Source: Blastocladiella emersonii ATCC 22665
Taxonomy: Eukaryota; Fungi; Blastocladiomycota
Assembly (NCBI GenBank): GCA_025594325.1
Contig: JANHCV010000011.1
Span: forward strand, 1,302,001 to 1,366,000
Direction of reading: 5' to 3'
DNA length: 64,000 nucleotides
This document shows positions 1-64,000 of this stretch, piece after piece (the stretch's first letter is position 1; each line of letters begins with the position of its first letter). The notes beneath the pieces were generated by a model. It was not told where the DNA came from, did not search any database, and saw only the letters and a list, made by a program, of their open reading frames with translations. The position numbers and the translations under genes were made by a program.

Positions 1-297
1 CGCCGCGCCGCGCGAGCGGCCCATGTACTCGCCGTTCTGTGGAGATCGAGGGAGAATGAGTGAGTGGGTGTCGCGAACGGGCGTCGGTGAACATCGACGT
101 ACCTTGCCGGTGCGCAGCACATACGAGTCGTCGGCGGGGTTCACGGGCTTGACGACGAACTCCTCAGCGGGGATCGGTAGCGGGATGTCGCGGGCACTGC
201 CCGAGGCAGCGGCGTGGGCCGGATCGGCCGAGCCAGCGAGGAGCGCGAGGGCGGCGGTAGCCACGAAGGCGAGCGAGAGGGCGGGTGGAGCGACCAT
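1..297 (-). CDS. Secreted protein, 5' part only (runs off window start); paralog of the gene at 25835-27772
   Basis: Exon 1 (297-103) reads MVAPPALSLAFVATAALALLAGS...DIPLPIPAEEFVVKPVNPADDSYVLRTGK. A GT-AG intron at 102-37 is followed by NGEYMGRSRAAR. Signal peptide, intron position and flanking peptides match the 25.8-27.8 kb gene. Confidence 0.8.
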   Translation of the reverse strand, partial: MVAPPALSLAFVATAALALLAGSADPAHAAASGSARDIPLPIPAEEFVVKPVNPADDSYVLRTGKVRRCSPTPVRDTHSLILPRSPQNGEYMGRSRGAA

Positions 298-1002
298 GGT
301 CTATGCGGGCGATCTACGAGCGGTCGAGGCCAGCTCTCTACTGCTGGTTGCTAAGGAGCAAGAGTCGAGGTCGCGGGGGGGTCCGCCGCCCTTTTATCAC
401 GCCCGGTCGTCCTCACTTTCAGGCCGCGTACTTGCCGACTGCGGCGCCTCCGTGCGCTTGATGCTCATCATGCAAGTCCGCACGGCGGCGTTTGCACGCG
501 CAGGTGAGGCGGAAGGTGTTTCAGGCGCGACTCCGGCGCCACGAGGCAAACTAATTTCTGCTCCGCTGCGCCCTACGTGTCCGCGGGGCCGCGTTACAGA
601 TCCATTGATACAGGGTTTATTTCCTGGTCATCGCCGGTGTATGGGGCGAGGACGGCTTGGCGTACAAGCGCGCTGGGGTCGGATCGGGTCCCTGAGCAGG
701 CACTCGCAAGACTGCGCGCGTGTAAATTCTGTGCTGCGACGTGGAAGTGGAAGTACGGAAGCGGTTATCTTTGCGCATCGCGGCTTCCGATTCTCGCGGC
801 GAGTTGGCGGGCGTGATCGGAACTGATCTGGTGCCGGGTCGCGTCGAACATGTCCGCGTGACCATTGCGTTCCGCGATTGGTCGCTTGCGCCTCCGCCTT
901 CGCCTCACGACACTCAAACAGCAGCAGCAGCAGGTACGTCAAATACAGAAACGGGAGGGATATATTCAACCGCGACACGACTCATCGCCGACCCGGCGCG
1001 CC

Positions 1003-2950
1003 TCACAGCCGCTGGAACTTGAGCTGCACCTTGGCCGGGTGGAGGAGCACGCCCGACGACGACGTGGGCGTGCCCTTGACGGCGTTCTCGTCGCCGACGA
1101 CCGACCACGAGTAGCGCGACAGCATCATGCTGAGGATGACGCGCTGCTCGATGAGCGAGAACTGCTGGCCGAGGCACAGGCGCTGGCCGCCGCCGAACGG
1201 GACCCACGAGAAGCCGTGCGCGGACGGCATCATCGGGATCGTGCCTGACGCGTCGACCTTGCCGGCCTCTTTCTCGACCGTCGACGCGGACCGGTTCATG
1301 GACGCCGACAAGCCGCCGGCGGCGGCGACCGACTCGGGCGGCGTGTAGCTGGCCCAGCGCTCGGGGACGAACTTGTCGGCGTCGGCGCCCCAGTACTTTT
1401 GGTTGCGGTGGACGCCGAAGATGTCGACGTGGATCGGCGTGTCCTTGGGGATCGCGGTGGTGCCGAGGTTGACGGGTTTCGCGGCGCGGCGCAGCGGGAG
1501 ACCCGTCACGGACGGGTACAGGCGCAGGGACTCCTTGATGATGAAGGTCAGGTAGTCCATGCCCGCCTGCTCCTGCGTCGTCGGGTACGGGAACTCGGCG
1601 GCCGGCGTCGCCGGGTCCATGGTGCCCATGATCTTGGCCACCTCGGCGCGCGCCTTGGCCTGGACCTCAGGGTGCAGGCCGAGGTAGTACAGGACCGTCG
1701 TGAGCGCGGCCGTCGTGGTATCGTGGCCCTAGACGCGACGTGACGCGACGCACGTGTGAGACATCAGCGCGAGATCGAGACGAGCGAGCATGCTAAGCGT
1801 ACCGCGACAAAGAAGATGACGACGTTGGACCGGAGATCCTGGCGCGTGAAGGTGGCGTCGTTGACCGAAACCTCGAGCATACGCTCGAGCAGGTCCATCT
1901 CCTTCTCGTCCTTGGTCTCGCCGCGGGCGAGGCGCTCGCGGACGTCGCGCTCCTTGGCGTCGATCACCGAGTAGATGAACTCGTCGAACTTGTCGATGCG
2001 GCGGTGCAGGTCGCGGACGCGCGGGAGCAGGCGGGTGCGCTGCAGGACGGGCAGCAGCGTGAACAGGGGCCACTGCAGGTCGTGCATCAGGCCGTTGTAC
2101 AGGTCGACGATCTCGGCGTGCGGGTTGGTCAGCGAGTTGAGGCATCGGCCGAACGCCGCCAGTGACAGCACGTCGAGCGTCGCGCGCTGCATCCAGTCGA
2201 ACGGGTCCGCGGCCTGACCGACCACCTTGTCCAGCTCGGCCAGCAGCACCCGGCCCGTGTCGCCCATGATGGTCGTCGACCAGCTCCGGTGGAACGCCGG
2301 GTTGGTCACCTTGCGGTGCAGCTTCCAGATCTACAGGCGGGCGGACTTATGATCGGTCGGCTGTTCCGGCGTGGCGACGCGCGCGACGAGGCACGCGGTG
2401 AGACGTACCGGTCCATTGGACAACACGACGTTGATGCCGAGGTACTTTGCGTTGAGGTCCATGCCGACCTCGCCGGGGAGGAACTTGGGGAACGACTCGG
2501 TGGTGAGGAACACGGACCGGATGTACTCGGGCTTGCCGACGACGGCGCCCCAGGTGCCGAAGCTACGCGAGATCGCTGCCGCGTTAGCCTCTCGCCACTC
2601 ACATCGATCGAGCGCAGTCTCACGTACAGCCAGATAAGGTACATGTCGCGCCACGCGTCCTTGTCGAGCCCGTTTGCGACGCACCACTTGGACGCGGCCT
2701 CGCCCTGGACGGCGGCCTCGGCAATGTACCCGCCGGGCGTGAAGAGGGCGCGCATCGAGTCCCAGATCGGCACGCGCGGGAGGTGCGCGAGCTCGGGCGG
2801 CACGATCGTCGACTTGTACAGGCGGAACGCGAGGTACGGGACGACGAGCGCGAGCGCCGTGGCCACGACGGTCGCGACGCTCAGGTCGCCCGCGTACTGG
2901 GCGACCAGGTCGAGGAAGCCGATGGAGGGGGGCGGTGGTGCAGCTGTCAT
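1003..2950 (-). CDS. Cytochrome P450 (multi-exon)
   Basis: N-terminal TM anchor, I-helix FFVAGHDTT across an intron, ESLR (ExxR), PERW and heme motif PFGGGQRLCLG. Several ~60-nt GT-AG introns join the ORF-track fragments. Confidence 0.95.
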
Positions 2951-3530
2951 GATGGCATGTACGGCGGGGGTGCGCCCGTTGCTAACGAAAGAGCACCGGC
3001 GTCGTGTGGGCGAGCGGGCCTCTTGAAGGCCCGCGCCTTGCGGCCACGAAGGCCGAGCTGTCCGAGTACTAGAAGTGTGAACGACAGGGTGTTCTCTTTG
3101 AACGAGGCTCGGCGGCAGGGGCCGACCAGGAGGCGGTCAAAGGGCGGCGCAGCGCACAAAGGGCGATCCGACGCGTCGCGCCGTGCGCTCCGGCCCCGCC
3201 GCGGCGTGAAAATAACACTCGCTTCCCATGTGCTCCATGTCGGCGGTCGTGATGCATACCGAGGAGAGGAGAAGGGACGACGAAGACGCGCCGCGCCCGC
3301 CAAGCGTTGTTCGCGGCGCGGTCACGCCGTGGCGCTCGACACGGGTTCCCAAGCTTTGACGTTCTGCGGACACGCTGGTCCATGCTCCGCCGCCCGCAAC
3401 GAAAACGAATGCATTCCCCGCCCACGAGGCCTCCGACTCGCTGCAGTTGCTCGCCCGCGCCGGCGCCACCACTGTCCCCTGCCGCCCGACCCCACGCCGC
3501 CCTGCCACCGCCACCACCCTCGCCGTCGCC

Positions 3531-4793
3531 ATGGTGCTCGACCTCGACGCGTGCATCGACCGCCTCATGAAGCGGCAGCTGCTGGCCGAGATCGTCGTGC
3601 GCGACGTGTGCGAGAAGCTCAAGGAGGTGCTCCTGACCGAGTCCAACATCAAGCACATCTCGACGCCCGTCACCGTCGTGGGCGACGTGCACGGGTGCGT
3701 TGCCGCTGTGGTGTGCGTGGTGCCGGAGTACCGCGCTGATGCTCACAGCACCACCGGCGCCGAATAGGCAGTTCTACGACGTGCTCGAGATCTTCCGCAT
3801 CGGCGGCAAGTGCCCCGACACCAACTACCTGTTCCTCGGTCCGTGCCGTCGCTCTCGTCCCGCTCGCCGCACCTGCGCTGACATCTCGTACCCGGAACTC
3901 TAGGCGACTACGTCGACCGCGGGTACTACAGCGTCGAGACCATCTCGCTTCTCGCGTGCCTGAAGCTGCGGTACCCGGACCGGATCACGCTGCTGCGCGG
4001 CAACCACGAGAGCCGCGCCGTGACGCAGACCTACGGCTTCTACACCGAGTGCATGCGCAAGTACGGCTCGGCCGAGCCGTGGCGCTATTTCACCGACATG
4101 TTCGACTACCTCACGCTCAGCGTCGTCATTGACAATGTCATCTTTTGCGTCCACGGAGGTATGGTCCCGCGTGTGCGCTGTGCGGTGCGTGAGAGGATCC
4201 AGGCTTACATCAGCGACTTGTAGGACTATCGCCCTCGATCCACACGCTCGACCAGATCCGCGTTATCGATCGCTTCAAGGGTACGGTCTCTCATCCTCCT
4301 GTCCTCGCCCTCCGAGCGCTAATGCCCAGCCCGCCGAACAGAAATCCCGCACGACGGGCCCATGGCCGACCTGGTCTGGTCGGATCCGGACAAGGACGTG
4401 GAGAGCTTCGGCATCTCGCCGCGCGGCGCCGGGTACACGTTCGGCGTCAACGTGGTGGAAAAGTTTCTCTACCTCAACGACTGCCGCCACATCCTGCGCG
4501 CGCACCAGCTGTGCATGGAGGGGTACCAGGTCCTGTTCGACGACCTCGTCACCACCGTGTGGTCGGCGCCCAACGTACGTCGATCTTGCGCTCATCACGC
4601 GAGTCCACGAAATACTAACCCGCGCCCTGACGTCTAGTACTGCTACCGGTGCGGCAACCTGGCCGCGATCCTCGAGATCTCGCCCGCCATCGACCGCTTC
4701 TTCAACGTGTTCAGCGCCGCCCCCGACACGGAGCGCGAGAGTCCGGCCCGTGGGGACAATGACGCGAACAATACACTCGAGTACTTCCTCTGA
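3531..4793 (+). CDS. PPG1: PP2A-related Ser/Thr phosphatase catalytic subunit, Ppg1 type
   Basis: Spliced product contains [52 protein letters not shown] and C-terminal YFL*. N-terminus [30 protein letters not shown] resembles fungal Ppg1. Five GT-AG introns were traced. Confidence 0.85.
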
Positions 4794-5043
4794 CATACAC
4801 TGGCAGCTGACCGCGCTCCTTGAGCCGAGGCCGCGGATCGCCGCCGCCCCGCGTGTCTCCCGCGGCGAGGGCGGACCAGACAACGACGTCAGACGCGTAC
4901 AAGGGCAGAATGTCTCCCATCGCCGACCTTGGAGTCGGCATGCTCCTGCCCCCGCCTCGGCGTTTGAACTCTTCCCCTCCCCCGATCAGGGTACCGGAGA
5001 CTCGAACGCTACTTCCCCATCACACGCATCATCGCGCGGCACC

Positions 5044-6213
5044 ATGGCGGCCGCGAACCCGACGCTGCTAATGAACCGGCTCGCGGGCCTGGTGACGAGC
5101 GGGCCGAGTATCTTCTTCGCGCTGAGCGCCATGAACGGCGTGGTCCAGCGTTTCCAGCGGCGGCCACTCCAATTCGCGATCGTAGCGTGCGCGGCGGCCA
5201 GCATCGTGACGGACGTGATCATCCTGGTCGCCGTGTGGTCGTGGGTCGTCACCCCCTCCCTGGGCGCATGGACGCCGCTGATCCTTGCCATCAACACGCT
5301 GAAGCGCGCGCACAGCGCGATCACGGCGTACCTGACGTACGTGCGGATGGCGGTGCTGGTGCAGCCGCTGACGCGGGGCGCGCGGCGGCTGGCGCCGCTG
5401 TTCACGTTCGCGTTCGCCGGGTTCGGCGCCGCGGCCATCGCGTGCCAGTTCTACGCGTACGCCGTGTGCGACTGGAACGCGGGCCAAGCGCGTCTCGAGC
5501 CCGCGTTTCTCATCGGGTACCGCGTCTTCAACCTCGTGTGCGTGCTGCTGTACACGGTGCCAGCGATCGCGACGGACACGTACTTCTTCGCGGAGGCCAA
5601 GAATTCGCCTACGATGAATCGGAGGTTTCAGAACGTCAAACCGTTCTTCAACCCGTCACTTTTCTTCTCCGTCGAGCTCGTCATGCTGTTCGTCGTCGGC
5701 GTCCCGCTCGTCTGGGCCATGGCCACGGGGAACCAGGACCTGACGGCCAGCACCTACACCGAGCAGCTGCTCCTGTCCACGATCCTCTTAAACTCCACCA
5801 TGTCGCTCAAAGCTGCCGTCACGCTCCCGAACGAGTCCTCGGCGTACGAGACGAGCGAGCCAACATCGGCCGCCGCCGCGGCGAACGGCAGCAGCAGCGG
5901 TGGCGGGTCGCGGTCGCGGTCCCGCAAGAAGGCCGGCGGCGCGTCGCCGTTCCGATCTCCGTTCGGCGGCATGGGCGGCGGGGGAAAGCGCGCCAACTCG
6001 TGGATGCAGTCGGCGACGATCCCGCCGCCGCTCAAGTCGTTCATGGTGTCGACGATCGAGGGGTCCGTGCTCGACGCCGACAAGGTGGCGGTGCCGGCCA
6101 AGGACGAGGCCGCTGCCGACGCACGGCAGCCGTGGGCGTCGGCGGTGCCCGAGGAAGAAGAGGGTGACGCAGGCGTGCCTGGAGAATCCTCTGTTGCGCT
6201 CGGACGAGGGTAG
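5044..6213 (+). CDS. Intronless polytopic membrane protein (~389 aa, about 7 hydrophobic segments, Ser/Ala-rich tail); orphan GPCR-like
   Basis: ATG in accATGg context at 5044, strong GC3 codon bias, ~7 hydrophobic stretches followed by a polar C-terminal tail. Confidence 0.7.
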   Translation: MAAANPTLLMNRLAGLVTSGPSIFFALSAMNGVVQRFQRRPLQFAIVACAAASIVTDVIILVAVWSWVVTPSLGAWTPLILAINTLKRAHSAITAYLTYVRMAVLVQPLTRGARRLAPLFTFAFAGFGAAAIACQFYAYAVCDWNAGQARLEPAFLIGYRVFNLVCVLLYTVPAIATDTYFFAEAKNSPTMNRRFQNVKPFFNPSLFFSVELVMLFVVGVPLVWAMATGNQDLTASTYTEQLLLSTILLNSTMSLKAAVTLPNESSAYETSEPTSAAAAANGSSSGGGSRSRSRKKAGGASPFRSPFGGMGGGGKRANSWMQSATIPPPLKSFMVSTIEGSVLDADKVAVPAKDEAAADARQPWASAVPEEEEGDAGVPGESSVALGRG

Positions 6214-6318
6214 TGGAGAAGAAGAAACGGAATCACATCATCACATCAAAAGGGAGAGGGTGCGAGGGAGGAGGAGAGGGTAGCAAACGGATAAGTGAGA
6301 CAGCCGCGCACGCGTGTG

Positions 6319-7340
6319 TCACCGGTCGTCGGCCGCGGCGACGAGGTGCCCGTTCCCGTTCCCATTGGCGTGCGCCGCTGACGCGGGCCAGTTGCCGAGG
6401 CCGTAGAGGCACCCGAGGAACTTTGCGTCGTCGACGGCGTCCTCGAAGAAGACGTGGCGCAGCTTGAAGAAGGTGCGGCAGGTGAGCAGGGCGTCGGACC
6501 CGGCCTGGTGCTGGACGCCGATGCGGTCAATGTGCAGCTCGTCGGCCACCTCCTGCAGGCCGCCCTTGAGCGGGTGGCACGCGCGCAGCAGGTACTTGAT
6601 GTCGTAGATGCCCGGGAAGTAGGTGCGCAGCAGGCGGAAGAAATCGGGCTCCTCGGCCGGCAGCGGCTTGCAGGTCAGGATCTTGAGCAGGTAGCCAAAG
6701 TCGTAGCCGCTTTACGACAAAGTGGGTGTGAGCGGCGGGGATCGGATGGGAGTGAGACGGAGCGAGCGGTACCTGTGAAAGGAGACCCACTTGACGTCGT
6801 CGACGAGGACGAGGCCGCTGGAGATGAGCAGCTCACCAAAGTGCAGCACGTCGATGCCGCGCTCCTCGTGCTTGTGGAAGTCGAGGCCGGCGTTGGCGAG
6901 CAGGTCGATCGAGTCCTGCGCGTACATGTCCCCACTTCGCGATGACGGGGCGCGAGCGGTCAGCGACACAGCGGCGGGACGGACAGCAGCACCGGTGGTA
7001 GCGCGTACGTCAGGCTGAACTTGAAGTTGAACTGGAAGGTGCAGACGTCGGGCGGCACGTTGCCGCGCTCGTCGGCAAAGGTGATGCCGAGCTGGATGAT
7101 CTTGAGCAGGTCGACGTTGCACCGCAGCGTCTGGTAGTGGTAGTCGGTCGAGGTCTTGAACGAGCCTATTGGGCGGGCCACGATGCCGGGGAACTCGGTG
7201 TCCATGGCCAGGTACGGGTACCGGTCGACCATGTCGCGCAGCAGCGCCATCTCCTGGTCGAGGTTGTCGGCCCACACCTCGCGCATCCCGTAGCTCGGCG
7301 GCGGCTGCGGCGGCTGTTGTGGTGGTGGCGGTGCGGCCAT
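6319..7340 (-). CDS. CAF1: CCR4-NOT deadenylase subunit Caf1/Pop2 (CNOT7/8)
   Basis: [46 protein letters not shown] and [10 protein letters not shown] motifs across two introns. Confidence 0.97.
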
Positions 7341-7849
7341 GGTTTCGCTGTTCGCTCTCTCTCGGTTGCGCGGGGATGCAGTGTGGTGTCGATGCGTGGG
7401 GTGCCGAGTGCGGCGAGTCGTCGGTCCGTGTGCTTCGTGGGGTCTACGCGGTGATGCCGGCGTCCATTGCGGGCTAGGCTGTCGCCGTCGTCGCGAGGAG
7501 GGGAAGCGGAAGCTCGCGGCGAGCGAACCGACACGGACGCGGCGGCCGAGTGGCGCATCACCTGAGCCGGGCGTGACCCGCGGGCGCAGCCGACGCGTCA
7601 CGGCGACGCGTCTCGCACCGCCGCGAGACACGCGCGCGCGTTGGTCACTCGCCGTGGACTTGTTGGTTCCACGTTTTCAGCCCGCGAAAACACACGCGTC
7701 GACGCTTGACAGAGAACGGGCGGGCGGGCGGCCGCCGCACCGCGCGTGCGAGCGAGGGGCGGAATGGAGCCGCCGTTCGGGGGTCAAGGCCGCCGCGCGT
7801 ACCGCCTCCCCGCTCCTTCCCCTCACATCTCTTGACACAAACGACTATC

Positions 7850-9673
7850 ATGCACATCCTCTACGACGACGACGGCGCCAAGTGCGTCGCCCTGACCCGC
7901 CCCTTCCCTCTCCGCTGCCGCTTACGCGGAGCCACCCCCTAGGGACCGTACCGGCGACGACAGCCGTCGGTCGCTCCACGAGCCCGCCGTCGCCAACTCG
8001 CTCGACACGGCGACCATCACCGACCTGTCGCCGCCCACCACCACCGCGTCCGCGCTCGCCGACCACGCGCGGCTGTCGGCACAACCGCTGCACCCGCCCA
8101 AGTTCCGCCACATTCTGATTCTGTCGGGCGCGCCCGATGCGTCGGTCGTCGACGAGACGCTGCTCATGACGCACGAGTGCGACCGCGACGAGACCCTCGT
8201 CAACATCATGGCCACGCTGGCCGAGTACCAGCGCGCCCAGGGGTTCGGCGCCGCGGTCGAGGGCGACGGGCTCGTCACGCTCGAGCGCGTCGTGCTCCCG
8301 CGCTGGCCGCAGGTCCTCGAGCGCGTCACGGCGCTCGCCCGCCGGCTGCGGGAGACGGCGCCGACGCGCGGTGGCGAGGGTGACGGCGAGGTGCTCGACC
8401 TGCTCGTGTTCAACCTGTGCGACGGGTCCGAGATCGACGGGTACCCCGGCGCCTCGGTCACGCGCGACCTCGAGCGTGACGGGTTCATCTTCACCGGGTC
8501 CATGTATGGTGCGTAGCCTATGCTCGGCTTCGCGTCGCGGTGCCTCGGACTGATATGCGCACGCGCGATAGACTTCTACCACATCACCACCCCCAAGACG
8601 CTACTCAAGCGGTACCTGCAGAACGACATGGTGCCGACCTCGGACTTCGTCGAGCTGTCCAAGGACACGGTCGAGGCCGACGTTGACCGCGCCATCGCGC
8701 GCCTCGGTACTTCTGTTCTCGCTCACCCGCGTTGCCACCGCTCCACTAACCCCGCACTCACCACTAGGCTTCCCGCTCATCATCAAGCCGTCCATCAGCT
8801 ACGCCTCGCTCGGGATCACGTCCGCGTCCGTGACGTGGGACCGCCCCGCGGCCATCGCGCAGGCGCGCACGATCCTCGACGAGTACTCCGTCGCCGGGTG
8901 CTTTGTCGAGCGGTTCCTGGCGGGCCGCGAGTTCACGGCCGTCGTCACGGGCCACGGCGACCACCTGCACGTCTACCCGGTCGCCGAGCGCGCCTTCAAC
9001 CCGCGCATCAAGCAGAACGAGCGCCTCATTGCCTTCGACAAGTACTGGGACGGGTACTCGCTCAACGGCGACCGGCCCGCCGCCGACCGGCCCTACTTCT
9101 TCAAGTACCAGCTCGCGCCCACCGAGTGGCAGGAGCGGCTCATGGATGTCGCGCGCGATGCGTATCGGGGTACGGCTCGTCGGTTTTTGTGGGACGGTGG
9201 GGCGGAGCTGACCTCACACCGCGCGGCGTGTAGCGTGCCAAGGGTCCGGCTACGGCCGCGTCGACATGCGCACCGCGTCCGTCGACCAGTGCGACGTGCA
9301 GGTCCTCGAGGTGAACGCCAACTGCGGGTTCAGTTTCGACGACACGTCGTCGCTCGGCGAGGTACTCTCGTACACTCCTCGCTCGCCACCACACATCCCA
9401 CTAACCACGAACACCCCACGCCGTACCGCACAGATCCTCCGCCTATCGCAGGTCCCTGGCATCACGTTCCTCAAGGAGCTCATGTGCCAGTCGGTCGCGC
9501 GCTGGCGCACGCCCGACGTCGCTGTCAGCAGCAGCAGCCAGCGACCCACCCGCATCGCCACCAAGGTCGAGAAGCCGTTGCCGCCGCGTGCGGCCACGCC
9601 CGTCGGCGAAGCAGCAGAGGACGTCGGTGACGAGCAGCAGGTCCCGCCACTCGCCGTCGGCGCGGCCGAGTAG
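7850..9673 (+). CDS. ATP-grasp enzyme, D-alanine--D-alanine ligase-like (6 exons)
   Basis: Spliced product has VFNLCDG...GYPG, FTGS, GFPLIIKP, FVERFLAGREF, GSGYGRVDMR and LEVNANCG. Five canonical introns restore a continuous frame. Confidence 0.85.
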
Positions 9674-10029
9674 CACGCGCGGGCGGGATCACGGATCCCA
9701 TCATGAACGACCACTTGCGGTGCATGTGCGAGCGCGACGAGCGGGTGGGCGGTGGGGCCCCCGCTGCCAGTCAAATTATAAACCACGACTTTTTGCTGCC
9801 CATGTTTCGCACGATCCTCTACCAGACCTCGGCGCGTGGACAGCACGCGGAATCGGAGCGGGCGCTGGGTGGCCATGTCAACTTCGCGCGCGAGCGAGTC
9901 AGGCTGCTGTTGTTGCGCAACGACGTGCTCATCCCGCGTGCGCGGCGAGTCCAGGTGTTGTGGTCGCCGCGGAGCCCCAGCGTGACCTCGTGGAACTCGG
10001 GCGAAAAGTCGTCCAAGAGAATCCGCATA

Positions 10030-10614
10030 TCATCGCGTGCTCGAGGGGTGAGGAAATCCTTGCCGCACTCGGTAGAATGAGATTGCCGCCTCATGCCAAG
10101 CGCCGCTGCGAGCCCGAGGAAGAAATGTTCGGAGCAACTTGCCCGTAATCCTCGGCGCGCGGCGAGTCGCGATCCGCGCCGCGTCCGACTCGCCGAACAG
10201 CCGGATCGGGTGCCCGCGCGCGCGCAGCCGGCGGACCACTTCGTCGGCGGGGATCTCGGGCACGGCGGATGCGTCGGCGTCGTTGGCAGCGGCAGGGAGT
10301 GCGGGCGTGGACCTGCCGCCGCCGCGGGGGCGCGTCGGGGACGGGGTCCGCTTCGACGACCCGACGGCCGGCGAGGAGGGCGACGACGATGCGGCGGCTG
10401 TTGCTGCTGCGGCAGCGGCGGCGGCGGCGGCAGCGGCCTCCTGTGCAGCGAGCCGCTCGAGCTCGCCGCGGCTGAGGTACTTTTTGCGCTTGGGCGCCGG
10501 CGCCGACGACGCATCCGCGGCGGGCGGAGCGCCGGCCGCTTCTTCGAGCGCGCGCTTCCTCTTCCCCACGTCGTGCTGCTTCACCTGGCTCACAATCGAT
10601 GTCTGAAAGTCCAT
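10030..10614 (-). pseudogene. 5'-truncated duplicate of PRP18 (first ~148 codons) fused to unrelated sequence
   Basis: Reverse complement of 10168-10614 aligns with 29941-30387 with ~14 substitutions by eye. The upstream region (to ~10725) also aligns more loosely. Similarity ends abruptly after ...GESDAARIA. Confidence 0.85.
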
Positions 10615-10854
10615 GGGCGTCGATGGCGTTGCAGGGCGCGGTGGTGTGAGGGGACCGGGAGAGCGAGCACCTCCAGCTGCTCAGCCGACCGACCGACATG
10701 CATGCGACCACCCGCAGCTCGCTCTCCCTTCGACGCGTCGGGAAATCATGTGAGAGTCGGGCGGCCGACGCGAGACAGTTTCAGTAGCCGAGCTCCGGTC
10801 TGAACCGCTCGCTCCTCTCTGCTCTCCCTCGATCCTTCTCTAAATTAGTGACCC

Positions 10855-12165
10855 ATGAAAGCAGCCAACTCGATGCAACGCGCTCAATCCTCCTCGCCAT
10901 CAAAGTTTGATGAGCCCGCCGAAGGCAACCAGCCGGCCCCGCTGCTGACGATAACAGTCGAGCGGCTCGCGCAGGCGCTGCAGTGTATGGGCCGCTTCTC
11001 CCGGCAAACGAACACTTCCACCCCGTAACTCACGGAGGGCTTCCTTCTCAGACGGCCGCATCCCGCGCCCGGTCCTCGCGGCGCTGTCCGAGAACCAGTG
11101 CGCGCTGCTCGTCAAGCACCAAGTCCTGCGGTACCTGACGGTGCCGCAGCTCGCGCGCGTCGAGGCGTGCAACCCGGTACGACATTGCTCATTCGCTTAC
11201 ACTACTCGCGCGAGCCCCATCGACTGATTCGAGGAGCGTTCCCTCACGTTCGCCCAGCTGCTCGAGACGCTGACCGACGCCCTGTGGGAGTCGCACTGGG
11301 ACAACCTCGCCGCCGACCACCCGCAGTCGTGCGACGCGGTCATTGCCGCCGTCGAGCGCGAGGGCGACGACGTCGAGGTCTCGTTCAAGGAGCTGTTCCT
11401 GGTACGCTCGCGCTCGACCTGCGCTCCGCGATTCGGTCCCAACTTACCCTTAAACCTCACGTGTAGCGGTGGCGCCGCGCCGGGGAAGCGCGCAAGAAGC
11501 GCGTGGCCGACCGGATCGCGTCATCGCGCACGTCCGCATCTACACCATCCGCTGCTCCCGCTCGCGCCGGCACCGGCACCGGCGCACGCGGGTCCCGCGC
11601 ACCGCCACCTGACCCACCCGCGACACAACGTCGGCAGGTCCAGGTCGTGTCTCGCGCCGAAGCCGCGCGGCGCGTCCCGAGCCTGACCTCGGGCGCGTGG
11701 CGCGGGAGCGAGACGCCCGGGCTCGTCGACAAGCTGCGCGCCAAGGTGCGGCGCACGTCGGCGCAGCGGTCGCCGGGTGTCGGGCACGGCGTCGTCACGG
11801 CAACGGCCGCGATCCCACCACTCCCGATCGCGCGCAAGGTGACGGTTCCGCCGAAACTCCCGATCCGCGAAACCGCACCACCGCGGCCGGCCCCGAAACG
11901 CGCGGCGGACGGGACGCTGACGACGACGATGCGGGCGCCCGAGGACGTGCTCGCGGCGCGCGTCAAGGCGCGGCTGCAGGAGCGGCGCGAGCGCGAGGCG
12001 GCCGAGGCGGCCAAGACGACGAAGCAGTGGCGCAGCGCGGCGGCAAGGGCCGAGGCCGCGGGGCCGGCGAGTGCGCGCGTGGTGCTGAGCAGCCAGATCG
12101 CGATGGGGCGCGACGGTAAGGCGGGCGATGCGTTGTGGCGCGCGTTATCGGGCGGGTTGCCATGA
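10855..12165 (+). CDS. ELA1: Elongin A-like protein
   Basis: Spliced segment LRYLTVPQLARVEACNP...LLETLTDALWESHWDNLAADHP...SFKELFLRWRRAGEARKKRV fits the Elongin A domain pattern, followed by a basic low-complexity tail. Confidence 0.65.
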
Positions 12166-12251
12166 CGCGATGCGGTGGGTTGTGTGGGGAACGTGTATAA
12201 AGTGACAGAATACGCTAGGAACGATGGGGGACTGGGAGACGGGTGAAGTGC

Positions 12252-12949
12252 CTAGGCTGGTGGCGCGTCGACCTTGGCCTCGGCGGCGGCCGCGGACGGA
12301 GCGGGGGCGGCAGCGGCAGCGGCAGCAGCGGCCGCCTTGGCCTTCTTGGGCGGCGGCGTGAGCTTCGCCGTGGTCGCAGCGAGCCACTCGTGCTGGAGGC
12401 CACGGTACGGGTACTTGGGGACGGTGGCGAGGCGCTTGTTGCGTGCGGCCTGCGAGTCGGCGGACGGGAAGCCGGCGGCGGACACGTACGAGGCGGGGAG
12501 GCCCGAGATCTGCTCGAGCGTGTCGCCGGCCTTGACGACGGTGGCGCGGATGACGCGGGCGTCGAGCTTGAGCTGGCGGAGCAGCGTCGGGACCTCGGTG
12601 GGCGCCGCGTCGAAGACGACCGAGAAGTACTGCCCCTGCTCGTGGTACTCCTGGTGCGCCTTCATGCGGTACGGCAGCTTGGTGTCCTTGAGGTTGTTGA
12701 GCGACCGCACCACGCCGCCGCGGTGCAGCACGCTCAGCACCGTCTGCTTGAGCAGCGGGCGGACCATGGCCTAGATGCAGAGGTTCGGGTGCGAGAGACC
12801 ATACGATCGGCGCAAGGTAGGGGAGTGCAGCGGAGGCAGGAGTCGATGAGAGTCAGGATCTGCGACCGCGCGAGTCTGGGTCCGGAGGTTTTGGAGGCGC
12901 GGCATACCTCGCCGGAGCGAGCGATTGCGACGAGTTCATAGAGCGGCAT
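12252..12949 (-). CDS. MRP17: Mitochondrial ribosomal protein bS6m
   Basis: Exon 1 MPLYELVAIARSGE (12949-12908). Exon 2 includes GGVVRSL, LPYRMKAHQEYH and LKLDARVIRATVVK, which are ribosomal S6 motifs. Confidence 0.88.
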
Positions 12950-13418
12950 GGCAGAGCTTCGTTGCAGGTAGTGGGTGTGGACGGCAGCAGAATCGCTGAG
13001 CCGAGTTTGATCGGCAGTCAAGTCGCAGCGAAGCGCGCCCACGCCACGCGGCTGCCACTCCACTCTGCCCCTTCCAGCCCGGCGACGGGTCATGCGGCGT
13101 CACTGGACCCGAGTCAACACGCGGCTTCAACGTTCGCTCGCTCCGCCGCCCCGCGGGCCGCGGGCCGCTGGCCGCACGCTCGCCGCCCGCCTCGATTCCG
13201 CCACACCCGCCGTTGGCCTGGACGGTGACGAACGGTTGGCCTACGCACGCTTCACGCTACGCATCAACTACACGCACGACGCATCGACACGAATCGACGA
13301 CTCGCGGAACCCCCCAGACTTCCTCGACCCGCCGGCTCCTGCAACCTCGACGCGCTCGCAGTCCCCCCTTATTTATTTCTCCCCAACCCTCCTCCTCCAA
13401 CCCATTCCTACAAGCAGC

Positions 13419-14270
13419 ATGTCGTTCCGTGGCGGTCGCGGTGGCAGTTTCGGCGGTGGTCGCGGCGGCGGCGGCGGTTTCCGCGGTGGACGCGGTGGCG
13501 GCCGCGGCGGGTTCTCGGGCGGCTACGGCGGCGACCAGGGCTCTTCTGAGATCATTGGTGTGTACTTTGTGACGGTGGTGCGATGGAGGCTGCTGATGCA
13601 TGTGGCTGACCCTCGACCGCGTGCAGAGATGGGTACCTTCATGCACCCGTGCGAGGGCGAGCTGGTCTGCAAGTCGACCAACGTCAAGATCCCGTACTTC
13701 AACGCGCCCATCTACCTCGAGAACAAGACGCAGATCGGCAAGGTGGACGAGATCCTCGGCCCCATGAACGAGGTGTTCTTCACGGTCAAGCTCGCCGACG
13801 GCATGCAGGCCACGTCGTTCAAGGCCAACGACAAGGTGTTCATTGGCGACGACAAGCTGCTCCCGATTGAGCGCTTCCTGCCCAAGCCCAAGGTGGCCGG
13901 CGGCAAGGTCGCCAAGAAGCCCGCTGGCGGTGCCGGCGGTCGCGGTGGCCGCGGCGGCGCGCGTGGCGGCCGTGGTGGGTTCGGCAGCGACCGCGGTGGT
14001 CGTGGCGGCTTTGGCGGTCGCGGCGGCAGCCGTGGTGGCTTCGGCGGTGGCCGTGGCGGTTTCGGCGGCAGCGACCGCGGTGGTCGCGGTGGCTTCGGCG
14101 GCGGTCGCGGTGGCGGCCGTGGCGGCTTTGGCGGCGACCGCGGTGGTCGCGGCGGCGGCTTCGGCGGCCGTGGTCGCGGCCGTGGTGGTTGTACGTTGCT
14201 CTCTCATCTGCGCGCTGTCGAGGTGACCCTGACTGACCTTGCTCCCCTCGCTCCACCACGTCTAGACTAA
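13419..14270 (+). CDS. GAR1: H/ACA snoRNP subunit Gar1
   Basis: RGG-rich termini flank the core [46 protein letters not shown]; two introns. Confidence 0.97.
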
Positions 14271-14437
14271 GCCCCACTGCCTCCTCGCCCTCATTGCACA
14301 GAGCCTCTACTACCGGTCCACGAGGACCATATTGTTTCTTGTCCATTTGCCCCTCCCCCTCTGCGCCCTCAACCCCTCTCCCTGTTCAAAATGTAGCTTT
14401 TCCCTTTTGTATAACTAGTCCTTGTTGTCTGTCACGG

Positions 14438-14980
14438 TCACGGTTTACTTGGGGTTGGTGAGGGGTCGTGCTCGTCGAGGTGGTCGAGCGCGCCCTGCAC
14501 GCGGGCGAGCGCCAGGTCCACGGCCTGCGTCGAGAGGGCGAGCAGGCGCTCCTCCGAGTAGATGTCGGCGCGGAACGGCGGCAGCGGCGACACGATGCCC
14601 TCGGTCGACAGCAGCCGGAACGCCTTGCGCAGGTTGCGCTGGATCGCCTACTCGTTGCGCGGTGAACCGTGAGCGACAGCGTCTCGCGTCTCGCCACCGA
14701 CCAAACCGCACGTTCATGGACCCGAGGTACGCGTCGGTCGCGGCATTGATGGCGAATGCGTGGTTCATGGCGGCCTCGAGGTCCTCGGGGCTGTCGCGGT
14801 CGGCGGCGGCGGGGACCGGCGTGTTGGCGAGCAAGTCGAGCGCCTCGGACGCGGCGCGCACGAGTCCGACGACGGCGTGCTCGGCCGCCTGGATGTCGTT
14901 GAGCCACGTCCCCTGCTCGTCGGCCGGCGATGCACCGAGTCCCGGCGCGCTTGATGGTGGTGGTGGTGCGTTGCGATCCA
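14438..14980 (-). CDS. MED11: Mediator subunit Med11-like helical protein
   Basis: LNDIQAAEHAVVGLVRAASEALDLL...YLGSMN|AIQRNLRKAFRLL...IYSEERLLAL; one GT-AG intron; size and heptad pattern fit Med11. Confidence 0.55.
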
Positions 14981-15138
14981 TTGCATGCAATCAGGTGATG
15001 GAGCGCAGACGCGGCGGCGATCTCCGAGCAAGAGGCGCGTCTCCGCCGGCCGACCTCGCCTGCGCCTCCGCCCCGCCTCCGCGCTCCCTCCCTCCCTCAA
15101 TCCCACAGCCTACCCATGCAACAAACTCACCAAGCACA

Positions 15139-17960
15139 ATGGCATCGCACCGATCCTCGTACATGAGCACCACCAGCAGCGTGTCGTCGTCGTCGACGAG
15201 CCTGGCGCTGCCGCCCGCGCTGCGGAGTGCCTACGGCGGCGGGCGGCGCAGCGGGACCGCGAGCGGGACTGGCGGAGCAGGAGGCGGATCCGGTGGAGGA
15301 AGGCGGTCACACGCGCTGCGCCGCGAGGTCATCTCGCCCACGCCGTCGTCGGCGTCGTCGTACGCGACGCAGGGCTCGTCGCGGTCGACGTCGGGCCTCT
15401 CGAGCGCGCCGATCGAGGTCCAGGAGGCTGTTGTCATCGAGGATCTCCTGTCGCTGCTCATGGTGCGCTCCCACGTGTGAGAATGCATGCATACACCCCA
15501 GCGGCTCACTCACCCGCTCCAGCGCGGACCGCGTAGGGCATCGAGGGCAAGCACATCCACTTTGCCGAGGGCCCGTTCCCGATGCGGTTCCTCGACTCGG
15601 AGCTGCGTCTGACGCCCGAGGACCTGGTCAACCCCGAGTACTTTGCCGTGTCGGACGCGCTCGACGCGTCGCTGCGCGATTTCGTGACACGCCTCCTCCC
15701 GCTCGCGTCGTGCCACGAGGTGATCTCGGCGTTCATCCAGTCCTACTCCGAGTTCATGTGCGGCTACGTGAACCACGCGATCGCCGCGGCGATGCGCACC
15801 GTCCTGAAGGAGTACATGCTGGTGCTCGTCCAGCTCGAGCACGAGTTCCGCGCGCGGCCCGGCTTCTCGCTGCAAAAGTGCTGGTACTACCTCGCGCCCT
15901 CGCTCGCCACGCTGCGCGCGTGCGCCGAGGTCTGCGTCGAGATCCACACCAAGTTCAAGCCGCTCCAGCCGTCCGCCGCATCGTCGCGCCTCCCGTCCGT
16001 CGTCGACCTCGCGTCGCACGGGCTCGCCGCGGGCGTCTCGTCGCTGTCCCTCGGCGGCGGCGGCGGCCGCGAGGACCACGGCAGCAGCGACGTCCTGATG
16101 CTCGGCGACGGCGCACCACCCGTCCGGGAGTGGCACCACGTGGGCGGGGGCGTGCTCGGGATGCTGTGCGACCGGTACGTGGCGACGTCGGGCGACCCGC
16201 ACGCCAAGCGGCTGCACCAGTACCTGCTGTCGCACGCGGCGAAGCCGTTCCTCGAGCTGCTGCGCGAGTGGATCCACCTCGGCAAGGTCGAGCGCGACAA
16301 GTACCAGGAGTTCATGGTCATCAAGCACGACCTCAAGAAGCACGCGCCCATGTCCGAGCTCGACGACGCCTACTGGGACAAGTGCTACGAGCTGCGGCCC
16401 GGCGCGGTCCCGCCGTTCCTCGCCGACTACGCCACCATGATCATGCACACGGGAAAGTACCTCAACGTCTACATCGACTGCAACTCGTCGATCCGCCTCG
16501 CCGCCGAGGACATGGCCCAGCGCGCGGCGGCCGCGGCCGCGGCGGCAGCCGCGTCGGCGTCAGCGGCATCGGGCCCGCGCACCGTCGCGCTCGCGGCGGG
16601 CGGCACCGTGCTCAACGAGCTCGCCGTGGCCGTCGACGGCACGGGGGCGTACCTGGCCGAGATCGAGGCGGCGCACCGGGTCGCGAACCGGCACGTGCTG
16701 GACCTGCTGTTCAACAAGACGCAGCTGGTGCCGCGGCTCAAGTCGCTCAAGCACTTCATGCTGCTGGACCAGAGCGACTGGTTCGACCACTTTCTCGACA
16801 GCGCCCTGACCGAGCTGCAGAAACCGTACGACCAGGTGCGCCTCGCCAAGGTCCAGAGCCTGCTCGACGTCGCCGCACGCAACCCCGCCAGCGTCACCTG
16901 CACCGACCCGTACAAGGAACACGTCAAGGTCAAGATGGACGCGGCCCCGCTGTTCGACCAGCTCCTCGCTATCGTCTCCGTGACCTCCGAGATCCCCGGG
17001 CTCACCTCGGGCACAGTGGCGTCGACGCTGCTCGGGACCGGCGGCGGCGGCGGCGCCGACGAGACCACGGCCACCGCGACAACCGCGGCCTCCGCGGCGT
17101 CCAAGAAGCTGTACAGCGGGCTGCAGGCCATGATCCTGGACCACGAGATCAAGTTCCCGCTCTCCATCGTCTTCTCGAAGCGCGCCATGGTCAAGTACCA
17201 GATCCTGTTCCGCAACCTGGCCCAGCTCAAGCTGCTGGACCGCCAGCTCGGCGCCTCGTGGCTGATGCAGACGCGCAAGGTGCCGGCGTCGCGCCACCCG
17301 CGCGGGTTCACGGGCCACGGCCAGGGCGGCCACGCCGCCGTCGCCCCGTCGGTCGTCACCGACGCGCTGGAGCAGATCGGCGCGCGGATCGCGCTCCTCC
17401 GTATGCGCATGCTCGCGCTCGTCCAGGCCATCACGGGGTACCTCACCGTCGACGTGATCGAGCCCAAGCACCAGCTCCTCGAGCGCGCGCTGGCGCAGGC
17501 GGCGCGCGGGACCGCCGGCGAACCGACCGCATCGTCGGGCCCCGAGTCCGCGCAGACCGTCGACGGCGTGCTCAAGGCGCTGCACGACTTCCTCGACGAC
17601 TGCCTGCGCGACGCGTTCCTGAGCAGCGACCGGCTGCTGCCCATCTACCGCAAGCTGGTGGAGGCCGTGGACCGGTTCATCCGGGTGTACGACGCGTACG
17701 TGCGGCTATCGCCGCACCTCGCGGCGTCGGCCGGGTCGGCCCGCGGCGTGTCGGCGAGCGACGCGGAGCGGCTGCACCGCGTCGAGCGCAGCCTGACGCA
17801 GATCGAGGCCGTGTGGGTATACCACATGCGGCTGTTCCTCAACGGGCTCAAGAAGGCCGCGGGCAACGAGACCCAGCTGTTCCTCGTGCTGTACAATCGC
17901 ATCGACCTCAACGGGTTCTACATGGACGGGCAGACCGAGGGGGTCATGGCGGGGTATTGA
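15139..17960 (+). CDS. SPC97: Gamma-tubulin complex component GCP2 (Spc97/Alp4)
   Basis: QEAVVIEDLLSLLM|GIEGKHI, GYVNHAIAAAMR, SLQKCWYY, YWDKCY, GKYLNV, LKHFMLLDQSDWF and KYQILFR motifs; one intron. Confidence 0.9.
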
Positions 17961-18015
17961 AGTGGAATGCACACGCGCACGTTTATACAGAAAACAAATG
18001 GTTACAGGGAGACGA

Positions 18016-18803
18016 CTACGCAAAGCTGTTGGCGTCGGGCAACCGCTCGATCTGGTACCGGCGCTGGCCGATGTGCATGATGGGGACACCCGGGATCTTG
18101 CGGATACGCGCGCGGAGCTCCTTGTCGCACGTCGCGACAATGTAGCACCGGTGCTGGGTGACGCGGTTGACAATGCAGTCGTCGGCGTAGGTGCCCTTGT
18201 GGCTGCAGGGGAGCCGCTCGAAGCGCGGGTCGCGCGCCGTCTTGAGGGCGAGGCGGTACTTGACGCCGAGCTTCTCGATCTCGGCAATCACGCACTCGGG
18301 CACGCACACGATGACTTTTGCCATCAGGCAGTCCATCATGGCCTTCATCACCTCCAGCTTGTTCTGGATCGAGAAGTTGATGAAGTTGGTGTCGATGATG
18401 ACGTGGAACGGCGGGCCCAGCGCCTCGTTGTACTTGAAGAACAGCGACGAGGCGACCTGGTCGCTACATTGCAGGGGATGGCGTGAGTGCGCTGGTGATG
18501 CGTCGCGAGAGCGTCCGGGATGACGTACACGTGGTGCACCTCCTTCTTCTTGGCCGCCTCCTGCTTCTTGATGGCCTTCTCCTGCACCTGCTTACTACGA
18601 GTCGCACGGGAGCGTCAGCGAAGCTAGCCCGCTTCCACAGCACCACCCGAGAAGCGTACAGGCGCGCGTCGTTGGGCGCAATCATGCGCTTGACGGCGGC
18701 AAACTTGCGCGTCTTCTTGGCTTTCGTCTACGGGCGCACGCGCGCGGCGGTGGACGCGTCAGCGCCTTGTGTTGCATCGAGTGTTACATGAGCATTTTAC
18801 CAT
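18016..18803 (-). CDS. FCF1: rRNA-processing PIN-domain protein Fcf1/Utp24
   Basis: ATG-only first coding exon, then TKAKKTRKFAAVKRMI, FFKYNEALGPP, IIDTNF, HKGTYADDCIV and YIVATCDKEL. Confidence 0.95.
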
Positions 18804-19064
18804 GGTGGGTGTTCGTGTGCGTGTCGTCGCGATGGATGCCCGCGCCACGCCGCGATGACGACGAGGCGGCAGGCGAGTCGCGCGTGGCGCAGTGCGCGCG
18901 CGCGTCGCGGTCAGGTGACGGCAAGTGACCGGTCGCTGTGCGCAAGAGGGTTCGTGTAACAAGCTGATTTTTTTCCCATATAGACAAGCGAGCAGGAGAA
19001 CGAGACGAGGGAGAGTAGTAGTAGTAGGTGGTGGGGTAAAAAGAGGAGGGAGGGGGAGGGAGGT

Positions 19065-20120
19065 TTACTTGCCGAGCTTCTCCTTGATCTCGAGGGCCCA
19101 GGCGACCATGTCGACCTTGGAGTCGCGCGACTTTCGCACGAACGCGTGCTGGTTGACCTGGGCGGGCGTTGGCCGCTTGGCGGGGTCTTTGATGAGGCAC
19201 ACGGCGACAAAGTCCTCGAACTCGGGCGAGAAGACGCCGGCGGGTAACCGCGGCACGTCCTCGTTGACGATGTACTCGAGCAGCTCGATCACGGCCAGGT
19301 TCTTCTCCTCGCCGTTGGGCGGGAACGGGAACCGGCCGGTCGCGAGCTCCATGAGCGCGATGCCGAGCGACCACACGTCCGACTGCACGCCGTAGTCGCT
19401 GCCCTTGATGCGCTCGGGCGACATGTAGGCCGAGGTGCCGACAAACGTCTTGACGACCGAGTCGATGGCCTCGCCCGAGACCCCGAAATCGCACAGCTTG
19501 ACGGCACCGTTGCTGTTGATGAGCACGTTGTTGGGCTTGACGTCGCGGTGGATGATGCGGTGGGTCATGTACAGGTAGATGAGGCCCTCGAGGACGGCGA
19601 CTGAGAGTTTCCCGAGAATCTCCTCGGGCAGCTTGCCGACCTTGTTGTAGATGTGGTCGAGCGAGCCGAGGTCCATGTGCTCCATGCAGATGAAAATCTC
19701 GCCCTCGTGGATGAAGGCGCCGAAGAAGTCGACAATGTAGGGCGAGTCGCACGAGTGCAGGACCTGGAGCTCGCGCACGACCTGCTTCTTGAGCTTCTCG
19801 ACCTCGACCTCGAGGATGCGGTTGGGCCCGCGGTCGATGAACAGCGCCTTGCGCGCCATGATGCGGCCGGTCGGGCGGTGCAGCACCTTCTTGACGGTGC
19901 CGCCGTTGCCGTGGCCGAGCTCGCCCAGCTCGTCGAAATCCTCGGCGTGCAGGTCCATCTTGACCAGCTGGCTCTCGAGCGCGATCTTGGAGATGCCCGA
20001 GGTGATCGAGTCCATGTCGGCGGTCGCCTTGGGCGCGGGCACCGGCGCCTGGTTCTCGGGCAGCTTCAGGCCCTTGAAGTTGCGCTTCTTCTTGAGCCCC
20101 GCGGGCGAGTCCGTGTCCAT
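19065..20120 (-). CDS. STE7: MAP kinase kinase, Ste7/Fuz7/Byr1-like (intronless)
   Basis: N-terminal docking motif KKKRNFKGLKL, GHGNGG, HRDVKPNN, DFG, SVVKTFVGTSAYMSPERI. Confidence 0.9.
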   Translation of the reverse strand: MDTDSPAGLKKKRNFKGLKLPENQAPVPAPKATADMDSITSGISKIALESQLVKMDLHAEDFDELGELGHGNGGTVKKVLHRPTGRIMARKALFIDRGPNRILEVEVEKLKKQVVRELQVLHSCDSPYIVDFFGAFIHEGEIFICMEHMDLGSLDHIYNKVGKLPEEILGKLSVAVLEGLIYLYMTHRIIHRDVKPNNVLINSNGAVKLCDFGVSGEAIDSVVKTFVGTSAYMSPERIKGSDYGVQSDVWSLGIALMELATGRFPFPPNGEEKNLAVIELLEYIVNEDVPRLPAGVFSPEFEDFVAVCLIKDPAKRPTPAQVNQHAFVRKSRDSKVDMVAWALEIKEKLGK

Positions 20121-21273
20121 GGTCGGATAGCTCTGCACCGTGCGGCAAGGGGTGTGAGCGCGGGTGCGGCGCGCGCTACCGGGGACGTCGGTGCATACGT
20201 TGGGTTGGACGAGTTGTGGTGGCGAAGCAAGCAGCAGCGGGCACTCGTGCGGGTCGTCGGGTCGATGCGTGGTGTCGATGCGTGTTCAGGGCGCCGCGGC
20301 GGCCAGTGCGTGATCCGTTGCAAGGTGTGGTGCGTTGCTCTGAAGCCGCGAGTTGAGAGGGGAGGGCGGGAGAGGAGAGAGCGGGCGGCGCGGCGCGGCG
20401 GCGGTGGCGGAGCCGGCCGGGTCGCTCGCTCGCCGTCCGAGATGAAGAACACGCGGCCGCCACGTTCAAAAATACAGCGCGCGCGCTTGCGCTCTCTGCT
20501 TGCTTGCCTTCTCGCCTTCGACTTTGCTGAGACTCGCTTGTGCAGCGCGCACTCGAAACACGCCCCAACGAGGCACCCGCTCTCTCCCCTCCCGCTCCTC
20601 GAGGTTACGCTCGCGAGCACGCGCTCCTGACCGACGTCGTCGTCGCGCACGCGCGCCAGGGAGCGGCCTCTACCCTCGCAGCGACGCGTAGTACCACCAT
20701 CGGCGCGTGCGGCAGAAGCTGACACGGCGGGCCGAGCGGTGCGCGCGCCCGGCCCCGGTTCCAGAAGATCGGGAAGGCGAGCGGAGCGCGCGCGCACGCT
20801 GAGCGAACGGCTGGATCGGGCGGGCTGCAGCGGTGGCTCAGCATCGGGCGGCCGCTGGGTCCTCACCCCTCGATGAGGTTGACGGTGCTCGGTGGGCCGA
20901 AAAAGGGCTTGCGAGGGAACTTGGTCTTGTGAAGCACGGGAACCGCTTTTTGACGACGAGGGCGCTTGAGGATCGACCCTCGAGGTTGGCAGGGCTGTCG
21001 CGGGCCTCCACGGCCGTCAACGAGCGCGCGGAATTCACGTGTTGCCTGCCCGAAAAACGTCTCCCGGGTGGCCCAGCAGCAAAAAGGGCGAGGCGAAACG
21101 CGTCGATCAGGCCGGCGTGACCACGCGTCGACCCCAGCCAGCGCCCCTGTGGCCGCGACCCGCACGCGTCGCTCGCACGATTCCGCTCTCTCTCCCCCTC
21201 TCTCCCCTCCTCGACAAGTAAAACCCATGAACCACCGCCCCCACTCGATGCAACCTAGACCCGTGCCGCCGCC

Positions 21274-24013
21274 ATGTCGTCGCCCGCCACCAACCCGTCC
21301 AACTGCAAGCGCGGCGCCTTTGCCGACGTGTACCGCAAGAACTGCCAGTTCGTCAAGGGCTACCCGCTGTCGTTTGTCCTGACGCCGACCTACTTTGCGT
21401 CGGCGGCGCTGCGCGTCCCCGCCGACAAGGTGCTGACGTCCGCCGACTGGGACCTGCTCGTCGGCGCCCTGACCCTCGCCGACGACCTGCGCTGCATCTG
21501 CCTGTGGAGCGTGTGGTGGTCCGAGAAGAAGCAGCAGCTGCTCCGACTCAAGTCGACCGCCGACCTCGACAAGGCCCGCGATGCGCTCAAGGCAAGAGTC
21601 CCGCTCGTCCTCCACGCCGAGATCCTCGACCCGCTCGTCAAGTCGATTGGCGCCGCCCTGAGGCACTGCAAGGACCTCACCTCGCTCACGCTCGCGGGGC
21701 TCGTCCTCAACGTGCCCGCCGTCCGCACCCTCTCGATCGCGCTCGTCCGGAGTACCTCGCTCTCACACCTGTCGCTCGCGCGGTGTGAGATTGGACACCA
21801 GGGGTTCTCGGGTACGCTTCATTGCTGGGCGTATCGCTCCGCGGTTTCTCACGTCTTGGAGTGGGTGTAGAGCTCGCGGGCGCCATCAAGTCTTCCACCT
21901 CGCTCACCGTCCTCGACCTCTCCGACAACCTGCTCACCCACGCCTCGGCCGCGCTCCTCGCCGAGGCCATCAAGGTACACCCTTTCCTTCTTAGAGTCCC
22001 ACGCTCATCCTGCCGCCTAACCGATGTTCGGCAACTCTAGTCCCAGTCGGTCCGCCGCGTCGAGGCCGCGTTCCCACACCTGCTACGCTCCTCGCGCCCG
22101 CTCGCCGCCCTCGGCGCCGCCGACTCGGGCTACGGCGCGAGCCATTACCCCTCATCCTTTTCGGCCCATGCGCGCCGCTCATCGGCGGCGACCCCGGGCT
22201 CGCCCGCGAAACCCCACGGGTCCGGCGCCGCCGTGATCCTCAAGCGCGTCAACCTGTCGTGCAACCCGATTGGCGACGGCGGCCTGTACCACCTGCTCGA
22301 CGCGCTGCAGAACGACGTGGGCGTGCAGGCCATCGACCTGCAGCGCACGCGCCTCACGTCCGACGGCGTCGAGGCCGCGCTGCTCGTCCTCCAGGACGTG
22401 CCTGGTGCTGCCGCCCTGGACGTGCGCAATAATCCGGATGCGGGTACGGTTCACCGCGTACCTCCCCGTGTTCCTGAGCTAACCCCGCCCCGTTAGACCC
22501 CGAGCTGATCCGCCAAGTCCACGCCATCGGCGCCGCGACGTGCGCGCGCGACCCGGACCTCGCGCGGATCCCGGACGGCCGCCACCCGCTCGAGGCCTCG
22601 CTGTTCCAGGGCGCCGGCGCCCCGCCGCGGCTCAACCTCGCCACCAAGACCAAGTCCGCGTCGTCGCGGTACAAGGTCGCCGCACCGTCGCCCGCGGGCG
22701 GCACCACCAAACCCGCCACCGTCAAGCCGATCGGCCCGCGCGCAGCGTGGCGGCCCGCGGGGATCCTGCCGCCGCGGCAGTCGGCAGATACGCGCGGCCG
22801 GGCCCGCGAGAAGCGCGGGTCCCGCCCCGCATCGCCCACAACCACGGCCGCGTGGCACCCCGTCGTCAACGTCGACGAGGTCGTCGGGCTCGTCGAGACC
22901 AACTGCACGCTCGCGGCCAAGGTCGACGCGCTCGAGCTCGCCCTGCTCACGGCCATGGAGACGCCGCCGCCGAGCGCCGAGACGTGGCATCGTCAGCAGA
23001 TGCAGGTGCAGCAGCACGAGTACATGTACCACGGGTTCGGGTACGAGCAGCAGCAGCAGCAGCAGCAGGTGCACGCGCAGCCGATGGTCGGAGCGGGGGT
23101 GCACTGGGGCGACGGGCTGCAGCTTCAGCAACCACATCATCATCATCAGCCGCCGCAGCACCAGTTGGCGGTCGCAGTAGCTGCTCCCGAGCCGGCGCCA
23201 GCGCCGAGTGTTCCTGCACCTCAACCGCCAACAGCAGCAGCAGCAGCAGCAGCAGCGGCGGCGCCTGCAGTTTCGGTCCCATCGCCGCCGTCCATCGCAT
23301 GGCCAACGCTCCCCGCCCCGCTCGTCGCCGCCGCCCCCGCGCCGGCCACTGCTCCAGCGCCCGCCGACTCTCCACCCCGCACCACCACCCACCGCGACTC
23401 ACCCGACTCCGACGCGTCCCTGCTCGCGCTCGGCGCCGCCATCAAGTCGCTGCACGCGCACGTGCGGTCCGCCGCGACGTGTCCGTGGTCGGCGTACACG
23501 GCGCGGCACGCGGCGGCGCGCGTGTCGAGCCTCATCCCCTCCTCCCACCCCACCGCCACCGACGACGAAACCTCCCCCGCAGCCATGCTCGCGCGGACCG
23601 CCGCCAAACTCGCCGCGGCCGCGGAAGCCGCGGACCGGCGGTGGTGGGACAAGCACCCGGACACGATGCGGCGCGTGGTCGCGGTCGACGCGTGGGTCGC
23701 GGCGGCGGCGGCGGCGGTCGCGCGGGGAGAGGTTGAGCCGGTGGATGAGACAAGGGCCGAGGAAGATGGGGACGAGGAGGAGCAAGGGGATGGGAGCTAT
23801 ACCCGCGAATCGTCGCCGCTCCGGCTGCGCGACCTCGTCGGCGTCAACACCGAAGTGGCAGTCGCGCGGATCACGGCGGCGGCGGGTGCGGCGGGTGTGG
23901 ATGGCGAGGAGGCGACGCTGTACCGCACCGTCGACGAGCGGGAGCGCGAACGGGACCGGGAGCACGGGCGCGGGTCGAGAAGGCGCACGGTGCTGCCCAT
24001 GGTCGAGAGCTGA
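21274..24013 (+). CDS. CEP78: Centrosomal LRR protein CEP78-like (multi-exon)
   Basis: N-terminus F..VY..NC....YPL...ADWDLLVGAL and RNI-type LRRs (LSHLSLARCEIG, LKRVNLSCNPIGD, AIDLQRTRLT, ALDVRNNP) follow the order recalled for CEP78; low-complexity C-terminus. Confidence 0.7.
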
Positions 24014-24094
24014 TTCGAGTCCACTTGGCGGTGACGGTGACAATGATGACTAGGCTGGTTCTATTTGTACAGGTAAGAGGTTGAGGCAGGGCGG

Positions 24095-24532
24095 TCACAG
24101 CTTGTTGCGCGACTTGAGCTCGGCGAGGTCCGCGTCGCTCAGCGACGTCCACTGCTGCACCTTGCCAAAGTACCACCGGCGGATCTGGCGTGGTGCCGAG
24201 GGTCAGCGCTAAGGCATCCACGGGTAGACGGTGCAGCGACGTACCGGCGAGAAGATGTGCTCGTGCGGGCCGTAGTCGGTGTACATCATGGTGTAGAACC
24301 CGGCGCCTGTCCATAACAAGTTCATCAGATCCCGACTATCTCATCGCCATCGCCCGAACGCACCCAGCGACATGACAATCGACAGGGCGTGGATCTTGCG
24401 CATCCACGGCGGCGGGGCGAGCGACGACTCGGCCGACTTGACGCGCCGCGCAAACTTGTCCTTGAGGTGCGCCGGCACCGTGCCCGGGTCCGTCCACTGC
24501 GCCGGCCGCCGCATGTCCTTTTCCGTTGTCAT
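24095..24532 (-). CDS. Small single-pass membrane protein (3 exons, ~106 aa)
   Basis: MTTEKDMRR...IHALSIVMSLG|AGFYTMMYTDYGPHEHIFSP|IRRWYFGKVQQWTSLSDADLAELKSRNKL*; both introns canonical and frame-preserving. Confidence 0.75.
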
Positions 24533-24700
24533 GGTTGTTGATGCGTTGCAATCAATGAGAGAGGGGAGAGAGTGGACTGGTCGCCGGCGATCACGTTCGC
24601 TGGTTTTTGCGGCAGAGGACGGAGGACCGCCAGCGACCTCGCCTCCTTCGGCGCCCTCGCCCGCTCTCTCTCCCGCTTCCGTGCAAAACGCTCACCAACC

Positions 24701-25735
24701 ATGGATCACACGAAACAGCCGACCCTCGCGACTCTGGTGGGCACCCCGCAGGTCGCCGTGGCGCTTGCCGCGCACCTGGGCGGCGCCGCGCCGCTGGCGT
24801 CGCTGGTGGCGCCCGTGTCGCGGTCGACGCACGCCGCGCTGGCGGGCGACGCCGTGTGGGGTGCGCTGCTCGACGCCGCGTACCCGGTCAACCCGCACCG
24901 CGTCGTGCGGGTCCTCGGCGCCTCGCTCGACCTGCCCGAGTCGGCCCTCGCCGCGGGGTCCGCCGCGACCGTGTTCGCGCACTACCACGACCTGTACCGC
25001 CGCGTGGCTGCGGCCGCTGCTGATGCCGAAGAGGAGGCAGCTGCGGGTCCGTCGTCGTCGACGCTCCTCGCCGAGCGCATGGGCCGCATGGACCTCGCGG
25101 CGCACGCGGGCCACATCCCCGAGATCGACCCGGAGACGCACGCCGTGGCCAAGACGGCGTTCGAGCACATGGCCGCGTTCGAGGCGGCCGGCGGCGACCC
25201 GGCGCACCTGCAGTCGGCGGTCGCGGCCGGCGCGCGCGCGCTCGCCGTGTACCCGTTCCACCCGGGCGTCGCGCACCTGCTGGCGTTCGCCGCGTCGGTC
25301 GTCGGGCAGCTACCGCTCGCGCGCGAGCTCGCCGAGCACGGACTCGCGCTCGACCCCGAGTTCGACGACCTCGTCGAGCTGCACGCCAAGATCACCGCGG
25401 TGCTCCGCGACACGCCCGCCGACTCGCCGCTGCTCGCGAGCTTCACCCCGCCCACGCTCCGCCCGCGCCTCGAGCGCGCGCTCCGGTCCGCGTTCACTGC
25501 GCGGGACGCTGACAAGGACGGGCTGTGGGCCCCGCGCGAGCTCCAGGCGTTCATCGCGCATATGAACGGAGCCCGCCCGCCTGTCGAGTTCTGCTTCCAG
25601 TTTGTCCGCATGTTCGGCGGCCGCGACGACGGGAAGCTCACGGCCGATGGGCTCGTCGACTTTTTCGCGCAGCAGGCGGCGAATGAGCCCGACGAGACGG
25701 TCAAGGATTTCGCGAAGCTCGGGATCAAGGTCTAG
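24701..25735 (+). CDS. Protein with F-box-like N-terminus, TPR-like helices and C-terminal EF-hand pair
   Basis: Intronless ORF from ccaaccATG. EF-loop DADKDGLWAPRE and degenerate GGRDDGKLTADG; TPR-like ARELAEHGLALDPEF. Confidence 0.7.
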   Translation: MDHTKQPTLATLVGTPQVAVALAAHLGGAAPLASLVAPVSRSTHAALAGDAVWGALLDAAYPVNPHRVVRVLGASLDLPESALAAGSAATVFAHYHDLYRRVAAAAADAEEEAAAGPSSSTLLAERMGRMDLAAHAGHIPEIDPETHAVAKTAFEHMAAFEAAGGDPAHLQSAVAAGARALAVYPFHPGVAHLLAFAASVVGQLPLARELAEHGLALDPEFDDLVELHAKITAVLRDTPADSPLLASFTPPTLRPRLERALRSAFTARDADKDGLWAPRELQAFIAHMNGARPPVEFCFQFVRMFGGRDDGKLTADGLVDFFAQQAANEPDETVKDFAKLGIKV

Positions 25736-25834
25736 TGCGCTTGCGTGTCGTGTTTGTATCATCATAGAGTACTACTGTGTTAGGACTAGGCATTTGTATT
25801 GCTACGGTAGGGATGCTAGAGAGGGAGGGGAAGG

Positions 25835-27772
25835 CTAGACGCGGACGGTGCCCGTGGGCTTCGCGTCGCGCGACGACGAGGTGATGGTCGCGGTCGGCGT
25901 CGCCGTGGTCGAGGCCGAGACGGTCGACTTGTCAGCAATCGGCGTGGCCGTGGTGTCGACGCGGGTCAGCGTGAGGACAGTCGCCGTCGAGGTCGACGAC
26001 GTCGCGACGGGCGTGGCCGAAACCGACACAGAGGCCGACGACACGGAGATGGTGACTGTAGCCGTCGGGAGACTCGTCTGCGCCGTCGTAGCGGTCGCCG
26101 TGGCCGTGGTCGTCGAATTGGCGCCGATCTTCTCGGTCGAGCCCTTGGCCTTGAAGCTAAGCGCGGGGAGCGGCAACTTGCCGGTGCCCCAGATGTGGAA
26201 CGCCTTGTTGGCGGCGACCGAGCGGACGTGGAAGTCGAGCGAGTGCTCGTGGCTGACCTGGACGTCGATGTCGCCCGAGACCGACGCCTGGATCGGCGCG
26301 ACGGCCTTGGCGTTGGCAGAAAAAGAGAGGGAGACGGACGAGTCGAGCTCCAGAGCGAGATCAAAGACCGGGATCTTCCAGATGCGCAGACCGACGCCGA
26401 ACGAAGGGATGATGTGCGCAGAGATGCCGGCGCTGACCTCGCCCGAGAGCGTCGGCGGGTGCGGCGTCAGGGACATCTTGCCGACGGCCTTGGCCACGGG
26501 CTTCGCGAACAGGCCGTTCTGCGACTCGACGCTCCACTCGAACGGGTACGACATCTCCAGGCCCGCCGACAGCTTGAGCGAGGCCGCCATCTCGTACGTC
26601 GCGGCCGCCTTGACGCGCATCTCGGGCGACATGGACAGGATCCCGGGAATGCTGAACGGCGTGAGCGGCAGGACGAACACCTCGACCGAGAACAGGTCGG
26701 CCTTGTGCTCCTTGAACGTGCGCAGGAACAGGTCGAGGTTGCCGGCCAGGTCGCCGGCGAGGGCCACGCGGTACGTCTTGAGCGACGTGATGCTGCCGGT
26801 CGCCTCGAGACTGAACGTCGCGCGGCCGTGCACCGAGATATCCGCGCCGAGCTCCGTGACCGTCGAGTTGAGCAGCGCGATGAACGGCTTGACGGGCTTC
26901 CGCGCCTGCTTGTCCCAGTTGACGTTGAGGTCCCAGCTGACCTGCTTCTTGGCAATATCGCGGGGCGCGAGGTCGCCCGACGCCGCGGGCACGTCGTGCT
27001 GCGAGACCGACAGGGCAAAGGTGTCGATCACGTCCTCGTTGGCCGCGGCCTTGGCCGACAGAACGACCTTGGTCTCGCCGGCGGCCGCCGCCGCGGTGAC
27101 CTCGCGCACGCTGATCTCCTCCTTGCCGTTGCACTTCCACTGGCGCCCGACGAGCACCGCCCACTTGTCGCCCTTGGCCTTGGCCCACTCAGCGCTGGCC
27201 GCGGCCGCCGTCGTCGCGCTGTTGAACGTGAGCGTGACCGACTCGGACGCGCACTCGACAGCCGTGATCTGCGGGAAGTTGTCGAGGACGATGGTCGGGA
27301 CCTTGGTCTTGAGGTCGCACTTGGCCAGCATGACCGCGGGCTTGCCGGCGACGCTGTCGCGCGCGGGCACGTCCGCGACATACACGGCCTTGACGGCGGT
27401 CCGCGGCGCGTACCCCTTGCGCGGGATCGGCAGCGGGTGCATCGGGACCGGCTTGGCCTGCGCCGCGCCGCGCGAGCGGCCCATGTACTCGCCGTTCTAT
27501 GTGGTGCGCGGGAGAGGAGGGAAGTGAGTGGGGGGATCATGGTCGCGATCACCAGCGCGGCGTACCTTGCCCGTGCGCAGCACGTAGTCCGTGTCGGCGG
27601 GGTTCGCCGGCTTGACCAGGTACTCGTCGGCGGGGATCGGCAGCGGCACGTCGCGCATGTGCGGGACCTTGGAGCGGCACTTGGCCTTCTTGCTGCCGGC
27701 AGCCTCGGCGGGCGACGCCGCCGCGAGCAGCGCGAGGGCGGCCGTGGCCGCGAAGGCGAGTGGAGCGACCAT
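25835..27772 (-). CDS. Secreted beta-rich protein with Ser/Thr-rich tail (2 exons, ~622 aa)
   Basis: Signal peptide MVAPLAFAATAALALLAAASPAEA, intron 27565-27497, long exon 2. Resemblance to the fungal DUF7029/DUF7223 family is from memory and unverified. Confidence 0.8.
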
Positions 27773-28190
27773 GCTGGTCTAGTCTATGAAGCAATCTATG
27801 GACGACGGCGTCGCTGGAGAGCGGAGACCGGCCGTGTCCGCGAGAAGTTCATTTTGTACGGCTCGCGAACAGCGGCGGACCAGGAACCCGGTTTGCGGCC
27901 GAGACGCGGCCCTCGTTTCATCGTGACTACGCCACCGTACACTAGGCGGCGCCGCCCGAAACGGATTTTCATACGTTGCCTGTCTGCCGTGCACCAGACA
28001 CGAGGCACACGAGATGAACCCACCCTCGCGCGTGCGCGTGCAGTTCATTTCGCGATGGTCACGGTCCGCGCGCGACCGTGGCCAGCCTCACGCGACGGTG
28101 GCCGCTGAGCTCGTGCGCGAGAAGGTCGTGGGCTCCGTTTACGCGCGCTGTACACGCGCAACAAAGACGGCTAAACTGTAAGCGAAACGA

Positions 28191-28630
28191 CGTGGTTTAT
28201 AATTGATCGTAGGCGGGGCCCCAACGCCCGCTGCCACGCACGCGAGTGTAGGCGAGTGGTGCTTGTGATGGGATCCGTGATCCCGTCCCCGCCTCGCGTG
28301 CAGTGCACGCGCCGCGCGCTCACGACTCGGCCGCGCCGACGACGAGTGGCGGGACCTGCTGCTAGTCGTCGGCCTCCTCGACTGCTTCGCCGATGGGCGT
28401 GGTCGCGCGCGTCGGCTGCTTCTCGAGCTAAGCGGCGATACGGACGGGCAGCTGGCAGCTGCTGGCGACGACGTTGAGCGCGCGCCAGCGTGTAATCGAC
28501 TTGAACATGAGCCCCATGAGGAAACGCGGTGCGAGGGACTTGCGACAGCCGGCGCGCGATGCGAAGAGGGGGCCGTTGCCGGCCAGGAACAAAGCATCCG
28601 GCGACCGCGTGCTCGTTGAGTATGGTGGTT
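28191..28630 (-). pseudogene. Decayed, internally deleted copy of the 3' part and 3' flank of the ATP-grasp gene
   Basis: Reverse complement aligns to ~8860-8925 (TILDEYSVAGCFV vs TILNEHAVAGCFV) and ~9440-9787 (cagcaggtcccgccactcg, gggatcacggatcccatca, aattataaaccacg), with indels and stops. Confidence 0.8.
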
Positions 28631-29049
28631 GAGCGACATGCCCTCGCGGCTCGCGAGTCGTCGCATGAGCCCGTGGAGCAAACCACTACCTGGGAAGCAC
28701 GGCAGCGGCCGCACAGACAGTCTCGCGACGATGAGCAAGCGGCATAGCCATCCATCAAAAGGTCCTTGGGCGGCGAAGCGTAACTCGCGCGTACCGCGAC
28801 ATCCAGGACAGTTTAAACAAGCCGACGTGCGCAGCCGCAGGGCCTCAATGATGGCGCCGGCTGGTTGACGATGAATGAGAGCAGCGGGACGCGCGAGCGT
28901 GGCGGAATCGAATGTGATCTATCGCCGCAGCGACGTCAGCGTTCGAGCAGCTGACCGGGTCTCGCATCTCGAGCGGGAACATAAGGGAGGGCTTTCGTGT
29001 CGCGCGACGAAACGCCGCCGTGCGCGGAAGCAGATGGCATAGAGCCGCA

Positions 29050-29232
29050 TGAGGCGATGAGGGTGGCGACGCGCTTCTTGCGCGTTTCCTCCGCGTGGCG
29101 CCGTCGCTACCCGTGAAGTCGTAGGACGAGAAGGGCCGAATCACGGAGCGCAGACCATAAACAGTTCCTTGAACGAGATCTCAACGTCGTCGCCCTCGCG
29201 CTCGACGGCGGCAATGACCGCGTCGCACGACT
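29050..29232 (-). pseudogene. Fragment of the Elongin A-like gene (exon-intron-exon)
   Basis: Reverse complement matches ~11326-11530, including agtcgtgcgacgcggtcattgccgccgtcgagcgcgagggcgacgacg and cgcgcaagaagcgcgt. Confidence 0.85.
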
Positions 29233-29940
29233 CATATCGACTCCATAGTCACGTAGAGCAGAGATTGATTGCTGTAGCCGGCCCACGTCGTCTGTAAACG
29301 TTGCGATGTCCTTTGGAGTGGCATCCAACTGTCGTGGATCGGGATCATCTCCATACACATCCGCACATCCGCAAACCTCGCCAGGAAGCAGGTCATCTGC
29401 GCCGAATACTGCTGAGCTCGGGTGCGAAGAACGGCGAGCTCGGCAAGCGTCACGGCAAGCCGCGACTGGCGGCAGGCGTCATCACGAGAAGTCCGCTGCC
29501 GGGCGTCCTCGACCAGGTGCGTGGTGTGGTCAAGTTTTCGCAGCAAAGTCTCAAGGAATCTGAGCGCGAGTCGCAAGATCACGCGAACAGGTAGTTCTGC
29601 GCCGTAACGTTCAAGGTAGATTCCAAGAATGTTGGGGCGCTTCCCGCCGTCGTTCCCAGAGCGGGCGAGCAACGCCTCTGCTCGGGCCGCGATCGCTTGG
29701 CCCTCCTGCAGTAGCCGCTTGTGGCGGATGGTGCGGTCCGATTGCATCAAGTCTGACATTTAATCCATGTTGTGGTTGAGCGCTGCATGGCAAGTGCGTT
29801 TCCGAGAGGGAGAGTGAGCTGCGAGTGAGCGACAAGCGGGTGGTCGCGTGCGGGGGGCAGTCGGCGGAGCTGCTGCTCCCTGACGCTTCCTCTCTCCCCC
29901 TCCCCTCACTCCAACGCATCCTGCAACGCCACCAACGCCC

Positions 29941-31252
29941 ATGGACTTTTTGAAATCGATTGTGAGCCAGGTGAAGCAGCACGACGTGGGGAAGAAGAAG
30001 CGCGCGCTCGAAGAAGCGGCCGGCGCTCCGCCCGCCGCGGATGCGTCGTCGGCGCCGGCGCCCAAGCGCAAAAAGTACCTCAGCCGCGGCGAGCTCGAGC
30101 GGCTCGCTGCACAGGAGGCCGCTGCCGCCGCCGCCGCCGCTGCCGCAGCAGCAACAGCCGCCGCATCATCGTCGCCCTCCTCACCGGCTGTCGGGTCGTC
30201 GAAGCGGTCTCCGTCCCCGACGCGCTCCCGCGGCGGCGGCCGGTCCACGCCCGCACCCCCTGCCGCTGCCGACGACCCCGACGCATCCGCCGTGCCCGAG
30301 ATCCCCGCCGACGAAGTGGTCCGCCGGCTGCGCGCGCGCGGGCACCCGATCCGGCTGTTCGGCGAGTCGGACGCGGCGCGGATCGCGCGGCTGCGGACCG
30401 CCGAGGCCGAGCTGGCCGACGAGACGCGGCACAAGGGCCAGCGCAACGAGTACGCCAAGCAGCTCGCGCGCACCGAGGCCGGGCTCGCGCTCGAGATCCT
30501 GCAGCGGAGCGGCGCCAGCGGTATGGGAAGCGATGCAGCGTCGTCGTCGGGCGCGGCGGCTTCCGATCCAGCAAGCGACGCGGCTGCTGCCGCTGCCGCA
30601 GACGACACGGCGTCGGGACCCGGCACCGGCGCGACGGGCGCGACCGGCGGCGGCGTGTACAAGCCCGAGTACGACGTGACGCAGCTGTCGGGGTCGCTGC
30701 TAGCGACGGACCCGGACAAGTGCTTTGTGCTCGTGTACGTGTACCTGCGGCGGATGCTCGACGTGTGGGACTTGGAGCTGGCGGCGCGGCCCGACCGCGT
30801 CAAGCGCGGGGTCGCGGGCAAGCACGAGTACACCAAGTTCGTGCAGACCAAGGAGAACCTGCGGCCCTTCTTCAAGCTGCTCAAGCGCAAGGCCGTCGAG
30901 AACGACGTCATGGAGAAGATTGCCGATATCCTCAAGTATGTGCAGCAGCGCGAGTACGTCATGGCCAACGACTACTACCTCCGGCTCTCCATCGGCAACG
31001 CGCCGTGGCCCATTGGCGTGACCATGGTCGGGTACGTCGTCGCTCTCGCCGTCTTGAAGGCTTCGTACTCACCCCCACGACGTGACGTGCAGCATCCACG
31101 AGCGGTCGGCGCGCGAAAAGATCTTCTCGAACCAGGTCGCCCACGTCCTCAACGACGAGACCCAACGCAAATGGATCCAGAGCATCAAGCGCATCATGAC
31201 CTTTGCCCAGCAAAAGTTCCCGCCCGACGACCACGCCAAGCTTGTCGGCTAA
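29941..31252 (+). CDS. PRP18: Pre-mRNA splicing factor Prp18
   Basis: SFM/PRP4-like motif [18 protein letters not shown] and C-terminal domain [19 protein letters not shown]|[10 protein letters not shown]...[18 protein letters not shown]; one intron. Confidence 0.96.
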
Positions 31253-31283
31253 GCCCTCTGTCACGAATACATCTATTCCAACT

Positions 31284-31694
31284 CTACACCATGATCCCGC
31301 GCCGGCCCCACGGCCTCGTCTCCTCGCCATCCGCTGTCGCGGCGGCGGCAGCGCCCGGCCACGGCCACACGGCGAGCTGCATCCACGACGCGGACGGCAT
31401 CGCGAGCCTTGCGATCCGGCGCGACGGCGGCGGGCCGGGGACCCGCGCCACGGGCGGCGGCGGTGTCAGGCGCGGGCGCAGCGCGGCCGGCGGTGGACGC
31501 GAGTCGAACGATACGAGCGGCACGCGTGTTGGCTTGGTGCTGGTGCTCGCGAGTCGCGGCGAGCGCGCGACGATGGGCGCCGAGGTCGCGCGCGGTGCAG
31601 GTGCGGGGGCGGGGTCGCGCGGGCTTGGCCGAGGCGGGGACAGCGACGACGAGCGCGGCGCGAACGGGCGCAGCTGGGGTGGGTCGAAGGGCAT
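31284..31694 (-). CDS. Possible small Pro-rich hypothetical protein (136 aa)
   Basis: ATG follows a pyrimidine-rich leader and fills the gap between PRP18 and the C2 gene. No recognisable motif. Confidence 0.3.
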   Translation of the reverse strand: MPFDPPQLRPFAPRSSSLSPPRPSPRDPAPAPAPRATSAPIVARSPRLASTSTKPTRVPLVSFDSRPPPAALRPRLTPPPPVARVPGPPPSRRIARLAMPSASWMQLAVWPWPGAAAAATADGEETRPWGRRGIMV

Positions 31695-31994
31695 CTTGAT
31701 GAACGAATGAACGAGCGAGCGGACGTGGGCGGAGAGCCGCAGCGGCAGCGACCATGGCCTTCCTTCCTGCCGCTCGCCGGCCTCTCCGCCTCCTCGCCGA
31801 AGACGAAGACGACTTGCCCTGCATGGAACGCAGCGCCACAGCTGCAGCCCGCGGCCGCTGCGGTCGGCGTCGATTGGTCGCTTGGCCGGCGGCTGCGAGC
31901 GCGTGGATCATGCACGACCTCCTCTCGCTGCCCGACGCGTCCGTTGATGGTGTAGAACAACGATTTACTTCCTTCCCATTCATCCCACCCTTAC

Positions 31995-33360
31995 TCAATG
32001 GTACTGCTGCCCGGCGGCGGCCATCTTGGCCTTCTTCTTGAAGTGCGAGTTGGCCTTGGACGCGACGGTGCCGGCCACGACCATGCCGAGGGCGCCGGCG
32101 CCCAGCACGCCCGCGGCTACGGCGCCTGCGACGCCCGCCGTGTACCGGTTGAAGGGCGTCGAGGTCGGCATCGACGGGTGCGAGCTCGACGACGAGGAGG
32201 AAGAGGTGGCGGGGTACGGGTACGCGTTGGGCGGCGGGTGCTGCTGCTGCTGCTGCGGGTACGAGTGCTGCTGTTGCTGCTGATGTTGTGGTGGATATCC
32301 GTACGGCTGCTGCTGCTGAGGGTAACCGTACGCCTGCTGCTGTTGCTGTGGTGGATCTGCAGACCCGTACTGCTGCTGCTGGGGCGGGTAGGCGAACCCG
32401 TGCGCCGGCTGCTTCTCGTACTGCTGCTGCTGGTGGTGCGCTGGCGGGTAGCTGTACGGCTGCTGCGGCTGTTGCTGCGAAGGCGGTGGCGGCGCGTACG
32501 GCTGCTGCGGGGCCGCGTACTGCTGCGTATACAGGTTCGGGTTCTTCTGGTCGACGGGGTACGCCGACGATGGCGCGGCGGGCGTCGAGGACGGTGGCGG
32601 GTGGTACGGCGCAGGGGTGGCGGGCGACGAGTACGCGGACGACGACGGTGCTGGTGCTGCAGGGTACGGCGCAGCGTGCGAGCCCGTCGCCTGCGGCGGC
32701 TGCTGCTGGTAGCCCGTGAACTGCGGCTGCGGCTGCTGGACCGGGCGCGCGTGGCCTGTGAACTCGGGCTCGGGGCCGGGGAACGGGTACGCCGAGGCTG
32801 TCTTGGAATCAGTGGTCGAGGCGGGCGTGGCGCTGCCGCCGGCGTACGCGGGCGGGGTCGTCGCCGTTGCCGTAGCGGCCGCCATCCCACCACCGCCGGC
32901 GGCGCTGGGGCGGTGATGCCCCGGCCGGAAATCGAGCTTGACGTGCACCGCGCCCGCCGGCTTCCCCTTGCGCGTCGCGAGCGGGACCCAGATCTCGTCG
33001 CGGTGCGAGTGGAAGACGCGGTGCAGGTCGACGGTGGCGAGCCCTATCACGTCGTCGCTAAACATGTCCTTATCGAACGCCTCGAGCTTGAGGGCGACGA
33101 GGCCGTCGGCGGCCACGTCAAACGACAGCGTCTCGCCCCACTTCGGGTTGCGGCCGCCGCCGGAGTGCGGGCGCGAGCGCAGCGAGGTGCCCGACCCGAC
33201 GAGCGTGGTCACCACGTACGGCGACATTTGGCCGAATAGCTCGCGGTCGCGCAGGTCGCGGCCGGCGACTACGGGGAGGGAGGGAGGGTGAGTGTGGGTC
33301 GTGAGAGGGTCCAAGCGGCGGCGACGGACCGAGGGTGACGTCGAGCTTGCCGATGGGCAT
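31995..33360 (-). CDS. C2-domain protein with Pro/Gln/Tyr-rich tail
   Basis: MPIGKLDVTL|VAGRDLRDRELFGQMSPYV...GGRNPKWGETLSF...AFDKDMFSDDVIG; one intron; PQY-rich C-terminus. Confidence 0.88.
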
Positions 33361-33586
33361 GCTGCTGAGGATGATGGATTGGGTGATGCGGTTGGGTCGA
33401 GTTGCGTTGTCGGTGGGGCTCACGCTCGCCTTAAAGGTTCATTCGCTGCGTGTATCGAGTGTGCGTGCGGGGAGAGCGAGAGCACGGACCTCGCCTGCTC
33501 GCATCGAGCGCCAAGCCCTGAGCAACGCTGATGCACACGCGGCGCGCCACTCGGCTTCTGGAAGGATCTGTATCGGAGTCGGTCTT

Positions 33587-36304
33587 TTACACGTCATTCT
33601 CCGCCCCCTCCTCCGCTGCCTCTACGGCCTCCTCCCCGTCGTCCTCGACCTCGACGTCGACCTCGTCCTCAACCTCGACGTCGTCCGCGTCCGCGTCCGC
33701 GTCGCCGTCCACGTCCTTGATCCACGTCGCGACCGCGTGCACCACGTCCTCGCCCGAGAACGCGACGCGCCGGCACCGCCGCCCGGGCACCACCACCGGC
33801 ATCCTTCTCGCTCCCGCAGACACGGCGAGCAGCGGCGCGGGCGGCGGCGACGGCGGGAGCGGGAACGTCGCGGCCGTGACCGCGTCCCACGCCGCGGACG
33901 TCAGGACGACGCGCGGCGGGGTCGTCTCGGCGGACGCGTTGATGGTCGCGGCGGCGGGCCGCTTCGCTTGCCGGTGGTAGCTGGTCGTGACCGACGTCGT
34001 GGTTGATGACCCGCCCGTGAGCGACGCGACGCGTTTCCGCTTCCGCGGCGCGGCGAGGAGCGCGGTGCTCGCGTCGTTGGACTGGACCAGTGCCGTGGCG
34101 GGCATCGGCTCGGGGTCGGGGTGCGGCTCCTCGACCACCACCGTGGACGACCCGCCGCTGGGCGGGAGCCACCCGCACCCGGCGACCTGCTCGACAACGA
34201 CCGAAACACTCCCACCCACCCGCGCCGCCATGGCCCGCACCTCGTCGCGCGGGAGACACGTACAGCTCGCCGCGTGCGCGGCCGTGTACCTGGGCGCGCC
34301 GCACGCCGCGACCGTGAGCCGGACCGCGACCTTGACCGGGTGCGCGGGGAGCGCCGCGAGCGCCATACCGAGCTCGGTGCGCCCGTTGGCCACGGGCAGG
34401 GCGAGCGCCTTGATCCGCGGCTGCGTGCGCAGGATCCACGCGACGAGCCACGCGGGGACCGCGCACGTGCGCGGGACCAGCAGGTCGTCGAGCGACGTGC
34501 CGACGCGCGCGCCCGACGGGACCGCGAGCGGGCCGAGCCGCAGCGACTCGAGCGTGCGCGGGAGCCGCGCCGTCAGCGCCATGACCTGCACCGCCGACAC
34601 CGGGGAGATGCCCGGCGCGGCGAGGTCGAGCGAGACCAGCGGCGCGTACCCCGCGTGCCGCGACAGCAGCGCGGTCGGCGCGGGCGTCACGTCGACGCCG
34701 TGCAGGGACAGGTGCGTGAGGCGCGGGAGGTGGTACAGGACGGTGCCCGGGAGGTCGGCCGCGTTGATGCTGGTGAGGGCGATGCGCTCGAGCCGCGGAA
34801 ACTGCGCCAGGAACACGTCAAAGTTGTCGGGCAGCCCGCACGCCGTGTGCACCGTCATGCGCGTCACGGCGAACGGCGTCGAAGGGAGTGCGGGCGCCGT
34901 CCACTGCGTCGGTTTTGGCCGCGGCGCGGGGGCACCGGCGGCTTCCGCGACCACCGCCTCCTCGTCGTCGTCGCTGTCGTACTGCCACTTGGACCCGGGC
35001 ATCGCGACCATGCCGGGCGCGTACGTCGGGTCGGCGGCGTACTCGGGGCGCAGCCAGCACGTGGGCCACTCGAGGCGGTGGCCAAACTCGAGCTCGAGGT
35101 GCTGGAGCGCGGGGGCGCGGGCCGCGACGCAGTCGAGGAGCGGGGCCGGGTAGTTGGTCGACACGATCGCGAGGTGGGCGAGCCGCGGCAGGCTGCGGAT
35201 CAGGAACATGAGCGAGTCGAGGGCGTCGGGCTGACCGGGCACCTTGGAGAAGCGGCGCGTCGCGAACCGGAGCCGCTCGACGCGGCTGCGGTCGATCTTG
35301 CGCGGGTGGTTGCGGATCGCCAGCTTGGCGTGCGTCTCGAGCGTGTGCATGACGCGGACGTGGTGCAGGTCGACGTCCCGCAAACTCGCATGTCCAAAAA
35401 TCGAGTACACGAGCCGCCCCGCGACCGTCGTCCCGCCCGGCGAGTTGTCGCGCAGGTGCAGCGACCGCAGACCCGGCATCCCGTCGAGCGCATCCGCCAG
35501 CTGCATCGCGCTCGGCGCCACGGCCAGGTCCATGCGCAGTTCGCGCACCCCGGACGCCATCCCCAGCAGCGACTGCACCAGCGGCTGCGCGTACGACAGC
35601 ACAAACCGCCCGTCGCGCGCCGCCGCCGCCGCGGACGCCAGGAACGCGAACGTCCGCAGACGCACCAGGTCGATCCGCCGCGTCTCGGCCGCGACCCGCG
35701 CCCGCGCGGCGTCGGTCGCGTCCTCGTCCTTGCCCGGCGAGAAGACGGTGGCGAGGAACCCGTGCAACGCCCACGGATTCGCGAGCACCAGGTCCCGCCG
35801 CCACGCCAGCTCGACCGCCGCCCGCGTCGCTCGCGTCACCGTCAGCAGCGGCCACAAGATGCCGTCCGTCTGCCGCTGCGCGCGGACGAGCGCCGAGGCG
35901 AGGCGCGGGGTCCCGAACACAGCGGCGGCCGGGGTCGGGAAGTCGGTGGGCGCGGGCTCGTCGACGAGCATCGCCGTTTCCGTGTCCACGGCTTCAGCAG
36001 CCGGCGCTGCGGTGGTGGTGGTGGTAGTTTCGAGACCCATATCGAGGGCCTGGGCGGGGTCCGGATTCGACGGCGACGAGGGTGGCTCAGCAAACAGCAG
36101 CCGGGCGGCGCCGGGACGTTTCGCATGCGCCGGTGGTGGGGGCACGACGGCGTCGACGATCATGGGCTCGTCGCCGTCCGCCGAGAGTGCAGCGAGTGGC
36201 AATGTCGGGTGGGCGGTGGGCTCAGGGACGGCCACGGCGGCGGCGGCAGGGGCGGGGGCCGCAGGGTCGTCCGTTTCGGGCACCACGAAGTTGTGCAGGT
36301 GCAT
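33587..36304 (-). CDS. Intronless leucine-rich-repeat (RNI/FBXL-like) protein, 905 aa
   Basis: Repeated LxxLxL units (LRSLHLRD, LAHLAIVS, LQHLELEF, LTHLSLHG, LVSLDLAA, LESLRLGP) between low-complexity termini. Confidence 0.75.
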   Translation of the reverse strand: MHLHNFVVPETDDPAAPAPAAAAVAVPEPTAHPTLPLAALSADGDEPMIVDAVVPPPPAHAKRPGAARLLFAEPPSSPSNPDPAQALDMGLETTTTTTAAPAAEAVDTETAMLVDEPAPTDFPTPAAAVFGTPRLASALVRAQRQTDGILWPLLTVTRATRAAVELAWRRDLVLANPWALHGFLATVFSPGKDEDATDAARARVAAETRRIDLVRLRTFAFLASAAAAARDGRFVLSYAQPLVQSLLGMASGVRELRMDLAVAPSAMQLADALDGMPGLRSLHLRDNSPGGTTVAGRLVYSIFGHASLRDVDLHHVRVMHTLETHAKLAIRNHPRKIDRSRVERLRFATRRFSKVPGQPDALDSLMFLIRSLPRLAHLAIVSTNYPAPLLDCVAARAPALQHLELEFGHRLEWPTCWLRPEYAADPTYAPGMVAMPGSKWQYDSDDDEEAVVAEAAGAPAPRPKPTQWTAPALPSTPFAVTRMTVHTACGLPDNFDVFLAQFPRLERIALTSINAADLPGTVLYHLPRLTHLSLHGVDVTPAPTALLSRHAGYAPLVSLDLAAPGISPVSAVQVMALTARLPRTLESLRLGPLAVPSGARVGTSLDDLLVPRTCAVPAWLVAWILRTQPRIKALALPVANGRTELGMALAALPAHPVKVAVRLTVAACGAPRYTAAHAASCTCLPRDEVRAMAARVGGSVSVVVEQVAGCGWLPPSGGSSTVVVEEPHPDPEPMPATALVQSNDASTALLAAPRKRKRVASLTGGSSTTTSVTTSYHRQAKRPAAATINASAETTPPRVVLTSAAWDAVTAATFPLPPSPPPAPLLAVSAGARRMPVVVPGRRCRRVAFSGEDVVHAVATWIKDVDGDADADADDVEVEDEVDVEVEDDGEEAVEAAEEGAENDV

Positions 36305-36556
36305 GTCGCAAGGAGGGAGAGGGTGGTGTACAGTCTGTCTTACGGATGCATGAGCAAATACACGAGGGTTTGCGGGCGGGGAGAGAAGGGGGAGGGCGCG
36401 GGGAAGCTGGCCGCCTTGTTGTGCCGCGAGGAGTCAGTCCGCCGTCGCCCCGTCCCGCTGACTCGCCGAGCGAGACGCCCGCTCAAGAACTCACTCCCTG
36501 CTCGCAGAGAAGATGACGGACGAAAAATGGTTGACGAGGTATATAGCTTACGCGCC

Positions 36557-37462
36557 TCACGCGGCCGCGGCGAACGCATCAAACTCAGCCGCGAGCGCCG
36601 CGTCGAGCACGTCGGGGTCCTCGGCCAGCGTCTCGCGCACCACGTCAGCGAGCTCCTGGTACGTGGCCTTGGCCAGCGGGCGCGGCGCGGGTAGATGGCG
36701 CGACACGGCGGCCACGAACACGAGACACTTTTCGAGGTAGTCGGGCCCCTCGTTGGTGCACCGCACGTGGATGTCGACCACCTTGGCGAGCCACCCGGCC
36801 GCCGAGAACAGCGCGGCGAGCGACGGCACCGACTCGACCAGGTTCGCCAGCATGTGGAACACGCGCTTCGCCGCCGCGTGGTGCGGCCGCTGGTGCAGCA
36901 CCTGCGCCAGCGCCTGCAGCGTCCCCGCCTCGTGCAGCAGCGCAGTGTACGCCGGGCTCTGGTTCACCAGCGCCGACACCACGGCCACTAGCTTGGTCGT
37001 GGCCCCCGCATCCGTCTCGGCCGCCACGCGCTCGACCAGCACGTCGATCCCGCCCACCGCGTCGAAATCGGCAATCGCCTTGGGGTTGTTTTGCAGCGCC
37101 GTCGCCGTCACCCACGCCGCGAACGCGCGGATCTCGGGCGTCGGGTCGGCCAGCTGGTCGAGCAGCGGCCGCCACAGCCCGCACGCGCGCAGGTCAATGG
37201 CGTTGTCAATGTGCTCGACGAGCAGCTCCAGCTCGTCAAAGGCGACGAGGCGGTCGGCCACCTCGCGGTCGCGGTCGGCAATGACCGCCATGGCGTCGCG
37301 CATGCGCACGGCGTCGGGCTTGCCCAGCATCACGTCGATCCACTTGGGGTCGAGCTTGGCCAGGTCCGCCGGCGACGGGCCCGTCGGGTCCTCGTTCTGC
37401 GTCGCGTTCGTGATGCTCCACTTGAGGAGCTCGTTGAGCCCGAGCTGCGTCTTGTTGTCCAT
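36557..37462 (-). CDS. FES1: Hsp70 nucleotide-exchange factor Fes1/HspBP1
   Basis: LNELLKWSITNA, DPKWIDVMLG, LELLVEHIDNA and AAWVTATALQNNPKA armadillo motifs. Confidence 0.93.
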   Translation of the reverse strand: MDNKTQLGLNELLKWSITNATQNEDPTGPSPADLAKLDPKWIDVMLGKPDAVRMRDAMAVIADRDREVADRLVAFDELELLVEHIDNAIDLRACGLWRPLLDQLADPTPEIRAFAAWVTATALQNNPKAIADFDAVGGIDVLVERVAAETDAGATTKLVAVVSALVNQSPAYTALLHEAGTLQALAQVLHQRPHHAAAKRVFHMLANLVESVPSLAALFSAAGWLAKVVDIHVRCTNEGPDYLEKCLVFVAAVSRHLPAPRPLAKATYQELADVVRETLAEDPDVLDAALAAEFDAFAAAA

Positions 37463-37777
37463 TTGCTTTAGCTTTATGCGTCTTATGCTTCGTTGCGTTG
37501 TTTGGGTGTCGGGAGAGAGAGCGGGCCGCGGCCAGAGTATTTATGCCCACGCAGCAGGAGAACGGTGGAGAAGTCGAAAATCGCGGTCAGCCGACGGGCC
37601 TGCCATCTGCATCGCTACGCGGTTTCACTCTCCTTCAACCTGCTCCCGTCGCGCTCTTCTCTGTTCGCCGACGCACACTGATCCGCCTCTGCTACGAAGT
37701 CACACGCATCCCGGGCGACCCAACTCCCCGCAACACCCGACGTGCCCCCACCGCTACCGCGTCGCCGGGTGCCCGCC

Positions 37778-40700
37778 ATGCTTGCGCCACCCCCTGCTGC
37801 TGCTGCGAGCGTCGAGGACGTCGACCACCTGGTCGCCCTCCACAAGTGCGCCGACCCTACCGGGAACCCCGCCGCACGATGGGCATGTGCGCTCGCGTAC
37901 TACGGGCTCGGGCACGGCGACAAGGCCGAGCCGCTGCTCAAGCTCGCGTACGAGGATCAGAAGGACAATGTCGAGGTGCGGTCCGGCGTACCCTGGTCTT
38001 CGCCCGCCCGTCGCTTACCGGTGTGTGGACCCCGTGTAGCTCGCGCTCATGTATACCGAGGTGCTCGTCGAGGCAAAAGAGTTTGATCGCGCGCGAGCCA
38101 TCCTCGAGTCGTGCGCTGCGTCTGCCACACCGCAGACCCCATTCCACGCTAACGGGCGCTCGCTATGTAGCGTGATCGAGTCCAACCACCCCGACGCCCG
38201 TCATGTGCGCGCCGACCTGCTGCGCATCCGCATCGTCTCCGAGGCGAAGCCGGTGCTCAGCAGGGAGGACCTCGAGACCCTGGTCCGCGAGCCCGCGCTC
38301 GTCCAGCTCTTCATTGAGAAGAACGCGCACGAGTTCGTCGATTACCAGACCCACGTCTCCGTCGAGGAGCGCGAGGCCGTGTTCCGCGTTGCTCTCTTCC
38401 CGCCGCCTCCGCCGGCGCCTGCGTCCGAGCCGGAGCGCGAGCCGGCCAGCGTAGCTGTCGAAGGCGATGATCCGCTTCCCGAGGACGGCCATGTGACGCC
38501 GCTGAGCGAGACGCATCCCGCCCGCCCGCGCGTAAACTCGGCGCCATCGATCCCCCTACTCGGGCCCGACGCCGACCGCGAGATTTCTGAGCCGCTCGTC
38601 GCAGGCGTCCTCGAGCTCGCCTCGCTCCTCCTTCCGCGCGACCACTTCGCCGACCTCGTCTACGCCACGCTATCGCACTACCTGACCCGCCCGCGCGTCG
38701 TGGGCGCCGTCCGCGATCTGGTCGCGCGCCTCGTGACGGCGGGCCCGAACGCGCCCCTCGCCGGCGACCAGCGCATGCTGGACCTCCACTACGACGCGAT
38801 TCACGCCGCCGTCGTGTGCGACCCGAGCATCGACGCGATCCACGGCTACGCCGAGGACGTGGATATGCCGAGCCCCACGGCGCCCGCGTCGCACGGCGTC
38901 AGCCGCGCCGCCATTCATACGCTGATCCACCGTCTCGGCGACCTCGCATCGCGCGACGGGGACACGCTCAAGAAGGCGTGCGGGTCCATCTTCTACTTTG
39001 CGCACCGCTGCATCACCCACAAGGTCGCCGAGTGGGAGGCCGCCGGCGACCACCCGCCGCCCGTCCCGCAGCTGTGCGAGCTCGCCCTCGCGCACATGGC
39101 GTCGGTCCTGCTCATGCGGTTCGCCGCGTTCGGCGACTTTACCCCGTACAACCCCGAGTCCGCGCAGCCCGTCCTCTCGCTCGGCGCCGAGCGCGCCGTC
39201 ATGGACCGCCTGCTCCTGCGCGCACTCATCACGGACCTCGACTGGACGCTCGCCGTCACGGGCCATTGGCTGCCGCACGACGCGGACGTGGTCCTCGGTG
39301 TGCTGGCCTCGCCCGCGACGTATGGCGGGAACGCCGTCCCGCTGCACGACCCGGCGTCGCTCACGCTGACGGTTGACGTGACGGACCTCGTCGCGTTTCT
39401 CGTCGCGATGCGCGAGCTCGCCGAGATCTCGCACCGCACCGCCGTCGCCCTCATCGACATGCACGACGACTCGGAGCGCGGGCCCTCGCGCCTCCAGTCC
39501 GACGCGACTGCCGCGCACTACCTCCGCCAGTGGCGCGTCAACGACGCGTGCCGCGTGTTCTGGCGCGCGCTCGTCGAGCTCGCCGCGTTCCCCGAGTCGA
39601 CCGACGAAATTGTCGACCCGCACTTTGCCACGCACGTCGACGAGCTGCGGTTCGGCCGTAACCCGGACGTCGGCAACCCCGCCGGGCTCGTCTACGCGCC
39701 GCTCTTCTCGCTCATCGGGATCCGCCTCCAGCAGCTCGCCGCGTGCTCCAGCGACCCCGCGATGCAGTCCGCCCTGCGCGACGCCGCCCTCAACTACGGG
39801 AATCTCGGCGGGCAGTGGGTCGACGCCGTCACCCTGGCCTCGCCCCGGTCCCGCGTCGCGGCGGCCTCGTTCGGCAGCGACGACGACCCCGACGCCGAGG
39901 ACCCCGCGTGGGCGACCTCCGTCTTCTTCCCCGCCAACAACGACGCGCGCAAGCAGCTCGTGCTCGCTATCGAGGAGCGCGTGTCGCCCGCGCAGGAGTC
40001 GGTGACCGCGTTCGACGGCGAGACGGATGAGATGGACGAGAGCAGTCTCGGGCTCACGTACGGCGATGCCGACGACGCCGGCGTCGCGTCCGAGGCCACC
40101 ACAGCCATGTCCGCGACCCCGCGCGCCCTGCGCCTCGAGGTTCCTGGGACCGACGGCGCCGCGACCAGCCGCCCCGCGTCCCCGCTCACCCCGTCTCCCA
40201 CGCGCTCGTTGACGCCCGTCTCCATGGCGCCGCCCGCCGCCACCGAGTCCGAGCTCGCGAGCCCGATCCCGCTCGCGGCCTGGCACCTCGCAACGCCCGT
40301 CACCGCGCGGTCGCGCCGCGACCGGCTCATGGCCAAGTTCAAGGTCCCGCCCGTCACGTCCACGCTCAACCTGCCCCCGCGCACACCGAGCCCGTCGCCG
40401 GCGCAGCGGTCGGGGGTTCCCGGCAGCGCGTCGTCCTCGTCGTCGTCGTCCAACCCGACCGTCGTCTGCTTCGGGTCCGGCCGCGTCGACAACCCGCTGT
40501 TCCGCGCGCCGCCCGCCACGCCGCCGTCGCCCGGCACCACGCCCGTCCTCGGCGGGCTGTTTGGGACCGCGACCTCGACGTCGTCGTCCGCCACCTCCTC
40601 GGCCGCCGTCACCCCGACGCCGGCGTTCCCCTCGGCGGGCGCGTTCCGGTTCGGCCCCACCTCGCCCGTCCCGCCGCCGCGGTTCCCCGCGCGCGACGTC

Positions 40701-43700
40701 GGCGGGAACGTCGGGCTCGGATCCAACGCGTCCGTGTTCCAGCGCTGGCAGACGCCCGCGCTCGGCGACCTCGCGTTCGACGCGGCCGGCGCCGACTCGT
40801 CCGGGTCCTCGTCCGACTACGCCGACGACTCGGTCGCGCCGCTCACCACCGCGACCAATACGGCGCACGGGACCGACGAAGAGGATTTCATGGATACGGA
40901 CGACGAGCGCGAGCGTGGTGGGGCTGTGTGGATCGGTGACGGGAGTGAGGAGTTTGAGGTGGAAGAAGATGACAGCGACGGGATGGACGTCGACACCAAG
41001 TTCAACAGCCCCGCGTCCGTCCGCCGCGCCTCCGCGCCGTCGGCGTCGCCGTTCCCGCTGTTCGCGCCCGCGCCGCCCGCGCAGCAGCACCACTCGGGCC
41101 TGTTCTCGTCCGATGACGACGAGGCCGAGGAGACGTTCGAGGAGTACACCGAGTCCGAATCCGAGTCGTTTGCCGGCTCCTCCGAGTACACGGCGTCGCT
41201 GCTCCACGACGCCCACACCGACGGCGACGGCCACGACGATTTCATCGGCAGCGTCGAGTCGCCGACCGCCGCCGACTTTTCCGCCGCCGCCGGAATGGCG
41301 TCCAGCGACGAGTACGCGTCGACCGACGATACCGGCGCCGTCTACTTTGGCGCCGCCGGCAGCGGATCCGGGTACACGACGGCCGAGGAGGTTGGGCCCG
41401 ACGACGGCGATGACGCTCGCGACGAGGACGAGGAGGCGGAGTTTGCCTTTGACCAGGCGCGCGCCGAGCAGGTCCACCTCCCGACGTCGCCCGAGGTCCT
41501 CAATCAGCTCACGCGGTCGTCGGCGCGGTCCCGCTCGCCGCCGCAGGACGCGCCGCGCGCGTGGTCCCGCTCGCCCGCGTCGCCGCAGCCCGGTGGCGTC
41601 GACGAGGAGGAGGCGGAGCCGGAGGTGCGCCACGACGAAGAGGACGACATGCAGCTCGCGACCAGCGTCCAGCTGCCCACATCGCCCGAGGTCCACCAGA
41701 CGGCGCGGTCTCGTTCGCCGGCTGTCGCGCAGCAGTCTACTGAGCACGATGACGACGAGCAGCAGCTCGCCGCGAGCGTGCACCTGCCCACGTCGCCCGA
41801 CGTCCATCCGCCTCAGCCGCGCACCCCGCGCTCGCGTTCGCGCCGCCGCTCGCGCAACCGGTCTCGCTCGCGGTCGCGGTCCAAGTCGTGGGCGCGCATG
41901 AACGACGACGAGAGCCAGCTGCTCACCGAGTCGGTGCATCTGCCGCAGTCGCCGAGCCCGATCGGCGAGGACGACGCCATGGAGATTGACGCCGACGTCG
42001 ACCGCCTGCTCGCCGAGACCATGGACCTGCCGCACTCGCCCGCGCCAGCGCCCGCGAGCCCCGATCTCCGGCTCGCGGCCAGCGTGCATCTCCCGCCGTC
42101 GCCCGTCCGCCCGCAGCAGCAGCAGCAGCGGATGTGGGACGCAATCTACGACGAAGAGGAGGAGGAGGAGGAGGACGCGGGCGCTGCGGCGGCGTCCCGC
42201 TCGTTCGCCGAGTCCGCGATCCTCCCCGAGATCCGCGCCGCGCCCATCACGCCCGTGTCGCCGACGTTCCCCGCGCCCGCTTCGCCCGCGTCGCCCACGG
42301 CCGCTGTCGCCGCCTCTACGCACGCGCTCCCCGCGTTCCCGTTCGCGGGCGACCTCAGCGCGATCCTGCACCCGCACACCGACCCCGATGGCGATGACGG
42401 CGCGGGCGACGTGACGCTCGGCGAGATCAAGGACGAGGTCGCGCAGGTCGTCGACGACGGCAGCGGGCTCACGCTGACGCTTGACGAGGTGTCGCCCATC
42501 GAGCCCGTGGAGGGGGATGCGACCGCGTGCGAGACCCTCGAGGAGGAGGAAGAGTTTGCGGCGGCCGAGACGCTCGTCGACTCGGACCAGGCGTCGCCCA
42601 ACGTCAGCCTGTACGACCCCGACGCCGACGCGGCGTACTTCGAGTTCAGTTCCGGCGACGGTGACGGGACCGCGAGCTCCGTCGCCGCGCTCACGTCGTC
42701 GACCGTCGACCTGTTCAGCGACAGTTTTATCAACAGCACTGACAGCGAGGGCGAGGATGGCGACGACGCGGTCCCCGCACCCGCTCCCGCTGCCGCTGCC
42801 GCGAGCTGGACCCCCGCCATCGGCTCGGACGCCGACGGGTTCTCGGGCGACGGGATCCCCGGCCCCACCTCGTCGCTGACCCTGGCCGCCGCCCACACCC
42901 GCGGCCGCACCCGCAGCCGCAGCCGCACCACGACGGCCTCGCCCAACGCCGCGTGGGACACGTTCGCCGCGCCGTCGCCCGCGTTCGATTTCTCGACGGC
43001 GCCCGTGTCGCCCGCGCGCGGTACGGCGGTGGTCGAGGAAGCCGACGTGGCCCCGCTCACGCCGCCGCTCGCGCCCGAACCCGAACCCGAACCCGCGCAG
43101 CTCGCCGCGTACGCGTTCGCGGGGACCAGCGACGATCTGTCCGCCGCGACCGCGGTCCCGCTGCCACAGTCGCCGCCGCCGCGCGGCGCCCAGAGGGCGG
43201 GTGAGGTCGAGGCCGCGCCGGCTCGCGAGTTCTCGGCGGAAGACGTCGCCGGCATGCAGGCGGCGGCCGAGGAGGCGGTGGCGCACGCGGAGCAGGTCGA
43301 GAACGCGGTGCAGCAGCTCGAGAACGATGAGTTTGAGTGCGAGGACGCGGCCGAGGAGACGGAGCCAGCGGCAGCCGACGAGGACGCGCTGCCCGAGTTC
43401 GCCGACGAGGACGTGGAGCCCGCGGTGGCCGTCGACGAGGCGTCCGAGACCCAGGACGACAACGCCGACCAGGAGCTCGAGCCTGTCGACTCGTTCGAGG
43501 CAGAAGCGCCCGCCGAGATTGAGATCCAGGATGCCGTTGCCGGCGACGAGGAGTCCGAGCTCGCCGCGCAGGACGAGGTCGCCGATGACAGCAAGCCCCT
43601 GCAGCCCGAGGCCGACGCCGCGCTCGACGACGAGGAGGAGGTCCCGTCGACCGAGTTTGACGTCGCGGGCGACGAGCCCGAGTTCACGGCGCAGGACGAG

Positions 43701-44510
43701 GTCACGTTCGACGACGCCGAGACTCAACAGCCCGATCCTGAGGCCGCCGCTGACGTCGAGCTCGTGTCCGAGCAGCCGCTCGGCGACGACGACGAGTCGC
43801 TTGCACCCAGTTCCAGCAGCAACGGCGACGGTGACGCAGACGACTCGATGGTGCTCGGCGAGCCGACGCCCGGCGAAGCGCTGCTCAGCGAGTCGTTCCA
43901 GTTTGTCGTGGATGACAAGCCCGCAGCGCCAGAACCCGCACCAGCAACCGGCGCCGAAACGTCCGCGGATGAGGAGGTGGAGCAGCTCGGCCCGCTCGCC
44001 GCGCCGCCCCGGTCTACGTCGCGGTCTCGGTCGCGCAGCCGCTCAAGATCGCGCGGCCGCAGTCCCGCCGCCACGTCCGGGTCCACGTCGCCCGAGGACA
44101 CGGCGCCGACGCCGCGGCCACGATCGCCCGCGGGCGAGCAGGTGGACGAGTGGCAGAGCGTGGTCGAGGCGGACGCCGAGATCGACGTGCCGTCGTGCAG
44201 CGCCGAGCCGACGCCGCGCGCCGCGCTGCTCAGCCCGCCCGTGTTCGACGGCCCGGTCGAGGCGATGCCCCCGATCGGCGAGCTCGAGGCGACCGCCGAG
44301 TCTGCAGTGCCGGTTCCCGCTCCCGACCAGCCGCAGGTGGGCGACGACGAGGAGGGCGAGACGCCGGCGACGTCGCGGAGCGTGAGCCCGTCCAAGTCTC
44401 CCACCAAGGGCAAGAACGGCGGCGGCGGCGGCAAGGGCAAGTCGCCCGGCAAGGGCAAGAAGGGAGGCAAGGGCGGGAAGAAGGGCAAGGGCGGCTGGGC
44501 CAAGTTCTAG
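37778..44510 (+). CDS. Giant (~2,200 aa) protein: TPR-like/helical N-terminal third, very long acidic Ser/Pro-rich disordered region, Gly/Lys tail
   Basis: Short first exon (ALAYYGLGHGDKAEPLLKLAYE) is spliced to a 2153-codon ORF with strong GC3 bias. Confidence 0.8.
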
Positions 44511-45452
44511 TTCCAGCGTGTGTGTGATACATGTGAGCGATTGTTGTTCCCGTGCACTGATCTGCTTTCCGAAAGGGCGCGCACGTCTCCGCTCGGGGGC
44601 AGGGGACAGCGAATCGACGCGACACGGCGCGACGCGATGAGGGCAGGCGCGAGACATGAGACACGGTCGGCGTGATCTCATGTGGCGCGCCGCGCGTCTC
44701 CCGGCCGTTTCAGGACGTGTCGCTGCGGCGCGGCGCGTCGCTCCGCTTTGCCGCCATTCAGGCAAGACCGGAGAAACTCGGCCGCGACCGACCGATATCA
44801 CTCGCTGCAATCGCCCTGCCCGACTGACGCGGCCGTGCGTCGCTCCTCGTCCAACGTGGCGCCACGTCGACGCGTCCCCGTCTCCCGCCTGCCCGCTCCG
44901 CCGCACTCCGCCCTCCACCCGCCCGCCCGCTCGGCCCAGTCCGCCCCGACCCGACCCGCCCGCCCACCCGCCCGCGCGCTCGCGCTCCCCGTGCTGAGTC
45001 GCCGCCGTTCCGGGCTCTTCTCCCTCCTCTCCCCTCGCGTGTGTCAGCAAGCGTGCCCTCGCGACCCGCACCGACCCCCGCCCGACTCGACTCGACTGCG
45101 TAGACAGACCGGCTGCCCTGTACTCCTTTCGCCTCTTCTTAGTACGCGCCCGCGCCCGCCGCCGCCCTATTTATACCGCGCGCATCCCCGCTCACCGCTC
45201 TCGACCCGACCCGGCTAGCTCTCGCGCCCCCGCTGCATGCCTGCGCGCTTCATCGACTCGGTCGCGATCCTCTCGTCGGCCCTCGGTCTCCCCGCCACCA
45301 CCACCGTCTCCCCCACGCTCTCCCAGCTGCCGATCGGCTCTCGCACCCGTCGCCCGTCGTCCCGGATCTCCGCCCTCCTGCGCGCGTTCCTCGAACTCGT
45401 CCTTGCCCACTCGCTCGAGCGCCGCTCCCTGCTGTGGTCCCTCGCATCCACC

Positions 45453-46514
45453 ATGTTTGCGCCCTCGGACATCCTCCGCGACTCGCGCGCGTCCGACTCG
45501 GCGCCGTCCCTCTGGGTCTCGGCCGAGCGCGCCGACGGATCGGTCCGCCGTCTCCCGCTGCAGCTGTGCGTACTCCACTCCTCCTCTCGCGACCCGACGC
45601 TCAACTCACACTCCGTGCAATCTAGCCGGTTCGTCCCCGACGACGACGACAAGGAGATGCCCAAGCACCTGCGCCCGCTGACGCCGACCGACGAGTGCGA
45701 CGACTCGGGCTACGACTGCGCCGACTCGGCCGCGGCGCGGTCCCTCGAGACGGCTCCTGCGAGCCCCGAGCGCACCCTGCACCCGACGCCCTACGACCCC
45801 GTCGCCTTCTCGCTCTTCAACATGGGCGACGCCGTCCCGCGCTCGCGCCGCGGCGCCTGCCTCCCCTCCGACGACGACCTGCTGCTGCCGCCGCCGCCCG
45901 CCCCCGCCGCCCCGCGCCTCCGCGTCATGACCATCCCTGAGGACGTGTGCGGCTCGGTCCCCGCCTCGGCCGCCACCTCGCCCGCGCTCCTGCCGCACCA
46001 CCTCAGCGAGATCCCCGCCGCCCCGCTGCTCGAGCTCTCGCCCGCCATGACCTGCCCGCCGTCCGCCGCCATGATGGGCGTCGCCGCCGTGTGCGGCCCG
46101 CAGACCATGACCGCCCCGCCGTCGCCCTACCACCTCGTGCACCTCCGGTCCGCCGCCGCGACGCGCCCGTCGTCGCCCACGGCGGCGGGTAACGGGTTCG
46201 GCCTCGTGGACCTGTCGTCGGCCGTCCCCGTCGAGTACCACCAGTTCCCGTGCACCGCGCTCGCCCCCGCCGCGGTGCCCGTGACCCCGACCGCGTCGCC
46301 GCCGCCGACCCCCAAGCTCGCCGCCTTCACGCTGCCTGAGCCCGCGTCTCCGCCGCTCGTGTGTCACGCGCCCAACCTGATCGGCATGCCGCGCTTCGAC
46401 CTCGACGCGCTCGTGCTCCCGCCACCTGTCGCCGGTACCGGTGCCGCGTCCGCGTCGTCGTCGTTCCTGTTCGCATCCCGCGGCGGCGCGTCGGCCTCGT
46501 CCACGTGGGCGTAG
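45453..46514 (+). CDS. Pro/Ser/Ala-rich hypothetical protein
   Basis: ccaccATG at 45453 inside the 45237-46514 ORF, coding-like codon bias, possible intron near 45565-45624. Confidence 0.55.
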   Translation: MFAPSDILRDSRASDSAPSLWVSAERADGSVRRLPLQLCVLHSSSRDPTLNSHSVQSSRFVPDDDDKEMPKHLRPLTPTDECDDSGYDCADSAAARSLETAPASPERTLHPTPYDPVAFSLFNMGDAVPRSRRGACLPSDDDLLLPPPPAPAAPRLRVMTIPEDVCGSVPASAATSPALLPHHLSEIPAAPLLELSPAMTCPPSAAMMGVAAVCGPQTMTAPPSPYHLVHLRSAAATRPSSPTAAGNGFGLVDLSSAVPVEYHQFPCTALAPAAVPVTPTASPPPTPKLAAFTLPEPASPPLVCHAPNLIGMPRFDLDALVLPPPVAGTGAASASSSFLFASRGGASASSTWA

Positions 46515-49013
46515 AACTGGCCGGCGACCGGCCGACCCGATGGGACTCGAGCTCCCGCTGTACATATCACCACGCGCACGACGATCTCGACTGCGTGACC
46601 CGCCACCTGCCTACGACAACATCCATTTCCAAGACCTCAACTTATCCAAGACGTACCTCCCCCGCCCTCGCCCCCGCTCTCGCTCCCTCATCCCGGTTAC
46701 CCCCACCCCACCTCCAGTCTTTTTTGCGTTATCCACCCATCCGTGCTCGCCTCGCTCGCGTCACTTGCCGCCTCCCTTCACCACCCTACACCTCCCGCTT
46801 TTCGATCACTCTCAAACCCTTCGCGTCAACGCTGCCGTCGCGCGCTCCCTCTCTCGCGCGTGTGTGCGGGCCCGTCGATGTCTGTTTCGCTCCCTGCTCG
46901 CTTTGCCCCCATTCGTGCCCGTACCTGTCATGCATTCATTCATTCGTGAACCGTATATCATATAAAGTTTCGCTCTGTATTGACCTCGCGTGGATGGACG
47001 AGTTGCGGTGGCCGTGGTCGTGGCCATGGCGGTCCACAGCTCAGGGAGCGCGCGTTGATGGACGGCTGGAACCCTCGAGCACGGCACGATGGCGTAATAT
47101 CGACAAGAACATGTTGAGGTGCTCTAGCGTGGGCGTCTCGGTTCGCGGGCTGGTTCGCGAGAGCGACAGCGGGTGGGACACGCGACGCGTCGATCATTTC
47201 GGGAAAGCGGTGAGCGGCCTGAAAGCGAGAGGTCGAGCCGCGGTCCTTGCGCTGGTCCTTGCTCGCTCCCCCATCGCACACGCTAAGAACGCCATGCATC
47301 CTTCTCTTGCTTCTTGCTTATCTCTTACTTGCTGCAATCTTGTCCGAGCGATGCACCCATGACTTTCAGCTCGAGCTGAGCGATGAATCGACCCGCTCGT
47401 CCGCTTGTTGTCTTGAGGCGCCTGTGCCTATTACTCCCGGGAGGTCTTGAAGTCTCATCTGTGCGCATCCTCAACTTTGGACCGCGACCCGCGTTCTCTT
47501 CTCCGCTCGTGAGCGCGATCGCTGACGATGCGAACTCGCACGATGTAGTGGCTTTTCCTTGGCCACACACAACTCCAGCAGTCCGTGGAATCTATCTCTT
47601 GCAGCAAACTCCGAAAAACACGCCAACCCGGCCGCGCGGTACGTCCATCTCATGTACTTGGAGACAGCACAACACACAAGCGCAAACTGTCTTCACAAGT
47701 CGCCGGTGGTACTCCGCGCTCTTGCTTCACCCTGGCGCCCTCGCACCATCAACTATGCGCGCCCGAAGTCTGTTACCAGCAGCTCCCGCGCGGGCGCCGT
47801 GAAAAGTTCAGCGCCGCCCGCGCGGGTGCTGCTCTCTCGCAGATCGTCGCGCGCGTGCTTCTCTTGGTGCTGGGCGTCCGAGTCATGACGGGTTGCGCTT
47901 TACGGCTCTCGCGGTGTCTCTCCACGACATGTAGAGTGAGGTTGCGTCGGTGATGTTCCTGGATATAATCGTACACCCTTTGCTCATTCGTGTCTGTGCT
48001 CTTGACGGGACGGCCAGTTTCTATGTCGCTCAGCTCGCTCCGCTCGCTGTCCCAGTCGGCGCATTAGTTCTTCGATCGCTTTAGGCTCCGACCTCGCTCG
48101 CCGTAGACGCCTGGCGGAGCCGATGGGTTTATCCCGCTCGTTGTGGCTCAACCACGCCTACTCGGGCGTCGCCGAGCCTGCCGTGAATCGCTGCGTTGAA
48201 AGCGTCGGTCAATGCGGTTCTCTTAAAATACCGGCATTTGGCGCAGGTGTGCTGGCAAAAACGCAGAGCGTGCTTTGGGGATGCGTCGTGAGACAGCCAT
48301 GTGAGTGGCGCAACGCGCGAGGATGACCACGGACAGGGCGAAGCGAGTTGACCTCTTCAAGCACACGAGCCTGAGGCTTGATAGTCGGACGAGACATCGT
48401 ATACCTTGTCCATCATGAGTTCACGTCCGAGATTCGCGAGAATGATGCGAGGCAGCAAGTTGATCATTGACTTCAACGACCAGTATCCGTCAACTACATG
48501 GAACCGGCAGAGAGTGCGAGGATTTTCGCGGAAACTGGACTGTTCGCGTGGTGCGAGACACGGCGCGAAGTGCGAGACACTTACGTGCGCAGATCCCACG
48601 TGTGACGCGTGCTTCCTGCAGGTGACCGTTTCGCCGTCGCAGAGGACGCGCCGCGCCACGCCGCCGCCGTCCGGCCCTCAAGCTCGTCCCGCCCTCCCGC
48701 TCCTCCCGGAGCTCATTGATAGCTCAAGACTTGATGCATCAGCACCTTACACACTCACTCTAACTCACGCAAACCCGTCCTCCATCCTCCACTCGCCCGC
48801 AAACCTGCCGTTCGCGTGCCCTGCCCATCCGCCGCCTGCACGTGGACCGCCCTCAAGCACCACCTGCACATATTCACCGGACACGGCAACGCCCAGCAGC
48901 AGCCTCAGCAGCCGCACGCCGATCTTCCGCGCCTCGTCGAGTCCCAGTACACGACGCCGCCGCAGTCCCAGGAACCGCAAGACGACAACTCGTACCCGTC
49001 CTCCATCGGCACC

Positions 49014-51289
49014 ATGCCCGCTCAGCGCGTCTCCAGCAAGTCCTCATCGGCTCGTCCCATGTCCAAGTCGGCGCCGTGGGGCTTCCTGACGTGGCACTCG
49101 AACAACAAGTGGATCGGTGCGCTGTTTCTCTCGTCCGCTCGCGTGCCGTTCCGCGACTGACACCCATGGCGTCGTCCTTGCACCACATCACACAGCGCTC
49201 ATCAAGGACGAGTACTCTATTGGCTCCGGTAAGAACTCGGACATCTACATCCCGAGCGTCGAGTGCTCCCTCCGCCACGCCAAGATCGTCCGCCAGACGA
49301 AGCCCGGCACGCTCTCGCCCGCCATCGTTGCCCTCGGCAACCGCGTCACGTCCGTCGAAGGCCACCCTCTCGAGCGCGGTGAGGTCAAGACGCTCCACCA
49401 CGACGGGCGCAAGGTCTGGATCAAGATGGGCGCGGGTGCGGTCCCGCTTTCTCCTCTCGAGTCACCGCGCTCGTGTCACTCACGCCCACGCCCGCTGATA
49501 TACTGTAGACTTCACGTTCCATTCGGCCAACTACAAGCAGAAAAAGCCCGACTACCGCGACATCACCGAAAAGTACGTCCTCAAGGACGAGATCGGCGAC
49601 AGCGCGTACGCGACCGTGCAGCTCGCCACTGAGAAGATGTCGGACATCGACTACGCGTGCAAGATCATCGACAAGAAGGCGGCCGGCATCATCAACGTAG
49701 ACGACGAGAAGGCCGTGCTCGCCGCGATCGAGCGCATGTCCAAGATGGCTCACGTACGTTTCCGCGTGCCGCGATGCTTGCGTCGGGTCGAGCGTGCTAA
49801 CCGACGGGTACTTTGACTCCGCATGTAGCCGAATGTGCTCGGTGTCCGCGAGTTTGCCGTGTCCGACGATCACGTCTACGTGTACTTTGAGCTGTACGTT
49901 TCCGTGGGGATGCGCACCGCCCGATCCTATCGCTTAACGTTGCTTCCCGTGGTAGCGCCAAGAAGGGCCGCGACTTATTCGACTGGCTCGTTGACGGCAA
50001 GGGCATTCTGACCGAGGGCACGGTCCGACACATCATGTACCAGGTCTTCCAGGCCGTCAAGTACCTCCACGACCGCGGCGTGCAGCACCGCAACCTCACG
50101 ATCGAGAACCTGCTCCTCCGCGACCTCCACCAGGAGTACCCGACCATCTTCCTCGGCGATTTCGGCATCAACAAGAAACCCATGGCGTACCAGGAGGCCG
50201 TCAACCGGTACGCGCACACTGTGATGAGCCGACGACGCGACCGAGCCAGGAAAACTGACCCACACTGCTCCGTAGGTGGGACCTCTCCGCTCTCGACACG
50301 AGCCGGCCCTCGCAGCACATTTCGAAGCCGAAACCGGACCCGAGCGCCTACTACCCGCACTACGACTGTCGCCTGGTCGGCGTCATCATGTTCCGGCTCC
50401 TCTGCGGACGGCGGCTGCACGAGGACTGCGCCGATTCGGCGCTCAAGCACCTGATCCACCACGGCGACTTCGACTTTGACTACGACGGGTTCAAGCTGCG
50501 CGGCCACTGGGCCGACAACGTGTCGTGGCAGGCCAAGAACGTGGTCATGGGGCTGCTCAGTCGCACGGAAGGTGGACGGTACGCGCTTTTTTGGTCCTCG
50601 GATCTGTGGCGGACCAAACTGGTCACTCACTTTCGGCGGATCGCCCGTGTAGTCTGGACATGAAAGACTGTCTTCGGCACAAGTGGATCAGCAACTACAG
50701 CGACTCCCTCGAGTCGCAGTACAAGGACCTCATCGACCGGGCCAACCGCGTCCGCGTCGGCGAGCGGACCGGCCCCGTCATTCCGCTCCCCGCGCGCATC
50801 TCGAAACCGGCTGCATCCTCGTACTCGAGTCGTACCGCTTCCTCAACATCGGGTTCTGCGACCGCCCGCGCGTCGCGCTCCGACCCCGTGTCGCAGCAGC
50901 GGCCGTCTCCCGCGACGTCGCGCCCGTCATCCGCGGCACCCTATGGCAGCGGTGGTAAGGCCGCCTCGAGCGCGGGCAAGCCGGCGCGCACGCTGCGCGA
51001 GACGCTGTCGCAGAGCCCGCGCGAGGCGGTCAAGGAGTCGCCGCGGCTCGCGCGCAGCAAGCTTATGCACCGGGATAGCCGGGGAGGTAGCCGGAGCTCG
51101 CTCGCGCGCCACGACGACGACGACCGCGACCTGCCGCGGACGCGCAGCGTGAACCGCGAGGCCTCCCCGCTCTACTTCCTCGACGGGATCTCGGGCACCG
51201 AGGGAGGCTTCGAGCAGTTTGACGTTGCTCAAACGGCGGAGGACTACCGCGAGCGCCTGTCCGACATTCGCCCCCGCCGACACGTGTAA
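49014..51289 (+). CDS. Chk2/Rad53/Mek1-like FHA plus CAMK-type kinase-fold protein, predicted pseudokinase (multi-exon; start uncertain)
   Basis: FHA-like PWGFL...YSIGS..SDI....SLRH, then YACKII, PNVLGV, DLFDWL, HRNLTIEN, GDFG, DCRLVGVIMFRLLCG and CLRHKWI; six GT-AG introns restore the frame. Confidence 0.8.
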
Positions 51290-52116
51290 GCTGTAGAGAG
51301 CGAGTAGGTTCGCTCTCGGGTGTGTGTACACATGACTTGTATAGACTTTGCTCATTGCATATCATTCGCCTCATTGTCCTCTCCTCAGTCGCGTCGCTCA
51401 TGTTGGGAGGACGTCAGGTGGCGCTGTGGCGCAACGGAACGCCATCGCCTCGGCCAACAACTGAGCTTTCTCCCTTCCCTTAACCGACTGTGCCTCCTCA
51501 GCCGGGGCCCCACTCTGTGCAACGTATCCAGCAACCATGGAAACTGATGAAAGCACACGTCGTCCAACCGTTCTCGGCGCACCTCCGCCAGCCGAAGCCA
51601 TGCTGTCAGTCGCCGTACTAGTGGAGCGCACGATCCAACGCGTGGATGCCGCGCAGCTAGTCTGCTCGAGCGTTGTCGTGACATTTATGATGCTTCTTCG
51701 CCGCTGTCAGTGAGCGAAACGGCATCGACGCCGTCGCGAGCTTCAGTCGTGTTTGACCAAGCACTGGTCCAGCGAGCGACCCGACTAGCCTTCGACCTTG
51801 AAAACATCAGCTCCAATGTTGAACAGGTCAACGCGCACTTCGAGGACCTCTTGCGACAAGTGTGCCTCGAGTTGCAGCGGAATTTTAATGGCTACCATGC
51901 CTAGTTTGACGGTGGAATATAACCCCCGTCTTGTCAACTTCACATGCATTCATGGTCGGCAACCTTCATCGTTAACGGTTTCCGTGGCTGAGGCAGCCTC
52001 GATCTGCTTGCGGTCGTACTCAGTGTGAAAGTCTTCCGAGCGAGGACAGACATTATGCTTAGCGAGTGGAGCTGGGAAGAGCTCCCGAGCACCCGAATGA
52101 GGGCGAAATGAGTGAC

Positions 52117-52159
52117 GCGACCTGAAACGCAGCGCGTCGGCGACCTGAAACGCAGCGCG
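52117..52159. repeat. Short tandem duplication (23-bp unit gcgacctgaaacgcagcgcgtcg, ~2 copies)
   Basis: Direct repeat read from the sequence. Confidence 0.7.
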
Positions 52160-52285
52160 ACGCGGCGGTCGCGTTTGTCTTGACGGCCGAGCCTTGAAGG
52201 ATGCGGCAGCGTCCCCGAGACTCATCGATTTTCCTCAAGTCCAGAAAAATTAATCACACAAACACACAGATCAGTTATGTTTCCT

Positions 52286-55200
52286 CTAATGTTGCCCTCC
52301 CGACGTCACGCTCGACCGTATCGCCATCGACTTGACGCGAAGCCTGCTCATGGCGCTCGACGTTGGCGTTGACTTGCCCGAGGTCCCGCACGCCTGAAAC
52401 GCCGCGACCCACTTGGTCCGCTCGGCCGCCGAGTTGAACTGGATCGCGAACGCGTCGGTTCCTGGATGTGCGAGAACGACGCACAGCTCCATGTCGACGG
52501 GATCAGCCTCGAGGATGAGCTGCTTGACCGAGAAACTCTGGCCAGGATGCTGCCGCTCGATGCTGGCCACGACGAGCAGGCCCTCGGCGGACAGTAGGAC
52601 GACATCGCGGTTCTGCCACCGCCGCAGGAAGCCCGTAGTTGACTTGACGGGATACACGCCCGAGAGAACGTTCTACACGGGACCAGGTCGTCAACGCGTG
52701 TCGAAGCCATGCGATCATCGCACTAAGCGTACCCGTTGAGCCGTCGAACCGCCTGCGGACAACGTCTCCTGGCCGCCTCCGGATCCTGGACCGCCGGCGC
52801 CGTCTAGAGTCTCGAGCATGGCCGCGTTCGGGTCCTGGTTCGCGCGATCGGGCAGCGCGAAGTTGTGGCGCGCGACCATGGACGAGAAGATGGCGACGTT
52901 GGTGTAGATGACCGCGACGGCGCGCACGTAGTAGGTCACGATCGTCGCGGTGCTGAACAGCACGATGACGGGGATAGCGATGCACGCCGCAATCTAGACG
53001 CCGGAGTTGTGTTGGTGAGCGGATACGCGTCATGGCGCGAGTCGAAGTGTGAGCGGGACGTACGAGGAGGTGGTGCATGAGGTACGCGATCCACATGGTG
53101 TCCTGGTACGAGGACTAGATGAAGGCATGTAGCGAAAATCAGTTGCTGCTCCGGCAGGCCCGCCAGCAGACAGACGTACGTGGATCCGGCGGATCTTGAA
53201 GGAGAGGTATGCGAGGAGCACGAGAAGCAGCCTGTTCCGCACGATCAGATTCAGCAAGTTCATCGTGGTAGTCGAGCGTTCGACAAGCGTACCCGTCGAT
53301 TCCTGCCGCGACGTAAAGCAGGGCCGTGCCACCGGCGGACGACGCCTTGCACTGGTACTGAATCGTCGAACCCGAGATGAGCGGAGCCGCTTGCAGCGGG
53401 GACGTGGCCGAGTGGATGATCAGCAGAATGATCTGCAACACGGGCAGCGCGAGCATGCGGAACAGCAGCGGCCGGGTGCGCACGGCCGTCGACTTGGTCA
53501 GGACGCGGCTACACGAATCAGGTCAGTGGATTGGGTCGAGTAATATCGAACGTGGACGCGTACTTGCTACAGGAACGCGCATTAGATCAGTGGATGCGAG
53601 CAAGATACGACAGACGCGCGAACGTACTCAAAGATCTTCCAGAGGCGATACGACCGGATCCAGAGCGACGAGAGCGTGAGCGAGTAGCCGAGGATCATGA
53701 CCCAGTACTGGGCCTCGCACTTGAGCGGGGTCGGGCGGCCCGCCATGAGGAAGGAAGCCGAGAGGCACATGACAATGCCGATACACAGCACGGCCGTGAA
53801 GGGCAGCCCGAGGTGCCGCACGCGCTTCGACTTGCGGTTCACGACGATGGCGACCCATGCGACGACGACGGCCGCAATGACGAGCCCAGTCAGAGTCGAC
53901 ACGATAATGACGCCAGCGGAGCGCTCGTCGGGCAGGATCTCGACGTACTTGGGCCGCCAGTCCGGGATCACGCTCGAGCCGTCGGCGAACTTGACGGGCG
54001 CGAGTGTGCTGAATGTGCCGTTACGAACCGAGTAGACGGGAACGTACGCGCTGTTCTGGAAGTTGAGAACCTGGAACTTCCTATACGTCGAGTCGGGTTA
54101 ATTGATTTCTCAAATCACACGAGCACGGCGAATACCCGTTGCGGTCCCCGTTGGCCGCGAAGTCGATGAACCCGGACACGCTGTCGCGGTTGACGACAAA
54201 GTCGGCGAGGTCCAGCTTATGCGTCCGGTTGACGACGGGCGCGAGGCCGACGCGGCGGACGAGATCGATGAACGTGTTGACGAGTACGTCGAGGCAGCTG
54301 CCCATGAAGAGCGCGTAGGCCGTCTCCTTGATCACCGTGTCGTTGTACACGCGCTGCCACTTGGCCACGACCGACTCGTAGCGCGGCGACCCGGGCGCGA
54401 GCTCGGCGGGCCACGCGAGCAAGAATCCCTCGTAGTAAGCGAGCTCGGCAGGAGTCAGGCCGTGGGCTTCCAGGAACGGCGTGTCCATGAGGGAGAGCGC
54501 CTCGCACCCGAACCACACCCAGTCGGGGCCGAAACCGTTGCGCCGCGCGAGCAGCGGGATCTGGTACGCCTGGTCGGGCTGCGCGAAAATGACGCTGACG
54601 CGCGAGGGACTGTCGGCAAGCTGCGTCACGACGCCGTGGAAGTCGTCCAGAGCCCACAACGTCTGGACGGTGTAGGTTCGCGCGATGGTGATGTTGAGCG
54701 TCGCCGCCGTGGTCTGGAACGCCTTGGCGAGAGAGACTGCGTACTACGGTGAGGGCGGAACCGGGTGAGAAGGTGCGTGGCGCTGAAGAAACTCCATGTC
54801 GGACCTGACGTACCGCATCGTCGCCAACTGTGAACATGTTGACCGACATCCAGTTGAAGTTTCGAGCGATGCGTGCCATGACGACGCCCTGGTACCTTGT
54901 TGACCGTTTCCACATTAGTCAACGCTCGAGTATCATGGGCGAGTTACGTACGAGTCGGACGAGATTGTTCGTATGAAGAGCGGATAGTCGACGACTGAAC
55001 TCAGCTCGTCGGACGTGGCTGATCCCGAACAGAGAAGCGAGTTGAAGCTCGTCGCTACAAAGCGAGCAAGTTAGATCGTGCCGCATGACACAGTGGATGC
55101 CGTTCGTACACGTCAGCGCAATCGGGATAGTGTTGGAGGAGCTCCACTCGCCGAGAAGCGCAATAGCTCCCTTGGATTGAAGGTCGATGGCGGCTTCAAC

Positions 55201-55569
55201 TGAGCTGAGACGCTGATATTTTGTGTCGCCAAAGAGCAGGTTGAAGTGGTAGCCGGCGGGATGCGCAGTGCCGTTGTTCAGGTCGTCCATGACAAACTTG
55301 ATGACTCTGAGCGAGATTTCCATGACATTGGTGTAGCCCGGAAAGTCGACGGCAAGGGACTCGGGGCTCGGCAGCACGAGGCCTAGCGTGAGGTTCTGAT
55401 ACGCATTGGCACATGATGTGTGTGCGAGAAGCACAATGAACAGATGCAAGAAAATGTTGATTCGTCGAGGCGAGAATGGTGCTGATGCATGCTGCTGCCA
55501 GTCTCTTCTCGCTCGGGACTCGGACAGCGAGCTCGCCGTGCGGCCAGCTACCTGTCGTAGGAAATGCAT
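52286..55569 (-). CDS. Class C GPCR-like receptor: Venus-flytrap ectodomain, 7TM, C-terminal PH-like domain (multi-exon)
   Basis: ANF/VFT motifs (IALLGEWSSSNTIPIAL, SGSATSDELS, YPLFIRTISSD, NFNW, SGFIDFAANGDR), 7tm_3-like helices (NRKSKRVR, C..QYW...GYSL...SLWIRSYRLWKIF, LAYLSFKIRRI) and a PH-like last exon. Confidence 0.8.
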
Positions 55570-55824
55570 TAGGTTGCGTATGACGGCTAAGAATAAGGCA
55601 TGGTACAGACGTGGAGTTGCCCCTCAGCATGTGGCGCGATCAAAGCGGGGTCCGAAACGCGTCTCGCACCTGCCACGTCTGATCGCGTCAAAACGCGTCT
55701 CTCGCGTTCGGTCGCGCCAGCAAAACAGCAAAACTGCTCCCTCGTTCTGAGGGTTATTTCTTTCGAAGATTTAACGCGCACAGCACCGTTGAATTCGTTC
55801 AGTTGACAATTTGAGGTCAGTTCA

Positions 55825-56650
55825 AAGGGAGTGAAACCTTGTCGCGTCGGCCAACTATGCTGCCGGCCGCACACCTCCAACGCGCCGTGCTCGTCCCTAT
55901 GTGCGCTCCATTCACTCCTTTTATCAGGCAAATGCATATTTTCCGTGTGGCAAGCACACTGGTTGATCAAAATTTGGCGCTCAATCTCGCGGCACGGGCA
56001 AAATCGTGCTTCCCCTGCACATCAACGGTTCCACTATGGCACGCGTATCACTACCGGGCGCGTAACGCGGGATAAACCGAGCCATGTGGCTTGGGGCGGT
56101 GTAAACGTACGGTAGCACGGACAGTCGCGCTTAGACGGATGAGCCGCGAGCTCGCGAATGCCGCAAGCCGTACTGAGTGAAAGGGGAGGGCGAAGGCGAT
56201 TGGCGGTGTTTCAACTGGATGCAGCCGCAATCCCAGTGACTACGGCCACGATGAGCGGTACGTAGTCTCGTGCATCGCGAAGGCCAGTGCAGGAAGCGAC
56301 TGTCATGGGTCTCAGCAAAACGGCTCAAAAACCCAGTGTAGCGAATGGCTGCCAGTAGTTTGAATAGAAATTCTTTCCTACAACGCCTCGCTTGAACCTT
56401 CGTCCGACGTCAACGCCGCCTTGATCCGGCTGATGACAGACATCACGACCGTGATGTCTGAGCTCTCCTGGTGTACCATCTGCGTCTTTTCCGTCTTGCG
56501 TCGTCCCACCACACATAGAAACTTCACGCCTCGATATCTTCAAATCTGGCCAAATCGAAGTGAATGGAGCGCACATAGGGAAGAGCACGGCGCGTTGGAG
56601 GTGTGCGGCCGGCAGCATAGTTAGCCGACGCGACGAGGTTTCACTCCCTT
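55825..56650. mobile_element. MITE-like non-autonomous element, 826 bp, with 92-bp terminal inverted repeats
   Basis: 55825-55916 is the reverse complement of 56559-56650 with 3 mismatches. The interior has no substantial ORF. No target-site duplication is evident. Confidence 0.7.
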
Positions 56651-57220
56651 CGCTATCGTGCCCGAACTTTGGTGGCGTCAGGATGGAGTTTGACGGTTTC
56701 GTTCCGCACGACTGACTGGTCGGGAACTCGTTCCGTGATCCGAGTTCTGGTGACGTTCCTGAGCCGGCCAGTCAAGGCGTCCGCCGCACAGCCGTCCAGC
56801 GGCCGGAACCGTGGCGCGACGGGCACCTTAAAAGATTTTGTGGCTCGACACAGCCGTCGGCCGTTGTTCGTTCTCTGCCTACGCGCGAAGTGAGTGTGCG
56901 CGACGCGACGCGTCGGACGCGAGACAATCAGGGCACGTGGTTGCGAGACATCAGGTGACGCGATTTGTGTTGCATCACCGCATTTAGCGCTTGGGCGCCC
57001 CCAGGGACCGGGGCGCGTGAACCAGCCCGTGAACGGCCGGCGACCGGCGACCACAACACGGCCGACCCGCGTTCGCGCTCCCCTCCGCTGCCCCGTTGCC
57101 TCCGCTGCTTCGCGCTTCGGTATGCATCAACACTCGCTGCAAATGACTGCACTGCTATGAAGACACACGCTGACGCCGCCGCCGCGGTGAACCGCCGTCG
57201 GTAGCCCCTCCCTCGACACC

Positions 57221-58095
<875 letters not shown>

Positions 58096-58229
58096 GCCTC
58101 GCTCGCTCGCCCGCAGCCGTTCGGTTGTCCTCTCGTCCTACTCTACCCCACCATCACTTACTTGACCCCTCTCGCTTGCTCTCCCCTCTCCCCTCGATAC
58201 TCCATTCGTTATTAAAATGCGATTTCTAT

Positions 58230-58834
58230 TCACTTGCGCTGCTTCGAGTCGAGGATGATGGTGACTGGCCCATCGTTGACGAGCGCGACCTGCATCATGG
58301 CCTGGAACACGCCGTCTACGCGAGCACGAGCTCGTTAGTTCCCACTCTTCTCTGCGCTGTCACAAGAGGGTGCTTACCGTGGATCTTGTCGCTCGCGTAT
58401 CCCTTGCGCATCTTCTCGAGGAACCCAGCGTACATGTCGCGGGCGCCGGCGGCACCCATGGACCCGTGGAAGTCGGGCTTGTTGCCCTTGGCCATGGACC
58501 CGTACAGCGTGAACTGCGACACGCACAGGATGTCGAGGCCGAGGTCCTTGGCCGAGGACTTCCACGCCGCGCCCGTGGCCGCGTCGTCGAACAGACGCGC
58601 CGCGAGGAGCTTGCGCACGCTGCGTTGGTCGCCGGGTTGGTGGTCAGGTCAGTTTATCGGTGGCTTCCTGTAGCCGTGACGATGGCCGACCCGTCCGTAC
58701 ATGTAGTTGACGTCGTCCTCCGTGTCGTCGATGGCCAGGCCGACCAGGACGCACAGGCCGCGGCCAATCTTTGACACGATGGCGCCGTCGACGGTGACGC
58801 TGGCCTCGGTGACGCGCTGGATGACGGCGCGCAT
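58230..58834 (-). CDS. DTD1: D-aminoacyl-tRNA deacylase
   Basis: [26 protein letters not shown] and [12 protein letters not shown]; two introns. Confidence 0.97.
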
Positions 58835-59179
58835 GATGGTTCGTTCGATTCGTTGAGGATTTTTGCGAGAGCAAAGACCGGACCCTGGACCGGACCCAAG
58901 TATAGGCCGCGGCCATGTCCCGCCCGCCTCCACGTCCCGCTCCGACTCAGCGGCGCGTGGCGCACCGCGACCGCGATGCGATGATCCGCGAGACAGCCCA
59001 GCGAGACGAAAACCAGCGTCACACCCACTCAGCTGACCGCGATCACAACACGGAACCGCGGTTTTCGCTGCGCCGTGTCGCTGCTGGGCACCGCGCGCGG
59101 AACTCGCCGCCATCATCCCTTGCACGGTCATCGGCCACGACGAAGCAAACGCACCACCCCCTGCAACGTAATCAACACC

Positions 59180-59712
59180 ATGGTCCGCCTCACCGACATC
59201 CACGACGACGGGCACGCGTCCGACGCCGACTACGTGAGCACCGACTACGAGTCGGACGCCGAGTCCGAGTACTCGGTCACGGACGAGTCGCTGCTCGACC
59301 GCGTCGCGGCGCTGCGCGACATTGTGCCGCCCGAGCTCCGCTACGCCGTCGCCGACAAGGCCGCCGCGCTCGCCGGCTTCGGCAAGGCCACGGCCTTCTT
59401 CCTCGGCCGCGCCGCCTGGGTCCTGTCCACCACCGCCATCGTCATGGTCGCCCCGCTCGTCTTCGAGATGGAGAAGGACAACCACATGGAGCTGCTCGAG
59501 CGCGAGCAGATGATGCGCGAGCAGTCGTCCAAGCAGGTCCGTCTCCGTCCCCTCCGGGTCTCGCGACGCGCATCCCCGCTTACCCCCGCCCCACTCCGCG
59601 CGTGTAGCTCATGGGCGGCGCTCCCGGCGTGGGACCCATGGTCGGCGCCCCTGGCGTCGTCGGTGCACCCGCGGGTGGCGCGCCCACCGCCATCGTGCCG
59701 CCGGGCTTCTAA
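59180..59712 (+). CDS. TOM22: Mitochondrial import receptor Tom22
   Basis: Acidic N-terminus, [16 protein letters not shown], and TM segment [20 protein letters not shown]; one intron. Confidence 0.92.
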
Positions 59713-60286
59713 GCTCGGTCACGACGTCCGATTTTTGCTACTTGTTTCTACCATCTGCCGTTGCCCACACACCACCACCGTATCGTATATATATTTCCAC
59801 CTGTGTACTCATCGCGCGCGCACTGGTCTCCCCTCCCGCTCGAGCGCGCTCGACTCGAGCCACCTTCGCGTGCTTCAATACGAAACTCATGCTGCCGCAC
59901 TTGACCCGCTGCACCGCTCGGACCTCATCGCATCGATCGACAAACTACCTCGTCAACGTTTGAGGGGATCCACCATGAGCTGTTCGGCCTTCATGCGAGA
60001 TGGGCCCCTAGCACCTCGTCGTCGCGGCGACCGACCATGTTCTGGCCGTGCAGCTTGTCAGTCATTGCGAGCGTCACGCTGGGGTTGACCTGCTGGCCGG
60101 GTCCCATGCGACGCGACGCGTCCTGTCCTGCGACGCGTCGTCACCTCGCGACCCTCCTCTCTCCCACGAACCCAACACCACTTGAAGCAAACGCAATCGA
60201 ATGAACCATGGACTCGGTGCAAACTGAAGCCAAGCTCGCAATCCCGCAACTCGTCGAGTCTGTTCTCGTTCGCGCCGTGCACCTTC

Positions 60287-62098
60287 ATGACCGCCACGAC
60301 TGCGCTGGCATGCTTGCATAACGTCATGCCGCCTACGGCCATTCCCGGCGTGACTGGTGCCGTTCTGGACCGCTGCTCGCACTTCACTCTTAACAAGGCG
60401 ACTGCAGCAGGTGACCTGGAGATGCTTCAGCGCTGGTCCCGGCACGGACGCATCCGGGGCTCGTTCGCGAGCTTTCGGTCCATTTACCGGGCGCTTCTTG
60501 ACGGTAACGACACGGTGGTCGCCTTCTGGCGGGACCGTTACCGCGCGACCCAGCACCGCGCGCGTTCCCTTGGCGACCAGCGACTCGAGGTCGCGCTCGC
60601 TGTGCACGAGCCCCGCCCGCTCCTCGGCCCCGCACCAGGCGATGCCGTTCTCGCCGGGGTGTTTGACAAGATCTCGGCTGGTCAAATCAACGCGCTTGTT
60701 CTCAAAAGCAAGCGACTGACACTCGAGGGTATCGACATCCTCAACAGCGCGCTTGCGTCCCCAAACCAACGCGGGAACGCGTCTCGCTTGTCTGCTGCGA
60801 CCTGAACACGGCCCGCGTGCTTGCAATCCGCCTGCCCAACTCCGTGACCTCGCTCGACCTCAGCATGCTGGTGCCGCAGCGTGGCCTCGGCCGACTCTTC
60901 CAGCAACTCCCGCCGCTGCTGACCACGCTCCGCTTGCAAGGATGTAAGCTGTCCCCGGCGCTTCTCGTCCAGCTTTTCGCTCATCTTCCCGTTTCGCTCC
61001 CGTTGCTCGCGACCCTCGATTTGTCCGATAACGAGTTTGACTCGGACGCCGTGTCAGCGTTTGCGATTGCTCATCTGCCTCGACTGGAGCGGCTGCTGCT
61101 TGGTCGCTGCCTCAAGGGCGATCGATACCAACGCGTCGCTGCTTCTGGGCCAACTTACGCTCGGCTTGGTCGAACTTGATCTCTCGCGAGTCCGAGGCCA
61201 AGGCGCTTCTTCGTGGCAGCAGTGGGATGTCTTCTTTGTTCGGTTTCGGCGGCTGTCGCTTCTCAGCAAGCTCTCGCTGGACGAATGCATCGTGCCCTTG
61301 TCGCGCCTGGTCCGCGTGCTCCCGGCTTCAATTCAAGAGCTTTCAGTTGGCGGCGGGCATCTCAATGACAGGTTCGCATCTGCGCTCGCCGACGACCGCT
61401 CGCAGGCCACACTGCGCAACCTACGCAAGCTCAAGCTCGGCCCTACGATCTTATCCACAAGCAACCGCTTCGCCGCGAACTTGGGACACGTACTACCCCC
61501 GTCCCTGACGAACCTCGAGATTCACGGGTACAAGGTGCCCCCAATACGCGAAGGCACGGTGGCCCTCCAGCGATGCATCCAATCTCTCACAGCTCGGGAA
61601 ATTCTCCACTCGCTCAAAATGGTCGATTTCGACGCTCGATCGCTCGGCTTTGCGCGTCTCGCTATCGCGCTGCCCAGGACGCTCCGCGAGCTCGAACTCG
61701 CTTCGAGGACGTGCATTCAAGACTTGGCGCCCTTGTTTGCTCACTTACCCATCGGCCTCACCCACTTTGCAGTCGGCAACACCGGGTTCGAGCCTCAAGC
61801 CAGCCACGCGCTCGCCGCGTGGCTCCGGCGCGCAACTTCGCTAACGCATCTCTCGCTCATTTCGTGCTACCTGACCTCCGAGGCGACGGGACTGATCGTT
61901 TCGGATCTCCCCAGCTCGCTCAGGATGATTCTTTTGGGCGGGTTCATCGACTGGGATGAGCAGGTCATCATCAGCGCGTTCGAGTCGCGCGCGCTTCCTG
62001 CAATCTCCGTCATCCACCTCGGCCATCCGCGCTGCAGTGCGCGGTTGACGGCGGAAGGACGAGGCCGCATCCAGCGGTTTCTCAAACGCGGTTATTGA
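60287..62098 (+). pseudogene. Ankyrin-like plus LRR gene interrupted by two frameshifts
   Basis: Three overlapping frames carry continuous Ank-like (ATAAGDLEMLQRW) and LRR (LTTLRLQGC, LATLDLSDN, LTHLSLISC) sequence. Frame switches near 60770 and 61115 have no room for introns. Confidence 0.65.
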
Positions 62099-62687
62099 TC
62101 GAGCCCGTTGCTTGCTTGCTTCGGCTCGGACACCACCACCGCGCCGCCACCCTCACCCCGATGTCGTGCGCGATCGCGGTGTGATGTGGATTGCTCATGC
62201 AACCTTGCACAAACACCACTGCGAACATCCTCTGAAACAATGAAGAACCTTCAGTAACTTCGTGCACGCGTTGTTTCGCCACGGCGACGTCATGCACGCC
62301 TCGCCGTTCAGTGCAGCCGTCTGGTCCACGAGTGAGCCCCACGAGTGGGCCTGGCTCAGCTCCCTTTCAACGCGTCGAGGGGCCGTGCTTAACAGCGCGG
62401 GGCACGCCTGTTGAACGACAGTTGGTTGGGGAACGTGTGCGAGAGACTCGAGGGACGCGACCAGAAAACATGTGACAGGTCTGAGACGCGTTGCGCCACA
62501 CGCTGAGGCGAGTCTGCTCCGCCTGGACGCCGACTCCCCCCTCCCTCGGCTGCTCGCTCTCTCAGGTCCCAAGCCAAATACGATACTGAGTGAAGAATGA
62601 AATTCTATCTACAAGCGGTGTAGGCGAGACGATGCCATGCCACGTCCTTCGTCATCAAAATCCATCGATCGTATCACCACCACCAAA

Positions 62688-64000
62688 CTAGCGACCACGC
62701 CTGGCGCGACCGCGCGACGTGCGCTGCGTCTGGCTCCCCTCGCCGGCGCCACCGCTACTACTTCCGGCGGCGGCGGGGAACGCCGAGGACGACGACGACG
62801 CGGACGCGGACGACTGGGTGCCAAGCGACTGCGTGTCGAACGAGGGCTGCGGCGGCGGCCGCTGCGTGAGCTCCACGTCCTCCTCCTCGTCGTCGTCGTC
62901 GTCGACGAAGATGACCTCGTTCTGCTCGTTCCCGTCCTCCTGCATCAGGTCATCCTCGTCGTCGTCGTCGAGCGGACGCTGCGTCAGGAGGATCGAGTTC
63001 TGGTTCGACGACTCGACGTACTCGGGCGGGCCCGACTCGCCGGCGCCCGCGGGGACCGCGGGGTTGCGCGTCGCGGCCGACGACATGAACCCGCCGACGA
63101 GCGAGACGAGGTTGGCGCGTTCGCTGCTGCTGCCAACACTGCTGCCGGTTCCAAATGGCGAGGCCGAGGTGCGCGTGCGCGACTGGTGGTAGTGGTGCTG
63201 CTGCGAGCGGAACGTCTGCGGGATCGAGGGCGGGAGCGACGGCGGGACAGGGCGCGACGCCGAGGCCGACGATGACGACGAAGACGAGCTGGGCAGGACC
63301 GAGGCCGTACCGCGGCGGCGCGCGCTGGACGCGGGCGGCGGGACGGGCGAGGACCCAGCCTCGGACATGGTCGCGTCGCCTCCGGCCGCGGCCGCCGTGT
63401 TGATAATCTCGACGGCGGTGGGCGGAACACGGGCGGAGTCGCCCGAGACGCCGGCGTGGGGCTTGGAGGCGGGGTCAAAGTCGAGGACAATGAACTCGGT
63501 GCGCTGGTTGCGGTTGACGGCGGCGACGCACCACCGCTCGTTGATCTGGAGCCGCCACACGTTGGACACGTGGGTGGCGAGGTCGCGCACGACGCGGCCG
63601 GTGCGCGGGTTCCACAGCTTGATGGCGCCCTCGGACCCGGACACGATCTTGTGCCCGTCGAACTGGAAGCACGTGATGGCGTTGGTGTGCGACGCGAGCG
63701 AGTGCACGAGCGAGTTGTCACGCGTGTCCCACACGCGCAGCGTCGAGTCGGCCGCCGCCGACACGAGCCAGTCGGGCGTGAGCTCGAGCAGGCCGACGAG
63801 CGACGTGTGGCCCTCGAGCGTCGCGAGGCACGTCCCGTTCTCCACGTCCCAGCACTTGACCTGCGAGTCCATGGACCCGGACCAGCACCGGTCCTTGCCG
63901 TCGAACACGATCGAGTACACCTTGTTCCCGTGGCCCGTCAGCTCGTGCTTGCACTTGCCCTCGACCACGTCCCACACGCGCACCGTGTTGTCGTACGACC
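62688..64000 (-). CDS. CDC4: WD40-repeat protein, Cdc4/Fbw7-like, 3' part (5' end beyond window)
   Basis: SYDNTVRVWD, GHGNKVYS, SGSMDSQVKCWD, GHTSLVGLL and LVSAAADSTLRVWD repeats; acidic Ser-rich tail. Confidence 0.75.
   Translation of the reverse strand, partial: SYDNTVRVWDVVEGKCKHELTGHGNKVYSIVFDGKDRCWSGSMDSQVKCWDVENGTCLATLEGHTSLVGLLELTPDWLVSAAADSTLRVWDTRDNSLVHSLASHTNAITCFQFDGHKIVSGSEGAIKLWNPRTGRVVRDLATHVSNVWRLQINERWCVAAVNRNQRTEFIVLDFDPASKPHAGVSGDSARVPPTAVEIINTAAAAGGDATMSEAGSSPVPPPASSARRRGTASVLPSSSSSSSSASASRPVPPSLPPSIPQTFRSQQHHYHQSRTRTSASPFGTGSSVGSSSERANLVSLVGGFMSSAATRNPAVPAGAGESGPPEYVESSNQNSILLTQRPLDDDDEDDLMQEDGNEQNEVIFVDDDDDEEEDVELTQRPPPQPSFDTQSLGTQSSASASSSSSAFPAAAGSSSGGAGEGSQTQRTSRGRARRGR

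Follow-up and report, generated by a model that had tools for sequence, protein, structure and literature searches.

We identified a six-exon gene on the + strand of Blastocladiella emersonii ATCC 22665, at positions 7850..9673 of the window (the whole 64,000-nt stretch of DNA that was analysed), as a predicted ATP-grasp ligase of the D-Ala-D-Ala ligase (Ddl) structural class. Taking the evidence together we find it reasonably probable that the gene encodes an A-type ligase with a product other than that of Ddl, and that it goes back to a single early bacterial entry followed by vertical inheritance and losses. The term A-type is coined here for an unnamed, SET-linked, Ddl-like subfamily.

Gene structure and splicing

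All exons and introns lie on the + strand. Exon 1 (7850..7881) consists of the ATG and 10.7 codons, is unconserved among homologues, and is followed by intron 1 (7882..7942; 61 nt, GTGCGT..TAG, phase 2). Exon 2 (7943..8508) encodes a disordered N-terminal tail (residues ~12-60) and the Ddl-type N-terminal domain with the FNLCDGSEIDGYPG motif, and is separated by intron 2 (8509..8571; 63 nt, phase 1, Y199/D200) from exon 3 (8572..8706), where the central domain starts and K208 aligns with K97 of DdlB. Intron 3 (8707..8767; 61 nt, phase 1) falls in G245, and exon 4 (8768..9169) encodes the central ATP-grasp domain, in which K251, A257-S258, E292, E299 and the FDKYW motif of the omega loop are found. 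After intron 4 (9170..9233; 64 nt, phase 1, R378/A379) follows exon 5 (9234..9361) with the catalytic C-terminal domain, containing GYGRVDMR, LEVNANCG and an SS dipeptide aligned to S281-L282 of DdlB. Intron 5 (9362..9433; 72 nt, phase 0) lies between E421 and I422, and exon 6 (9434..9673) contributes the last helices of the structured part, the disordered C terminus and the stop codon.

The five introns are all GT..AG and 61-72 nt long, and the spliced product of 500 aa is identical to GenBank H9P43_008456 (P0001), where it is annotated as "hypothetical protein". The six-exon model proposed in a preliminary description of the locus was thereby reproduced, and the motifs quoted there were all found in the protein: FNLCDG at 167-172, IIKP at 249-252, ERF..GREF at 292-300, GRVDMR at 386-391 and EVNAN at 404-408. 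The host-like composition claimed for the gene was likewise recovered (GC3 0.94, and CDS GC 0.69 vs window GC 0.67). Splicing at junctions 2-5 is supported by homology, as each of them falls in a conserved, gap-free stretch of the alignment to homologues from Allomyces, Catenaria, chytrids, tardigrades and bacteria. Exon 1 and intron 1 follow purely from necessity, since upstream of exon 2 the frame has a stop and no ATG. Elsewhere in the window, a fragment at 28181..28552 (- strand) is a degenerate, inverted copy of exon 6 plus the adjoining 3' sequence, with 72.6% identity to 9439-9797 (blastn) and 59% to protein residues 433-500 (tblastn).

Fold and catalytic core

An HMM search had been proposed as a check in the preliminary description, and Pfam Dala_Dala_lig_C was found in the 500-aa product with 50.6 bits, above the cut-off of 24; family scans with single exons gave weak matches only. 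The AlphaFold model has a mean pLDDT of 83 and a core above 90, with values below 50 at residues 1-45 and 465-500 and above 90 from residue ~61. In the fold search the top PDB matches were all Ddl or Van ligases, with target TM-scores of 0.76-0.78 over the whole target, and the ESM Atlas feature search returned bacterial Ddl-like clusters only. As modelled, the predicted protein has the full three-domain Ddl fold.

Among known Ddls the closest are E. coli DdlB (PDB 2dln/1iow) and P. aeruginosa DdlB (8evy), and we aligned the fungal protein to E. coli DdlB by hhalign and HMMER. The residues kept relative to E. coli DdlB are K97 (K208), K144 (K251), E180 (E292), E187 (E299), R255 (R387), D257 (D389), E270 (E404), N272 (N406) and S281 (S417). 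All ATP, Mg and transition-state residues are thus conserved, in agreement with the earlier suggestion that this ATP-grasp enzyme is Ddl-like and has its catalytic motifs intact, and the Pfam matches, the fold search and the mapping of the Lys-Glu-Asp-Asn set for ATP/Mg2+ place the protein in the ATP-grasp superfamily. The enzyme would be a cytosolic carboxylate-amine ligase which presumably shares the acyl-phosphate mechanism of Ddl: the conserved Lys, Glu, Asp and Asn residues would bind ATP and Mg2+, the carboxylate of the first substrate would be phosphorylated to an acyl phosphate, and attack by the amine of the second substrate would give an amide, ADP and Pi.

The substrate site

Unlike the core, several substrate-site residues differ from DdlB. 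S150 is replaced by A257 and L282 by S418 (hhalign, HMMER), while K215-Y216 corresponds to Y337-W338, or with a possible one-residue register shift to K/R336-Y337. The LHG of Ddl is replaced by LCD, so that by motif register C170 takes the position of DdlB H63; this replacement had been pointed out in the preliminary description. The altered equivalents of S150, K215-Y216, L282 and H63 are conserved in their altered form throughout the family. Pfam Dala_Dala_lig_N / Ddl_N (PF01820) found no match at E <= 0.1 in the fungal protein or five homologues, although an N-domain structurally equivalent to that of Ddl is modelled (AlphaFold, fold search). On the DdlB side the hhalign alignment starts at residue 73, past E15, the Glu that in Ddl binds the amino group of D-Ala1, and an alignment of the N-domain with this part of DdlB fell short of significance; a Glu of the fungal N-domain, E89 (consensus "EY"), is conserved. 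The scores for NCBIfam and TIGR01205 Ddl were 56.7 vs a cut-off of 243 and 49.8 vs 245.65 bits. The fungal protein is further distinguished from Ddl by an identity of only ~18-20% and by the additional family-invariant charged residues D171, D176 and R391.

Because the LHG has become LCD and further substrate-site residues are changed, a substrate pair other than D-Ala-D-Ala is likely. With the D-Ala-selecting residues of Ddl replaced, D-Ala-D-Ala is an improbable product, and the enzyme probably makes something else, as judged from the sequence.

The fold is also that of the VanA/VanG-type D-Ala-D-Lac and D-Ala-D-Ser ligases, in which the second substrate changes with substitutions in the omega loop at K215-Y216. 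Unlike these, the fungal gene has no resistance-operon context, and NCBIfam Van models score 20-30 bits vs cut-offs of 495-775. L-amino acid ligases of the BacD/YwfE, BL00235 and RizA type, found among the weak PDB matches, are ATP-grasp enzymes yielding free dipeptides, the kind of product proposed here; the fungal protein differs from the BacD type in having no ATPgrasp_N, ATP-grasp_4 or LAL_C2 domains (Pfam). The ATP-grasps of thiohistidine-dipeptide synthesis (PMC13674229) were considered as well and set aside as unrelated, being RimK-like and NHISS-linked.

Bacterial A-type relatives and their operons

The ligase family is carried by more than 500 bacterial species, and the fungal protein is 35-47% identical over its full length to bacterial A-type proteins (e.g. 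L045:7749-8906; Vicinamibacteria P0045), with which it shares the motifs NLCDG.E.DGYPG, SYAS.GI, ER.L.FD.YW, GYGRVD.R and LEVNANCG. It clusters with the A-type sequences, apart from B-type and canonical Ddl. The usual bacterial operon consists of a small SET protein, the A-type ligase, a B-type ligase fused to SET and then ABC_membrane_3, and ABC or MFS exporters are found nearby. A and B paralogues are co-operonic in bacteria of at least eight phyla, and B-SET proteins number more than 3,000 at E <= 1e-10. In Vicinamibacteria an ATP-grasp of L-amino-acid-ligase (LAL) type (L002:6419-7741; ATPgrasp_N, ATP-grasp_4, LAL_C2 architecture) accompanies the A-type gene. We found no description of the ligase/ligase-SET operons in the literature searched. 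A role in defence was rejected, as no operon member had a PADLOC match.

The SET genes, the transporter-like genes and the LAL-type ATP-grasp in these operons point to a small amide or peptide metabolite, and from this context we infer a cassette for the biosynthesis of such a compound. The fungal enzyme would share the chemistry of the bacterial A-type enzymes and give another small amide or dipeptide-like metabolite. The preliminary description had suggested ligation of a different amino-acid pair, for example into a small peptide metabolite; the differing pocket makes the first part likely, and for the second we infer such a product from the bacterial parallel.

In contrast to the intronless, co-operonic bacterial genes, the fungal gene is a solitary one surrounded by housekeeping genes. 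No B-SET, small SET, LAL or ABC_membrane_3 partner was detected in the 64-kb window (tblastn: ligase gene only). A bacterial-type SET gene within 10 kb of the ligase was seen at one of 12 eukaryotic loci, in B. britannica, where the SET domain is fused to AdoMet decarboxylase and adjoins an AdoMetDC-spermidine synthase. As only the A-type gene was apparently kept, without its bacterial partners, its role in eukaryotes may have changed.

Several other functions were weighed against this context. A genuine D-Ala-D-Ala (or D-Ala-D-Ser / D-Ala-D-Lac) ligase, making the classical dipeptide for a non-murein purpose, would agree with nearest solved structures and sequence families that are all Ddl or Van, and with the conserved core including the R255 and S281 equivalents. 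We nevertheless think this very unlikely: the NCBIfam/TIGR scores are far under their cut-offs, Ddl_N has no match, the S150, K215-Y216, L282 and H63 equivalents are altered family-wide, the eukaryotic hosts are without murein and show housekeeping neighbours in place of a murein-synthesis context, and the bacterial neighbours checked are SET-domain, transporter-like (ABC-type) and other ATP-grasp genes with no murein gene among them. MysD is Ddl-like, and fungi produce mycosporines. PMC11983340 describes MysD as a substrate-promiscuous ATP-grasp ligase of the mycosporine-like amino acid pathway. There is little chance, however, that the fungal protein is such a ligase adding an amino acid to mycosporine-glycine, as genes for a sugar-phosphate cyclase (DDGS/EEVS), an O-methyltransferase and MysC are absent from the bacterial neighbourhoods examined, and no such cluster genes flank the eukaryotic copies examined. 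Moreover, fungal mycosporines are best known from Dikarya, where the ligase family was not seen. Upstream in Vicinamibacteria lie accC, thiE, folD and coaE, and on this context a MysD cluster was rejected. The constant association with SET in bacteria, together with the paralogue fused to SET (typically protein-lysine methyltransferases), could instead speak for a modifier of proteins or ribosomal peptides by RimK-like tailing or side-chain ligation, acting in bacteria on the same target as the SET lysine methyltransferase. This we regard as unlikely: the model shows the closed Ddl fold of three domains in which the omega loop covers the pocket, and those enzymes of this type that have been characterised work on small molecules. 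No gene for a precursor peptide stood out in the operons, where small ORFs were looked at unsystematically, and the exporter-like genes fit a secreted small product.

Eukaryotic distribution and phylogeny

Orthologues were found in Blastocladiomycota, Chytridiomycota, Gonapodya, Mortierellomycota, Rozella, an aphelid and three tardigrades. No copy was seen in Dikarya in word-filtered protein searches, and three protein searches gave none in other eukaryote groups. In the ML tree the eukaryotic copies form one clade (98/95), which is sister to all sampled bacterial A-type sequences (96/87) and not nested among them; A-type and eukaryotes together form a clade (97/93), with bacterial B-type and canonical Ddl outside. 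The bacterial relatives suggested in the preliminary description are thus borne out by the A-type sister clade, while its view of the gene as a peculiarity of a fungus was too narrow, as the clade reaches from Rozella, aphelids, chytrids and Blastocladiomycota to Mortierellomycota and tardigrades. Of the opposing scenario it had raised, a vertically inherited and broadly eukaryotic family of known function, vertical inheritance was found, but a broadly eukaryotic family of known function was not. Literature searches gave no description of the ligase family in fungi or tardigrades.

A "D-alanine-D-alanine ligase" with introns and reported expression is listed in PMC5005798 among the bacterial HGT genes of Batrachochytrium dendrobatidis, and resembles the present case as a Ddl-like, bacterial-type gene in a chytrid. 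This entry is XP_006675824.1 (E 8e-167; GO term SAM-dependent methyltransferase). It appears distinct from the B. dendrobatidis orthologue BATDEDRAFT_33473 (EGF78901.1, 379 aa), and may be a B-type/SET-like relative.

Shared introns, synteny and age of the gene

Whereas the position of intron 1 is shared with no other species compared, the remaining introns recur. Intron 2 is matched in both position and phase by introns of Allomyces, Catenaria, Sorochytrium and Mortierella alpina; intron 3 is common to Allomyces and Sorochytrium, and intron 4 to Allomyces, Catenaria and Sorochytrium. The position and phase of intron 5 are found in Allomyces, Catenaria, B. britannica, Gonapodya, Ramazzottius and Paramacrobiotus, and Rozella has the same acceptor. 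The divergent upstream neighbour is a CAF1/POP2 deadenylase gene (6383..7312, - strand), collinear with the CAF1 and ATP-grasp pair of B. britannica (L087); CAF1 was also called beside the ligase in Catenaria (L086), and this divergent neighbour is conserved within Blastocladiales. When the B. britannica downstream genes were compared with the window by tblastx, only CAF1 and the ligase matched. Eukaryotic neighbours were present at all 12 eukaryotic loci examined.

The single clade, the shared intron positions and the local synteny argue for vertical inheritance within early-diverging fungi, and the introns common to several fungal phyla uphold the earlier claim of an old, domesticated gene with a very long residence in eukaryotes. 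Together with the A-type sister group they suggest one very early entry, with transfer direction and a most likely bacterial donor judged from the distribution, as the eukaryotic clade is sister to, and not within, bacterial A-type. Entry would have preceded the divergence of Rozella, aphelids, chytrids, Blastocladiomycota and Mortierellomycota, with introns gained early, vertical descent and loss in other fungal lineages, and the tardigrade copies would descend from the same intron-bearing eukaryotic gene.

Two other origins deserve mention. The gene might be an ancestral opisthokont one kept only in early fungi and tardigrades, with bacteria as recipients or both deriving it from LUCA, and no transfer from bacteria to fungi. 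The sister position of the eukaryotic clade and the intron common to fungi and tardigrades would suit this scenario, but we find it improbable in view of the lack of any further eukaryote group in the three protein searches, of the next outgroups (B-type, canonical Ddl) being bacterial, and of the A and B co-operonic paralogues in at least eight bacterial phyla. Assembly contamination or a recent bacterial insertion specific to B. emersonii has next to no probability. The likeness to bacterial proteins and the missing Dikarya homologue might suggest it, yet it is refuted by the five spliceosomal introns, the host-like GC3, the flanking CAF1 and PRP18-like genes on a 1.5-Mb contig, and the synteny and intron positions common to other Blastocladiomycota.

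Beyond the single early entry of an A-type ligase, we tentatively speculate that the A-type enzymes might belong to an unrecognised small-molecule pathway, though we hold this broader picture to be possible rather than probable. In hundreds of bacterial species, a methylated metabolite resembling a di- or tripeptide would then be built by two to three Ddl-like ligases together with SET methyltransferases and a membrane component or exporter. The first ligase would have been captured by early fungi and kept for more than half a billion years, B. britannica perhaps having also captured the bacterial-type SET fused to AdoMet decarboxylase, and the intron-bearing copy would later have passed between fungi and eutardigrades. 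The amide made by the fungal enzyme would be typical of tardigrades and early-diverging fungi, and might be a conjugate of an amino acid or a polyamine.

Implications

Ddl-fold enzymes are textbook enzymes of murein synthesis and antibiotic targets, and here a family of this fold is conserved in organisms without murein. Its conservation from Rozella and aphelids to Mortierella, and in tardigrades, points to a metabolite of the least-studied fungal branches. The shared introns offer a rare, datable marker: they trace the arrival of this bacterial-type gene in the fungal stem to one ancient event, and they tie fungi to tardigrades, either through a link from eukaryote to eukaryote or through very deep shared ancestry. 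If the product of one member were solved, thousands of genes that at present carry the wrong label, D-alanine-D-alanine ligase or protein-lysine methyltransferase, would gain an annotation.

Gene model

From a reading of window positions 7500-10100, the ligase gene consists of six exons on the forward strand (7850-7881, 7943-8508, 8572-8706, 8768-9169, 9234-9361 and 9434-9673), separated by introns of 61-72 nt with GT..AG ends in all five cases. A protein search with window 8683-9630, limited to the exon-4 residues, returned at 100% identity a 500-aa protein encoded on a 1.5-Mb contig, 'hypothetical protein H9P43_008456 [Blastocladiella emersonii ATCC 22665]', here called P0001. By local comparison the spliced translation of the six exons was identical to P0001, which after this check was used as reference sequence in all searches and folds. 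Splice junctions 2-5 fall in stretches of the family alignment that are conserved and free of gaps; neither exon 1 nor intron 1 is conserved, and the model needs both, since upstream of exon 2 its frame contains a stop and no ATG. With a GC of 0.69 and a GC3 of 0.94 for the coding sequence against a GC of 0.67 for the window, the composition is like that of the host. All motifs quoted in the preliminary description were found in P0001. The gene is genuine, correctly modelled and already in GenBank as a 'hypothetical protein'.

The window also holds, on the reverse strand (28181-28552, 29827-30387 and 29073-29232), an inverted duplicate, in part decayed, of the sequence that follows the ligase on its 3' side. 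It shows 72.6% identity to ligase exon 6 and flank (9439-9797), 92% to 10168-10724 (PRP18-like) and 78% to 11325-11500. As only the last exon of the ligase was duplicated, the ligase copy is a gene fragment.

Fold and active site

P0001 scored 50.6 bits with Pfam Dala_Dala_lig_C (cut-off 24), and no Pfam match was found for the Ddl N-domain. The closest PDB sequences were Ddl enzymes, at an E-value of only about 1e-8, or 1e-32 with the family profile. From an alignment of 111 sequences, AlphaFold gave a model with a mean pLDDT of 83, which exceeded 90 in the core (about 61-450), with residues 1-45 and 465-500 disordered. Foldseek returned Ddl and Van ligases only, with TM-scores of 0.76-0.78 for the DdlB target, and as the matches span the entire target, the modelled protein has a complete three-domain Ddl-type fold. 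The NCBI curated Ddl models gave 50-57 bits against cut-offs near 245, and by their criteria P0001 falls outside Ddl.

Profile alignment to the Ddl of Y. pestis and to E. coli DdlB (sequence from NC_000913.3) gave the residue equivalences. The DdlB residues K97, K144, E180, E187, R255, D257, E270, N272 and S281 are kept in P0001 as K208, K251, E292, E299, R387, D389, E404, N406 and S417, and these catalytic residues are invariant or nearly so across the A-type family, as we call the Ddl-like ATP-grasp subfamily of P0001. Changed are S150 (A257), L282 (S418) and K215-Y216 (Y337-W338), for the last of which a one-residue shift is possible, pairing K/R336-Y337 with K215-Y216. By motif register the Ddl LHG.GGEDG..QG corresponds to LCDG.E.DGYPG, so the earlier statement that FNLCDG replaces LHG was right. 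The charged residues D171, D176 and R391 are invariant and family-specific. Judged from these alignments, the phosphoryl-transfer machinery appears intact, while the substrate pocket seems to differ from that of Ddl in a conserved manner.

Distribution and phylogeny

Family members were found in Blastocladiomycota (B. emersonii, B. britannica, Allomyces, Catenaria and Sorochytrium), in many Chytridiomycota (including Batrachochytrium BATDEDRAFT_33473, Synchytrium, Chytridium and Globomyces), in Gonapodya (two copies), many Mortierellomycota, Rozella allomycis and the aphelid Amoeboaphelidium, and in the eutardigrades Ramazzottius, Hypsibius and Paramacrobiotus (two copies). The protein searches showed none in Dikarya, Mucorales or other eukaryotes. 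P0069, a metagenomic protein of the eukaryotic clade, is flanked by eukaryotic genes. Bacterial relatives amount to 532 cluster representatives at E <= 1e-30, and the family occurs in more than 500 GTDB species, chiefly of the Acidobacteriota (Vicinamibacteria), Gemmatimonadota, Bacteroidota, Beijerinckiaceae and Planctomycetota, among others.

Some deposited models deserve comment. The annotated Rozella protein (345 aa) goes from '..YVLE' directly to 'ILRLS..' (L083:6957-7035), and the annotated donor GTAAAT coincides with the codons for Val-Asn in the conserved LEVNA motif; hence the model probably omits the catalytic segment that is conserved here, and the real intron would be shorter with the acceptor unchanged. 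In some Mortierellomycota models (P0209, P0227 and P0237) the ligase is fused to a Sos7 (PF20882) domain; these fusions are probably annotation artefacts, as Mortierella alpina has Sos7 as a separate gene downstream of the ligase (L091:12490-14068).

The main tree (61 rows, LG+C20, ultrafast bootstrap and SH-aLRT, canonical-like Ddl as outgroup) placed the bacterial B-type paralogues, which are fused to SET, in one clade (100/100). Its sister (97/93) unites a clade of all bacterial A-type sequences sampled (96/87) with a clade of all named eukaryotes (98/95); at the base of the latter branches a single unnamed metagenome protein. Monophyly was recovered for Blastocladiomycota (86/91), for Mortierellomycota (100/100) and for tardigrades (99/93), and the eukaryotic backbone forms a polytomy. 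The same picture came from a quick tree and from a FastTree of 198 rows.

Introns, synteny and origin

Introns were compared by mapping annotated proteins onto their own loci. A phase-0 intron before I422 (..SLGE/ILRLS..) is common to B. emersonii, Allomyces, Catenaria, B. britannica, Gonapodya, Ramazzottius and Paramacrobiotus, and Rozella uses the same acceptor. The phase-1 intron at Y199/D200 of B. emersonii recurs in Allomyces, Catenaria, Sorochytrium and Mortierella alpina, those at G245 and R378/A379 are common to members within Blastocladiomycota, and Sorochytrium and Mortierella have two more positions in common; the aphelid copy is intronless. Upstream of the ligase a divergent CAF1/POP2 deadenylase gene (window 6383-7312, reverse strand) is kept in B. 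emersonii, B. britannica and Catenaria, and the two genes may share the promoter region 7313-7849.

The shared introns and CAF1 synteny indicate that introns were already present in the gene of an early fungal ancestor. The copies in tardigrades descend from this eukaryotic gene, by way of either a fungus-animal transfer or a deep opisthokont ancestry followed by massive loss, and do not represent an additional acquisition from bacteria. For the eukaryotic clade as a whole a bacterial origin seems probable, since its range is narrow and the bacterial one broad and both sister clade and outgroups are bacterial; the transfer would then have run from bacteria to eukaryotes. The preliminary reading of a bacterial-derived, domesticated gene that may act on another substrate is partly supported, the main correction being that the gene is conserved in early-diverging fungi and tardigrades and not peculiar to B. 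emersonii.

Genomic context and possible function

The eukaryotic copies have unrelated housekeeping genes as neighbours. In bacteria we found a widespread, recurrent cassette with, in this order, a small SET protein, an A-type ligase, a B-type ligase fused to a C-terminal SET domain and an ABC_membrane_3 protein (L045:7229-11396 in a Ferruginibacter MAG; also L081:8001-11755, L037, L040, L050, L034 and others), in which the A-type ligase is sometimes duplicated or fused to a second A-type unit (A-A, about 730 aa). Some genomes have fused ABC exporters, MFS_3 exporters or an M1 peptidase close to the cassette. More than 3,000 B-SET proteins were found at E <= 1e-10, many annotated as 'SET domain-containing protein-lysine N-methyltransferase' or 'D-alanine-D-alanine ligase'; our literature search found no description of the cassette. 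In Vicinamibacteria (MAGs L002:6419-8912 and L005), whose A-type proteins are the bacterial ones nearest in sequence to the fungal ligase, the A-type gene adjoins an L-amino-acid-ligase-type ATP-grasp gene (ATPgrasp_N, ATP-grasp_4 and LAL_C2 domains), the pair lying between coaE and uvrB. The combination of several ligases, methyltransferases and export suggests that the A-type ligase makes a small modified peptide or amide.

Directly downstream of the B. britannica ligase (L087:6636-10976) lie an AdoMetDC-spermidine synthase fusion and an AdoMet_dc-SET protein. In the latter protein the SET domain shares 37-41% identity with that of bacterial B-SET proteins, and its closest Atlas clusters are bacterial. 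The B. emersonii window lacks this arrangement, which was not seen in any of the other 11 eukaryotic loci examined; it is suggestive and may be a remnant of, or a parallel to, the bacterial ligase-SET association.

P0001 resembles Ddl and ATP-grasp amide ligases in its presumed mode of action, and is placed outside canonical Ddl because curated thresholds, N-domain model, substrate residues and context all fail. P0001 does not belong to the LAL type, and membership in MysD, compared by context alone, had no support from genomic context. No paper describing the family was found in the literature search; the gene belongs to an uncharacterised subfamily, acquired anciently. A study of horizontal transfer in Batrachochytrium (PMC5005798, Table 1 no. 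20, supplementary file 3) lists a 'D-alanine-D-alanine ligase', XP_006675824.1 (E 8e-167), with the GO term SAM-dependent methyltransferase. It appears to differ from the P0001-family member and would be a second bacterial-type Ddl-like protein in Batrachochytrium, possibly a B-type/SET relative, in which case chytrids would retain more of the bacterial cassette than Blastocladiella.
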